Assembly (NCBI RefSeq): GCF_023055435.1
Contig: NW_025963802.1
Span: 35,030,001 to 35,094,000 of the forward strand
DNA length: 64,000 bases
Source of the DNA: Haliotis rufescens
Lineage: Eukaryota
Direction: 5' to 3'
The first letter of the stretch is position 1, and every line of letters begins with the position of its first letter. A program made the position numbers and the translations under genes. Below the pieces are notes generated by a model that saw only the letters and a program-made list of their open reading frames with translations, did no database searches and was not told the DNA's origin. This document shows, piece after piece, positions 1-64,000 of the stretch.

Positions 1-792
1 TTAGATCTACTAAATATAATATAAATATTAAACGTTAACGCTAGAGAATAATCAGTGAGTGACTCTTTAAAGGGGGCCTCCACTTGGATCAAAAGGCATT
101 TCTTACACGTTTGGTTCAAGTCATTCCTGATTAGTCCTACTATAAAGACGGCATCATGATTAGATCTACTAAATATAATATAAATATTAAACGTTAACGC
201 TAGAGAATAATCAGTGAGTGACTCTTTAAAGGAGGCCTCCACTTGGATCAAAAGGCATTTCTTACACGTTTGGTTCAAGTCATTCCTGATTAGTCCTACT
301 ATAAAGACGGCATCATGATTAGATCTACTAAATATAATATAAATATTAAACGTTAACGCTAGAGAATAATCAGTGAGTGACTCTTTAAAGGGGGCCTCCA
401 CTTGGATCAAAAGGCATTTCTTACACGTTTGGTTCAAGTCATTCCTGATTAGTCCTACTAGAAGACGGCATCATGATTAGATCTACTAAATATAATATAA
501 ATATTAAACGTTAACGCTAGAGAATAATCAGTGAGTGACTCTTTAAAGGGGGCCTCCACTTGGATCAAAAGGCATTTCTTACACGTTTGGTTCAAGTCAT
601 TCCTGATTAGTCCTACTAGAAGACGGCATCATGATTAGATCTACTAAATATAATATAAATATTAAACGTTAACGCTAGAGAATAATCAGTGAGTGACTCT
701 TTAAAGGAGGCCTCCACTTGGATCAAAAGGCATTTCTTACACGTTTGGTTCAAGTCATTCCTGATTAGTCCTACTAGAAGACGGCATTATGA
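1..792. repeat. 158/159-bp tandem repeat, about 5 copies, truncated at the window edge
   Basis: Unit start ttagatctac at 1, 160, 319, 477, 635. Confidence 0.95.
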
Positions 793-794
793 AT

Positions 795-950
795 CGCCCT
801 GCCGAAACAGATTCCATGGGGCGTAAAAGCAAAACAGTGGTGAAAAGAACATATATGTATATAAATGGATCACAGAAGTCAGTGATGTCACCAGGTGTTC
901 GCGAAAAGGGTAAGCATGTCCTGCTCTACCGATAGCACCCGCCACTGACG
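795..950 (-). mobile_element. 3' end module of a Penelope-like (Naiad/Chlamys-type) retroelement
   Basis: Reverse complement of the GGGTGC...CTTACCC...GAACACCTGGTG module that follows the RT ORF at 40547-40894. Confidence 0.6.
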
Positions 951-1429
951 TTGTTTGCGTAAAAGAGTAAGTGTTTGTTTACTGAACATAAATTGCATGG
1001 CGTGTCTGTATATGCTACTGAGCAAGGGAAATGAGCACTGACTGCTTCGTTAATTGCACTGACAACAAAATACTCGCTGGTTATAAAAAAATTATTCTAA
1101 AGGAAAATACCCCCATGGATAACCTTATAAAGTGATAAAGTCAAACAGACATTTTTACGATTAATTACTGCAAAACTGACAGTTCTTAGATAACAATTCA
1201 CAATTTATAACAACCCACATTTTGCTACATATTCAAAGTGGATATTCAACTTGTGATGCTATAAATACACAACATTTAATGTTATAAAAATAATTTTAAA
1301 TGTTCATATGGTTTGATACCTATTGCTTCTGACAGGTCAGTACTGGATAACTGAAAATCCACTTGAATATCTCATTCCAAACCTGTTATGCCATGTTGGT
1401 CTGCCCTCAACAAGCTTAATTCATTTATT

Positions 1430-1640
1430 TTTTGTTTGTCACCACACACATCAATATTCCAGCCATACGACGACTGTCTGTACATAATCGAGTCTGGACC
1501 AAACAATCCAGTGATTGATATCTTAAGCACAAATGCATGCCGTCGGGGTACAGAAACACGCGTTCAACCAAGTCACCGAGCCTGACCACTCGCTCCATTT
1601 AGTCGCCTCTTACGACCAGACGTAGTTCCAATTCTAATCC
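1430..1640 (-). mobile_element. Degenerate copy of non-tRNA SINE family D
   Basis: taatcgagtctggacc...ttagtcgcctcttacga matches 42382-42653. Confidence 0.7.
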
Positions 1641-1669
1641 AAAAACCAAAGCGCTCATATTGTACCCAC

Positions 1670-1748
1670 CTCCCCATTTTGTGGGCCAGAGGACCAAATA
1701 TATTGGTACCAATGAGATAGGACAAGCTTGCTGGTAAGAAGGCCACCC
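1670..1748 (-). CDS. Vmat: VMAT coding exon 9, 79 nt (not in the ORF track)
   Basis: [26 protein letters not shown](R); acceptor ctgttacag|, donor GAG|GTGGGT. Confidence 0.94.
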
Positions 1749-2044
1749 CTGTAACAGAAAATCAGTTGAAAATTATTCTGAAAATGTGGAAAAATATTAA
1801 TATTTTGCACAGTTCCATTTTATTATCACAACATTTAATATGGTTGATAACGAAGGGGTGGTTTAACCTTCCTATCCTTAATCTGACAAAACGGTGAAAG
1901 AACTGCAAAATACGATAACACATCAGTTCATTATTCTCTCAACCTAATAAATAACAATGGGGCCTTTAAAACCTCTGAATTCTGATTGATGAAACTCGAG
2001 CAGTGATGCATCACTTGCAAGTTATTTGCTGCTAATGCGTTTAA

Positions 2045-2308
2045 GTGAGTGAGTAAGTGAGTGAGTTGGGTTTAACACCACTTCTAACTGTATTCCAGTA
2101 TATCAAGGCGTGTCAGATTAATTTGGGAGGAAAGCCCGAAGTGATGCAGGTCTCAGACGTGAAACCCACGAGCACGGGTATGGTGCTGAAAAACCTAGAA
2201 ACATAATCGGGGCGAACCTGGATTCGAACCCACAATCAGAGGTTTCTGGGACGCAACTCTGCACAGCGAATCGCGGCGCCTTTGACGACTGGACCACCTG
2301 TGCCCCCC
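2045..2308 (-). mobile_element. tRNA-derived SINE family B (V-SINE/RUDI-like)
   Basis: Matches 39934-40211; B box GGTTCGAATCC; (ACTC)n tail. Confidence 0.85.
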
Positions 2309-2337
2309 GTTATGAGTTTAAGCCACAGTTAACCTAC

Positions 2338-2433
2338 CCTGTTGCCATTCCTTGGCACCCATGGTTTCGTACATCCAGATTGGCAGGGATGGTTCCATCA
2401 TGGCGATACCCATGTTGGCGAACGTGATGGATC
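2338..2433 (-). CDS. Vmat: VMAT coding exon 8, 96 nt (not in the ORF track)
   Basis: [32 protein letters not shown](G); acceptor gcttcag|, donor AGG|GTAGGT. Confidence 0.94.
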
Positions 2434-3406
2434 CTGAAGCGATAACCATAAAGCGATGACGTAAAATATAATTGTTTGATTAGACTTTCTCATTCTTTGT
2501 GAAGCATAAACAGCAACAAAGTCGTTGGTCATGTGGGTTTTTTTAAATATTTATGCTTGCAATAATGGACATAAACACCTTCTAGAATTACAAAATATTT
2601 CAATTTCAATTTGGCTTCGCGACACGACACGCCATGACAAGCACATATGCTATGCGTCAGTATTGAATGCATCTCTTTTAGAGAACTTCGCTAACCATCC
2701 GATTGATGGAAGTCTTAGTGGATGAACTGATTCAATATATATTCCCACATGACATCCATTGAACAATGCCGCCCACATTCAATAGCCACACTACCCATCC
2801 AATCCCCAAGACAGTGGAATCTTAAACGCTAAGAACATCCCCCGAACCAAACCATACCGAGATTATTACCCAAGCATGTGTGTTATTCAGCGACAGTGTC
2901 ACAATGGATGTGGCGTCAGTACACAGTAACGTCACAAAATGTGTCTCTTTACGTCAACATTGCTGTAGGATGCGCGAAGCTTTATTAACTCTCTTCTCTT
3001 GTCCCATTCGGACTATCAGCATTAACTGTTCCTGCAGTGTTTGTTGTTTGTTTGTTTGTTTTCAAAGCCGGACTCGGCAATATTCCAGCTACATGATGGC
3101 GGCCCGTACATAATCGAGTCTGGACCATACAATCCAATGATTGATGTTATAAGTAACGATCAACGTCGTCGAGGTACGATAACTTGACAATAAAGCAACA
3201 AAATCCTTTGCATATCCAATAGAAATCTCTGCATAAAACAGAGTCGATTGTACGATTCCGACTATATCACGAGTATGTGTTTATGAATCACTGTCACATA
3301 GTGATGTTACGAATATTCGCGAAACCAGTCCTCGATCCCTTGATGTAGAATCGCATCCTACGACCAGCATTGATGCTAGGGACTAATTTTAACCCCAAAT
3401 CCTCAC

Positions 3407-3508
3407 CTGCAGCCAGAAGGATGTAGGGATCCTTGAGGAGGTTCTTCAGAGAGGATCCTTCCTGCGACTCCGGCTTGACGGATGGCTGAAGAACCAGAAG
3501 CTGCAGAC
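3407..3508 (-). CDS. Vmat: VMAT coding exon 7, 102 nt
   Basis: (C)[33 protein letters not shown](G); acceptor ttgtag|, donor CAG|GTGAGG. Confidence 0.94.
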
Positions 3509-3761
3509 CTACAATGAAATCAGCATTACACAACACTGAATGAAAACACAAGACTCAAGATATCCCTTCAACTGAATTTCGCACCGAAATAAGAATTTCC
3601 ATCTTTCACATTTAATATTCCTGGTAACTTTTCCTAGTATTGTCTGGAACGAATTATGTTTAAGCATAGCAAGTCCCAACAATTACAGGCAAGAGTTATA
3701 GTAATTATACACCCGGATCGATCAATTAAATAACCTTTCTTAGCTTTGGATCAGGAACTGA

Positions 3762-3927
3762 GTGAGTGAGTGAGTATGGTTTTACGCCGCTTTTAGCAAT
3801 ATTCCAGCAATATCACGGCGGGGGACACAGGAAATGGGCTTCACACATTGTTCCCATGTTGGGAATCGAACCCGGGTCTTCGGCGTGACGAGCGAACGCT
3901 TTAACCACTGGGCTACCCGACCGCCCC
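3762..3927 (-). mobile_element. tRNA-derived SINE family A, full length, 14-bp TSD
   Basis: A box (TAGCCCAGTGG here; TAGCCTAGTGG in other copies), B box GGTTCGATTCC; TSD ggatcaggaactga at 3748-3761 and 3928-3941. Confidence 0.92.
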
Positions 3928-4367
3928 GGATCAGGAACTGAAAAACTACACTGACACAGATATATCTTTAGAGTGGAACAGAATAGTGACATATCAATAC
4001 ATTCGTTAGACCGTGTCTACATAAAAACTGCATTGTTTCTGTTGCTATAGAAGATTTGCGGGTAATCTTACACTTTGTGACAGATTCTAGAAGAATTCTT
4101 TCCCAGCTTATTTTATGAGTGAAGATTAGGATTTTTATTCGAAGGATTCTTGGTGATTTTAACTATATTTCAACATTTTTCTTTCTGTTCATTATATACA
4201 TTACTTACTTGTCAGAATTATTTTGTTCGATCAATTGAATCAAGGTCCCTATCTACAGCATTATTGTTTCAACAACTCAAATCACTTCTCCAAAGATAAA
4301 CTGAATGCTCCTGCTGTATTGGCGGTATACACGATGGCATAGGGAAAGGAAGATGAAGGGTACGTAC

Positions 4368-4457
4368 ATCCGTCAAGGAGGGCTAGAGCAGCAAGGATGA
4401 GGAAGGGGACCGCCTTCCCCGTGAACTCGTACATCACTCCGCCAAAGGGGGGCCCAA
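4368..4457 (-). CDS. Vmat: VMAT coding exon 6, 90 nt
   Basis: [30 protein letters not shown]; acceptor gtttacag|, donor GAT|GTACGT. Confidence 0.94.
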
Positions 4458-4674
4458 CTGTAAACATACAACACGCTTGTATCTTTGTACAAGACACCTG
4501 GCATACGAGACAATAACCGGCGTCAGTCAGAACATATACCTGATAACGGAACAATTATATTTTACTGTTGAAGCATGTTTTAAATCGTTTATAAATCGTT
4601 TAACACACAAGAAGAAATACCTGAAACTGGAACCATTTTATTTTGCTGTTTTGGAATTTTGTAAATCTAAAGGT

Positions 4675-4677
<3 letters not shown>

Positions 4678-4724
<47 letters not shown>

Positions 4725-4860
4725 AGACAATTCATATTGCGCACACCACTCAAAGCGCTATTATTACCCCGGTCATTCAAGAATCATTCTCCGCTCCCTG
4801 GGGAGTATACAACCCAAGCTGCCTTTTAGGCGCTAGAAGGTTAACAACCAGAGTCACTTT
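4678..4860 (-). mobile_element. SINE/LINE 3' end with an L2-like tail and (TAA)n microsatellite; related fragment at about 11155-11230
   Basis: gcgctattattaccc(c)ggtca...ctccctggggagtatac shared between the two loci; (tta)n at 4678-4722. Confidence 0.55.
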
Positions 4861-5092
4861 TCGAACAGTGTAACACACAAGATGCTCACCGAGAACCGTA
4901 ATTTCACAAACTGATTCTAAATTACGGGGAGTGAGCAAATGTTTGACCCGAATGTCCGTCGGCAGATCGCCGTGAGTATGAACAACTCTGAAACCAGTAC
5001 AGAAAACAACGGTGCTGCTCCGTCTGTCCTGTGGAGCCGGTGGACGTAGTCTGGTGACCATGGACACACAAACAGATGGCGATATGACTTAC

Positions 5093-5185
5093 CAAGAACC
5101 CCCATGGCCAACCCTCCAAGCGCTATGCCCATGGCGTTCCCCCTCTCCTTGTCATCCGGGTATCTGTCTGCCAGCATCCCCATGC
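5093..5185 (-). CDS. Vmat: VMAT coding exon 5, 93 nt
   Basis: [31 protein letters not shown]; acceptor gtttcag|, donor TG|GTAAGT. Confidence 0.95.
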
Positions 5186-5759
5186 CTGAAACAACATCAG
5201 CACCTTCGTCAAAGTGTTTACAACATCTCATACTGTATGAATATTATAACAGCTACAATAGCATATTACAAGCTTATGAGGGCATGGTTGGACTGGACAC
5301 ATCGGCTAAGCCGCAGCTACTCGCTGTGCAGAGTTGCGCCCCTTACGTTTCACAGACACTGTGATCGTGGTTCGAATCCCGGTTCGCTCTGATATGCTTC
5401 TAGACCCGTCAGCACCACACCTGCGCTCGTAGGTTTCCCCAAAGTTGTTAATGTCAAAAATTGGCATCACTTCGGGTTTTCCTCCCGCAACCTGTCATTG
5501 ACACAAGGGCCAAAGGCTGAGTTCTTGCACATGTTTCTCATAACTGTTTAACTAAATATATGTGTGTGTCAGTGAAAGACCTAGAAGCGTGTATTTGTGA
5601 CAAAAATACATTCGAGATCTTCGATGCGTTCTAATTCCAAAACCCACACGTACAAACCTCAGGGCCGGAATGTCCCTTCTGCAAGATGCTTTTATTCCTC
5701 TCAACGTCTTTGTTCATTTACACAAACCGAGCACACACTCTGCACTTCACTCTCTATTC

Positions 5760-6850
5760 CTCTCATCATTTATTTGCTCTCTCCCTCCCCACGCATTATT
5801 CACCCTTCTATCTTCCTGCCTTTCCTTATTTCCTCTCTACTCTATATCAGTCCTCCATGCCTCTCTAGTTTCTCTCACTATCCCCCTCATCTCTCAGCTC
5901 TTCTCTCTATCCCCTCATCTCTCAGCTCTTCTCTCTATCCCCTCATCTCTCAGCTCTTCTCTCTATCCCTCATCTCTCAGCTCTACTCTCTATCCCCTCA
6001 TCTCTCAGCTCTTCTCTCTATCCCTCATCTATCAGCTTTTCTCTCTATCCCCTCATCTCTCATCTCTTCTCTCTATCCCTTTATCTCTCAGCTCTTCTCT
6101 CTATCCCCTCATCTCTCAGCTCTTCCCTTTATCCCCTCATCTCTCAGCTCTTCTTTCTATCCCATCATCTCTCAGCTCTTCTCTCTGTCCCCTCATCTCT
6201 CAGCTCTTCTCTTTATCCCCTCATCTCTCAGCTCTTCTCTCTATCCCCTCATCTCTCATCTCTTCTCTCTATCCCTTTATCTCTCAGCTCTTCTCTCTAT
6301 CCCCTCATCTCTCAGCTCTTCCCTTTATCCCCTCATCTCTCAGCTCTTCTTTCTATCCCATCATCTCTCAGCTCTTCTCTCTGTCCCCTCATCTCTCAGC
6401 TCTTCTCTTTATCCCCTCATCTCTCAGCTCTTCTCTCTATCCCCTCATCTCTCAGCTCTTCACTCTATCCCTCATCTCTCAGCTCCTTTCATCATCCCCA
6501 TCACCTCTCAACTCTTGTCACAATCTCCCAGCAACAGCTCAGATTTTCTCACTATCCCCAACAGTTTTTCATACTACCCCCGCAGGCCCTGAGCTCTTCT
6601 CACGATCCCCTCACATCCCCAGCTCTTCTTGCTATCTTCCCCTATCCACTTCTCTCCCTGTCACCCTCACTTCTCTCCCTATCACCCTCACGCCCTGAGC
6701 TCTTCTCACTGGCACCCCTTCCCCCTCTCACATCCCCAGCTCTCCCTGCTATCTTCCCCTACCCCCATATCTCCTTACTCAATCCCCCCCCCCCCCCCCC
6801 CATCCGAAATCCTCCCTCTATCTTACCCTCACCCCCTTCACCCCTTTTCC
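5760..6850. repeat. Pyrimidine-rich ~28-bp minisatellite (tatcccctcatctctcagctcttctctc)
   Basis: Direct inspection; explains the S/L/P-rich ORFs at 5597-6698. Confidence 0.95.
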
Positions 6851-7929
6851 TTGCTCCCCTCTCATGTTAAACGGAGACCCTGATGCCGTGATCTGATTGT
6901 AACACGCCGTATGGCTGGCTCACAGCCCATCGATTCTTTGCCCTTTTCTGAATAGCAAGCGGCATTTCTTGATTGAATCTGATGCGCATGACTACACAGA
7001 ATAATTGTGAAGTAATCAAAAATCAGAATTGCATATGCCTGTCTGTGAAGGGTTTGTGTTTGGTGACACCGGCCCTCAGAAATAATGGAATATATTCAAA
7101 GGATGTATTGATAACGCCAAATCACTGTAAACCCTGCTCGGTAGACGTGAAACTGCGAGAACGGAGAATAATGGCCTGAATTGCCCCTGCAATTGGCCCG
7201 CGCCATAACAACTACTCGGCAGGGCCCCTGTGGAAGTCCAAGTGGTCTTCAGAACAAACAGCCGTTGGACGCCAGCGTCAACGTTATTTCTAGACGGTCT
7301 ACTTTCAATGTTAATTCATTTGCTAATTTCTTCTCAACCTTCCCACATTTCCTTGCTTTGAGATATTGCATCGTGACCTCTTAACAAATTTTATACTCAC
7401 CTGGGTACATATGAACATTTCTAAAATTCACCTTAAAATGAAACCCAGAAAATTACATCGAGTTATAATACACCAAGATTCTCTGAGATTTCCGAGAACA
7501 AAATTAATAACATACAGAGCTACGTTGGACCCCCGTTTTCCCTTTTATTCCATATATTAGGTATGTTATGAAAACGACAAATGGTAACGGTTCTTGTCTT
7601 CGGCGAAATAAGAATCACCCTATCATTCTCATTCAATGATTAGTATCTCTTACAGCATCTTCGTCCTGATCAATACTAAAGCCATCCCTTGATCAGTATC
7701 TGCCATTTACGTCATCGTGATCCATATGCTCGTAATGACTGTCATCGTGATTAATATTCCGATCGCCGTGGTCGATGTCCGTGTCGCCACTGCCACCATT
7801 ATCACTGTTGCTATCCAATTCTTTGTGATCAGGATTTTTAATTCAACGCTTCACTTTCATCACGACCAGCACCTTTGTCGTCACTGTCGCATCGGCAATA
7901 GCTTTGGTATTGGTATTGTGATTAATACA

Positions 7930-8820
7930 TTTGTCAACTTTATCGAGAACTTTACACATTTCATCGTCGTCATCGAGATCATTACATACACCATTGTCGT
8001 CATCGAGAACATTACATCCGTCATCATCGTCATCGAGAACATAACATATGTCATCGTCATCATCGGGAACATTACATTTATCATTTTTGTCATAGAGAAC
8101 ATTAATATTACATATGTCATCACCATAATCGTAGAGAACATTAATTTTCATTTTCATCATCGTCATTAGAATATTACATTTGTTTAATCGACATAGAAAC
8201 CATTTCATATGTCATCATCGTCATCGGGAACATTACATATGACATCGTCATCATCGTCATCATCGACAATTTTACATATGTCATCATCGTTACCGTGAAC
8301 ATTACATTTGTCATTATCATTTTTCATCGCCGTCATCATGAATATTAAAAGTTATCATCGTCATCGAAACCATTTCATATGTCATTTTCATGATTGAGAA
8401 CATTTCATATGTCATCATTGTCATCGAGAACATTACATTTGTCATCATCGTCATTGAGGACACTACATTTGTCATCGTCGTCATCGAGAACATTACATTT
8501 GTCATCATCATCATCATCGAGAACCAAACATTTGTCATCGTCGTCATTGAGAACATAACATTTGTCATCATCGTCATCGAAACCATTTCATATGTCATTT
8601 TCATGATTTTGAACATTTCATATGTCTTCGTCGTCATCGAGAACATTACATTTGTCATCGTCGTCATCGAGAACATTTCATTTGTCATCATCGTCATTGA
8701 GAACATTATTTTGTCATCGTCGTCAATGAGAACGTGACATTTGTCATCGTTATCATCGAGAACATTACATTTGTCATCGTTATCATCGAGAACATTACAT
8801 TTGTCATCGTCGTCATCGTG
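7930..8820. repeat. ~30-bp degenerate minisatellite (gtcatcatcgtcatcgagaacattacattt)
   Basis: Direct inspection; explains the IENIT and MMT repeat ORFs. Confidence 0.92.
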
Positions 8821-8959
8821 CTCAATTATGTTATTGATGTCTTTGATGTGTGTAACACCATTGTCATTATCGGAGCCTGTCGTTGGTTCTGAACAACATA
8901 TCTTCTACGTAAATGTAAAATAATGAGGAATGATTACACAGTAAGTTTCAGTTTCATAT

Positions 8960-9180
8960 TAAAGAAACGGTTCATATGAAGTAACGATTCATATAAAAAG
9001 TAATGATTCATAATCAAGAAGTGATTCATACTAAAGTAGTGATTCATATTAAAGTAATTATTCACATTAAAGTTATCATTCATATTTATTACAGATTCAT
9101 ATGAAAGTACTGATTCATATGAAAGTAGTGATGCATATTAATATAAGGATTCACATTAACGTAATGCTTCATATTAAAAT
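8960..9180. repeat. ~18-19-bp AT-rich minisatellite (gattcatattaaagtaat)
   Basis: Direct inspection. Confidence 0.8.
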
Positions 9181-10456
9181 AATGCTGTAATCATGACTGT
9201 AATTTCATATTGCTACCCGATATTGTTTAGGGAAGCAAATCAATGAGACTTCTACATAAGCAAATAGTAATTAATTTTGGTCTTCACGGTAGGTTCGAAA
9301 TATTGTTTGACGTAATATATTCAAATGTCACGAAATAGACGCATGATATTTAATTAAGACATTTCTGTCGTTGTGTTTGTCATATAGCTAGGCCATTCTG
9401 GGCACTTGTCCCATCTGCAAATGTCAATGCTGTTTTAAGATACTGTTTGTTCAAGACATCGTCATAAACTATTTCCGGTCACATATGTCCCGCACCAACA
9501 GACAACGGGATCCATTTATTGGTCAATAAAGTATTCGGTGGTTACTCCTGAATAATTCACGTCTAGAAAGTCTAACCGAAAAAGACGCCAACAGTTCCTA
9601 CCAAAGGGAGATAAATACCGATATTGATTTACCCATGTTCTATGCGACTACTCAAGAACCCCGCTTCGGTCTCACACTACTTCCGGTTACTTCTTTGACG
9701 AAAGGTCAGAGTGACAGATCTGGATTAAAAGGATTTATTTACGCTGGGATTAAAATCTTCCCGTCGACTATGTACGAATCGAGTGTATGGAGTAGGCTTG
9801 CGTTAAAAGCCATCTTGTAAGGAGGCCCCGGTAGGCTTCGTGAAAAGACAAATTAACAGCTTTAGACGTCTGTGTATGACCAGGAATGGACGATAGAAAT
9901 GACATGACGAAGGTCACCTCTAGAGACATTCAATTATGGCGTCTATTACTCTCATTCCTTTTCATCGTCCCCAAAAATAAAGATGGACTCTTTTTTATCG
10001 TGATTGAGCCATCTATTTGTATCGTGAGCTTCACCACCCCTTGGCCTAAAGTTTAACCATTGAGCCCGGGCTTGACTCCAGTACTTGGTAAGATGGCGTA
10101 TTTTGTCTTTGATAATGATGACGCTACCTCGTCAAACTTGTAACAACTTCTTATATCGTTCTGATGGGGTGTTGTGTTTTATGAAAGATGGTCGGTCTCA
10201 GACAGTAGATATTTAGATGTTACACTTGTGCTTTTGTATGTATAGATCTATGTAAATATAAAACGTCACTGCCAGAGAATAATCAGTCTCGGACTATCTG
10301 CAGAAACAGATTCTATAGGCAAAATAGTGGAGTCCTATATGAATGGATCACTGTAATGGCAACCAGTGCCTTACTTTCAAAAATACAAATAAGAAATATA
10401 AAGGTTTGCTACGAATATATATCTATACTTTCAATTAATATGAACACTTTTTTACC

Positions 10457-10780
10457 TAGCGTCCGCCCGGAGAGCGGAATGTCCGGGGTTCGATCCCCGG
10501 TCGCGTCATACCAAAAGACGTTAAAAGATGGTACTTGTTGTTACCCTGTCTAGCGCTCTGCATTAAGGGGCTAAAACAATGACTGGTGGGCTCGGAGTCA
10601 GTATACTGTGTTTGAGTGGGGTATTCGTGTTAAACTGCGGCATGGTATCTCATTGGGCTAGCACTATAAGTCGGCATCAGTCCGGACTAGTACAAGCAGC
10701 CACACCCACGTGCATGCACATAAGTGCAATAATCTTGGACGCGACGTTAAACCCTATTTCACCTCATCTCATTTTTACCT
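10457..10780 (+). mobile_element. tRNA-derived SINE family C (Meta-domain-like)
   Basis: GGTTCGATCCC B box followed by gtcataccaaaagacgttaaaagatggtac; copies at 22575, 49706, 60107, 60385, 63160. Confidence 0.85.
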
Positions 10781-10945
10781 TCAGGAATATGTCAGTCTGA
10801 CTTTTGACTCAACATATGCCAAGTAAAGACTTAACTCACGAGAGTAACACATTATTAGATTCAAAATGCTGTCGTGACCTTGGTCAAGTTCCCTTTTTTG
10901 TTCTTGGGCATGGCTATACTACAGACAGAGGCAGAGTATACTCAC

Positions 10946-11029
10946 CGGCGACACTGGAACACGAGGACCCTATTCCCTGTACAGTTCGAGCTATAAACAA
11001 CACGGTGTAACTCTGTCCAAAGGCAAAAA
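10946..11029 (-). CDS. Vmat: VMAT coding exon 4, 84 nt
   Basis: (I)[27 protein letters not shown](G); acceptor tttcatttcag|, donor CG|GTGAGT. Confidence 0.94.
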
Positions 11030-11499
11030 CTGAAATGAAAGAGTGTATGAAATAGAAGGGCACTACACAGATCTACAATTATCTCAATCATACATATAAA
11101 AATAATAAGTGCATTAATAATGCGCCAGATTCCATTCACCAAGAAGATGCTCATAACGCTACGCTATTATTACCCGGTCAATGGATCAGTGAGCACTCGA
11201 TTTTCATTCTCAGCTCCCTGGGGAGTATACACATATCAGTATGAGTAAATGAATATTTAATGCCACAGTGGCACTATCCCAGCTATATCACGGCAGCGGG
11301 TAACAATCAAGTCTGGGTCAGACAACCCAGTGACTGAAAGCATGAGCAACAATCGACCAGGGAATGATGACGCGCAAGTCACCGAGCCTGACCATCCGAT
11401 CACCTTTAAAGGGCGCGATAGGTAAAGGCTACTTCCCCGTGGTATCGACGGGTAAGCATATATGTAAGTCTCACGTTCATAGCGATGACCTCATATAGC

Positions 11500-11662
11500 T
11501 GAGTGAGTGAGTTAGGCTTCCCCCAGCTTTAGTAATATTCCATCTATATCAAGGAGGGAAACACCAGAAATGGGTTTTATAAATTGTACCAATGAGTTGA
11601 TTCGAACCCGGGCCTTCGGCACAACAAGCGAACGGATTAACCACACGGCTACTCCACTGCCC
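11500..11662 (-). mobile_element. Older SINE family A copy
   Basis: Diverged match to 3762-3927. Confidence 0.75.
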
Positions 11663-11870
11663 TGATGTCACATGGCAATGAGTGAATGAAGGATACAATC
11701 TGCTATGAACTGAGACCATGCCTGAAGAAGTGTAATGTTATTTACACAATTATGAAACATTAAATTGTAACTCCCGTTTAATATTAAAAAAAAAAACATT
11801 ACGCCACTATGAAACTCTTGAAGTTAAAACATATAGGTTTCAATAGTTGCAAGTGTCATGACGACGTGAA

Positions 11871-12805
11871 CTCCAATATTTACAAATAGTTGATACTATC
11901 ATGGTAATGTGTACTAGAATACTTACTAATAGTTGATACTATCATTGCAATGTATACTCGAATACTTACTAATAGTTGATACTGACATGGCAATGTATAC
12001 TCGAATACTTACTAACAGTTGATACTATCATGGCAATGTATACTCGAATACTTACTAATAGTTGATACTGACATGGCAATGTATACTCGAATACTTACTA
12101 ATAGTTGATACTATCATGGCAATGTATACTCGAATACTTACTAATAGTTGATACTGACATGGCAATGTATACTCGAATACTTACTAATAGTTGATACTGA
12201 CATGGCAGTGTGTATTCGAATACTTACTAATAGTTCATACTGACATGGCAGTGTGTACTCGAATACTTACTAATAGTTCATACTGATATGGCAATGTATA
12301 CTCGAATACTTACTAATAGTTGATACTATCATTGCAATGTATACTCGAATACTTACTAATAGTTGATACTGACATGGCAATGTGTACTCGAATTCTTACT
12401 AATAGTTGATACTGACATGGCAATGTATACTCGAATTCTTACTAATAGTTCATACTGACATGGCAATGTATACTCGAATACTTTCTAATAGTTGATACTG
12501 ACATGGCAATGTGTACTCGAATACTTACTAATAGTTGATACTGACATGGCAGTGTGTACTCGAATACTTACTAATAGTTGATATTGACATGGCAATGTAT
12601 ACTCGAATACTTACTAATAGTTGATACTATCATTGCAATGTATACTCGAATACTTACTAATAGTTGATACTGACATGGCAATGTATACTCGAATACTTAC
12701 TAATAGTTGATACTAACATGGCAATGTATACTCGAATACTTACTAATAGTTGATACTGACATGGCAATGTGTACTCGAATACTTACTAATAGTTGACACT
12801 GTCAT
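11871..12805. repeat. 43-bp minisatellite, about 21.7 units, overlapping the VMAT exon 3 donor
   Basis: Unit gaatacttactaatagttgatactgacatggcaatgtatactc; exact 43-bp spacing from 11921 to 12781. Confidence 0.97.
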
Positions 12806-12845
12806 GACAAAGAATCCAACAAACATTGGAATACTGTAACCAACC
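12787..12845 (-). CDS. Vmat: VMAT coding exon 3, 59 nt (not in the ORF track)
   Basis: Hand translation (R)VGYSIPMFVGFFVMTVSTI; acceptor ctatctccgcag|, donor TTA|GTAAGT; phases 2 and 1 match both neighbours. Confidence 0.93.
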
Positions 12846-12994
12846 CTGCGGAGATAGAAAAGCATGATGAGACTGTACACATATACAAAGTGATGTCTTG
12901 ATATAATTTCAATTTAAACTTTCTCTTTCAATAATATAAGTTTGTAAAGTTAATAGAGCAGTTCATATACATACAATTATTTTGTAAAATATAT

Positions 12995-14160
12995 CTATAT
13001 TGTCCTCTTTGTGTGATATATTGTCCTCTTTGTGTGATATATTACCCTCTACGTGTGATACATTACCCTCTATGTGTGATATATTACCCTCTACGTGTGA
13101 TATATTACACTCTATGTGTGATATATTAAACTCTATGTGTGTAATGTATTACCTTCCATGTGTGATATCTTACCCTCTATGTGTGATATATTACCCTCTA
13201 TGTGTGATACATTACACTCTATGTGTGACATATTACCCCTATGCGTGATATATTACCCTCTACGTGTGATATATTACACTCTATGTGTGATATATTACAC
13301 TCTATGTGTGTAATGTATTACCTTCCATGTGTGATATCTTACCCTCTATGTGTGATATATTACCCTCTATGTGTGATATATTACCCTCTATGTGTGATAC
13401 ATTACACTCTATGTGTGACATATTACCCCTATGCGTGATATATTACCCTCTACGTGTGATATATTACACTCTATGTGTGATATATTACACTCTATGTGTG
13501 TAATGTATTACCTTCCATGTGTGATATCTTACCCTCTATGTGTGATATATTACCCTCTATGTGTGATACATTACACTCTATGTGTGACATATTACCCCTA
13601 TGCGTGATATATTACCCTCTATGTGTGACATATTAATCTATTTTTGACATATTACCCCTATGCGTGTGTGATTTAATACTCTCTATGCATTGCATTATAC
13701 TCAATGTGATACATTTCCCTCTTTACGTCATACATTGCCCTCTTTACGTCATACATTGCCCTCTTTACGTCATACATTGCCCTTTCTGTGTCAAACATTG
13801 CCTTCTCTTTGTAATATATTGTCTTGTGCGATACATTGGCCTCTCTATGTGAAACATTACCCTCTCTTTGTAATATATCGTCCTGAGTGATAAATTGGGC
13901 TGTGATATATATTGTCCTCTCTATGTGATACATTGCCCTCTCTCTGTAATACATTGCCCTGTCTTTGTAATATATTGTCCTGTGTGATAAATTAGCCTGT
14001 GTAATATATTGTCCTCTCTATGTGATACATTGCCCACTCTCTCTGTGTAAAACATTACCCTCTTTGTGATATATTGTCCTCTGTGATAAATTGTCGTGTG
14101 TAATATATAGTCCTCTCAATGTGATACATTGTCCTCTCTATGTAAGATACATCGATGAGA
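12995..14160. repeat. 21-bp minisatellite (tatgtgtgatatattaccctc) with ~170-190-bp higher-order blocks, degenerating towards exon 2
   Basis: Direct inspection; variant gtaatgtattaccttcc recurs at about 13141, 13310, 13500. Confidence 0.92.
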
Positions 14161-14263
14161 TATATTTCCCTCGCTTCCTGATATATTGCCCTGCCTAAGT
14201 GGTATATAGCCATATGTATGACACGTTGCGCTAAACTACCTATGTGATATACTGCACACATAC

Positions 14264-14657
14264 CTGTTCGTCAGAGGTCCAATAAACGGGTTGGTAAGCA
14301 ACTGCATTATAGCTTTAGAAGCAAACATAAGCCCAACTTGCACATTTTCATTCGCAAGGGCCTTATGATCGAGTTTATTGTCAGTCGTGATGACGTTGGT
14401 AAGGTTTGTTTCATTGCTATATACACATATATACGGCACTGACGTCGTCATGACGTAATGGCGGGGAATATCCGAAAGTCCATCCCATGAATAACCACGA
14501 GAATCCTCTGAACTATTTTTAATATCAGTTGTAGGAAAATATCTTTCATCTGGGACCAGCGTACACACTGTAACCGTCTGGTTTATAACTTTAACTGTCG
14601 TCGTATTCTTCCTGTGGCTCTTCTCCAGCCTCCTCAGAAAGTTCGGCACAACCGGAA
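14264..14657 (-). CDS. Vmat: VMAT coding exon 2 (large lumenal loop + TM2), 394 nt
   Basis: VPVVPNFL...[29 protein letters not shown]; acceptor ttgttgtcag|, donor AG|GTATGT. Confidence 0.95.
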
Positions 14658-15175
14658 CTGACAACAAGGAAAGGATACAGTGAGCATGGCTGTCGTTGAC
14701 GAAAAGGATGGGGCATGATAAAGGTCCTTGCTGACCACTACCACTTAATACTTGCATTTCCTCTGAATTTACGTTTTGAATTTATCTGAAGTACAGATTT
14801 ATGTTTTTCTTAACTCGACTTCAAAACATTACGGCTCATCTAGCCATCGTGCATGTAATTACATTTTTTTCATTTCCGTGACAAGAAAAAAACCAGAAGC
14901 ATTTGTCATTTCTACATTCATACATCTTTGTGTATTTATTATACAAACTGTAACTAATTCAATTCCTAATTATGTGTTGTCACTTAACTTGTCACGTATA
15001 AATACACTATGGGGTATGTTTGCGTTATGTTTTCAGACGGCTTCATGGTTCAGTCGGGTGTGTCGAATCTCGGATAAGTCGAACAATTATCTGGTATCCA
15101 GGAGTTCGAGACAACGGGGTTCGAGTTTATATTAATCTAATATCTCAAATATTAACTTGCGCAAGCGCCACCTAC

Positions 15176-15335
15176 CGACAGTTGTGAGGAGCATGTTGTC
15201 GAGGAACAACGCGATGAAGACTATGATGAGAACGAGGCGCCGGGACTGACGGCATTTGGCTACACACCCTCCCCAGCTGGAGGTGGAGATACACTCCTTA
15301 ATGTTGGTGGTGGACAGGAACTCCTTCACCGTCAT
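15176..15335 (-). CDS. Vmat: VMAT first coding exon (N-terminus + TM1); exon acceptor at 15365/15366
   Basis: MTVKEFLSTT...RQSRRLVLIIVFIALFLDNMLLTTV; acceptor ttttcttgcag| upstream of the ATG at 15335; donor G|GTAGGT, phase 1. Confidence 0.92.
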
Positions 15336-15409
15336 CGTGTCTAGGTGGAGCTGCTCGTGTAGAACCTGCAAGAAAAGGTAGTGTTGAGTTGGGTGTACCG
15401 CAGCTTACA

Positions 15410-15575
15410 GTGAATGAGTGAGTATGGTTTTACGCCGCTTTTAGCAATATTCCAGCAATATCACGGCAGGGGACACCAGAAATGGGCTTCACACATTGTA
15501 CCCATGTCGGGAATCGAACCCGGGTCTTCGGCGTGACGAGCGAACACTTTAACCACTAGGCTCCCCGACGGCCCC
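15410..15575 (-). mobile_element. SINE family A copy about 45 bp upstream of the first coding exon acceptor
   Basis: Near-identical to 3762-3927; imperfect TSD cgc(a/t)gcttaca. Confidence 0.9.
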
Positions 15576-16264
15576 CGCTGCTTACAATAATACGTTCATT
15601 ACTGGTATTAGTTACTACAGCAATGTTACGCGATGGGCACCAAGAATGGGCAGAATACATTGTATCCATATCATGCAATTCAACCCTTGCCTTATGCGTG
15701 ATGAATTTTAATTTGAGTTTATTAAGGTTTTCAAATTAGATTTCTCAGGGAAATTTAAAGTCACTGTGACATTCACCTTGACCTCGACTTTTGATGACGT
15801 TAGGTAGGACGTGTCCAGGGTGTTATCATTATAAGGTAGACACAATTTTATGGATAACAACTTCTTTAATACTGTAAAAAGCGACGTTTCGGTGTAGATC
15901 CTTATACCGTTGTCAAGCAAGAGTGAATGAGGGACTTAGTACAGGATATGTATTGTAGGTGGAGGATTAACAGTAACAACAATTGCATATATGAGTGGGA
16001 TAACATAGGTAAGGTGTTGCCAACAAGGGGAGTGGGATAACATAGATAGGTGTTGACAACAAGGGGTTATCATTATTTTACACGTGAGAGAATTTGTTTG
16101 GAAAGTATTGCTTCTGTTTTGGGGATGCAGTTCATGTTATATAATAGATGCGACGATGGGTGCCTCTATGGCGTTTACGTTGTATTAGTAACATTGATAA
16201 TACTGTGCTGCCAAACAATTGATCTAAATTGCCCAGAAAGAACCAAGAACTAAAGATATAGTGT

Positions 16265-16497
16265 TTGTTGTTATTTAACGCCGCTCTCGGCAATATTCCA
16301 GCTATATGACGGTCTGTAAATAATCGAGTCTGGATCAGACAATCCAGTGATTGACATCATGAGCATCGATCCATGCTATCAGGATACGATGATATGCATC
16401 AACCACGTCAGCGAGCCTGACGACCCGATCCCGTTTGTCGCCTCGTACGACAACGATGCTTGCTGAAGACCTCTTCAAACCCGGATCTTCACGGGTC
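16265..16497 (-). mobile_element. Non-tRNA SINE family D, full length
   Basis: Begins GACCCGTGAAGATCC on the minus strand; ends with gcggcgttaaa-(CAA) tail. Confidence 0.85.
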
Positions 16498-16739
16498 CCA
16501 AAGGTAAGGCGAGTCTGGTTGTAGCAGTATTCCAACAACACCAGAAATACATCGATACATTGCTACATTGATACATTGATACACTGTTCCCATGCGAGGG
16601 AGAATCGAACATGGCCCTTCAGCGTGACGAGCGACCACTTTAACTACTGGGCTACGCCAATCAAAGGTACGTATCGGTGACACCATCAACATTCAACACC
16701 GCAATGAGACGGTGTTCAGAAGCTGCGTTTTAACACCGG

Positions 16740-16846
16740 GGCCCACTTGCACAAAGCGATCTTAGCGCTAAGATTATTGTAAGCCAATGTTAAAGTATGG
16801 GAGTTATGATCATCTTAGCGCTAATATCGCTTTGTGCAAGTGGGCC
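16740..16846. mobile_element. 107-bp MITE with GGCCC termini and 3-bp TSD (Harbinger/ISL2EU-like)
   Basis: TIR ggcccacttgcacaaagcgatcttagcgctaagat and its inverse; CGG on both sides. Confidence 0.8.
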
Positions 16847-17543
16847 CGGGTGTTGGGGAAAGAGACACTGGGTGAGTCGATGTGAAATCATGACAGGTTG
16901 TTCTGTGGCAACAAAGCTTTTACCACGACTGAACCGCACCCTTGACGCACGCTCTTGGAGAATCCATCTAAATGGCTGCAAAGTAATATGTGTCTGCACT
17001 GAAAGGGGGCGCTAAACGTTAATTATACGTCGAAATTCCACCACTCGGTGTACCATTTGCCGTGACAGTAAAATATGTACACGATGACAGTAAGCATGAC
17101 CTTGTTTCTCATTAGCTAAGTGCTATACCTACTGGCAGTAATCACAAATAGACACTGGGTTGCTACTGTGTATGTTCAGGGCAATCGATAGTGACGTGCT
17201 CATCTTAGCATGTAGTGCACATATACAGTCCCGGCCTATGGAAATGCTAACAGTTGATTTGGAGGCTCGGTTTTATCAACAGCGTATTTTATTTCTTGGT
17301 TTACTGTGCAAGCGGTACTGTTACAAGGTGTGTTGGCTGTTTACATGGGATGGTGGGTTGTTTTGTCATGAGTAATCCTTTCACAAATGTCATCACAGTT
17401 CAGGATAGCTTTATTCCGTGTACTGCCTTTGTTAAATGATTGAGTCACCTGGCGATTGACCAAATTTAGGCTTCACTTTGACCATGTACGGAATAGAACC
17501 CGGACAATAAGCGAACACTGTGACCACAGGGCTACCGCTATGT

Positions 17544-17752
17544 NNNNNNNNNNNNNNNNNNNNNNNNNNNNNNNNNNNNNNNNNNNNNNNNNNNNNNNNN
17601 NNNNNNNNNNNNNNNNNNNNNNNNNNNNNNNNNNNNNNNNNNNNNNNNNNNNNNNNNNNNNNNNNNNNNNNNNNNNNNNNNNNNNNNNNNNNNNNNNNNN
17701 NNNNNNNNNNNNNNNNNNNNNNNNNNNNNNNTACATAGATAGATAGATAGGT

Positions 17753-17824
<72 letters not shown>

Positions 17825-18750
17825 GTTTATATCACAAGTGCACTATATATATATATATACTGACGAGCAATATCAAAGTATTTTATACCTTTATCGGTCA
17901 AATCAAACTTTCTTTTTCCNNNNNNNNNNNNNNNNNNNNNNNNNNNNNNNNNNNNNNNNNNNNNNNNNNNNNNNNNNNNNNNNNNNNNNNNNNNNNNNNN
18001 NNNNNNNNNNNNNNNNNNNNNNNNNNNNNNNNNNNNNNNNNNNNNNNNNNNNNNNNNNNNNNNNNNNNNNNNNNNNNNNNNNNNNNNNNNNNNNNNNNNN
18101 NNNNNNNNNNNNNNNNNNNNNNNNNNNNNNNNNNNNNNNNNNNNNNNNNNNNNNNNNNNNNNNNNNNNNNNNNNNNNNNNNNNNNNNNNNNNNNNNNNNN
18201 NNNNNNNNNNNNNNNNNNNNNNNNNNNTATATATATATATATACTGACGAGCAATATCAAAGTATTTTATGCCTTTATCGGTCAAATCCAACTTCCTTTT
18301 ACCNNNNNNNNNNNNNNNNNNNNNNNNNNNNNNNNNNNNNNNNNNNNNNNNNNNNNNNNNNNNNNNNNNNNNNNNNNNNNNNNNNNNNNNNNNNNNNNNN
18401 NNNNNNNNNNNNNNNNNNNNNNNNNNNNNNNNNNNNNNNNNNNNNNNNNNNNNNNNNNNNNNNNNNNNNNNNNNNNNNNNNNNNNNNNNNNNNNNNNNNN
18501 NNNNNNNNNNNNNNNNNNNNNNNNNNNNNNNNNNNNNNNNNNNNNNNNNNNNNNNNNNNNNNNNNNNNNNNNNNNNNNNNNNNNNNNNNNNNNNNNNNNN
18601 NNNNNNNNNNNNNNNNNNNNNNNNNNNNNNNNNNNNNNNNNNNNNNNNNNNNNNNNNNNNNNNNNNNNNNNNNNNNNNTATATATATATATACTGACGAG
18701 CAATATCAAAGTATTTTATGCCTTTATCGGTCAAATCCAACTTTCTTTTT
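17544..18750. other. Assembly gap cluster (N at 17544-17731, 17920-18227, 18304-18678) with a ~75-bp segment repeated three times
   Basis: tatactgacgagcaatatcaaag... recurs after each gap. Confidence 0.9.
17733..17825. repeat. (GATA)n microsatellite
   Basis: Direct inspection. Confidence 0.97.
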
Positions 18751-19989
18751 CCAGGCAGTTTATATTGCTCATGTGCTTTATCAACAAAGTGCGTCCATCG
18801 TACAGGCTGTATCGTGTCTGTTCCCATTCTACCTCCTCCGACCACAAGGTCCACCTCTCACGTAGGAGGTATTTGTCTAAGGGTGAGCACTGGGGTTCAC
18901 TGAAGCGTGGAAACAGTGGTCGGATCGGAGGGCGGGCCGTTTGACAAGATCGACTGATGGATAACGATCTGAATCTAACAGTCCTACCCAAGCCTTTCAT
19001 CATCCCGGGCCGTATGTTGCTGAGCCTGGTCACAGCCATACAATGTCATCGCACCCGAGTTCGAGGGGGGGTTATAACACAGACGACCATGATGAGAACT
19101 AGAGTTCAAATATTTGTCAGAGTGGAAACCTGTCACAGAAACACGAAAAGATCATTACCCACTTCGACATGACTATACACCGACCGGTGGGAACGTTCTG
19201 CTTTATCAAGAAATCGATGCCGATGTACGCTGTTTTCAAAAGATGCGCACTTGGTGCAAACCTATAGCGCGACATAGGGCACTTGGGTGTAAGATATACT
19301 ACTTGTTGACATTTATATACATAACTGTAGAAGCGTATTAACATACAGTTAATCAACCGTCAAAGGGCAACTGGTGGATTTTGCCGATAGCAAGGATTGA
19401 GAATATCAAAAGATGTAGAAAACTTTGATGTGAAATACCACATGCTGTAATGATGCTTTGATATAAACAATATAACTTATTGATGAAACGTGGTCAGGCC
19501 ACATTTGAGCATACATGAAAATCTTAAATTTTCTTTAAAATTGCCACAAATTAGTAGGATTAAGTAAACTGATTTGAATTATGTGTCATGATATTTGTAG
19601 AAACACCTTTATATATTTCTTCCTTAGTATGTGCTAATGAAACAGCTTGCTGAAGTTTGTAAATACCTTTGACCAAGACTGGCCACAGCGTGGAGAGTTT
19701 CTGGACAAATGGGTTTCCCGAATTAAAATGGAAAGTATAATATACTTTATACGTTTTCATAATTGACAATGTTAGCTGTTAGGAAATTAGGAAATAAAGT
19801 TGCTCTACCCCCATGTATAGTGTGATAAAGTATAGTGCTGCCCTGAAGTATTACAGTTTAAGCACGAGAACGAGGACGCAGATTGGGTAAGTATTCGAAA
19901 CGCCTCTAAGAACCCGGCGGGCGACCCCTTTAGTTGCCGTGGGACAGTTACGGAAGGGAAGGAAACCCCTTTCGATTCCACTGAGCGCA

Positions 19990-20100
19990 AAAAGCAAAAT
20001 AGTGGTGAAAATATTTATATTGATCAATGAAAATCAGTGATGACACCAGGTGTTCGCGAAAAAGGTATCAAGTCCTGCTCTACCGGCAGCACCCGCCACT
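19990..20100 (-). mobile_element. Penelope-like element 3' end module
   Basis: Near-identical to 830-950. Confidence 0.65.
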
Positions 20101-20719
20101 TACACAATATGGATTAAAAAGTAAGTGCGTGTTGCCAAACGCCACCAGCAGTGAATGATATAAAAAAAATAAGCGCTTGTTTTTTGCCTAACGCCTCACA
20201 GCAATACGACGCGGCCTGTAAACAATCTAGTTTTACTCAGACAATACCTTATATGTCTGACGATTAAGATGGTTCCGAATATATAAAACACTTTGGCAAC
20301 AGTAATTGAAACATCAAACCTGTAGGGTTTCACATTGGTGTTTGGGTTTCCTGAAAAGTAGGCTACACAAACTTGAACACAATCAAGACCGCACAAAACA
20401 CTGCCACGACATGTTGTGTGCATACATATGTTTCATAGTTACAGTCTATTTCGGGAAGTGTTTCAAAATATAATGCGTCAATAAGGCCGTAAATAGCTGC
20501 TGTGTTATGGTGCAGCTTCTGGGTAGCGACGTGACGGACTAGAGTTGTTGTCCAACTGCCTTTTCAAGACGTATCGATACGAGGTATAGGTGTGAGAGCA
20601 CTTCATGCGCCAGTCTACCGATATAGTGTTGAGTGGTGTATGACGTGATGACACTTGTGGTATTGATTGTAAACCATTTGGAAGCGGACTCAAGCGTTTT
20701 TGTCCGGAGGCTTTCACGG

Positions 20720-21040
20720 TGTTGTGACGTTTTTGTGACGATATTGTGACGTTGTGATGTTGTGACATTGTGACGTTGTGATGTCATTACGTTGCGATGT
20801 TGTGACGTTGCGATGGTGTGGCGTTGTGGTGTTATTACGGTTATTGTTGTAACGTTGTGATGTTGTGACGTTGTGATATCGTGACGTTGTGATGTCGTTA
20901 CGTTGCGATGTTGTGACGTTGCGATGTTGTGACGTTGTGGTGTTATTACGTTGTGGTGTTGTGACGTTCTCATGTTGTAATGTTGTGACGCTGTGATGTA
21001 GGGACGTTGTGTTCTTGTGACGTGACGTTGTGATGTTGTG
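20720..21040. repeat. 8-bp minisatellite (tgtgacgt)n
   Basis: Direct inspection; explains the TSQ/H ORFs. Confidence 0.9.
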
Positions 21041-22574
21041 ACTGTTAATGATCTGTTCCAGATCTGGTAATGTTTGTCGGTTTTGTCAAACGTTGGCATT
21101 CGCTAAAGTTTGTTATGGGGTGCTTTTCAACATTAATTCTGTGATTAATTATTATTACGCATAAACAAGAGACGTGTTGGCCTTAGTAACATCGACACAT
21201 AGACTGCAAAATGAAACATTATGTCCTATAAACTCCCAGTTCGGTCTCCTAAATGACCCCATTTTCTTAACGCTTCTCAATTCCTTATTAATAGTCAACG
21301 TTTAGTTCACGAGAATGTTTTTTTACGGTAACATGGTTGCTAATTCTAGCTATTATATCTCAAGTTAGGAGCATACATCATTGTCTCGAACTATATCTCA
21401 GGTGGAGTTCGAGTAATCGCGTCTGTTGACATCGCCGGTGNNNNNNNNNNNNNNNNNNNNNNNNNNNNNNNNNNNNNNNNNNNNNNNNNNNNNNNNNNNN
21501 NNNNNNNNNNNNNNNNNNNNNNNNNNNNNNNNNNNNNNNNNNNNNNNNNNNNNNNNNNNNNNNNNNNNNNNNNNNNNNNNNNNNNNNNNNNNNNNNNNNN
21601 NNNNNNNNNNNNNNNNNNNNNNNNNNNNNNNNNNNNNNNNNNNNNNNNNNNNNNNNNNNNNCAGGTTTCTGGCAAGCCGAAGGGACGCAATTCTCCAAAG
21701 CGAATAGCGCCGTCTTGGACAACCGGGCCACCTGTGCTACTATTCCAGCAATATTATATAGTAATAATATATACGGTCATAATAGGACGCTGTATAATGA
21801 CTGATAACAGTCAGTGTAGAAATGTCAATGTATCAAATGTCATTCAAAACGGTAACAATAAATAAACTTGTGCTAAAATGAGCCCATTAACAAGGCAAAA
21901 AGCTTAATAAACCACATTGTTTTGTCCGCCAAAAATCGAAGCACCACTTAATTGTGTATGAGAAAAATCAGTATTTACATTCTTGTGGGGAGTCGACGTC
22001 AATACACAGCGTCAACAGAATCAACGACCAATGTTGTGGCTTTATTGTCTTTCGTGGCCGCCAATGATAAAAAACCAATCCGCGTGAGGTGGTCATTGAT
22101 TAGTAAATAGTTGTACGGTAACCAGCACTCAATTAAACAGACTCACTACACTCAGTCGGGGAAAGTATCCCCCGGGGTACTAGTCCTAACTTCATCCCAA
22201 TCACCAATCAATGATTAGAAGTGTCCATGCAAGGTGGTGGACGGGATATTTACAAATCTAAATGCTCGCCAATTAGTGATGTTTTCATAAATATTAGTCG
22301 CGATGAATATAGTATTTGTGTCTTCAGGTTCGAACATGCTGTTTCCATGGCAACCAGCACGCATTGAAGGGTTCTGGATATATTCATACATCGTATGTTG
22401 TTTATAGATGGAATTATTCATATGAAATAAACCGCATAATTTATACAGTGGGCTTAAACATTCAACATATTTTGTTGCCAATATGACATTTTATATGTTG
22501 ATAATGCATTTTATTGTAATAAAAAACGTGGATTACTGGCCTTGTCTTTAATGCATGATGTTAACATGTTAAGA

Positions 22575-22890
22575 GGTAGAGCGTCAGCCCGGAGAGCGGA
22601 AGGTCCAGCCGCGTCATTCCAAAAGACGTTAAAAGATGGTACTACTTGTTACCCTGCCTGGCGCTCGGCATTAAGGGGCTAAAACAAGGACTGGTCGGCT
22701 CGGAGTCAGTATACTGTGTCTGAGTGGGGTATTCATGTTAAACTGCGGCATGGTATCTCAGTGAGCTAGCACTATAAATCGGCATGAGTCCGGACTAGTA
22801 CAAGCAGCCACACACACACGTACAGCACGTCGCTACATAAGTGCGATAATCTTGGACGCGACGTTAAACCCAATTTTACCTCACCTCACC
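22575..22890 (+). mobile_element. SINE family C with ~12-bp TSD
   Basis: TSD taacatgttaag on both sides. Confidence 0.88.
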
Positions 22891-23039
22891 TAACATGTTA
22901 AGTTCATCACATCATAACTTGCTTGTAAATCTGGGGACCTGTAGAACACCATTGACACTGATATCACCTCAACTTGTACATGACGTGCTTATGGAATGAG
23001 AAAGGTTTACTGTATAGACATTAATAAAGTCTAAATAAA

Positions 23040-23180
23040 AGCGACAAAACCCTTTCCATAATCAACCGACATACCTGATAAAAGCCGAGTCGATTGTTCA
23101 ATTCCGGCTATATCATGAGCATGTGTTCATGAATTACTATCAAATAGTGATGACACCAGGTGTTCGCGGAAAGGTGAGTA
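23040..23180 (-). mobile_element. Penelope-like element 3' end module (similar copy at about 3200-3340)
   Basis: gagtcgattg...ttccg...gtgatgacaccaggtgttcgcggaaaggtgag. Confidence 0.6.
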
Positions 23181-23249
23181 CCTCGTCGGTTACATAGTTA
23201 GATCTATAAGTAACGATTCAGAGTGACAAATACTCTTTTTAGCAGTATC

Positions 23250-23825
23250 CCCCATCAGCAACCCCGAGGTACCCGACAGACTAAGAATATTCCTCATCAC
23301 ATACCCCGAGGTACCCGACAGACTGCAATATCCCCCATCATCTACCCCGAAGTACCCGACAGACTGCAATCTCCACCATCACCCCAGCCCGAGGTACCCG
23401 ACAGACTAAGAATATTCCTCATCACATACGCCGAGGTACCCGACAGACTGCAATATCCCCCATCATCTACCCCGAGGTACCCGACAGACTGCAATCTCCC
23501 CCATCACCTACCCCGAGGTACCCGACAGACTGCAATATTCCCCACCACCTACCCCGAGGTACCCGAAAGACTGCAATATCCCCCATCACCTACCCCGAGG
23601 TACCCGACAGACTGCAATATCCCCCATCACCTACCCCGAAGTACCCGTTAGACTGCAATATCCCCCATAACCAACCCCGAGGGACCCGACAGACTGCAAA
23701 ATCTCCCATCACCTACCCCGAGGTACCCGACAGACTGCAATATCCCCCATCACCTACCCCAAGGTACCCGACAGACTGCAATATTCCTTATCACCTGCCC
23801 CGAGGTACCCGAAAGACTGCAATAC
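23250..23825. repeat. 41-bp minisatellite, about 14 copies
   Basis: Unit taccccgaggtacccgacagactgcaatatcccccatcacc. Confidence 0.93.
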
Positions 23826-24720
23826 TGCGCACGCTTCCATCACTGTAATCTCTCACTCGGTTCATGCTGATTACGTATTATTATGTATCATGCGAGTAAA
23901 TAAACAATGTCAGTAAACAATGTCCACAAACTATGTCAATAAACAATCGTTGTAATAATCATTATGTAACTGATTCAATTAGCAACCATATTTTCGGATG
24001 TCACCGGGTATTGTCAACACGAGTATTTGACAATAGCTGTAGGCATTGGTCAATACGGTGTCCTTGATCTCAGTTACGTGGCACGCGAAGCCATTAGTAT
24101 CACCGTCGACATTAGTATGGTGCGTCGCCAGAAGATGAATGATGAAATAACACAGTGTTCGGATATGATTTCGACACTACCTGAAAGCTTTTGTCTACTG
24201 ATACGATTGCTATCACCTGTCAACATCGCAAACATTGTGTAATAATAATAATAATTCTTTGGAATAGGCCCGTTTACAACCTCAAACGTGTCCAGGCCAA
24301 CAAACCTGATCTTGTCCTTTTGGATTAATCCAATGAAATCATTTATATCATTGTAATTTTTGTCCCTTTTGACTCTAATGTCACGCTTGCAACCGAAGTA
24401 CCAAGTTGTCCGACTCCCCATCGTTCTCTGTGCCTTAGGATTGGTACCTCCCAACCTGTTGACTGAAATTGGGAGAGAATACAGCCCTTCTGACAATCTG
24501 GGTAATGCAGAAGGCTGAAGTGTGGGGGAGTTTCACATTCTCCGAAAGGTTCTGGGTGGGTTTGACTAGGCAGCGCTTCCTGGGAGAAGTCCCATTCGCT
24601 GTCTGGGCTGCGTGTAAAGGGGGCAAGGGCCCTGCGCTGATGATGAGCCTAATGAGCCTGACTGTGCCAGGATCACCCAAACCCTCTTGGCTACATTCAT
24701 TTATTTTTATCTGTATCAAA

Positions 24721-24722
24721 TA

Positions 24723-24768
<46 letters not shown>

Positions 24769-24782
24769 CGACGACGACGATG
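24721..24782. repeat. (ATG)n/(ACG)n microsatellite
   Basis: Direct inspection; source of the poly-H and poly-M ORFs. Confidence 0.97.
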
Positions 24783-27399
24783 AAGAACCAAATGCACGAA
24801 CCAAATCAAAGATGTTTGATGCGCAAGTTCACCAAGTTAGGTCATCTGTCACAACAGTGTACAAGCTTAATTGTGTCAATACACCTGTCCTATACTCCCT
24901 TGTGTGGTTGATGATTACCACTGCAGGCGAGACAAACAATGTCATTACCTGGACCCACCGGCACGCATTCATTAACATTGGAGCATCACACGTACATGCA
25001 GGTGCTACATTGTGTAAGCGTGTGGGCCAGGTGTGTTTGTGTGGGTGGGGTTGTCTTACCTCCCTTTAGTCCTTAAATATACAAACTTGCACAAAATAAT
25101 ACATAATATATACATGTACACTGCATAGAGCCACTCCAATGTGAGACATAAAATCCATTTACGGCGAGAATGAATAATATATACACTTTTTGCGTCAGAA
25201 TAAAAACAGTTACTATAGGTACATTTAAAACGACAAAGCCATAGAATAACCAGTCTCCATTATCCTACGAAACAGATTCTATTGGGCGTAATAGACAATA
25301 AATAGACTAACACTGTAAACACTTTAAAATAATTATCCTTTACTTCATCAAAAGAACATTTCCTCTTCTGCTGTAATCAAGGAAACTAGACTTGGTTTAG
25401 TTTGATCTAGACTTGCCTAGATATTTTAGTAAAAACACTATCTCTCTATATATAATGTGCATAAAAAGTATATTTTTGTTGCCTGACACCGCACAGTCGC
25501 CCTCCATGTGACGGCGGCATTTTAACAAACCAGACAATCAAGTGATGGACCAGAAATCCAGTCACACGATACCGTATTTACTGATTTTGTTGAAACTTAT
25601 AACGATATACTCAAGATTCTGAATATGCTTCATTGGAGAATGTTATACATGCGTTGCTACATTGGAACGACGTTTGGCAACCTTTCTGAAGTATCAACAG
25701 TTCTCATACGGTTCTACAAAATGGAGAAAAGCTTCCCAGGAACATTCAAACGCAAAGGGCGACTTTATCTCAAAATTAAAGTACTTGTCCTGTTAAAAAC
25801 ACGAATTATATAACCCAGTCACGTTTCCCCAGATACATTTCAAAGCAGCAATGACCAACCAATCTGTCTTCATTGCTACTGGGAGTACCCCCGTGTGCAT
25901 CTCCTCCCTGGCACTGCACAGCAGGCCGTAGCAGCTCTCAGTCTCCTAGTCCTGCATGCACTCATTGCGGAATATCGGATTTTAATTTCATAACTAACAA
26001 TTGTCTAAATGATAAAAAAAAGCCTAAGCCACAACTGTAAAATCACTTTCAGAAGAACAAAATATGTAATAAAATATTTCCGAGACTGGGGGGCCGATAA
26101 CGGTTAAATCCATTGAACAAACCGGCATCCACCCCGATTTAACGCATTGTGTATGTCTAGCATCTCGGAATCTAGACAGTATTAAACTGTAAAGTACGAT
26201 AACAGAAACATCGCGAAGCGTAGTTTTGTTGACACACTCTGCATGATTAGGTTTAATTATACAGTGGTTTATGGTTGGTATTTTTGTAAATCGGGAATGT
26301 AACTTAGTCAATTGTTCCCAGAGCCAGATCTGTCATTAAGTAGTGAGTTAAATTGTAAAGTATATTTTCAAACTCAAAGAAACGCTAACAAAATACCAAT
26401 CACAGAAATCAGGCATCATTAAAACCCAGTACTTCACCATGTTTGTGTGTTTAGATGTGTGCGTTTATGTGTCAATGGAGATGTTAACATGTATTTTGAA
26501 GCACATTCATCGTGTACAATCCTCTCTTCAGAGCCAGCTGTTTGAATTCATGATCATCTAGCTCTTTTCACTTCAATATATTCTCCTGTGACTTTTGCCC
26601 ATTTTTTCTTACGACCAGTGCCAGAATTGTACGTGCGTGTGTGTTTTTAATCAACGTCAAAAGAATCGATGGAAATGTCACGCACCATGGGACTTTCGGG
26701 GCCGTCCCGTCATGCACTAGATCAACACTTCCGGATAAGAGATGACGAAAGCACATGTGCAAATCTACAAAAAGCGGGCGCAGCTTTTGTCAATACTGAG
26801 TGCACCATATGTTTTCATAAGCATTATTTCCTGAAACATGTTTCCTTCCACTATTTCAGAGTTATTCTACTGATGTGATTTTAATCGAGATTATTTTTTT
26901 ATAAAGGCATATAACGTGCTTAATTTCTATGAAATGGATTGTGTTAATCGGAATAGCTGGCAGGGAGGGAAATGGAGTGTTAAACAGTTCTCTGTGTAAG
27001 GTCATATGATGATAACACAACCTCCCCTATTTTATACAGACACAAGGGCCATCAATTTGTGTCATAATATTTTGCTTCCTTTCTGTTTTTGTAGCACCTG
27101 CTATTTCCACCAGTTATAATGGACCTTCTCAATAAGTCTATTGCATCGGTGGTCTATTGCAAGATACAATTTTCTATTTCTCAAAATAATCTTCAGTTTG
27201 GGTTCTATTGATGAAGCAGGGTATGTTGGAATTTCTTAGCACCGACCTTAAATGACAGTAAATCATCTTAACCGTTACATTAGAGTACTACTCTACAACA
27301 TGATCATTAGTTTTGACACATCATGCAGACAACGGGACACCACGACCATTTTTGTAGCATTCGTTAGTCTAGACATGCATAAATTCCTCAAACAATGAT

Positions 27400-27880
27400 T
27401 CTTATTAGAAGGCATCTGTTTTCCATCACAAAGCTCCATTCGCCTTAATATTTCAAGATGCGGATGAGAGTAACTCCTCGTTTGAACGTTGTGATAGTTT
27501 TTCTTCAGAGGTTCAAGACAATTTGTCTAAAAATGACAGCAAAGGTCATCTGAAGTTTACTGAGAAATAAATATGTGAAATGCTGAACTTCCTCATTGAT
27601 AACATCCAAGCGAAATTTGGGGGTAAGACATTTAGGCAAGGAGTCGGCATCCCCATGGGCAGTAACTGAGCTCCCTTCTTGTTGATCTGTTACCTTATAC
27701 ACATGAATCGGTTCTGCTCGGATTGGTAAAACAAGGTAACTTGGTAAAGAACAAAAACTTCAGGTATATCGATGATCTGATAACGTTCAGTGACGTTTAA
27801 TGTGATGGGTGCACCAGTGGGGCTAGATACTCTCACCTTTTCGAACACTGGTATCATCACTATTCGATAGTGATTACTAA
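27400..27880 (+). pseudogene. Degenerate Penelope-like (Naiad/Chlamys-type) reverse transcriptase fragment followed by the 3' module
   Basis: MLNFLIDNIQAKFGGKTFRQGVGIPMGSN*AP from 27580 and NFRYIDDL at about 27756-27779; stops and frameshifts present. Confidence 0.8.
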
Positions 27881-28042
27881 ACAACTGATCTAGTCGGCAT
27901 CGTTAGTCGATACTGCCTTTGAACGTTGCACTGCTAGTATACCAGTCGTTTAACGCAAGATCAATGTATGTTACTTTATAAGATGGTTCATTGTGTTACA
28001 AATACTACTTCACAATATCTAATTGGTCCTCATGCTCTATTT

Positions 28043-28297
28043 GGGGGCACGGGTGGCCCAGTCGTCTAAGGCGCCGCAATTCTCTGTGAAGAGTTGCGTC
28101 CCTTGGGCACGCCAGAAATCCCGGCTCGCCCCGATTATGTTTGTAGGTCTGTCAGCACCATACCCGTGCTCGTGGGTTTCACCGAAGTGGTTAACGTCTA
28201 AGACCTGCATCACTTCGGGCTTTCCTCCCACATTAAGCTGACGCGCCGTGATATGACTGAAATACTGTTAAAAGAGACGTTAAGCACAACTCACTCA
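28043..28297 (+). mobile_element. SINE family B with TSD tcatgctctattt
   Basis: tRNA-Leu-like head ggtggcccagtcgtctaaggcg; internal deletion removes the B box. Confidence 0.87.
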
Positions 28298-29459
28298 TGC
28301 TCTATTTTCTGTCATTCCGCTGATCTATGCTTTGACGATTTTATCAGGTGACAAAGAAACTGAATGATTATTGTCTATAAACATTCAGAGTATGTTGTGC
28401 CATTGCTTCATAATAACACTGTGGTGAGAACGCGTGGCGTTAACGATTCCTGCCTCAGGCGATACACTGGACGGTCAGTATTTATAGATTCATTACGGGT
28501 AGATTAACACGTTTACTTACCCGAGAAAACAGGAAGGGGAGATACAGGTTACAATGGATTCAGCAATTTGTGTCATCACCTCCACTGAATCACTGACTGA
28601 CAGGTGATGCGGGGGTGAGCTACGAGTGAGTGAGTGAATGAGTGAGTGAGTTAGTGAGTGAGGTTTTACGCCGCCTTTAGCAATATTCCAGCAATATCAC
28701 GGCGGGGGACACCGGACATGGCTTCACACATTGTAAACAGCAATGATAAATATGATCAGCATGTGCCTTCAGTATGTGCTAAAACATGCAGAGATGATTT
28801 ATATACCCAATGTTAGTCGTGACCCTTTTTTACACCCCCCCCCCCCCCCATAAACCACAGAAAATCAGTGATGACACCAGGTGTTCGCGAAAAGGATAAG
28901 CATGTCCTGCCCTATGGAACACAACCTAGTTACCCCAGGCAACCGTCATTCTACCCTTGGTCTTAGGTGTGTAACCATTTTATATTCTAGTGGAATCATG
29001 CTTATGATGAATGTCAGCGCTTGCTATATAAACATCAACCCGGATTCAGCAGCAGGGGATACGTCTACCTCACCGATGTGATGGATGTGCAATGAAAGAT
29101 GACGAGACACGCCACAATCAATCCACTGTATAGCCATTAAGGGGATTCCAATCTCGAAAATTAACTGAAAATGATTTGCTACACTTAGCGATAATGATTG
29201 GGGTCAGGCGAAGAACACCAAATGCAAGCCTACATTCATTTTACAGCGAACGTTACACCTCGTCCACAATCACCTCTCTTTCAACTCAGGTATGACAGTA
29301 TACGGAGCTGACAACAAATAAACTAAAACACACCCGCTGGCTTCGCGTGATCGAAACACGAGCTTAATACATCAACAGCACAGTCATTTCAATGTACATT
29401 AAATAAAACGGAAAGACAAAAAAATATAGTTGGACATGAACGCTTCCGCCAATTTGACG

Positions 29460-29642
29460 AGTGAGACCTTCTTAAACCGAAACCTCGTTAATCCGAATAC
29501 CGGGATAAATGTGAAGGTCTACCAATATGCATGTGCCTCAAACAAAAGGACGTTACTTTATACACTTATTCGATTATCCGTATATCTGTTATCCGGGGAA
29601 TGTCAGTGGGAATGTTATTGTTCGGATAAACGGGGTTCACTG
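29460..29642. mobile_element. Degenerate pogo/Tigger-like MITE
   Basis: Imperfect TIRs agtgagaccttcttaaaccgaa / ttcggataaacggggttcactg. Confidence 0.45.
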
Positions 29643-30329
29643 TTATAATGTAAACCGGGCCCATTGAGACAGGAGGTCAAACTGATCAGATCGGGACTGC
29701 CACTAATGATAATACAAACCTTTGCAATCACAACTGACGGTGGACATTGCTCGTCTTGGTACACACACTCACGCGCGCGGATATCGGACTCCAACCAGGG
29801 TTCATAAACACAGACGGAACCATTATACAGAACACATACATTAATCGCCATTCCAATGGGGTAAACTCTCCGTTGAGACGAGTAGTGACGAACTGCACAA
29901 TTTCATTCTAGAATCTATCCCACTGATACTGTTTTAACATACTAATGCAATATCCTGGCTGATGATGTCCAACGTGGGGCCCTTACTCAGGATATACTCG
30001 GGTAATGTACTTTCCAATACTACCGTGATGAAATGCACTTCGCCGCGCGGAGGCAAACGTGCAATGAAGGTCTGTTACAGACAGAGTTCTATTGCCCGAT
30101 CTAAATTGATTAAATCAGCTGATCATCTGTTACTATTTGTTGGTGCTGATGAACAAACGTCTGGTATTCCGACAGTTAACTAGTTTGCTTTTTTTAATAG
30201 ATTAGGAATCACGAACTGTTGTTCCCGGTAACACTGCCAATACCGTTCACTGGAGACCTGTATATAAACACTTAAAAGCAGTATCCATCTCATGTCAATT
30301 TCTAGTGTCAAGATGTCTATATCACTCAC

Positions 30330-30515
30330 CTCTCAGAATCAACTGTAGTCCTACAGCCGAGCACTGTCAATCAATTCCACGAGCCATGTGAATTACAAAT
30401 TACTAGCATGCTTCCCTATTGCTTGACTTCATTCTGATAAATGTGATGTAACAACGTTGGGGATTCTAATATCACCGCTCCTCAAATGTGTCGATAATTA
30501 CAGCCAATCAGAACA
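30330..30515 (-). promoter_or_regulatory. Candidate VMAT promoter and non-coding first exon
   Basis: Consensus donor GAG|GTGAGT at 30330/30329 on the minus strand; CCAAT box (cagccaatcaga) at about 30501-30512 in non-repetitive sequence. No transcript evidence. Confidence 0.3.
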
Positions 30516-32631
30516 GTCGATTCCATTTGGTGCGGAGTGCGAGAGTGCAGAACACTTCTGATGTGGACTACGGCTCGTGCCGTCACTTTTCGGTTATCGT
30601 AAAATCTAGTCACTGTGGACAGCCAAGTGTCTGTTTCAAAAACGGAGTCTTTTACACGCTTACTAGTATTGCCGTGTTTAGTTGAACCAAATCGATTAAT
30701 GCCACTTGTGCAAACACTTCTTTTATGTGAAACCTTATGTTGACTCTTCCGCGTGTACTAAACATAGAACAATGCATATGTCCCACCAACTCACGGCCGC
30801 TAAGCATCTGACGATAAGGAAGTCACCGGACCTTCGGTAGTGATTTTTCCTCATGGTTATAATCGACCCAATTCAGAAAGACCTATTGACAGGACGTGAC
30901 GTAAACAACAAACACAACAAATTGCATCTGAATAGTATTATATCGAATAAAATAATTATTACATTGGGATCGACGCAAGTAAGAAAAATGCACATATAAC
31001 TATTTAAAAGGTGGGGAGTAATGTTAGGAGTTTTTCATTATTTTATTTATTTATTTACTTAATTTTCATTTCTATTTAAGAAACTTATAGCAGAATAGCT
31101 TAATAATTGATGACATGCTTGGGGATGTAGCTAGGGATGAGGATGACGTGGTATCCGACTGTGATAAACAACAAATGATCAAAGACTATTTCTAATCAAT
31201 ACGGTATATATTGTGTTTTCCTGGCATTGAGTGAGACAATGTGTGTGAGACAAACAAGCACACGCGTTAATTCTGTGCAGCTGTAACTTCTTGTTGCTTA
31301 GCAACGTCACAAAGCATTAAAACTACAAACCCTTTCAATGCACCGTCTTCTGTTTTGTGTTTTTATCGCTTTTAGCTATCAAAAACCGCATTTCATTTGA
31401 ATTCTCAAGCACATTTACATTAGGCACTGAAATCACAATCTTGGTTCGTTTTTGTCGCGACGGCATTACACAATTCCTCTTTTTAAACAAGCCATATTCA
31501 TACATGTAGATTTTTGATTCGCTCATTCAAAGCTATCGTATAGGAACAAATCCGAGAGTCAACGATCACCCGCCCATCGGCAAGAGTTGAATCTAAATGA
31601 CGGCACGGAATAAAAGTTGGTCTTGGCCAGAGGAAGCACGAGCTATTTGCAATTATATTGGCCCTTCAATCTAGGAATCATTAGATGTGCCAAACGGCAT
31701 GTGAAATAAAGCGTCAGGAACGGAAAGGATGAAAGACCCTATGTTCTCGCACACGAGGCGAGACCCCGATGCTTGCGCTATCGATTCCAAGAACTTAACT
31801 AGTATTTTCTCTTTTAAATCTAGAATTACACATCCGCTGCGTCAATGACATGTTTGATTGGCAAATTAAAGTCATTGTCTATGATAGGATGTCTATTTGG
31901 GAACATAACAGTATCAAATTAATTACTTTTATAACCGGTATTTTTTGTGCTTTCAGATAGCGTCGAAGGTACTCTACTGAAGTTGAAGACATCACTGGTT
32001 TGGCAAAACTTCCAAAAAGAGCTAAAATCATTTCAACTGGAATGTTATTTTAATCAATTTTGACCTTTCGCGCTTGGTGTACTTTCAAAGCAATGTTGTA
32101 TTTATGTATGTTAATTTTTATAATGTGCGTGAAGATCGTGGAAGTTACAATTATGCCACTTAATTGACCTTAACGACTTTAGGCAATCACTTCAATGTAT
32201 TCTTTTTATAGAAAACACATTCTTAAAAAATAAGACGACTTGTGCTGCGAACTCCTACCTTGGGTAGTAAATGATAGATTCAGACAGGGTTACTATGCCC
32301 CGCTAATACTTTCATGGAATTACGTTCCATCAATATCATTCGAAATGAATGTAAAAAAAATATTTGTAACAAAGCGTGCCTTAGATCCAGTGAACAAGAC
32401 CATTAGGCAACTTAAACAACCACCAACATCTTCACAATCAGCAGTCTGACCTCGTCAGTAATTGCAACTGAGGTTATTTCCCTTTCATGTATGACGTCAC
32501 AAGACACCATGTCTCCTCGATGATCTTAGCGTCTTTAATGCATTGGGTGAGTAATACCGTTACTTTGAAATCTCACGTTAGTCCTTTATTCTTCAAATAA
32601 CGCTTTGGCCTTTATTATCATCTCTCATTAA

Positions 32632-33958
32632 CTCATATTCATCTGCCTTCCCTCATATTCATCTGCCTTCCCTCATATTCATCTGCCTTCCCTCATATTC
32701 ATCTGCCCCCCTCATATTCATTTGCCCCCCTCATATTCATCTGCCTTCCGTCATATTCATCTGCCTTCCGTCATATCCATCTGCCTTCCCTCATATTCAT
32801 CTGCCTTCCCCCATATTCATCTGCCTTCCCTCATATTCTTCTGCCTTCCGTCACATTCATTTGCTTTCCGTCATATTCATTTGCCCTCCCTCATATTCAT
32901 CTGCATTACCTCATATTCATCTACCTTCCCTTATATTCATCTGCCTTCCCTCATATTCATCTGCCTTCCCTCATATTCTTCTGCCTTCCGTCACATTCAT
33001 TTGCTTTCCGGCATATTCATTTGCCCTCCCTCATATTCATCTGCATTACCTCATATTCATCTGCCTTCCCTCATATTCATCTGCCTTCCCTCATATTCTT
33101 CTGCCTTCCGTCACATTCATTTGCTTTCCGGCATATTCATTTGCCCTCCCTCATATTCATCTGCATTACCTCATATTCATCTACCTTCCCTTATATTCAT
33201 CTGCCTTCCCTCATATTCATCTGCCTTCCCTCATATTCTTCTGCCTTCCGTCACATTCATTTGCTTTCCGTCGTATTCATTTGCCCTCCCTCATATTCAT
33301 CTGCATTACCTCATATTCATCTACCTTCCCTTATATTCATCTGCCTTCCCTCATATTCATCTGCCTTCCCTCATATTCTTCTGCCTTCCGTCACATTCAT
33401 TTGCTTTCCGGCATATTCATTTGCCCTCCCTCATATTCATCTGCATTACCTCATATTCATCTGCCTTCCCTCATATTCATCTGCCTTCCCTCATATTCTT
33501 CTGCCTTCCGTCACATTCATTTGCTTTCCGGCATATTCATTTGCCCTCCCTCATATTCATCTGCATTACCTCATATTCATCTACCTTCCCTTATATTCAT
33601 CTGCCTTCCCTCATATTCATCTGCCTTCCCTCATATTCTTCTGCCTTCCGTCACATTCATTTGCTTTCCGTCATATTCATTTGCCCTCCCTCATATTCAC
33701 CTGCATTACCTCATATTCATCTACCTTCCCTTATATTCATCTGCCTTCCCTCATATTCATCTGCCTTCCCTCATATTCTTCTGCCTTCCGTCACATTCAT
33801 TTGCTTTCCGGCATATTCATTTGCCCTCCCTCATATTCATCTGCAATACCTCATATTCATCTACCTTCCCTCATATTCATCTGCCTTCCCTCATATTCAT
33901 CTGCCTTCCGTCATATCCATCTGCATTACCTCATATTCAGCCCTCCCTCATATTCATC
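32632..33958. repeat. 20-bp minisatellite (tcatattcatctgccttccc) with higher-order structure
   Basis: About 66 monomers; explains the three long ORFs at 32722-34084. Confidence 0.97.
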
Positions 33959-35090
33959 CGCCTAGGTTCTTATTCTTGTCTTGCATTAAGTCTCATACTG
34001 GATTTGGCATTAGTATATAACACTCTACATGAAACACGTTTAAAGGTTCAGACATATGTTTGCATACATGCCACAAATCAATAAGCTGGTAGTTCTTTGA
34101 AGTCTTCCGGAACATTCTCCAATCAGTTACTTCCTTGTCTAGACTGTAACGCCATGTCCAGAGAAGTCCAGTCATGTACAGCTGACCGCCTGGTTGTGAT
34201 GTCGCTCGTGTACATTAATATTATTGTACGCATTGGGCATCTACTTGCATATATCAATCTCATGAAAAATGAAATTTAATTACATGTACTTTTTGTAAAC
34301 ATTCCTTAACTTCATATTTGATCTCCTGTTCAGAGAATTGGGTATATACAATACAACAGATGCATATGAAAACAGGCAAGCATTGATTTGGGATGCAAAC
34401 TATCGCAATATCATACCCGTATAAATTAAATTGACTAGCCAATCCAAGGGACGGTGTTCCTCCTATTAATATTTTTTTAAATTGTTTCAGAAATCGTGAA
34501 GGTCATTCATCAATACATCGGATCAGTATCAAAGTAGGGTGAGTGAATATTGGTTTCGGCCGCAATAAGCCGACGAGTAAAGAATTAGAAGGCTAAACCC
34601 GTGCTGGACACGAACCTAATTATTCAGCATGACAAGGCAACATTTCAACCAGTAAGGTACCTCATTGCATCAATTATGCTGTATTTACAATCACGTACAA
34701 AACGAAGAAACCTTTGTCAACCATGCTCGTAGTGCCACCTGGCGTTTACAAGGCGAGTTAGAATATCCCTGTCAAGCGGAAGGTGTCTGGTGTCGCCACG
34801 TTGAATAACATTACGTTTCAGAAACGACAATGAACCATGTCGGCGGATTAAGTATGTGGGTAATTGGGCTTAACGCACCTGGTGTGTGTCGTCAGTCTCT
34901 CGCGAGGGGGCGCTGATCGGCTTGCGACACACACATGAGCCTTTAGGACTAGCATCTTCACTTATATGACACCCAAATCCTGGTGAATGTGACCATGTAT
35001 GTTGAGATTAAAGGTTAAAGTCGGCATTTGCCTTGTTCGTGGATGTACATGTGCGCGCTGTCTACGTGCGCATGTATGGGTACACTCACT

Positions 35091-35790
35091 CAAATTGCAT
35101 TCCCAGTGCATCCAATACATGCACTAATTTTGTTCTTGAGTTTTTCCAAGTACTTTATCCTCGACCGATTAAGAAATTACATTATTGTGATCAAAAGTAG
35201 ACATATCTTCGCTCCACGTACTGCTACAAACAATGGATTGGGTGTAGTAACTGTTGTTACAGCAATGGTCACTCCAGTTGCTCGTCCAGGCGAGGGCAGA
35301 TTGTGTCGTCTATGTGAGAATTCCTTCCACAAAAGAGACAAGCTGGCTGTTTAATCTGTCATCTGGTGTCTGTTATCCTTTAGTCATAGTGACCTCGGTA
35401 AATGTCAGAAGTGTATAAACTGTCAAGATTTGTCACTCACTCACTCACTCACTCACTCACTCACTCAAACCAACCCAGGTACACACCCACCCACCCACCC
35501 ACCCAGACCCATGGGATAATGTATACTGGATAACCAACCGGCATGAGGCTTTTAACTGTGTAAAGTAGATGTCACTCGAATGACAATATATTAACATGTT
35601 TTTATTTAGCTGACAAATGAGTAAAGCATTTTGATCATCAAGCCGAAAACACGGATTCGATTTCCACATGGGTACTATGTGTGAAGCCCATTGTTACATT
35701 CACTCACTCACTCACTCACTAGCTCGCTCACTCACTCACTCACTCACTCACTCACTCACTCACTCACTCACTCCACCACCCACTCACTCA
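35091..35790 (+). repeat. Local duplication, copy 1 (block A 35091-35433, block B 35511-35695) with (TCAC)n tracts
   Basis: Diverged match to 37551-38125. Confidence 0.85.
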
Positions 35791-37550
35791 GTGCATGTCT
35801 ACCCGCTAGATGCAGTCATGGCTTCCCTCAGGGTTATGTGGCAATAATAAGTACATATTTTAACGGGTCACAGTCACATAGCACAGTTCCATGAAGATAT
35901 AGTAAACACCTTAAAGCGAACTTCAGAAACAATTTTATTTTGCAAGTCGTAGTTCCATATGGATACACTGATTAACAGGCTTAAAATAAATGGCAACGTT
36001 TAAAGTGATGTGTTTTTTTATTGTTTTGGGGAGTTGTTTCTTCGTGTTTTTGTTGATACATTACAAACCTTCTTTGTCCGCCCTATTGATAAAGATACGT
36101 CTGTATGATGATTTTGTTGAAATGTAATTCTTAATAGATGAAAATATATGTACAGTTATTAACCTTACGGGTGCAATGTTTCTTTTCTCTGGAAGTATTT
36201 GAATAAGGGCGCATAGCTAAGTGAAGTTCGATCTTGCCTCGCTGAAGACGAATATGTATCACTCCCATGCAGAAATGCCTCATCGGTTTTACAGAAGCTC
36301 GCATGGTCGTCTTGTCAAAATGTCAATAATAGAAAAATAATCCCTTCTGGATGAATTATGCAGTTTGTCGTGTCTGAAGAACAGAACAGGGTTAACATCT
36401 GATGTCAACCCAAGAATACAACGACTTCCTAGACAGGAAGAGCCATTCAAACACCATGCCCATGACGTCATCGCCTACTTGAAGACACCAAAGCACCGTT
36501 TAGACAACGATCAAGGTTGGTTCTACAGCCTCGTTTTGACGATAGGGAGGGCCAAAAAGCCGCACCGGCTTTTCTCCGGACATACGGAGGCGACATCGAT
36601 GAAGATTGGCGAAATCTTAATGGCTTAAAGCAGACAGGAAATTATTCCCCCTCTTCATCAATGCTTGGGAGTACTCCTGGTTAACCCCGAGTTGGTCTTT
36701 CAGCTGCCCCGACTATAACAGGCAGGCGAATAAAGCCTTGTTTAAGTCAATCGTTAACTACAATAGCAAAACAGGGAGAAAGGCAAGTCGGAATACAAAG
36801 ATTGCCAGAGATCTCGACTCTACTCCCAGAAGTATTTCTACCGATGTGGACACTTGAACCAACATTCTTTAGCTCGTTTCCGCTCTTGTGGCTTTGAAAG
36901 CTTGCTGAACGCTGAGTCCGTTGTCCATCACTAGTTTCTACTCAACACCAGTAGATTTTATCAACTGAGGGACCTTTACACAATGAACAAAATCGAATAC
37001 TTTTCATGTTGAATTTTGACATGTTTTTGCTTCAATCTGTATCGATTTCCTGATTCAGAAAGTTGGATAAACAAACTAGGTGGAAATCAATGGTTTTAGT
37101 GATTGTAGATTGTAAGTAACTGTATAACATGGTTGGCAAAGTTTCGGAATATTGACTTACACTATTGACTTTAGCACTGAACGCGTTGTATTTAACTTTG
37201 GTTTAGTACAAAGTACACAATACGGTCACATCTCCTTACATCTCCACTGAAGGATGTATTGCTCGTGTGGCATAACAAGGCTGGTCCAGAGGCTGCTTGT
37301 ACATGATGTAGGGAAAAGTAATGTAGTTTTTTCAGGACGTTACTTATGAGGGTACCCTTGTGGCCTATATGTGTACGTTGTGATAAATTATTATATTATA
37401 AATTTGGACTCTAATCCTAACAAGCAACACGCGCGACTTCTATTTCCTTAAGATCTGATTTGTATTCTTCAGTTGATGGATAGTCCGTAACAGAATAGGT
37501 TAAGAAACAGTACTACAGAAGTATTTTAATATCTGGCATTATTAATATTT

Positions 37551-38125
37551 ATGGGATAATGAATACTGTCTGATTGGCATGACGCTTTTAACTGTGTAAA
37601 GTAGTTATGGCTCGAATATATATATTAACATGTTTCTTTTTTAGTAATGAGTAAAGCATTTGATCATCAAGCCGAAAACACGGATTCGATTTCCACATGG
37701 GTACAGTGTGTGAAGCCAATTGTTAGAGTCACTCACTCACTCACTCACTCACTCACTCACTCACTCACTCACTCACTCACGCAAATTGCGTTTCCAGAGT
37801 ATCCAATACATGCACTAATTTTGTTCTTGAGTTTTTCCCAAGTATTTTATCCTCGACCGATTAAGAAACTTCATTATTGTTATCAAAAGTAGACATATCT
37901 TCGCTCCATGTACTGGTACCAGCAATGGATTGAGTATAGTAACTGTTGTCACAGCAATGGTTACTCCATTTGCTCGTCCAGGCGAGAGCAGATTGTGTCG
38001 TCTATGTGTGAATTCCTTCCACAAAAGGGACAAGATGGCTGTTAAATCTGTCATCTGGTGTCTGTTATCCTTTAGTCATAGTAACTTCGGGAAATGTCAA
38101 GTGTATAAACTGTCAAGATTTGTCA
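37551..38125 (+). repeat. Local duplication, copy 2 (block B, (TCAC)n, block A)
   Basis: Matches 35091-35695 in swapped order. Confidence 0.85.
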
Positions 38126-38254
38126 ACTTGTATTACATATTAGGTATATGTAATATTTAATATTCATAAAGCTTTAATTAGACAGATATTTATTTTGATG
38201 TTATGGGAAATAGAAGGTGTCATGATTGCGAACATCCGAAGCCGCACTAAACAG

Positions 38255-38424
38255 TGAGTGAGTCAGTGAGTGTTGTTTTACGCCGCTTTTAGCAATATTC
38301 CAGCAATATCACGGCGGGGGACACCAGAAATGGGTTTCACACATTGTACCCATGTCGGGAATCGAACCCGGGTCTACGTCGTGACGAGCGAACGCTTTAA
38401 CCACTAGGCTACCCGACCGCCCCC
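38255..38424 (-). mobile_element. SINE family A
   Basis: Near-identical to 3762-3927. Confidence 0.9.
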
Positions 38425-39079
38425 AGCACTGAACAGAGCAAGATGCGTGTGTATTCAAGTACCAACCAATAACGTAAACACTAAAGTTATTCATTTGGGA
38501 GATCATGAATACCGCGGAGTGAACCAACGGTTAAACTACACACAGTTCTTCACATAGCATTGACATAGCTCTACACATAGCTATAGACAATATTCGAAAC
38601 AGACATCGGCCCGTAGGCCCGAGGATTTCTTGAGATTTGTCCTCAGGCTGATAGTTTTAAATTTCATCAGGAAATTTCGGTCTGCAGTTTATTTAACTAT
38701 TTAATAAACATTATTTAAGTAATGTGATAAACATAACTTTCATATTTATAAACAGTAGGATTAGACCTTTCAAATGGTATATGACATGTAGTCGCAAAGA
38801 TGTTTTCCTGACAAATGTAGGCTTCACTTATCACCACTGAGTCTCTGGGAACTTGACATGATAGCAGTAAAAGCCTCTGAGTGACTGGTTGTGTTTTGTA
38901 ATTTATATTGCAAGGGTATGTCTCCCTGCTTCAGCTGAAATGTTTGGGCCCACAGGGTTTTTTTTCCACTGGGACTACAGTTTTTTTAAATGCGCTGGCC
39001 CTTAAGGCTCTCGGTTTACGCTGCTGAGTTTCAGGCACCGGTTCTACATATAGCCCTACACTGAGGTCTACACATTATG

Positions 39080-39244
39080 GGGGCTGTCGGGTAGCCTAGT
39101 TGTTAAAGCGTTCGCTCGTCACGCCGAAGACCCGGGTTCGATTCCCGACATGGGTGCAATGTGTGAAGCCCATTTCTGGTGCCCCCCGCCGTGATATTGC
39201 TGGAATATTGCTAAAAGCGGCGTAAAACCATACTCACTCACCCA
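39080..39244 (+). mobile_element. SINE family A with TSD ctacacattatg
   Basis: A and B boxes, TSD on both sides. Confidence 0.9.
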
Positions 39245-39933
39245 CTACACATTATGACATAGCGCCGCACAAAGCACAGTAGACTGTGATGACACAGCTC
39301 CGACCAACACACAGCTTTACACAAAGCTCCGAACACTGGTATGACATAGCTCTGACACAGCGCTACACACAGCTCTATACATAGCTCTGGCATTGCCAAG
39401 CAAACACTAGAAACAGATTACGACGCGATCGACGCTGGCAAGCACTATTCACTATGCATTAGAGTTTAAACTTTAAAGCGTACATCGTCAGGAATTTGTC
39501 CGGCAAAGATGGTATCAGAAGAACGCCGTATCCGAGACCATGCCGGATCATGTGTGATCCCAGATAGTCCCCTCATTAGAACATCGTGGCCCTCTGTGAT
39601 TGGAATCGATCACAGTCGTTGCCTGTGTCTCACAAGCCGATTTCCCATAATGCTAACGTGAGCCTATGCCAACATATCGGTCTGAGTGAGGTCTATTTTG
39701 GATTAATTGACAGTCGAGGAAACTCACCTGACTGTCCTAACCGACTCGGGTAGGGTGCATGATGATGGGCGTATTGATGCGGATTAACGTCAGTTGCTGC
39801 AACTTTCTTGCTGATCCAGATAGTTTCAGTAGGGGGACCACTTATGTATTGTGAACAACGATTATGCTTGACCGTTGGCTGGTTTGTTTCAGACTAGGAA
39901 TAAGTTGTATATTTTTCTATATGATTCTGGCCA

Positions 39934-40211
39934 GGGGGCACGGGTGGCCCAGTAGCGTGAGGCGCCGCGATTCGCTGTGCAGAGTTGCGTCCCTTGGGCT
40001 CGTCATAAACCTATGATTGTGGGTTCGAATCCCGGTTCGCCCCGATTATGTTTCTAAGTTTGTCAGCACCATACCCATGCTCGCGGGTTTCACCGAAGTG
40101 GTAAACATCTGAGACCTGCATCACTTCGGGCTTTCTTCCCACATTAAGCTGACACGTCCTGATATAACTGGAATACTGTTAAAAGCGGCATTTACCCAAC
40201 TCACTCACTCA
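39934..40211 (+). mobile_element. SINE family B, full length
   Basis: A box tggcccagtag, B box ggttcgaatcc, V-like cgggctttcttcccac, (ACTC)n tail. Confidence 0.88.
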
Positions 40212-40354
40212 TTCTGAGTGTGATTAAGTCGTCATAATTATTAGTATTTCTCACAAACTGACAGAGCACTAACATTTAAAGGGCCCAAATAAGATATGAA
40301 GTCACATCCTTTTAACGCGATTTAAGATGGTCTCCGTTTCTGAGCCTTGAGAGA

Positions 40355-40525
40355 GAGAGTGAGTGAGTGAGTGAGGTTTTACGCTGCTTTTAGCAATATT
40401 CCAGCAATATCACGGCGGGGGACACCAGAAATGGGCTTCACACATTGTACCCATGTCGGGAATCGAACCCGGGTCATCGGCGTGACGAGCGAACGCTTTA
40501 ACCACTAGGCTACCCGACCGCCCCT
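40355..40525 (-). mobile_element. SINE family A inserted in a (GA)n tract
   Basis: Near-identical to other A copies. Confidence 0.9.
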
Positions 40526-40546
40526 GAGAGAGAGAGAGAGGGTGTT

Positions 40547-41095
40547 ATGGCTCTACAGAGAGCTCAGATTGACAAAACACTCTCCACAAGACTGTTTGAC
40601 AAGAGGGATGACCTCAACTTTCCAATAGTCAACTTTTCCTTCATGTCGAGCAGTATTCGAGCAGCTCCAGCCTTTGGTGTTTACATTTCGCAACTTTTGA
40701 AATACAATCGAGCATGCTCTTTCTGCCAAGATTTCAAAGAGCGTCATACGACGCTTGCTCAGAAGATGTTTGATCAAGGTAACAACATTCAAGGCCTCAG
40801 TAAAGCTTTCAATAAGTTTTATGGTACACGTGCAGAGGGCATTTCCAAATTTGACGCATCAGTGACAAAAATGATGTCAGATGCAATTCCCTAATTTGAC
40901 TTGTACCATATGTTCCAAAGTTTTTTTCAGGTGAACAATTGACTTGCCTTTGCATGTGTTTGTGATGAGTGCCACCGGTTTTTCAGGGTACGCTCACCTT
41001 TCCGCGAATACCTGGTATCGTTACTATTTCATAGTGATTCATAAACACACCGATTTTTATTGGAAATGGAAATAAAAGGGTTTTGCCGCTTTATT
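40547..41095 (+). mobile_element. 5'-truncated Penelope-like (Naiad/Chlamys-type) retroelement: RT thumb C-terminus plus 3' UTR
   Basis: LFDKRDDLNFPIVNFSFMSSSIRAAPAFGVYISQLLKYNRACS...; ORF stops at 40894 with no C-terminal GIY-YIG. Confidence 0.8.
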
Positions 41096-41554
41096 CACGT
41101 TCTTATTGTTAAAGATTTATACATACATTATTAAGTACACAAACACTCGAAAAGAAGTCAGCCTTTATTACATACACAGTGTGGCCTAAGAAACAGAATG
41201 AATTATCAAAATTCGAGATAAAACACGATTTTACACAAATGTCAAGGGAGCAGTCTCGGTTGAAACAGAGCCACAGTAGCGACCAGCGTTAAACAGAAAC
41301 AGTGTCACATGCTGCAACGAAGCCCAGCACAGACATTCCTACTTGCTGTATTAGCGCTGCGCCATCTTTATCACGATTTAAAGCGAGATTTTCTTTAACA
41401 CCCGATTCGTGTGAGCAGGACAGTATATGTATTTTTATATAATTTGTTGGGTTTTAATATATTAATTAAGACAAAAATTAACACAAAGACAAGAATTTGG
41501 CATCTTGTATTTTCACCCTCTTCTCTCTACAGGTTAATGTTCTTATTAATAACA

Positions 41555-41713
41555 GGGGCGGTCGGGTAGCCTAGTGGTTAAAGCGTCCGCTCGTCACGCC
41601 GAAGACCCGGGTTCGATTCCCAACATGGGTACAATGTGTGAAGCCCATTTCTGGTGTCCCCCGCCGTGATATTGCTGGAATATTGCTAAAAGCGTAAAAC
41701 CATACTCATTCAC
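41555..41713 (+). mobile_element. SINE family A with TSD tcttattaataac
   Basis: A and B boxes, TSD on both sides. Confidence 0.9.
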
Positions 41714-42140
41714 TCTTATTAATAACCTTGTAATTTGCGTACTCGTGGAGGTAGGCCACACAGTCATGTTAATGCTTTTATCACAATATCAATCATTGCA
41801 CAATGACTGTTTGCTGTGGATTAGATTAATTGTTAGCTTGCAAACAGCATAGCTCTACGTGGAAGTGTTTCAGTTGTGATTAGTTGTCATCAACAGTTAT
41901 TTGTGTAAATGTGTTCCCATCAGCGCCATTCACAAAGCCAGGAGTACCGAACCACTCCGTGGCTACACCGATCAGGTAATAAACTCGCTTTGGATTAATG
42001 GTTACGAATTGATAATTCTATTTCTGCTAAGTCGATAGTCGTTGTTGAGGATATCCATTATGAAACCATAAAGACAGTACACGCATGTGGTCTGCTACGC
42101 GTCAGTGTATCAGTGACGTAGGTTTAACGGAAGTCGGATA

Positions 42141-42243
42141 TATACTGAACACACAAGTTAGGGATCATGAATATATTTGGGAATAATTTACTTACAAAAA
42201 TCCCAAAAATAGTCATGATCCCTAACTTGTTTTGTTCAGTATA
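42141..42243. mobile_element. ~100-bp Tc1/mariner-like MITE
   Basis: TIR tatactgaacacacaagttagggatcatga and its near-perfect inverse; TA context. Confidence 0.8.
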
Positions 42244-42381
42244 TATGAGCATGTCCTGTCATACATTGCCTGCACGTATGTGTATGTCTATGCAGCAGGA
42301 ACGCTCTATTATATCAACTTGTTGGTTGACGTTGACAAATTGACTTTCCTTTGCATGTGTTTGTGACGGTGTTACCGGTGG

Positions 42382-42653
42382 TTGTTTGGTTGGTTGGTTG
42401 GTTGTTTTACGCCGTACTCAGCAATATCCCAGCTATACGACGGCGGTCTGTAAATAATCGAGTCTGGACCAGACAATCCAGTGATTGACATCATGAGCAT
42501 TGATCCACGCAATTGGGATCGATGACATGCATCAACCAAGTCAGCGAGCCTGACCACCCGATACCGTTAGTCGCCTTTTACGATAAGTATAGTCGCCTTT
42601 TACGGCAAGCATGGGTTGCTGAAGACCTATTATACCCCGGATCTTCACGGGTC
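42382..42653 (-). mobile_element. Non-tRNA SINE family D, full length, inserted into a Penelope-like 3' module
   Basis: 12-bp TSD tgttaccggtgg at 42370-42381 and 42654-42665. Confidence 0.9.
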
Positions 42654-44667
42654 TGTTACCGGTGGGACTGGAAACGTCCACTTTTTTGCGATCACCTGGT
42701 AATATATCATCAGTATTTGATAGTGATTTATAAACACATGCTCATGATATCGACGGAATCGGACAACGGACTGTGATTTCAGCTCAGATTGATTATGGAA
42801 ATTTAAGAGTTTTGTCGTTTCTATTTATTTGTAGTTTGCTCCTATGTTTATTTCCAGTCAACGAAATATCTAGCAGCTCAGCTACATGACTGTTCAAAGT
42901 CACACTCCGCCGATCGCGACTTGTGCGTGACGGTCATGGTGGCGTCAGATGACGTGGTCGAAAATAAACCAAACGTTCTATGATCACCATAACACTGTAA
43001 CCATGTAACGTCCACACCGCGACAGAGGGGACGTTTCTTTTGCGCAGTACAGTATGTAGATATTATTTTGTGTCTGTAAAAATGTAACTCAATTTGTGAC
43101 CGTTTTGGCTCTATCGGTAATGATACAAATATGTTTGTAAAAGACATATATGTGCTTAACAATACAAATTGCCATTAGTGTATGCATGAGGTTTCGTATC
43201 GTACTTTCTCAATTCATATAAAAAAAACATAATTTATGTCGCTCTTAACATAATTTAATTCTCGTACGCCACTTCTCTGAAGTGAATGTGTGGCAATTTG
43301 ACACAATCGATTTCGAGATGTGTTATTTCTACATATATTGTGCCTTTCGAAAAGTAATGTTCTGTGCGCCATAACAAAAGCATTCCCTTCTTTACATAAA
43401 CGGAAGAATAACAACGCACTTGAGTATCATTGAACCCCCATCATGGCGGCACTGACGCCAGGTACTCCACTTATCACGTCTTACAACTTGAGAGAGATTC
43501 CGTCAGAAGAAAAAAAACCACTTTCACTAGATCAGGCACAAATATCAACCTCATTCCATTAAAGCCCGTAAATTCAGGTTTCTGAATATCCAATAAAAAT
43601 TAAAACATGCATCACCGTTAGCTTTTCAGCGAAAAGAACGGCAGAAACCTTGTAACTATATTCCAGCCTCCCAAATTGTGAAGCCACGCATGACGTTGAC
43701 GGGAGCAGTCATTGTGCGAGATTTCTCGAGAGTTGCGTATCAAAGGTAGGACAAACCTACTACAAGGTTCTCTACTTAAGCTTTTTCCGCCAACTTCGAT
43801 CTTTCCGTGAACCCAGTCGCTTTATTGCTAATTATACCACATTGAGCACAATAAATATTGATATGGGATGGGGTCGTAAATAGCGTTAGTGGAAGGAGGC
43901 CCGTCAAGGTGTGGGAAGTTATGTCTAGGTTCTTTAAGCCTTCGTCGACCGTTATCTAACCATGGAATCATATACCTCTTGTAACTGATACAACCTACGC
44001 TAACTAAAACAGTGATCGGCAAAGTATAGATGAATCTTAAAATAGAACCATGTGCTCGAAAGCAGCATCTATTGTCAATACTTGCTGTAATCTGTTTGAA
44101 ATCACGTGAGTATTTCACAATTTTGGTTTAATAATACGTGTGCGACACAGAGATTGATGGCATGTATTGCTTTAGGTCAAAGAACGGACGAGCCTTGTGG
44201 GTTGATGTGCTATTTATTTATTTTTAAAATACCTCACTAAAAGCTAATATCGGCGTATTTGTATTCCATTAACACCTTTAAGGTCGCATCACACCTTCAA
44301 CGTCACACCTTTAACCCGTCAAGTTTAATGTCGTAAAGTATCGCTCGTCAAATTGCCACTTGTTAGACGTCCCATTAGTTAGACGTCCCAATTGTTAGAC
44401 AATTTTACCTAGGCAAAGAGGGATTATACCTACAGGTGTAATGGATCAGTCCTTATTAGATTAAAGTACTGAGTAGGGATAGGGGACTCACTGTTTAGGG
44501 AGTATATATGTTACAATTTCCTTTAATTAATCTAAAATACCTTACTCTCAGCACAGGTTCAATAGGCATGAGATTAACTATGTAAACAATGGAGTAGCTT
44601 AATTGTCTTACTGTATGATCAGTTGAAGGAGTTGAGTTGAGATTATCTACTCATCAAACAAATAAAA

Positions 44668-46011
44668 ATGATCTTGGGGTACGTATCATTATCAGTATCG
44701 ATGATGGCTGGTTTAAGGAAAGTAGAGTACATCACCTCTCGGCGTGGAAGTAAGCAGTTGATATCAGATGGATATCTTTACAACAGAAACCGTGAGAGGC
44801 AAACCTGCACACATTGGAGATGTGTCGTCAAGACATGCAATGGGAAATGTACGACTGTCGGTGACTTTCTTCGCAATCAGTCGGAACATAACCATCCACC
44901 TGAAGATGAAACCAGAGAGACCTTTGTCAGCAATCTTCGTAAAAGAGCGCGAGAAGAAACCACACAGATGCAGGCATTGTACGAGGAGCAAGTCACTCAA
45001 GTAGATGAAGCCAGCATCCCAGCGATGCCATCATTTCAGAGCGTGAAAAGTGCGCTTTACAGGTAAATATCATCCCGTATTTTTGACTTGGTTAGAATTA
45101 ACCTTTTTTTTAGGTCCCACCTAACTTGTTTCGCTGTTAACCATTTCAAGTGAATGAAATCATTATCAATATTTCATGTAACATATGTGTAACTGTTTCT
45201 TTGCTCTTTGTCAGGCATCGTCGCAAGACCATTCCAGCGTTACCCGGGTCGCGGTCAGCAGTAGACATTGAAGACAAATGGTCCGAGACAACAGATGGAC
45301 GTCCCTTTCTACTGTTCAGCGACGGCGACGATGACAAGATCTTGGCGTTCTCCACTGCAGAACAGATACTCGCCCTCCAGGAAGCTGACACCCTTTACAT
45401 GGATGGTACCTTCACAGCATGTCCAGGTTTATGGGATCAAGTATATATCATTCATGCCAGAGTTGGTCAAAACACCTTCCCTCTAGTGTTCGCCCTTTTG
45501 CCAGATCGTCAAGCAACAACCTATGGCCGTCGACCTATGGATTCGACGAGCAGCTGGGCTAGCTCTGCTGCCCATTCCCTTTGTTCAGGATGCATGGGTT
45601 CAAGCTATGGAGTCGACACCAGATGTGCCTAGAGCTGTGGACTTTAACGACTATATTGTGAGAACCTGGGTGGATGATGACGCCAGATTCTCAATGCGCA
45701 TGTGGAACCATTTCGAAACTGATGGACCCAGAACCAACAACAACCTTGAAGGATTCCACAGCCGACTGAACCACCTACTGCCACATGTTCACCCTAACAT
45801 CTACAGATTCATTGAAGTCATCCAGAAAGTCGAGTTCAGTGAAAGGACTAAGGTGATGCAATTGAACTTTGGTGCGGCACCACGCTGCCGCAAGAGAATC
45901 TACAGAGAGACAGAGAACCGCCTGGTACGCCTCAAAGATCAGCTGCAGCAGGGTGACAAGTCTGCTATTGAGTATTTAGATGCTTGTGGACACTCGCTTC
46001 GTTTGGGATAA
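44668..46011 (+). pseudogene. FLYWCH zinc finger + MULE DDE transposase; intron 45063-45214; frameshifting deletion at about 45530
   Basis: FLYWCH-like GYLY...HWRC...C...HNH; YMDGTF (first Asp); RTNNNLEGFHSRLN (Glu); DFE and CxxH segment absent; AG|GTAAAT...tcag|G intron keeps the frame. Confidence 0.88.
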
Positions 46012-46121
46012 GGGCGGAATCCCGACATGGGTACATTGTCTGAAGCCAATTTCTGGTGTCCCCCGCCGTGATATTGCTGGAATATTGCTAAAAGCGGCGT
46101 AAAACCATATCACTCACTCAC
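46012..46121 (+). mobile_element. Internally deleted SINE A inserted at the transposase stop codon
   Basis: 13-bp TSD tcgtttgggataa at 45999-46011 and 46122-46134. Confidence 0.9.
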
Positions 46122-46416
46122 TCGTTTGGGATAAAACTGTAAAAGTTATTAAATGTAACGTTTACATTATCAAAAACTGTCACAAAGTGTTGTTAAAAAC
46201 TGTATAAAATTTATTAAATGTAAAGTGTCATTAAATGTGAAGTATAATATTAAACTATCTGTTTAAAGCTGCTTTGCTTTGTTTGTCAGATCTTATCTGG
46301 ACTATTCCATTTTAAAGCCTGAGGTAACAAGCATAAGGATTAGTGTGCACTCAACCGTTTAAAGTGTTGTTATAAGCTGTCTAACTATTGGGACGTCTAA
46401 CTAATGGGAGGACACC

Positions 46417-46630
46417 GTCGTAAAGGGTCGTTCGTCGACAGCTATCTTTATGTCGAAAAGTATTGTTCGTTGACAATGACCTTTTTGTGGTAGAGAGATG
46501 TCGTAAAATATCGCTCGTCAAATGGCCACCTATATGTCGTAAAGGGTCGTTCGTCGACAAATATCTTTATGTCGTTAAGTATTGTTCATTGACAACGACC
46601 TTTGTGTGGTAAAGTGATGTCGTAAAGTAC
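46417..46630. repeat. 119-bp tandem repeat; first unit split by the MULE, left part at 44328-44360
   Basis: atgtcgtaaa unit starts at 44328, 46498, 46617. Confidence 0.85.
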
Positions 46631-47019
46631 CGGCGGCCATGTTGATGTCGTAAAGTAGGGTTCACCGGAAGATCATAGTTTGTCGTACAGTGTTGTGCAC
46701 CTGAATGAAGGCTGGTGTCTGTGAGTATGACTGCATCAAATATAAACACTGTGAATTACCTCATACTCAGAACAAAGAACGCACTTGGGCAAAGTGTGGA
46801 ACTGAATGTAAATAGACCAGTCTGTACAAAACGAGTAAATATGAATCTGCGGCCACCACAACAGGCCATGGCCGTGTAACTTACAAGAGGAATCGCCTCG
46901 AAGTGGAACCCCTATGGCTAGCTTACTGGGACATTTCACTTCAGGGGGACTTTGGTCCACGATACGGTCTTTATTCCGAGTTTGGGTCTAGGTCTTGTAA
47001 CGATGTCCTGTGTGGAGAA

Positions 47020-47100
47020 TTGTCACTAGGACTCCTTACATTGTCATAAGGACTCTTTACATTGTCATTAGGACTCCTTACTTTGTCATTAGGACTCCTC
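47020..47100. repeat. 21-bp repeat, about 4 copies (attgtcattaggactccttac)
   Basis: Direct inspection. Confidence 0.8.
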
Positions 47101-47184
47101 ACATGCTCCTTACATGCTACATTGGCATGGGCATTGAGTTGGAGCATTTCGAAAAGGATTTGCTACACCTCCTTATTGACCCAC

Positions 47185-47995
47185 ACATGGTCCATCTGTA
47201 TCCCCATTGTCCATCTGTAATCTCATGGTCCGTCTGTAACCCCATTGTCCATCTGTAACCTCATTGTCCATCTGTTATCTCATGGTCCATCTGTAACCCC
47301 ATTGTCCATCTGTAATCTCATGGTCCATCTGTAACCCCATTGTCCATCTGTAATCTCATGGTCCATCTGTAACCCCATTGTCCATCTGTAATCTCATGGT
47401 CCGTCTGTAACCCCATTGTCCATCTGTAACCTCATTGTCCATCTGTAACCCCATTGTCCATCTGTAACCCATTGTCCATCCGAAAAAACCATGATCCATC
47501 TGTAACTTCATGGTCCATCTGTAACCCCATTGTCCATCTGTAACCCCATTGTCCACCTGTAACCCCATTGTCCATCTGTAACCTCATGGTCCATCTGTAA
47601 CCTCATTGTCCATCTGTAACCCCATTCTCCATCTCTAGCCCCATTGTCCACCTGTAACCTCATGGTCCATCTGTAACCCCATTGTCCATCTGTAACCCCA
47701 TTCTCCATCTGTAACCCCATTGTCCATCTGTAACCCCATTGTCCATCTGTAACCCCATTGTCCATATGTAACCCCATTGTCCATCTGTAACCTCGTAGTC
47801 CCTCTGTAACCTCATAGTCCCTCTGTAACCTCATTGTCCATCTGTAACCCCATTGTCCATCTGTAACCCCATTGTCCATCTGTAACCCCATTGTCCATAT
47901 GTAACCCCATTGTCCATCTGTAACCTCGTAGTCCCTCTGTAACCTCATAGTCCCTCTGTAACCTCACAGTCCCTCTGTAACCTCATTGTCACTGT
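47185..47995. repeat. 19-bp minisatellite (gtccatctgtaaccccatt), about 42 copies
   Basis: Direct inspection; explains the GQWGYRWTM ORFs. Confidence 0.95.
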
Positions 47996-49179
47996 GTAAG
48001 TTAAACAGATGATCCCACTGCAACCTCGTGGAACAGTCTCAAACAGGTCAGCACATTCAAGAATGCAAACATTATTTGATATAAGTGTCTTTCCCCTAAT
48101 GGTTAACATAAAAACTTCCAAAATGGTTGACCGTAAAGTAGCCAAGGTGGCAACCAGTCTCGTCTTCAAAATTCCAATTTGTAAATTTAGACATAAATTT
48201 ATCTAAATATTTATATATATTTAAATATAAATGTACGTACATTTACGTACATTCATACATAAATGTATCAGAATATATGCTTAGGCATGTACATTTCATA
48301 TTTACAACATACTATATAACACCAACGACAGGTAATAACCAGTCTCGATTATCCGACGAAACAGATTCGGGCGTAAAAGGTAAAATAGTGGTGACAACTA
48401 TTACATGGAACGCTGAAAATTAGGTATTTTCCAATGATTAAGCGTGTAAAGGCGTGATTTGCAAACATTTACAAGTATGTAAAGGTACACATTTCTTCCA
48501 GTGTATGAGACGTGACCGGCCTATTAGCAGCCTGAGTGCCCCTTTAACATTGTGTCGTCGGCTGCTGCTGTCCGCTCCTGTCGCCAGGTACTGTACCTCT
48601 GCACACTTAACGGCCTCACAGAAACAACGCCAGCGGTCGGGCGTAAAATAATCGAATTGGTTCCATTTGACCAATAAGTCAAGACACGCCTCGTTAAGTC
48701 TGTTTCAGCGTCAGGATCCCGTGAACAGATGATTACCTGGCTCGGTTTGTGGTCATTACTTCATAGCCACTATCAGATGGCTGAAGGAGACGTCCCAATC
48801 CACTCCGGGTGTGGTAATTAGTGTTAATCATACGCTATGCAGAATCTCGGCGCCGCTATTTAACATGGAAACGTTGCTTTAGTTTGCAACTGTGGGGTGC
48901 TCATGTTAGATCACATTATTTTTTTTAAAAATAGTCAAAATGTCGTAAAAAACACAAATCAAAACTGGTAAAGCAATAATGGAATTAGGTTGTTGCGACG
49001 TTTTCTCATGTCTCATGTTGCGTGTTGCGTTTCTCATGTTGTATGGACTTTAACGAGGGTTCCATCGACCTTGTGTGAGTGAGTTGTGTTTTATGCTGCT
49101 TTAATGTGAGCGTCGGCCTACTAACGCTTGTCAGAGAAAACGCAGGTTTTGGACGTTGACAACTTTGATTAAAGCCAAA

Positions 49180-49326
49180 GGCACGGGTATGGTCCTGACA
49201 AACCTAGAAACATAATCGGGACGGACCGGGATTCGAACCCACGATCAAATATTTCTGGCGTCCCCAAGGACGCATCTCTGCACAGCGATTTGCGGCGCCT
49301 TCGACGACTGGGCCACCCGTGTCCCC
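49180..49326 (-). mobile_element. 5' half of SINE family B
   Basis: Matches the head of 39934-40211. Confidence 0.8.
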
Positions 49327-49705
49327 TTTACAATGATAACGTGTAAACGTGTAAACAACACAAGAAATTAAACATACTTCGACTCGTTATAAAATAGAAA
49401 TGTTTCCATAGGGCTTTAAACACCAAGGAGTAGAAACATTATATCATTTCTGAAATTCAGTGGAAATAGTCTGCTTCAAGACTAGNNNNNNNNNNNNNNN
49501 NNNNNNNNNNNNNNNNNNNNNNNNNNNNNNNNNNNNNNNNNNNNNNNNNNNNNNNNNNNNNNNNNNNNNNNNNNNNNNNNNNNNNNNNNNNNNNNNNNNN
49601 NNNNNNNNNNNNNNNNNNNNNNNNNNNNNNNNNNNNNNNNNNNNNNNNNNNNNNNNNNNNNNNNNNNNNNNNNNNNNNNNNNNNNNNNGACCGAACAGTA
49701 TAGTT

Positions 49706-50115
49706 CGCCTCCGTGGTAAGGTGCTAGTGCGTCCGCCAGGAGAGCGGAAGGTCCGGGGTTCGATCCCCGGCCGCCTCACACCATAAGACGTTAAAAGATG
49801 GTACTTGTTGTCACCCTGTCTGGCGCTCGGCAAACAAGGACTCGGAGTCAGTATACGGTGTCTGAATGGGGTATTCATGTTAAACTGCGGCATGGTGTCT
49901 CACTGGGCTAGTGCTAAAAAATCNNNNNNNNNNNNNNNNNNNNNNNNNNNNNNNNNNNNNNNNNNNNNNNNNNNNNNNNNNNNNNNNNNNNNNNNNNNNN
50001 NNNNNNNNNNNNNNNNNNNNNNNNNNNNNNNNNNNNNNNNNNNNNNNNNNNNNNNNNNNNNNNNNNATAATCATGGACGCGACGTTAAACCGCACGTCAC
50101 GTCACCTCACCTCAC
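49706..50115 (+). mobile_element. SINE family C, spanning an N gap
   Basis: Head, Meta-like segment and tail match the other C copies. Confidence 0.8.
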
Positions 50116-51651
50116 CGACCAGTATAACGTCAGAGTACTTGCAAGGTCAAACACTCCACAACTTGCTTCTAATTTAAAGTTTGTGTTAATACAATATTCA
50201 GCCATTATCAAATAAACGTATCAGTTGTAACTCCAGTTTGGGGTTAATCCATATAACAGTAATGCCTTCATTAACAAACCAGGACTATCCGGTACAACCT
50301 CTCGTCATTAATATTTACTGAGTGGGAGTATTAACACAACAAAACACTTCTTGACTTTCTTTGACAACATCTCCCATCAATAATGCAGCCCCTCTTTAAC
50401 CTGTCTATAAACAATAAACAATTGATGGTCTTAACAACCTTAAGTGTTTAATCACACCATTCACCCTTAATTTCCTCACACACACGACCACAGTTGACAG
50501 AACTGATGGGACGAGATAAGGATGTCATTCCACACCCTCTTAACTATGGATGGGGTCGATGATCACGTCGTTGATCCTTTGTTTGTTTTCGGGTCGATAG
50601 GTTTCACTCAATCCACTGTCTGAATTATAACTGCTTTAATAAAAGATCGGGCCTGATTTAAAGCTAATGACGGACAGATTGCTTATCGATTGATGCGGAT
50701 TTCAGTCAGCTTGAAATAACCGTCATTGGACCCGCATGCTTGACCGCCCGTCGTCCATGTTTTTAGAGATATGGTCTCGTGTTTGAATTTGTTAAAAGGT
50801 TAAATCTTCATTTTTTTATCTTATAAAAACAAGAATCAAAGGTTGTTTGCAAGCAAAAATGAAGAACTAATCCATTGAGACGACCTAAACTTCAATATTA
50901 GCGAGGGAAAACACAAGTGAGGGTAAAAGTTCTTGTTTGATTTTGAATTTGAGCAAAATGCTTGGCTGCAGTTTTCATTAGAGCTGAAGATGTAAGTGTT
51001 GATTTCAACTAACGTCGGCCCCACCATGCACTTGAAACATGGACTTGAAACAAGCGGTCGACAGAATACCCTTCACATATTTTTATTTTTAATATATCTC
51101 GCTTTAAAAATAGTGGCACAATCATCCCGCCCACTTGATGACGTCATCGGCTATACAGGTGTGTAATCGTCATGCCTCCATCTTACATTTACTTCCGCTG
51201 TTACCAAGTGAGAATGTTAACTAGTAAATGGCAATAAGGAATGTAAAACTTATATTATCAGTGTCTTTTTTTTCAGAGACCTACCGCGTGAAAGCGCTTC
51301 AGTCCCTCTGTCATTTTTTGTGGTTTTTTTTGTGTGAAAACAAAAATACTGATTTACACGCTGTACAACGATGTTGGAGTATCGTTTCATCAGCTAACCT
51401 CAGATGACCTCTTACCAGTGCCGTAGCCAGCCGGGTGGCGGGGGCATTTTTTTATAGGAAACAGTGTTATTTGAATCAATATTAATACCCACCCTTATTT
51501 AATTTGATGTTATCGTTTTCTCGGCTTGTTCTTAATTTATGTAATTATATATTTATTAATTAATACTTAGAAATTAGTACCAAATATGATTACATTATCA
51601 ATGCACATAATTCTATCCACAAAATCGTATTCATTGTCCTATACATGTATA

Positions 51652-51803
51652 CAGTAAACAACGGTTATAACGAACTCAAAGGGACCACTAATCTTAGTTC
51701 GTTATAACCGTAGTTCGTTATAAGCATATGTACAGCAAATATACAGCAAATGTTATGTCCGTCAGTTCGTTATAAGCGTGTACGTTATAACCGCAGTTTA
51801 CTG
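51652..51803. mobile_element. pogo/Tigger-like MITE
   Basis: TA|CAGTAAAC...GTTTACTG|TA with internal gttcgttataa subrepeats. Confidence 0.85.
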
Positions 51804-52908
51804 TATATAGTATAAAGTTACATTAAAAACCAAATTAATCAATTTTATCATGTACACTAATATGACATGAAGGAGTGTTTTATTTGTACAAATATACATT
51901 ATACACATACATGTATTTACACAATCAACAAGCTACAACAGTTAAATGAACCCTTTGTTCTCTGTACGGAGCTTTGGTTAGGAACAAATCAAAGCGAAAG
52001 AGCCGGAAGTTGTACCCTGGGCGTGTCTGGGAGCTTGAAATCACGATTGTCTGAGATTTGTTGATTCGGCTAATGCACGGTTGAATTAAGTAGGATTTCT
52101 GTGCTACGTCTAATGTTATACAGGGGCAGATGCTCCTTCCAAGTCTTATCTATCTCACTGACTTAGCGGCTGTATATAGACGCTATGCTGACATAGGGCG
52201 TGATGGGTGCCACTGGGCTAACATTTAGTCCCAGGAATATAGTTATCTTATTTCAACATATAGATCTTCAAAATAATAGATTAAATCCAAATGGAGCCCA
52301 GAACAATGTTTCATTTCCTGTAGCTGAGGCAATCTAGACTTGCCAAATTATCCTAGACCTGATTTGGATTGCCGTTTTATTATATTCTCAAGGGTCAGGG
52401 AGACAGGCTAGGGTGCCACCGATGGCGCTTTACGCTCACACCTTTCCGCGAACACCTGGTGTCCGGGTTTCCTAAAAAATGAAAGTCCGACAACTGGTAG
52501 TCTAGATCACGTTTTTTGTGTACCCCTCTGACAAGTGTATATTGGCACGGCTTCCATGGCCGAAAGCTTTGAATACACAAAGTCATTTGGAATGTGGTCA
52601 AATGTTACGAATGTTATATTTAGGATAACACTTTCTTAGTAAAGTACAGCCAATTTACGCTACTCCGAGGGGTACACAAAGTACATGATCTAGACTACCA
52701 GTTGTCGGACCCCTCGGTGGTTGAGTGGGCAAGACCGCTGACTTTGTGTGCTGGCGATTAGGTGCCTCACTCTGAGAATGTGCGTCCAAAAAGGTACTAG
52801 AATCTGTACGAAGAAAGTGTTATCCAAAACATAACATTTGTTACATTTAACCACTTTCTAAATGGCATTGTGTATTCATGCCTCCTGCTCCTTCACCGGA
52901 AGAGTACT

Positions 52909-53176
52909 GTTTGTTTGTTTGTTTGTTTGTTTGTTTGTTTAACGTCGCCCTCAGCAATATTCCAGCTATATGACGGCGGTCTGTAAATAATCGAGTTTGG
53001 ACCAGACAATCCAGTGATTGATATTATGAGCATCGATCCACGCAATTGAGATACGATGACATGCATCACCACCAGACCACCCGATCCCGTTAGTTGCCTC
53101 TTATGACAAGCATAGTCGCCTTTTACGGCAAGCAGGAGTTGCTGAAGACCTATTCTAACCTGGATCTTCACGGGTC
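52909..53176 (-). mobile_element. Non-tRNA SINE family D, full length, (CAAA)n tail
   Basis: Starts GACCCGTGAAGATCC; matches 42382-42653. Confidence 0.88.
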
Positions 53177-54074
53177 GGGTGAATACTGATTATATACATG
53201 ATATGTTTACATGACACATGATGGGATCAATGTACAAAGTTATTTGCAATATTTGATTGACATCTTGCGTAACATGTTTTCTGGGATTTTTCTATTTTCA
53301 ACAAAGACGATCGGTTGGCGACAAAGAACATAGCAACTGGCGGCCAGATGATATCACAGAGAACGGCCAGAAGGTGCTGCTATGCTGAGTGGGAAGAGAT
53401 ATAATTGGCTTCTTATTGATACCCTTTCTAAGGTCTGTGTGATCAACGCTGATTTCAGAAAATCAAACTTACTGACGTCACAGCATCTAATGAAGAGAAT
53501 CAAATTCTTAACAGCTTGTTTCACAGGTTGAAATGACACCACGAACGTCGGCCTGCGAGATTGAAATTTACAAGGTCGGGTGGACATTCAGCAACTCCCC
53601 CACCACTTACCCCCCTTTGATTGGCAGTGTATTGGAGATAATGTCAAACAATTTTATGAATACTTCCTTTGCGAGCATATAGTCTTTGGTATTTTTTTCT
53701 TTACGACTTTGAGTAATACCTTCAACCACGTTGATGTTCGGTTTACTGAACTGAGTTTAACTTTATCGCATGTTGGATGTGAGATGTCTTACTGGTCTTC
53801 ATCAATGAATGAGCTGTTTGGGGTTCCTGATATATTACTGTGTTACCTCAATGTGGAAAAATATTTTCTATAAGATTTTATTAAAGGGATGACACTACAG
53901 ATATATTGAGATATCGTTTACATATTTCCTATATTTCGACATTGTAATGCTCTTTATCTATAATCCAACATTGAAGAACTTGCTTTTTTTTTTAAACTAA
54001 CACAAATATGTCTACTGTCTTACATTTAAGCTTAACTTTATTTAAAGACATTGTTATACTTTGTTCAATATGAT

Positions 54075-54419
54075 TGAGTAAGTATGGTTTTATACTGCTT
54101 TTAGCAATATTCCAGCAATGTCACGGCAGGAGGGGGTGGGGACACCAGAAATGGGCTTAACACAAACGGAAAGGAAAATTATATCTGGCGTTAACGCCAT
54201 GGCATCTTTTGCATCTCTGGCATCCACCAAGTGAGTGAGTGAGTTGTGTTTAACGCCGCTTCGGGGGAGCATAGTAGCCTAGTGGTTAAAGCATTCTTTC
54301 TTCACGCCGAAGACCCGGGTTCGATTCCCAACATGGGTACAATGTGTGAAGCGCATTTCTGGTGTTTCCCGCTGTGATATTTCTCAAGAAGCGGCGTAAA
54401 ACCATACTCACTCGCTCAC
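54075..54419. mobile_element. Cluster of SINE A fragments in opposite orientations
   Basis: Minus-strand tail at about 54075-54160; plus copy at about 54265-54419. Confidence 0.8.
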
Positions 54420-55524
54420 TCCAATCTGGGGATGGAACCTGGCCATTAGATGGATGAACAATGCATGAACGAACTGCAACTTCACACCGTTCTGCTCCGT
54501 ACTCAAGACACACTAAACTCCGAGACAAAAACATTGCATTTCCAATACACGTCTAAAGTTCATGACATAGAAACAAGCGCTGTGACTACACTGTAGTATT
54601 TAATGTACCAAAATCGATTATTTTAATCGAAATCCAAATGTTAACACGCACCGTACGCTTAAACAAAGAGTCTGGACAATGGGACGTTCGATTGTGCTGA
54701 TTTGCGTTAAAACGATATCCCCATAAGGGAAAGACAGAAATATCATGGCTTGTTAGCTTACCCGTTGAACAAACATCAAGCATTCTATGGATACAAATAT
54801 TTTTGAAAAGGCAGCCTCGATCTGATCCGAGGAGGAGATACACGCATCTATGCAATCAATTTGATTGTGGACCAGAAATAATTTCCAAACCACATGATCT
54901 CGAAAGTAAATAGGTCGTCATTATGTCAGCTGAATTATATGGAACATACCTTCGATGTCTGTGGATGTTGAAAGATAATATGCTGAGCAAATATTTGCCG
55001 GTGATTGAATAATACTCGTAGTTGACTGTTTCTGGTACACGATGCTGTTGCCAACGTCACGGTTGCAGACGAGACTTGGCGTGTGGGACAGTGAGGTGAG
55101 AAACTCAGATATATTACAACAAAATTAAATACCATCTAAACTTTAAGGCGCCTTAACAGATTTAGTATGGTAAAATGAAATAATCTGGTGGTCCATAACA
55201 TTTTTGGTAATTAATGTTTCACTGATGTTCCATCGCCATACTAACAGCAACATCTTGGTTTGTCTGTCTCTCCATCCCGCGTGGAATAAGTTTGGGGGTA
55301 TGCATAAAATATGTTTTCAAATAGCTCCGTGTTAAACAACTCGTAACTCTTAATCGACAAAATCTCACGATTGAAGTTACTTATTTAATTCTTAGTTATG
55401 ATTGTTGTGTACTTTTACCTGTTGTATATCATTATGACTTTGCATAAACAACTTTTGGGGGTAAGGCAGTGGTAAGCGCTTTTGCGCACCGCGTCCGAAA
55501 TCCCACATGGGTACAATATTTTAT

Positions 55525-55703
55525 CCTAACGGAATCAGGTGGTCAGGCTTGCTGACTTGGTTGATGCATAATATCGATCCCAATCCCATGGATCGATGCT
55601 CATGTTGTCAATCACTGGATTGTCTGGTCCAGACTCGATTATTTACAGACCGCCGTCATATAGATGGAATATTGCTGAGTGCGGCGTTAAACAACAAACA
55701 AAC
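55525..55703 (+). mobile_element. 5'-truncated SINE family D
   Basis: ggtggtcaggc...gtctggtccagactcgattatttacagaccgcc...gcggcgttaaacaac. Confidence 0.8.
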
Positions 55704-55957
55704 AATATTTTATCCCCACATGGGAACAATATTTTAAGGTGGTACCTGGTGATTGTTTGGATGTTTCAGAAGGCAGTGAAACCAAACGCTATCATTTCTG
55801 TGTAAATCCGAGACTTTTCCGTTCCCCAGATTCCTAGTGGTGTTGATAAGGACTAGTGGATACATAAGGATATAGAGGCCACAATGGCGTACTGTCAACC
55901 ACTGGAAGGATCAGATTAAAATACCAACAGTCCAGCGAGCACGCAAGAGAGGCATTG

Positions 55958-56013
55958 AAGAAGAAGAAGACGACGAAGAAGAAGACGAAGAAGAAGAAGA
56001 AAGAAAGAAAGAA
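55958..56013. repeat. (GAA)n/(GAAA)n microsatellite
   Basis: Direct inspection. Confidence 0.9.
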
Positions 56014-56834
56014 GGTAGCGCTTCCTGGGAGAAGTCCCATTCGCTGCCTGGGCTGCGTGTAGAGGGTGCAAGAGCCCTGAGTTGATGATGAGCCTAACCA
56101 GCCTGACCGTGCCAGGATCACCCAAACTCTCTTTTCTGCATATATGTATTTTTATTTGTTTATTATAATCATATATTTATCTTTAATATTTCATAATAAG
56201 ATGTAAAGATGATATCTATATCAAAAACCATGTTGGGAAGCTAATGCAATAAACATTGACGATGAAGGGAAATGGCGTCACAACCATTGTGACGCAATTT
56301 CTCATTTCACGCCAACAATGACGATTGTATTACCTCAACAATAGTGTGAAATTATTATCACGTGTTTCGTATGAATATTTATGAGCTCGCTCATATTGAA
56401 TCTTATGCATAATAACCAAACAAACAAAATATATCAAACACAGTTCAATCGGAACAGCTTTTCATTCGCACCATCACGACATTTTGATGCCTCTGAAAAT
56501 CCCCCTGTGCTTGCATAAACAAATGTCAGGAGAATTAAAAGGAAATACTATTTCCGCACCTTTGCCAATGTCACAAATTCCCTTATTTGACCGACTCTGT
56601 TTTACATTTGTTGATTCTGGATATGTATTGTGACGTCATCGTCGTCAATAAGGAAAAAAGCTTGAAAACAAAGCACCATAACGCTGTCTAACCAATATCG
56701 CCCACGCACAATTACCAGACACAGGAACACTGGATAAAATGTAACGACGAAATAAACACTCAAGCCTCATCATGTAGGTCCGCAGAGAATCAATGTGATA
56801 AATGATTTCATTTTGCCAGACTATATTACTCGCA

Positions 56835-59800
56835 ATGACTAATGCACATGTCTCTATCATCACGTCATTTGCATTATACGTCATACAGGTGTGTCTTGAC
56901 TAATGTGCATGTCTCTATCATCACGTCATTTGCATTATACAGGTGTGTCTTGACTAATGCACATGTCTCTATCATCACGTCATTTATATTATACGTCATA
57001 CAGGTGTGTCTTGACTAATGTGCATGTCTCTATCATCACGTCATTTGCATTATACAGGTGTGTCTTGACTAATGCACATGTCTCTATCATCACGTCATTT
57101 GTATTATACGTCATACAGGTGTGTCTTGACTAATGTACATGTCTCTATCATCACGTCATTTGTATTATACAGGTGTGTCTTGACTAATATGCATGTCTCT
57201 ATCATCACGTCATTTGTATTATACGTCATACAGGTGTGTTTTGACTAATATGCACGTCTCTATCATCACATCATTTGCATTATACGTCATACAGGTGTGT
57301 CTTGACTGATGTACATGACTATATCATCACGTCATTTATATTATACAGGTGTGTCTTGACTAATGTACATGTCTCTATCATCACGTCATTTATATTATAC
57401 AGGTGTGTCTTGACTAATGCACATGTCTCTATCATCACGTCATTTGCATTATACGTCATACAGGTGTGTCTTGACTAATGTACATGTCTCTATCATCACG
57501 TCATTTGCATTATACGTCATGCAGGTGTGTCTTGACTAATGTACATGTCTCTATCATCACGTCATTTGTATTATACGTCATGCAGGTGTGTCTTGACTAA
57601 TGTACATGTCTCTATCATCACGTCATTTCCTTTATACAGGTGTGTCTTGACTAATCCACATGTCTCTATCATCACGTCATTTGCATTATACGTCATACAG
57701 GTGTGTCTTGACTAATGCACATGTCTCTATCATCACGTCATTTGTATTATACAGGTGTGTCTTGACTAATGCACATGTCTCTATCATCACGTCAATTGCA
57801 TTATACGTCATACAGGTGTGTCTTGACTAATGTGCATGTCTCTATCATCACGTCATTTGCATTATACAGGTGTGTCTTGACTAATGCACATGTCTCTATC
57901 ATCACGTCATTTGCATTATACGTCATACAGGTGTGTCTTGACTAATGTACATGTCTCTATCATCACGTCATTTGTATTATACAGGTGTGTCTTGACTGAT
58001 GTACATGTCTCTATCATCACGTCTTTTGCATTATACGTCATACAGGTGTGTCTTGACTGATGTACACGTCTCTATCATCACGGCATTTGTATTATACGTC
58101 ATACAGATGTGTCTTGACTAATGTACATGTCTCTATCATCACGTCATTTGTATAATACAGGTGTGTCTTGACTAATGTACATGTCTCTATCATCACGTCA
58201 TTTATATTATACAGGTGTGTCTTGACTAATGTACATGTCTCTATCATCACGTCATTTGCATTATACGTCATACAGGTGTGTCTTGACTAATGTACGTGTC
58301 TCTATCATCACGTCATTTATATTATACAGGTGTGTCTTGACTAAAGCATATGTCTCTATCATCACGTCATTTGCATTATACGTCATACAGGTGTGTCTTG
58401 ACTAATGTACATGTCTCTATCATCACGTCATTTGCATTATACGTCATGCAGGTGTGTCTTGACAAATGTACATGTCTCTATCATCACGTCATTTGTATTA
58501 TACAGGTGTGTCTTGACTAATGTACATGTCTCTATCATCACGTCATTTGCATTATACGTCATGCAGGTGTGTCTTGACTAATGTACATGGCTCTATCATC
58601 ACGTCATTTGCATTATACGTCATGCAGGTGTGTCTTGACTAATGTACATGTCTCTATCATCACGTCATTTGTATTATACAGGTGTGTCTTGACTAATGCA
58701 CATGTCTCTATCATCACGTCATTTGCATTATACGTCATACAGGTGTGTCTTGACTAATGCACATGTCTCTATCACCACGTCATTTGTATTATACCGGTGT
58801 GTCTTGACTAATGTGCATGTCTCTATCATCACGTCATTTGTATTATACAGGTGTGTCTTGACTAATGTACATGTCTCTATCATCACGTCATTTGTATTAT
58901 ACGTCATACAGGTGTGTCTTGACTAATGTACATGTCTCTATCATCACGTCATTTGTATTATACAGGTGTGTCTTGACTAATGTGCATGTCTCTATCATCA
59001 CGTCATTTATATTATACAGGTGTACATGTGTCTTGACTAATGCACATGTCTCTATCATCACGTCATTTGTATTATACAGGTGTGTCTTGACTAATGCACA
59101 TGTCTCTATCATCACGTCATTTGTATTATACGTCATACAGGTGTGTCTTGACTAATGTACATGTCTCTATCATCACGTCATTTGTATTATACAGGTGTGT
59201 CTTGACTAATGTGCATGTCTCTATCATCACGTCTTTTGCATTATACGTCATACAGGTGTGTCTTGACTGATGTACATGTCTCTATCATCACGTCATTTGT
59301 ATTATACAGGTGTGTCTTGACTAATGTACATGTCTCTATCATCACGTCATTTGTATTATACAGGTGTGTCTTGACTAATGTGCATGTCTCTATCATCACG
59401 TCTTTTGCATTATACGTCATACAGGTGTGTCTTGAATGATGTACATGTCTCTATCATCACGTCATTTGTATTATACGTCAAGCAGGTGTGTTTTGACTAA
59501 TGTACATGTCTCTATCATCACGTCATTTGTATTATACAGGTGTGTCTTGACTAATGTGCATGTCTCTATCATCACGTCATTTGCATTATACGTCATACAG
59601 GTGTGTCTTTACTAATGCACATGTCTCTATCATCACGTCATTTGCATTATACGTCATACAGGTGTGTCTTGACTTATGTGCATGTCTCTATCATCACGTC
59701 AATTGCATTATACGTCATACAGGTGTGTCTTGACTTATGTGCATGTCTCTATCATCACGTCATTTGCATTATACGTCATACAGGTGTGTCTTGACTAATG

Positions 59801-60108
59801 TTCATGATTGTCTATATCGTCACGTCATTTGTATTATACAGGTGTGTCTTGACTAATGTACATGTCTCTATTATCACGTCATTTGCATTATACGTCAAAC
59901 AGGTGTGTTTTGACTGATGTTCATGATTGTCTATATCGTCACGTCATTTGTATTATACAGGTGTGTCTTGACTAATATGCACGTCTCTATCATCACGTCA
60001 TTTGCATTATACGTCAAGCAGGTGTGTCTTGACTAATGTACATGTCTATATCATCACGTCATTTGCATTATACGTCAAGCAGGTGTGTCTTGACTAATGT
60101 ACATGTCT
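56835..60108. repeat. 3.3-kb minisatellite of mixed 44- and 51-bp units (roughly 65-70 copies)
   Basis: tgactaatgtacatgtctctatcatcacgtcatttgtattatac[gtcatac]aggtgtgtct. Confidence 0.97.
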
Positions 60109-60674
60109 GTGGCTGCTTCTACTAGACCAGACTGATGCCGATTTATAGTGCAAGCCCACTGAGATGCCGCAGTTTGACTACCCCACTCAGACACAGTATA
60201 CTCCGAACCGACCAGTCCTTGTTTTAACCCCTTATTGCCTGGCGCCAGACAGGGTAACAACAAGTACCATCTTTTAACGTCTTTTGGTATGACCCTGGCA
60301 CGGTGTGATACAACTAGAATATTGTCAAGGCATCATTAAACTCCAGCTCACTCACTCACACACTCATCTACCTCCTTAACAGGTGTGGTGAGGTGAAATT
60401 GGGCTTAACGTCGCGTCCAAGATTATTGCACTTATATAGCGACGTGCATGCACGTGTTTGTGTGTGTGGCTGCTTGTACTAGTCCGGACTAATGCCGATT
60501 TATAGTGCTAGCTCACTGAGATACCATGCCGCAGTTTAACATGAATACCCCACTCAGACACCAATCCTTGTTTTAGCCCCTTAATGCCGAGCGCCAGACA
60601 GGGTAACAACAAGTACCATCTTTTAACGTCTTTTGGTATGGCGCGGCCGATCTACCACTAGACCACGGAGGCGG
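60107..60674 (-). mobile_element. Two SINE family C copies (about 60107-60295 and 60385-60674)
   Basis: Reverse complements of 22575-22890. Confidence 0.85.
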
Positions 60675-61436
60675 TCTCACCTCTGTAACAGTGTTGGAGC
60701 AGAGTCGTATACTTGCATTGGGAACAATGGCGCTCAAATGACGTCAGTAATGACGCCCACAATCATGATAACACCAAAACTCATTTTTTATTCCCTTTCA
60801 TATCATAACAATTCATTACCACGGAAGCAAATATATCCGGTTTGTATAATCATCTGAACATATCTGGATCGCGTGTCTCACAGCCGAGATTGCTGTTCAT
60901 CGTCGTGACGTGAGTGGGCTGAAGACGCGTTACATAATGTTGAGACTACGTAAACACTGAAATAATGACGTGGGGGAAATACCAGCACGAGCTCGAGGCA
61001 CGATATAGTCCGTATTTCCCAGGGCCGATATGCCACTCCTGGAACCACTGTTGGATTCTGGAAGTTGGTCCATTGTGACGTCATCTTTTGGACGTTACAA
61101 TGGCGGAAGGTCAAAACGAGGAAACATTGGGACAAGTAGACACCGGAGAGAGTAACATCACGAGACACTGGGGAGATCCCCAGAGATCCCCAGAGATTGT
61201 ATTGGATTTAGTTTTACAACGGAAAAGAACACCTTTTAAATATACATTCAATAACAAGGTTTTAAATTATAAATAATAATAGATAAATCTCCCCCCACCA
61301 GTCCATCGGGTCAACATGAACTACACAAACCACAGTAGGTCGGAATATATCTGTTTTTATTACGCTTCACTGATTCCTTATTTTCTTTTTTCGAAGGGGT
61401 GGGATTTTGTTCCCAGTTGATGAGACAGCAGACGGT

Positions 61437-61504
<68 letters not shown>
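61437..61504. repeat. (GATA)n microsatellite
   Basis: Direct inspection. Confidence 0.97.
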
Positions 61505-62205
61505 CCGTTACGCCAGTTTGACGTTTCGGTGTACTCTAACTTTATGACAACATTGTACATATAACGAGGGGGTAACACACCCTCTAGATCCACGTATGCA
61601 AACCACATACAGATGGTTTTCTATCAGTGTGCCACGTGCATCTCAGCGTGGGAATTGTGATGAAGCCAGACACGCCATCTGACCCCGCCTCAATGTAGGT
61701 CATGTCTTGATGTACCGTTATGCAATGACACTTGATCAGACATAATATAATTAGCATTAACGCCACGCGGGAGAAGGCCCCTCCGTGCCCGACCCGGCGG
61801 GGGTGGGGAGACTAAAGCTCACTATAGTGCAAGACAATCTAGATAACGATGTCTCCTAATTTCGTTTGTCCCATGTGAGTTCGGACACGCGATCCTTCGT
61901 GCGGAGATGTGCTTGTCTTCTTCCGTAAAACCTGTTGACTTTTTGCCATTTTATTTGCCTAATGTATCTAATGCGAGACACGTGCAAAAAGGAGTACTAA
62001 CATCATGACAGGACATGTAAATTGGATTGGACTCGTGTAGTCTCACTTTTTCCAAGTTCGTTTGAATGTGAAAACAGCTTTTTTCAATGTCTAGAACTCT
62101 TTTGTGCTTTATTCCTGTTAGTTAACATGTGGGTCACAGGGTAGAATGTCTGTCCACTAAGTACCACTGCAGTAGAGTCAGGAACACATTCCCTCTACTA
62201 TATGT

Positions 62206-62480
62206 GGGGGCACGGGAGGGGGGGGCAAGTCGTCTAAGGCGCAGCGATTTTCGCTGTGCAGAGTTGCGTCCCTTGGGCACGCCAGAAACCTATGAGTGTG
62301 GGTTCGAATTCCGGTTCGCCCCGATTATGTTTGTCAGCACCATACCCGTGCTCGTGGGTTTCACCAAAGTGGTAAACGTCTGGGACCTGCATCACCTTGG
62401 GCTTTCCTCCCACATTAAGCTGACACGCCGCGATTTAACAGGAATACTGTTAAAAGCGGCGTTAAACTTACTCACTCACT
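62206..62480 (+). mobile_element. SINE family B
   Basis: Matches 39934-40211. Confidence 0.87.
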
Positions 62481-63159
62481 CCACTATATTTTCGCATAAT
62501 ACCAACAACGATATGTGCATAAGCAAAATGAAAGGCCTGTGAACGACTAAGTGAATAAAGAGTCCTCGCTCTGGCTCGGAAATACCGGAAATTAGACACT
62601 CGTGTCGTAAACATAGTATGACGTGAACACGAATATAATGTTCTAGTTATTACAGATGAGGATGTCCACATACAGAGACGAATTTTTTAATGTTTACCTA
62701 TAAGGACAGCAAGTCGCAACAGCAGCTGAACCACAATTTGTCGAATAACGTCAACAATCTTCACCTATGACGTCTTTCTAGTGTGACGTCATTCCGACGT
62801 CATGTCACAATAAGATTCGAATGACGTCAACAATGCCGTCCGGATGACGGAAACAATACACTGTTGTCTCGTGACGTGATATGACCCCAGGGCACATACG
62901 ATTTTTATGAACACCGATATGTTTGCCCTCGTAGGTCATAAATGGCGCAATGTCGTTCAATAAGCCAAGGGATGTTGAGAGCTTTCAATATTTTTCGTGA
63001 AACGTGTTCCGAGAGTACATAAGCACGCGTTTTGGTATTACACAATGTGTAATACAGCTGTATGTTTATTAAACGGGTGATCTCTTCACGGGCAAGTAAT
63101 AAATGGCGTTACTATATACTATGACTAAATTAGTTCCCCGTTGTGCTTAATATGGCACT

Positions 63160-63702
63160 ACCGCCTCCGTGGTCTAGTGGTAGAGTGTCCTACCGGAGAG
63201 CGGAAGGTTCAGGGTTCGATCCCCCCCGCGCCATACCAAAAGACGTTAAAGGATGGTAATTGTTGTCTGGCGCTCGACATTAAGGAGCTAAAACAAGGAC
63301 TGGTCGGCTCGGAGTCAGTATACTGTGTCTGAGTGGGGTATTCATGTTAAACTGCGGCATGGTATTTCAGTGTGCTAGAGCTACAAATAGGCATCAGTCC
63401 GGACTAGTACAAGCAGCCACACACGCACACACGTGCATACACGTTGCTATATAAGTGCAATAATCTTGGGGGGCCAAGTCGTCCTTTGGACACACCAGAA
63501 ACCTATGGTTGTGGGTTCGAATCCCGGTTCGCCCCGATTATGTCTCTAAGTTTGTCAGACCAATACCCGTGCACGAGGGTTTAACCGAAGGGGTAAACGT
63601 CTAAGACCTGCATCTCTCCGTTCTTTCCTCCCACATTAAGCTGACACGCCATGATATGAATGGAATACTGTTAAAAGCGGCATTAAACACAACTCACTCA
63701 CT
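63160..63702 (+). mobile_element. SINE C (63160-63468) fused to a head-deleted SINE B (63469-63702)
   Basis: C sequence stops at aataatcttgg and runs directly into gggccaagtcgtc...accagaaacctatg of B. Confidence 0.82.
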
Positions 63703-64000
63703 CTATTATGCTATGAACATTATTATTGTGTTCTTAAGACATGACAGCGTTAGGAGACAAGCACGTGTAAACTGTAACAGTAAAATTCCATTGTCTCCAA
63801 ATTTCATAATTTATTGTTTACGACACAAAATACTTATCAATACCTATCTAATAGTCCACACTACTTAAATTAGCTCAAATTGAAATCATTAGTCATATAA
63901 CAGCGGCTCAATACGAACACTGGAATAGTTTTGCCTTCCTGACAGGGCTCACCCCTTGAATTATTAATTTGCGACTGTTAATACTTTCAATCTGAAGAGA

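Follow-up and report, generated by a model that had tools for sequence, protein, structure and literature searches.

Our analysis makes it highly probable that the junction between a coding exon of a vesicular monoamine transporter (VMAT) gene and its following intron has been amplified into that intron as a tandem array, that the most upstream donor (hereafter site 1) is the one used, and that the 20 further copies are likely silent passengers tolerated by selection. This reading is directly supported by the junction origin of the repeated unit, its exact period, the diverged edges of the array, splicing at site 1 in transcript contigs and the presence of the array in a relative. Coordinates without a prefix refer to the window, the whole stretch of 64,000 nucleotides of Haliotis rufescens DNA that was analysed; the VMAT exons, the array and its splice sites lie on the minus strand.

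Nine coding exons between 1670 and 15335 belong to a VMAT (SLC18A1/2-like) gene that runs past the window start into L011. Joined at site 1, these exons give 385/385 residues of the annotated protein P0123 with no stop, in line with the statement of the initial annotation that only the first site yields protein. The nearest proteins are Haliotis vesicular amine transporters, and exon 4 is closer to VMAT2 (E 1.2e-7) than to VAChT (E 0.03); judged by its sequence, the gene is a vesicular monoamine transporter (SLC18A1/2-like) with an intact frame. Central to the analysis are coding exon 3 (12787..12845, 59 nt, about residues 185-204), whose final 23 nt served as template for the unit, coding exon 4 (10946..11029, 84 nt, about residues 205-232), which carries the partner acceptor at 11029, and coding exon 5 (5093..5185, 93 nt). 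No second close VMAT copy was found in the genome. We also observed a distant SLC18-like gene with introns (G000:C24:31241735-31249508) and an intronless SLC18-like gene of 46% identity (G000:C13:488999-490153), the latter presumably VAChT-like. Of seven arrays found in the VMAT introns examined, one sits at a donor and another close to an acceptor. This second one, with a unit of 158 bp, belongs to one of the later VMAT introns (window 1-792 and L011:9105-10000); it stops 19 nt short of the acceptor AG, and its last unit extends into the branch-point region.

The array at the donor of exon 3 was called by TRF at 11870..12810 as a 43-bp minisatellite of ~22 units (period 43, 21.9 copies, 92% matches, 0 indels) and takes up 52% of the 1757-nt intron. 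Each unit consists of ~23 nt copying the end of exon 3, followed by 20 nt from the start of the intron; the initial annotation had correctly recognized the junction origin and had cut the unit less well, as ~23 intronic plus 20 exon-like nt. The exon end and the unit consensus are identical at 18/20 positions on recomputation, as annotated, or at 20/23 if the comparison is extended. The first array unit spans the real exon-intron boundary, as confirmed by transcript contigs and by P0123. With a unit of between 10 and 160 bp repeated head to tail, the array is a junction-spanning minisatellite of the F7 or ‘mirage’ type. The authentic donor (12779..12789), the sole one seen in use, reads TTA in the exon followed by GTAAGTAT in the intron, with the last exon base at 12787 and the G of its GT at 12786. 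Donor-like sites recur across the array at exactly 43-nt spacing, with 20 pseudo-donors at 12786-43n (11921..12743), the last of which has the G of its GT at 11926. Both TRF and our site counts agree with the ~20 tandem decoy donors first described from the exon end and 5′ splice site, and the recount by motif was identical to the earlier one: 17 GTAAGT, 2 GTAAGA (12442 and 12399) and 1 GAAAGT (12485) in which the GT is lost. The intron thus reiterates a splice signal, 17/20 copies being the same as the authentic TTA and GTAAGTAT from −3 to +8. The spacing given for the donors in the initial annotation holds, whereas its coordinates (12781, 11921 and 11878) mark the +6 base and are 5 nt low, the G lying at 12786, 11926 and 11883.

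The array is homogenised in its interior and diverged at its edges. Its 21 units fall into 14 unit types, and agreement with the consensus drops from 38 to 34 and then 25 of 43 positions over units 20, 21 and 22. The diverged edge units (11841..11906) include a degenerate donor, GTAAAT, at 11883 and an exon-like remnant without GT, ending at 11841, which retains exon-type letters and matches the real exon end (18/23) better than the unit consensus (16/23). The residues coded by the exon 3 end are common to all 4 Haliotis VMAT proteins seen. They include, at 12799-12807 and within the exon part copied by the repeat, a Phe/Met position that is occupied by an abalone-specific Thr in the 4 Haliotis proteins (among 95 homologues, 89 have Phe, 5 Met and 1 Thr). 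No sign of conversion of the exon by the array was seen at this position: each of the 4 Haliotis proteins has the Thr, the units encode Ser or Ile there, and the exon-type letters persist in the oldest remnant.

The array most likely arose by a local duplication across the exon 3/donor junction, followed by slippage or unequal exchange. Expansion would have proceeded only towards the intron because the exon and its donor stay intact that way.

Assembled transcripts show site 1 as the main product. Contigs of all five RNA-type runs compared, from five studies and organisms A, B and C, join 12787 to the acceptor at 11029; beyond 12787 their sequence equals the initial 30 letters of the exon that begins at this acceptor. 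In each run, a single contig passes over exon 3 without differences and is also joined to the previous exon. Depth was 0 in the two array units included in the comparison, and no decoy or exon-skip junction was present in the RNA-type contigs of 5/5 runs. At the contig level, the check proposed in the initial annotation, to map junctions to the 11029 acceptor, returned exits at 12787 only, and its suggestion that exon definition robustly selects site 1 fits both these runs and P0123. The comparison covered 5 of 14 RNA-type and 3 of 5 DNA-type runs, leaving aside three small-RNA raw-read runs and X20-X24; reads were compared with 12695-12990, which contains the exon and two units, and junctions spanning the full intron were deduced from loose ends. 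Regular splicing at the most upstream site thus dominates at the contig level, at depths of 5-23 in runs whose RNA status is a guess from a 0.06 share. Contigs drop rare variants and hide forms degraded by nonsense-mediated decay (NMD), and the RNA comes from organisms A-C, while the DNA evidence for the array comes from organism D. Given the low depth, the guessed RNA type, the masking by NMD and the dropped variants, the decoys are best called likely silent.

Use of any of the 20 decoys would lead to a premature stop. The first adds 43 nt and throws the reading out of frame until a TGA, its earliest stop, at +32 of exon 5, the 93-nt exon named in the initial annotation; this exon (5185-5093) lies one beyond the 84-nt exon at 11029. 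Reading further into the intron meets the in-frame TAG that had also been reported, which we located at intron +42..+44 (12743..12745) and which ends the frame for every decoy beyond the first or for a retained intron. As none of the decoys avoids a premature stop, rare slips to them would be removed by NMD. Site 1, for its part, may be chosen by its position as the earliest donor downstream of the acceptor of its exon, which lies 59 nt upstream, through an upstream-first choice of the F7 type or through exon definition, a rule carried over here from F7 to a mollusc. A fold of 12400-12900, computed with no control and given no weight, gave a mean unpaired value of 0.52 for the first donor, 0.05-0.40 for the next six and 0.53 for unit 7, near the fold end.

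The array also occurs in a related organism. In 3/3 DNA-type runs of organism D, whose flank is ~4% diverged (five letters, shared by the runs, and one insertion differ from the window, while the exon is identical), array contigs exceed the flank in depth, and the unique flank on either side is present. Many short contigs cover the units, and the unique far flank appears as a loose end. Neutrality permits retention of the array at this divergence but does not demand it. The same runs hint at length variation. Their array-to-flank peak depth ratios are 76, 35 and 21, although contig depth is not copy number; seven like contigs are 1.5-2.7 times deeper in X15 than in X18 after scaling, an excess to be read against the twofold change in depth that bubble removal in contig assembly can produce; and X16 carries its own unit variants.

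This hint bears on the alternative that survives best, improbable as we consider it, namely that the array is a length-polymorphic modifier in which added units would raise decoy use and decay, or would cause the 84-nt exon to be skipped in frame, as happens to the next exon in human ABCA7. It draws on the premature stops produced by all decoys, on the differences in depth and unit variants between organism D runs, and on the ABCA7 precedent (PMC5954066), together with the length of exon 4, which is divisible by three so that its skipping would be in frame. Against it, none of the 5/5 RNA-type runs contains a decoy or skip junction, the depth differences are not copy numbers and bubble removal can alter depth twofold, and one-unit retention in ABCA7 amounts to ~2%, independent of array length (PMC5954066). 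If length has an effect here, in-frame skipping of the 84-nt exon would be its most plausible form. We regard as slightly more doubtful still the wider proposal that a length-variable allele series tunes monoamine packaging in abalone through decoys and decay or exon skipping, and that dozens to hundreds of such arrays constitute a natural genome-wide experiment in donor choice.

The junction array is not peculiar to VMAT, since unrelated genes share its layout and array density alone predicts hundreds of cases. Counting arrays with a period of 15-200, 5 or more copies and 80% or more matches, we found 13 in 20 stretches of 10 kb on the same contig, or 65 per Mb, with a mean period of 44. At this density, chance would place an array at ~0.3% of donors, or ~570 cases genome-wide if the genome is assumed to contain 200,000 donors. 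A search for triplets of consensus donors with a spacing of 30-60 nt gave 2976 matches versus 1668 for the reversed control; because these matches are clumped by array, no enrichment was deduced from the excess. The first 100 of the 2976 matches correspond to 16 arrays, all of which were examined, with 17 pieces scanned against Pfam. At least 3/16 of these other donor-bearing arrays start at an exon end, so that the genome scan suggested in the initial annotation for terminal units lying on splice sites did yield further examples; the remaining 13/16 are unconfirmed, three of them looking exon-like. Two of the confirmed exons pass Pfam cut-offs. Seven copies of a 53-bp unit follow the end and donor of a calpain catalytic-domain exon (L074:3415-3801, plus strand, Pfam E 1e-11), and eight copies of a 60-bp unit follow those of a prolyl oligopeptidase exon (L083:1476-1965, minus strand, Pfam E 1e-6). 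The prolyl oligopeptidase unit, 50 nt of which are exonic, has a length divisible by three and could keep the frame if a decoy were used. A 76-nt exon resembling N-acetylneuraminate lyase (PDB E 0.006) is followed by ~55 copies of a 46-bp unit (L078 from ~3035, plus strand). Two paralogous exons on the minus strand, 54 kb apart on C1, are each followed by a 47-bp donor array (L072 and L073). They look sacsin-like by a motif, and Pfam and PDB searches of both exons returned no match. The first donor of L073, GTAGGT, is weaker than its downstream copies. The L080 array has an acceptor-like site and no database match, and for L079 the search for the 5′ end did not locate it.

These unrelated genes, together with the variation among the units, weigh on a second alternative, that the array is a selected landing pad for U1 snRNP which helps to define an exon that is short and whose donor is weak on the exonic side (TTA), or which blocks premature cleavage within the intron. 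GTAAGTAT is indeed kept in 17/20 copies and matches the U1 5′ end fully on the intronic side. The matches of the authentic donor to the U1 complement, 8/11 in total, are all intronic, and this score falls in the middle of the range covered by the nine VMAT donors, the correctly placed ones of which reach 6-9 of 11. The donor motif is conserved no better than the remainder of the unit: the donor 9-mer holds 2/13 variant alleles on 21% of the unit, and 23/43 windows of the same size are as invariant by variant sites, or 13/43 by differing cells. As the donor part varies like the rest, three copies have decayed and the same layout occurs at unrelated genes, we consider a selected landing pad very unlikely. 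The initial annotation had offered a copy-number-dependent rheostat or a U1 landing array as functions for the repeat; neither is borne out by our data, which contain no decoy junction and no preferential conservation of donors at a layout that recurs elsewhere, with the qualification that contigs are blind to rare or NMD-sensitive forms.

A third alternative would derive the unit from a dispersed repeat family that was fitted to the exon end later. It finds some support in a 44-bp array of 50 copies (L013:3053-5256, on G000:C587) whose unit is VMAT-like, 70% alike over 340 nt, with a shuffle-fitted p of ~8e-7 per pair that becomes ~0.07 when all arrays are allowed for. Yet this is the single other similar array found in the genome, the VMAT unit is nearer to the coding exon end (20/23) than to the L013 array, and with ~87,000 arrays in the genome a chance likeness is possible. 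The L013 array lacks a donor GT in register, no VMAT exon was found beside it, and its flank gave no significant alignment with the region of the VMAT exon (29/500 shuffles). It is interrupted by a dispersed element that also occurs at window 10500-10760, and an open frame resembling a membrane protein lies at L013:949-1239 on the plus strand. On sequence grounds, the L013 array may descend from the VMAT array or resemble it by chance. Because the VMAT unit is closer to the exon end, and because this exon end codes for conserved residues, any flow would more likely have run from VMAT outwards, and an origin in a dispersed family seems most improbable. The possibility that the array is an assembly artefact, raised in the initial annotation as a refutation, is contradicted by the 14 unit types among 21 units and by the deep array contigs with both unique flanks in all three organism D runs, and can for practical purposes be dismissed.

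We thus return to an amplified junction with likely silent copies. As a single locus, the VMAT array matters little, because its layout and its upstream-first outcome are known, and it would gain weight if array length altered VMAT isoforms or expression level. The many arrays of this genome, with their varied period, exon share and donor strength, provide a panel for studying upstream-first donor choice outside mammals.

Our literature search on abalone VMAT and Haliotis intron minisatellites, in which the Haliotis papers were judged by title and the start of the abstract, returned no description of this locus; several comparable systems are known. Intron 7 of human F7 contains a 37-bp VNTR whose first unit lies over the exon 7 boundary, and only the most upstream donor is used, while other pseudo-donors work once that one is mutated (Borensztajn et al. 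2006, PMC1557585). The VMAT array shares with F7 the boundary-spanning first unit, the identical pseudo-donors that follow it and the use of the upstream-most site. It differs in belonging to a mollusc, in having ~22 units that each include 23 exonic nt, instead of 5-9 units with 4 exonic nt, and in being known from sequence and contigs, whereas pseudo-site function and polymorphism were demonstrated for F7. The same source cites IFI6 (6-16, 25 pseudo-sites), CBS intron 13, LMNB2 and PDGF intron 4 as further cases, and early duplication experiments that conflicted on which copy wins (PMC1557585). These four cases have the layout of the VMAT array and comparable copy numbers (10-25). Splicing at two pseudo-sites occurs in IFI6 and CBS as well, in contrast with the VMAT array, where none was seen in use. 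In human ABCA7, intron 18 holds a 25-bp VNTR, and skipping of the next exon is described as rising with its length (De Roeck et al. 2018, PMC5954066); splicing-associated tandem repeats of this type (spl-TR) are described more generally by the correlation of array length with splicing or expression (PMC10078293). As at VMAT, a donor GT is present in every ABCA7 unit, retention of one unit shifts the frame and loss of the following exon can preserve it, although the ABCA7 unit starts at the GT and its length-dependent skipping and expression were measured, whereas any such effect at VMAT is hypothetical. The ‘mirage’ minisatellites of amphioxus, in Adh3 and the globins BflGb6 and BflGb9, are described as leaving splicing undisturbed (Ebner et al. 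2010, PMC3087553). Like them, the VMAT array is a tandemly duplicated exon-intron boundary, is found in a marine invertebrate with a repeat-rich genome, leaves splicing normal and has edge units outside homogenisation; they belong to a different phylum, and the length and somatic instability demonstrated there are only hinted at for VMAT. Both the layout and its upstream-first outcome have therefore already been published, and the VMAT array carries this kind of minisatellite to a mollusc.
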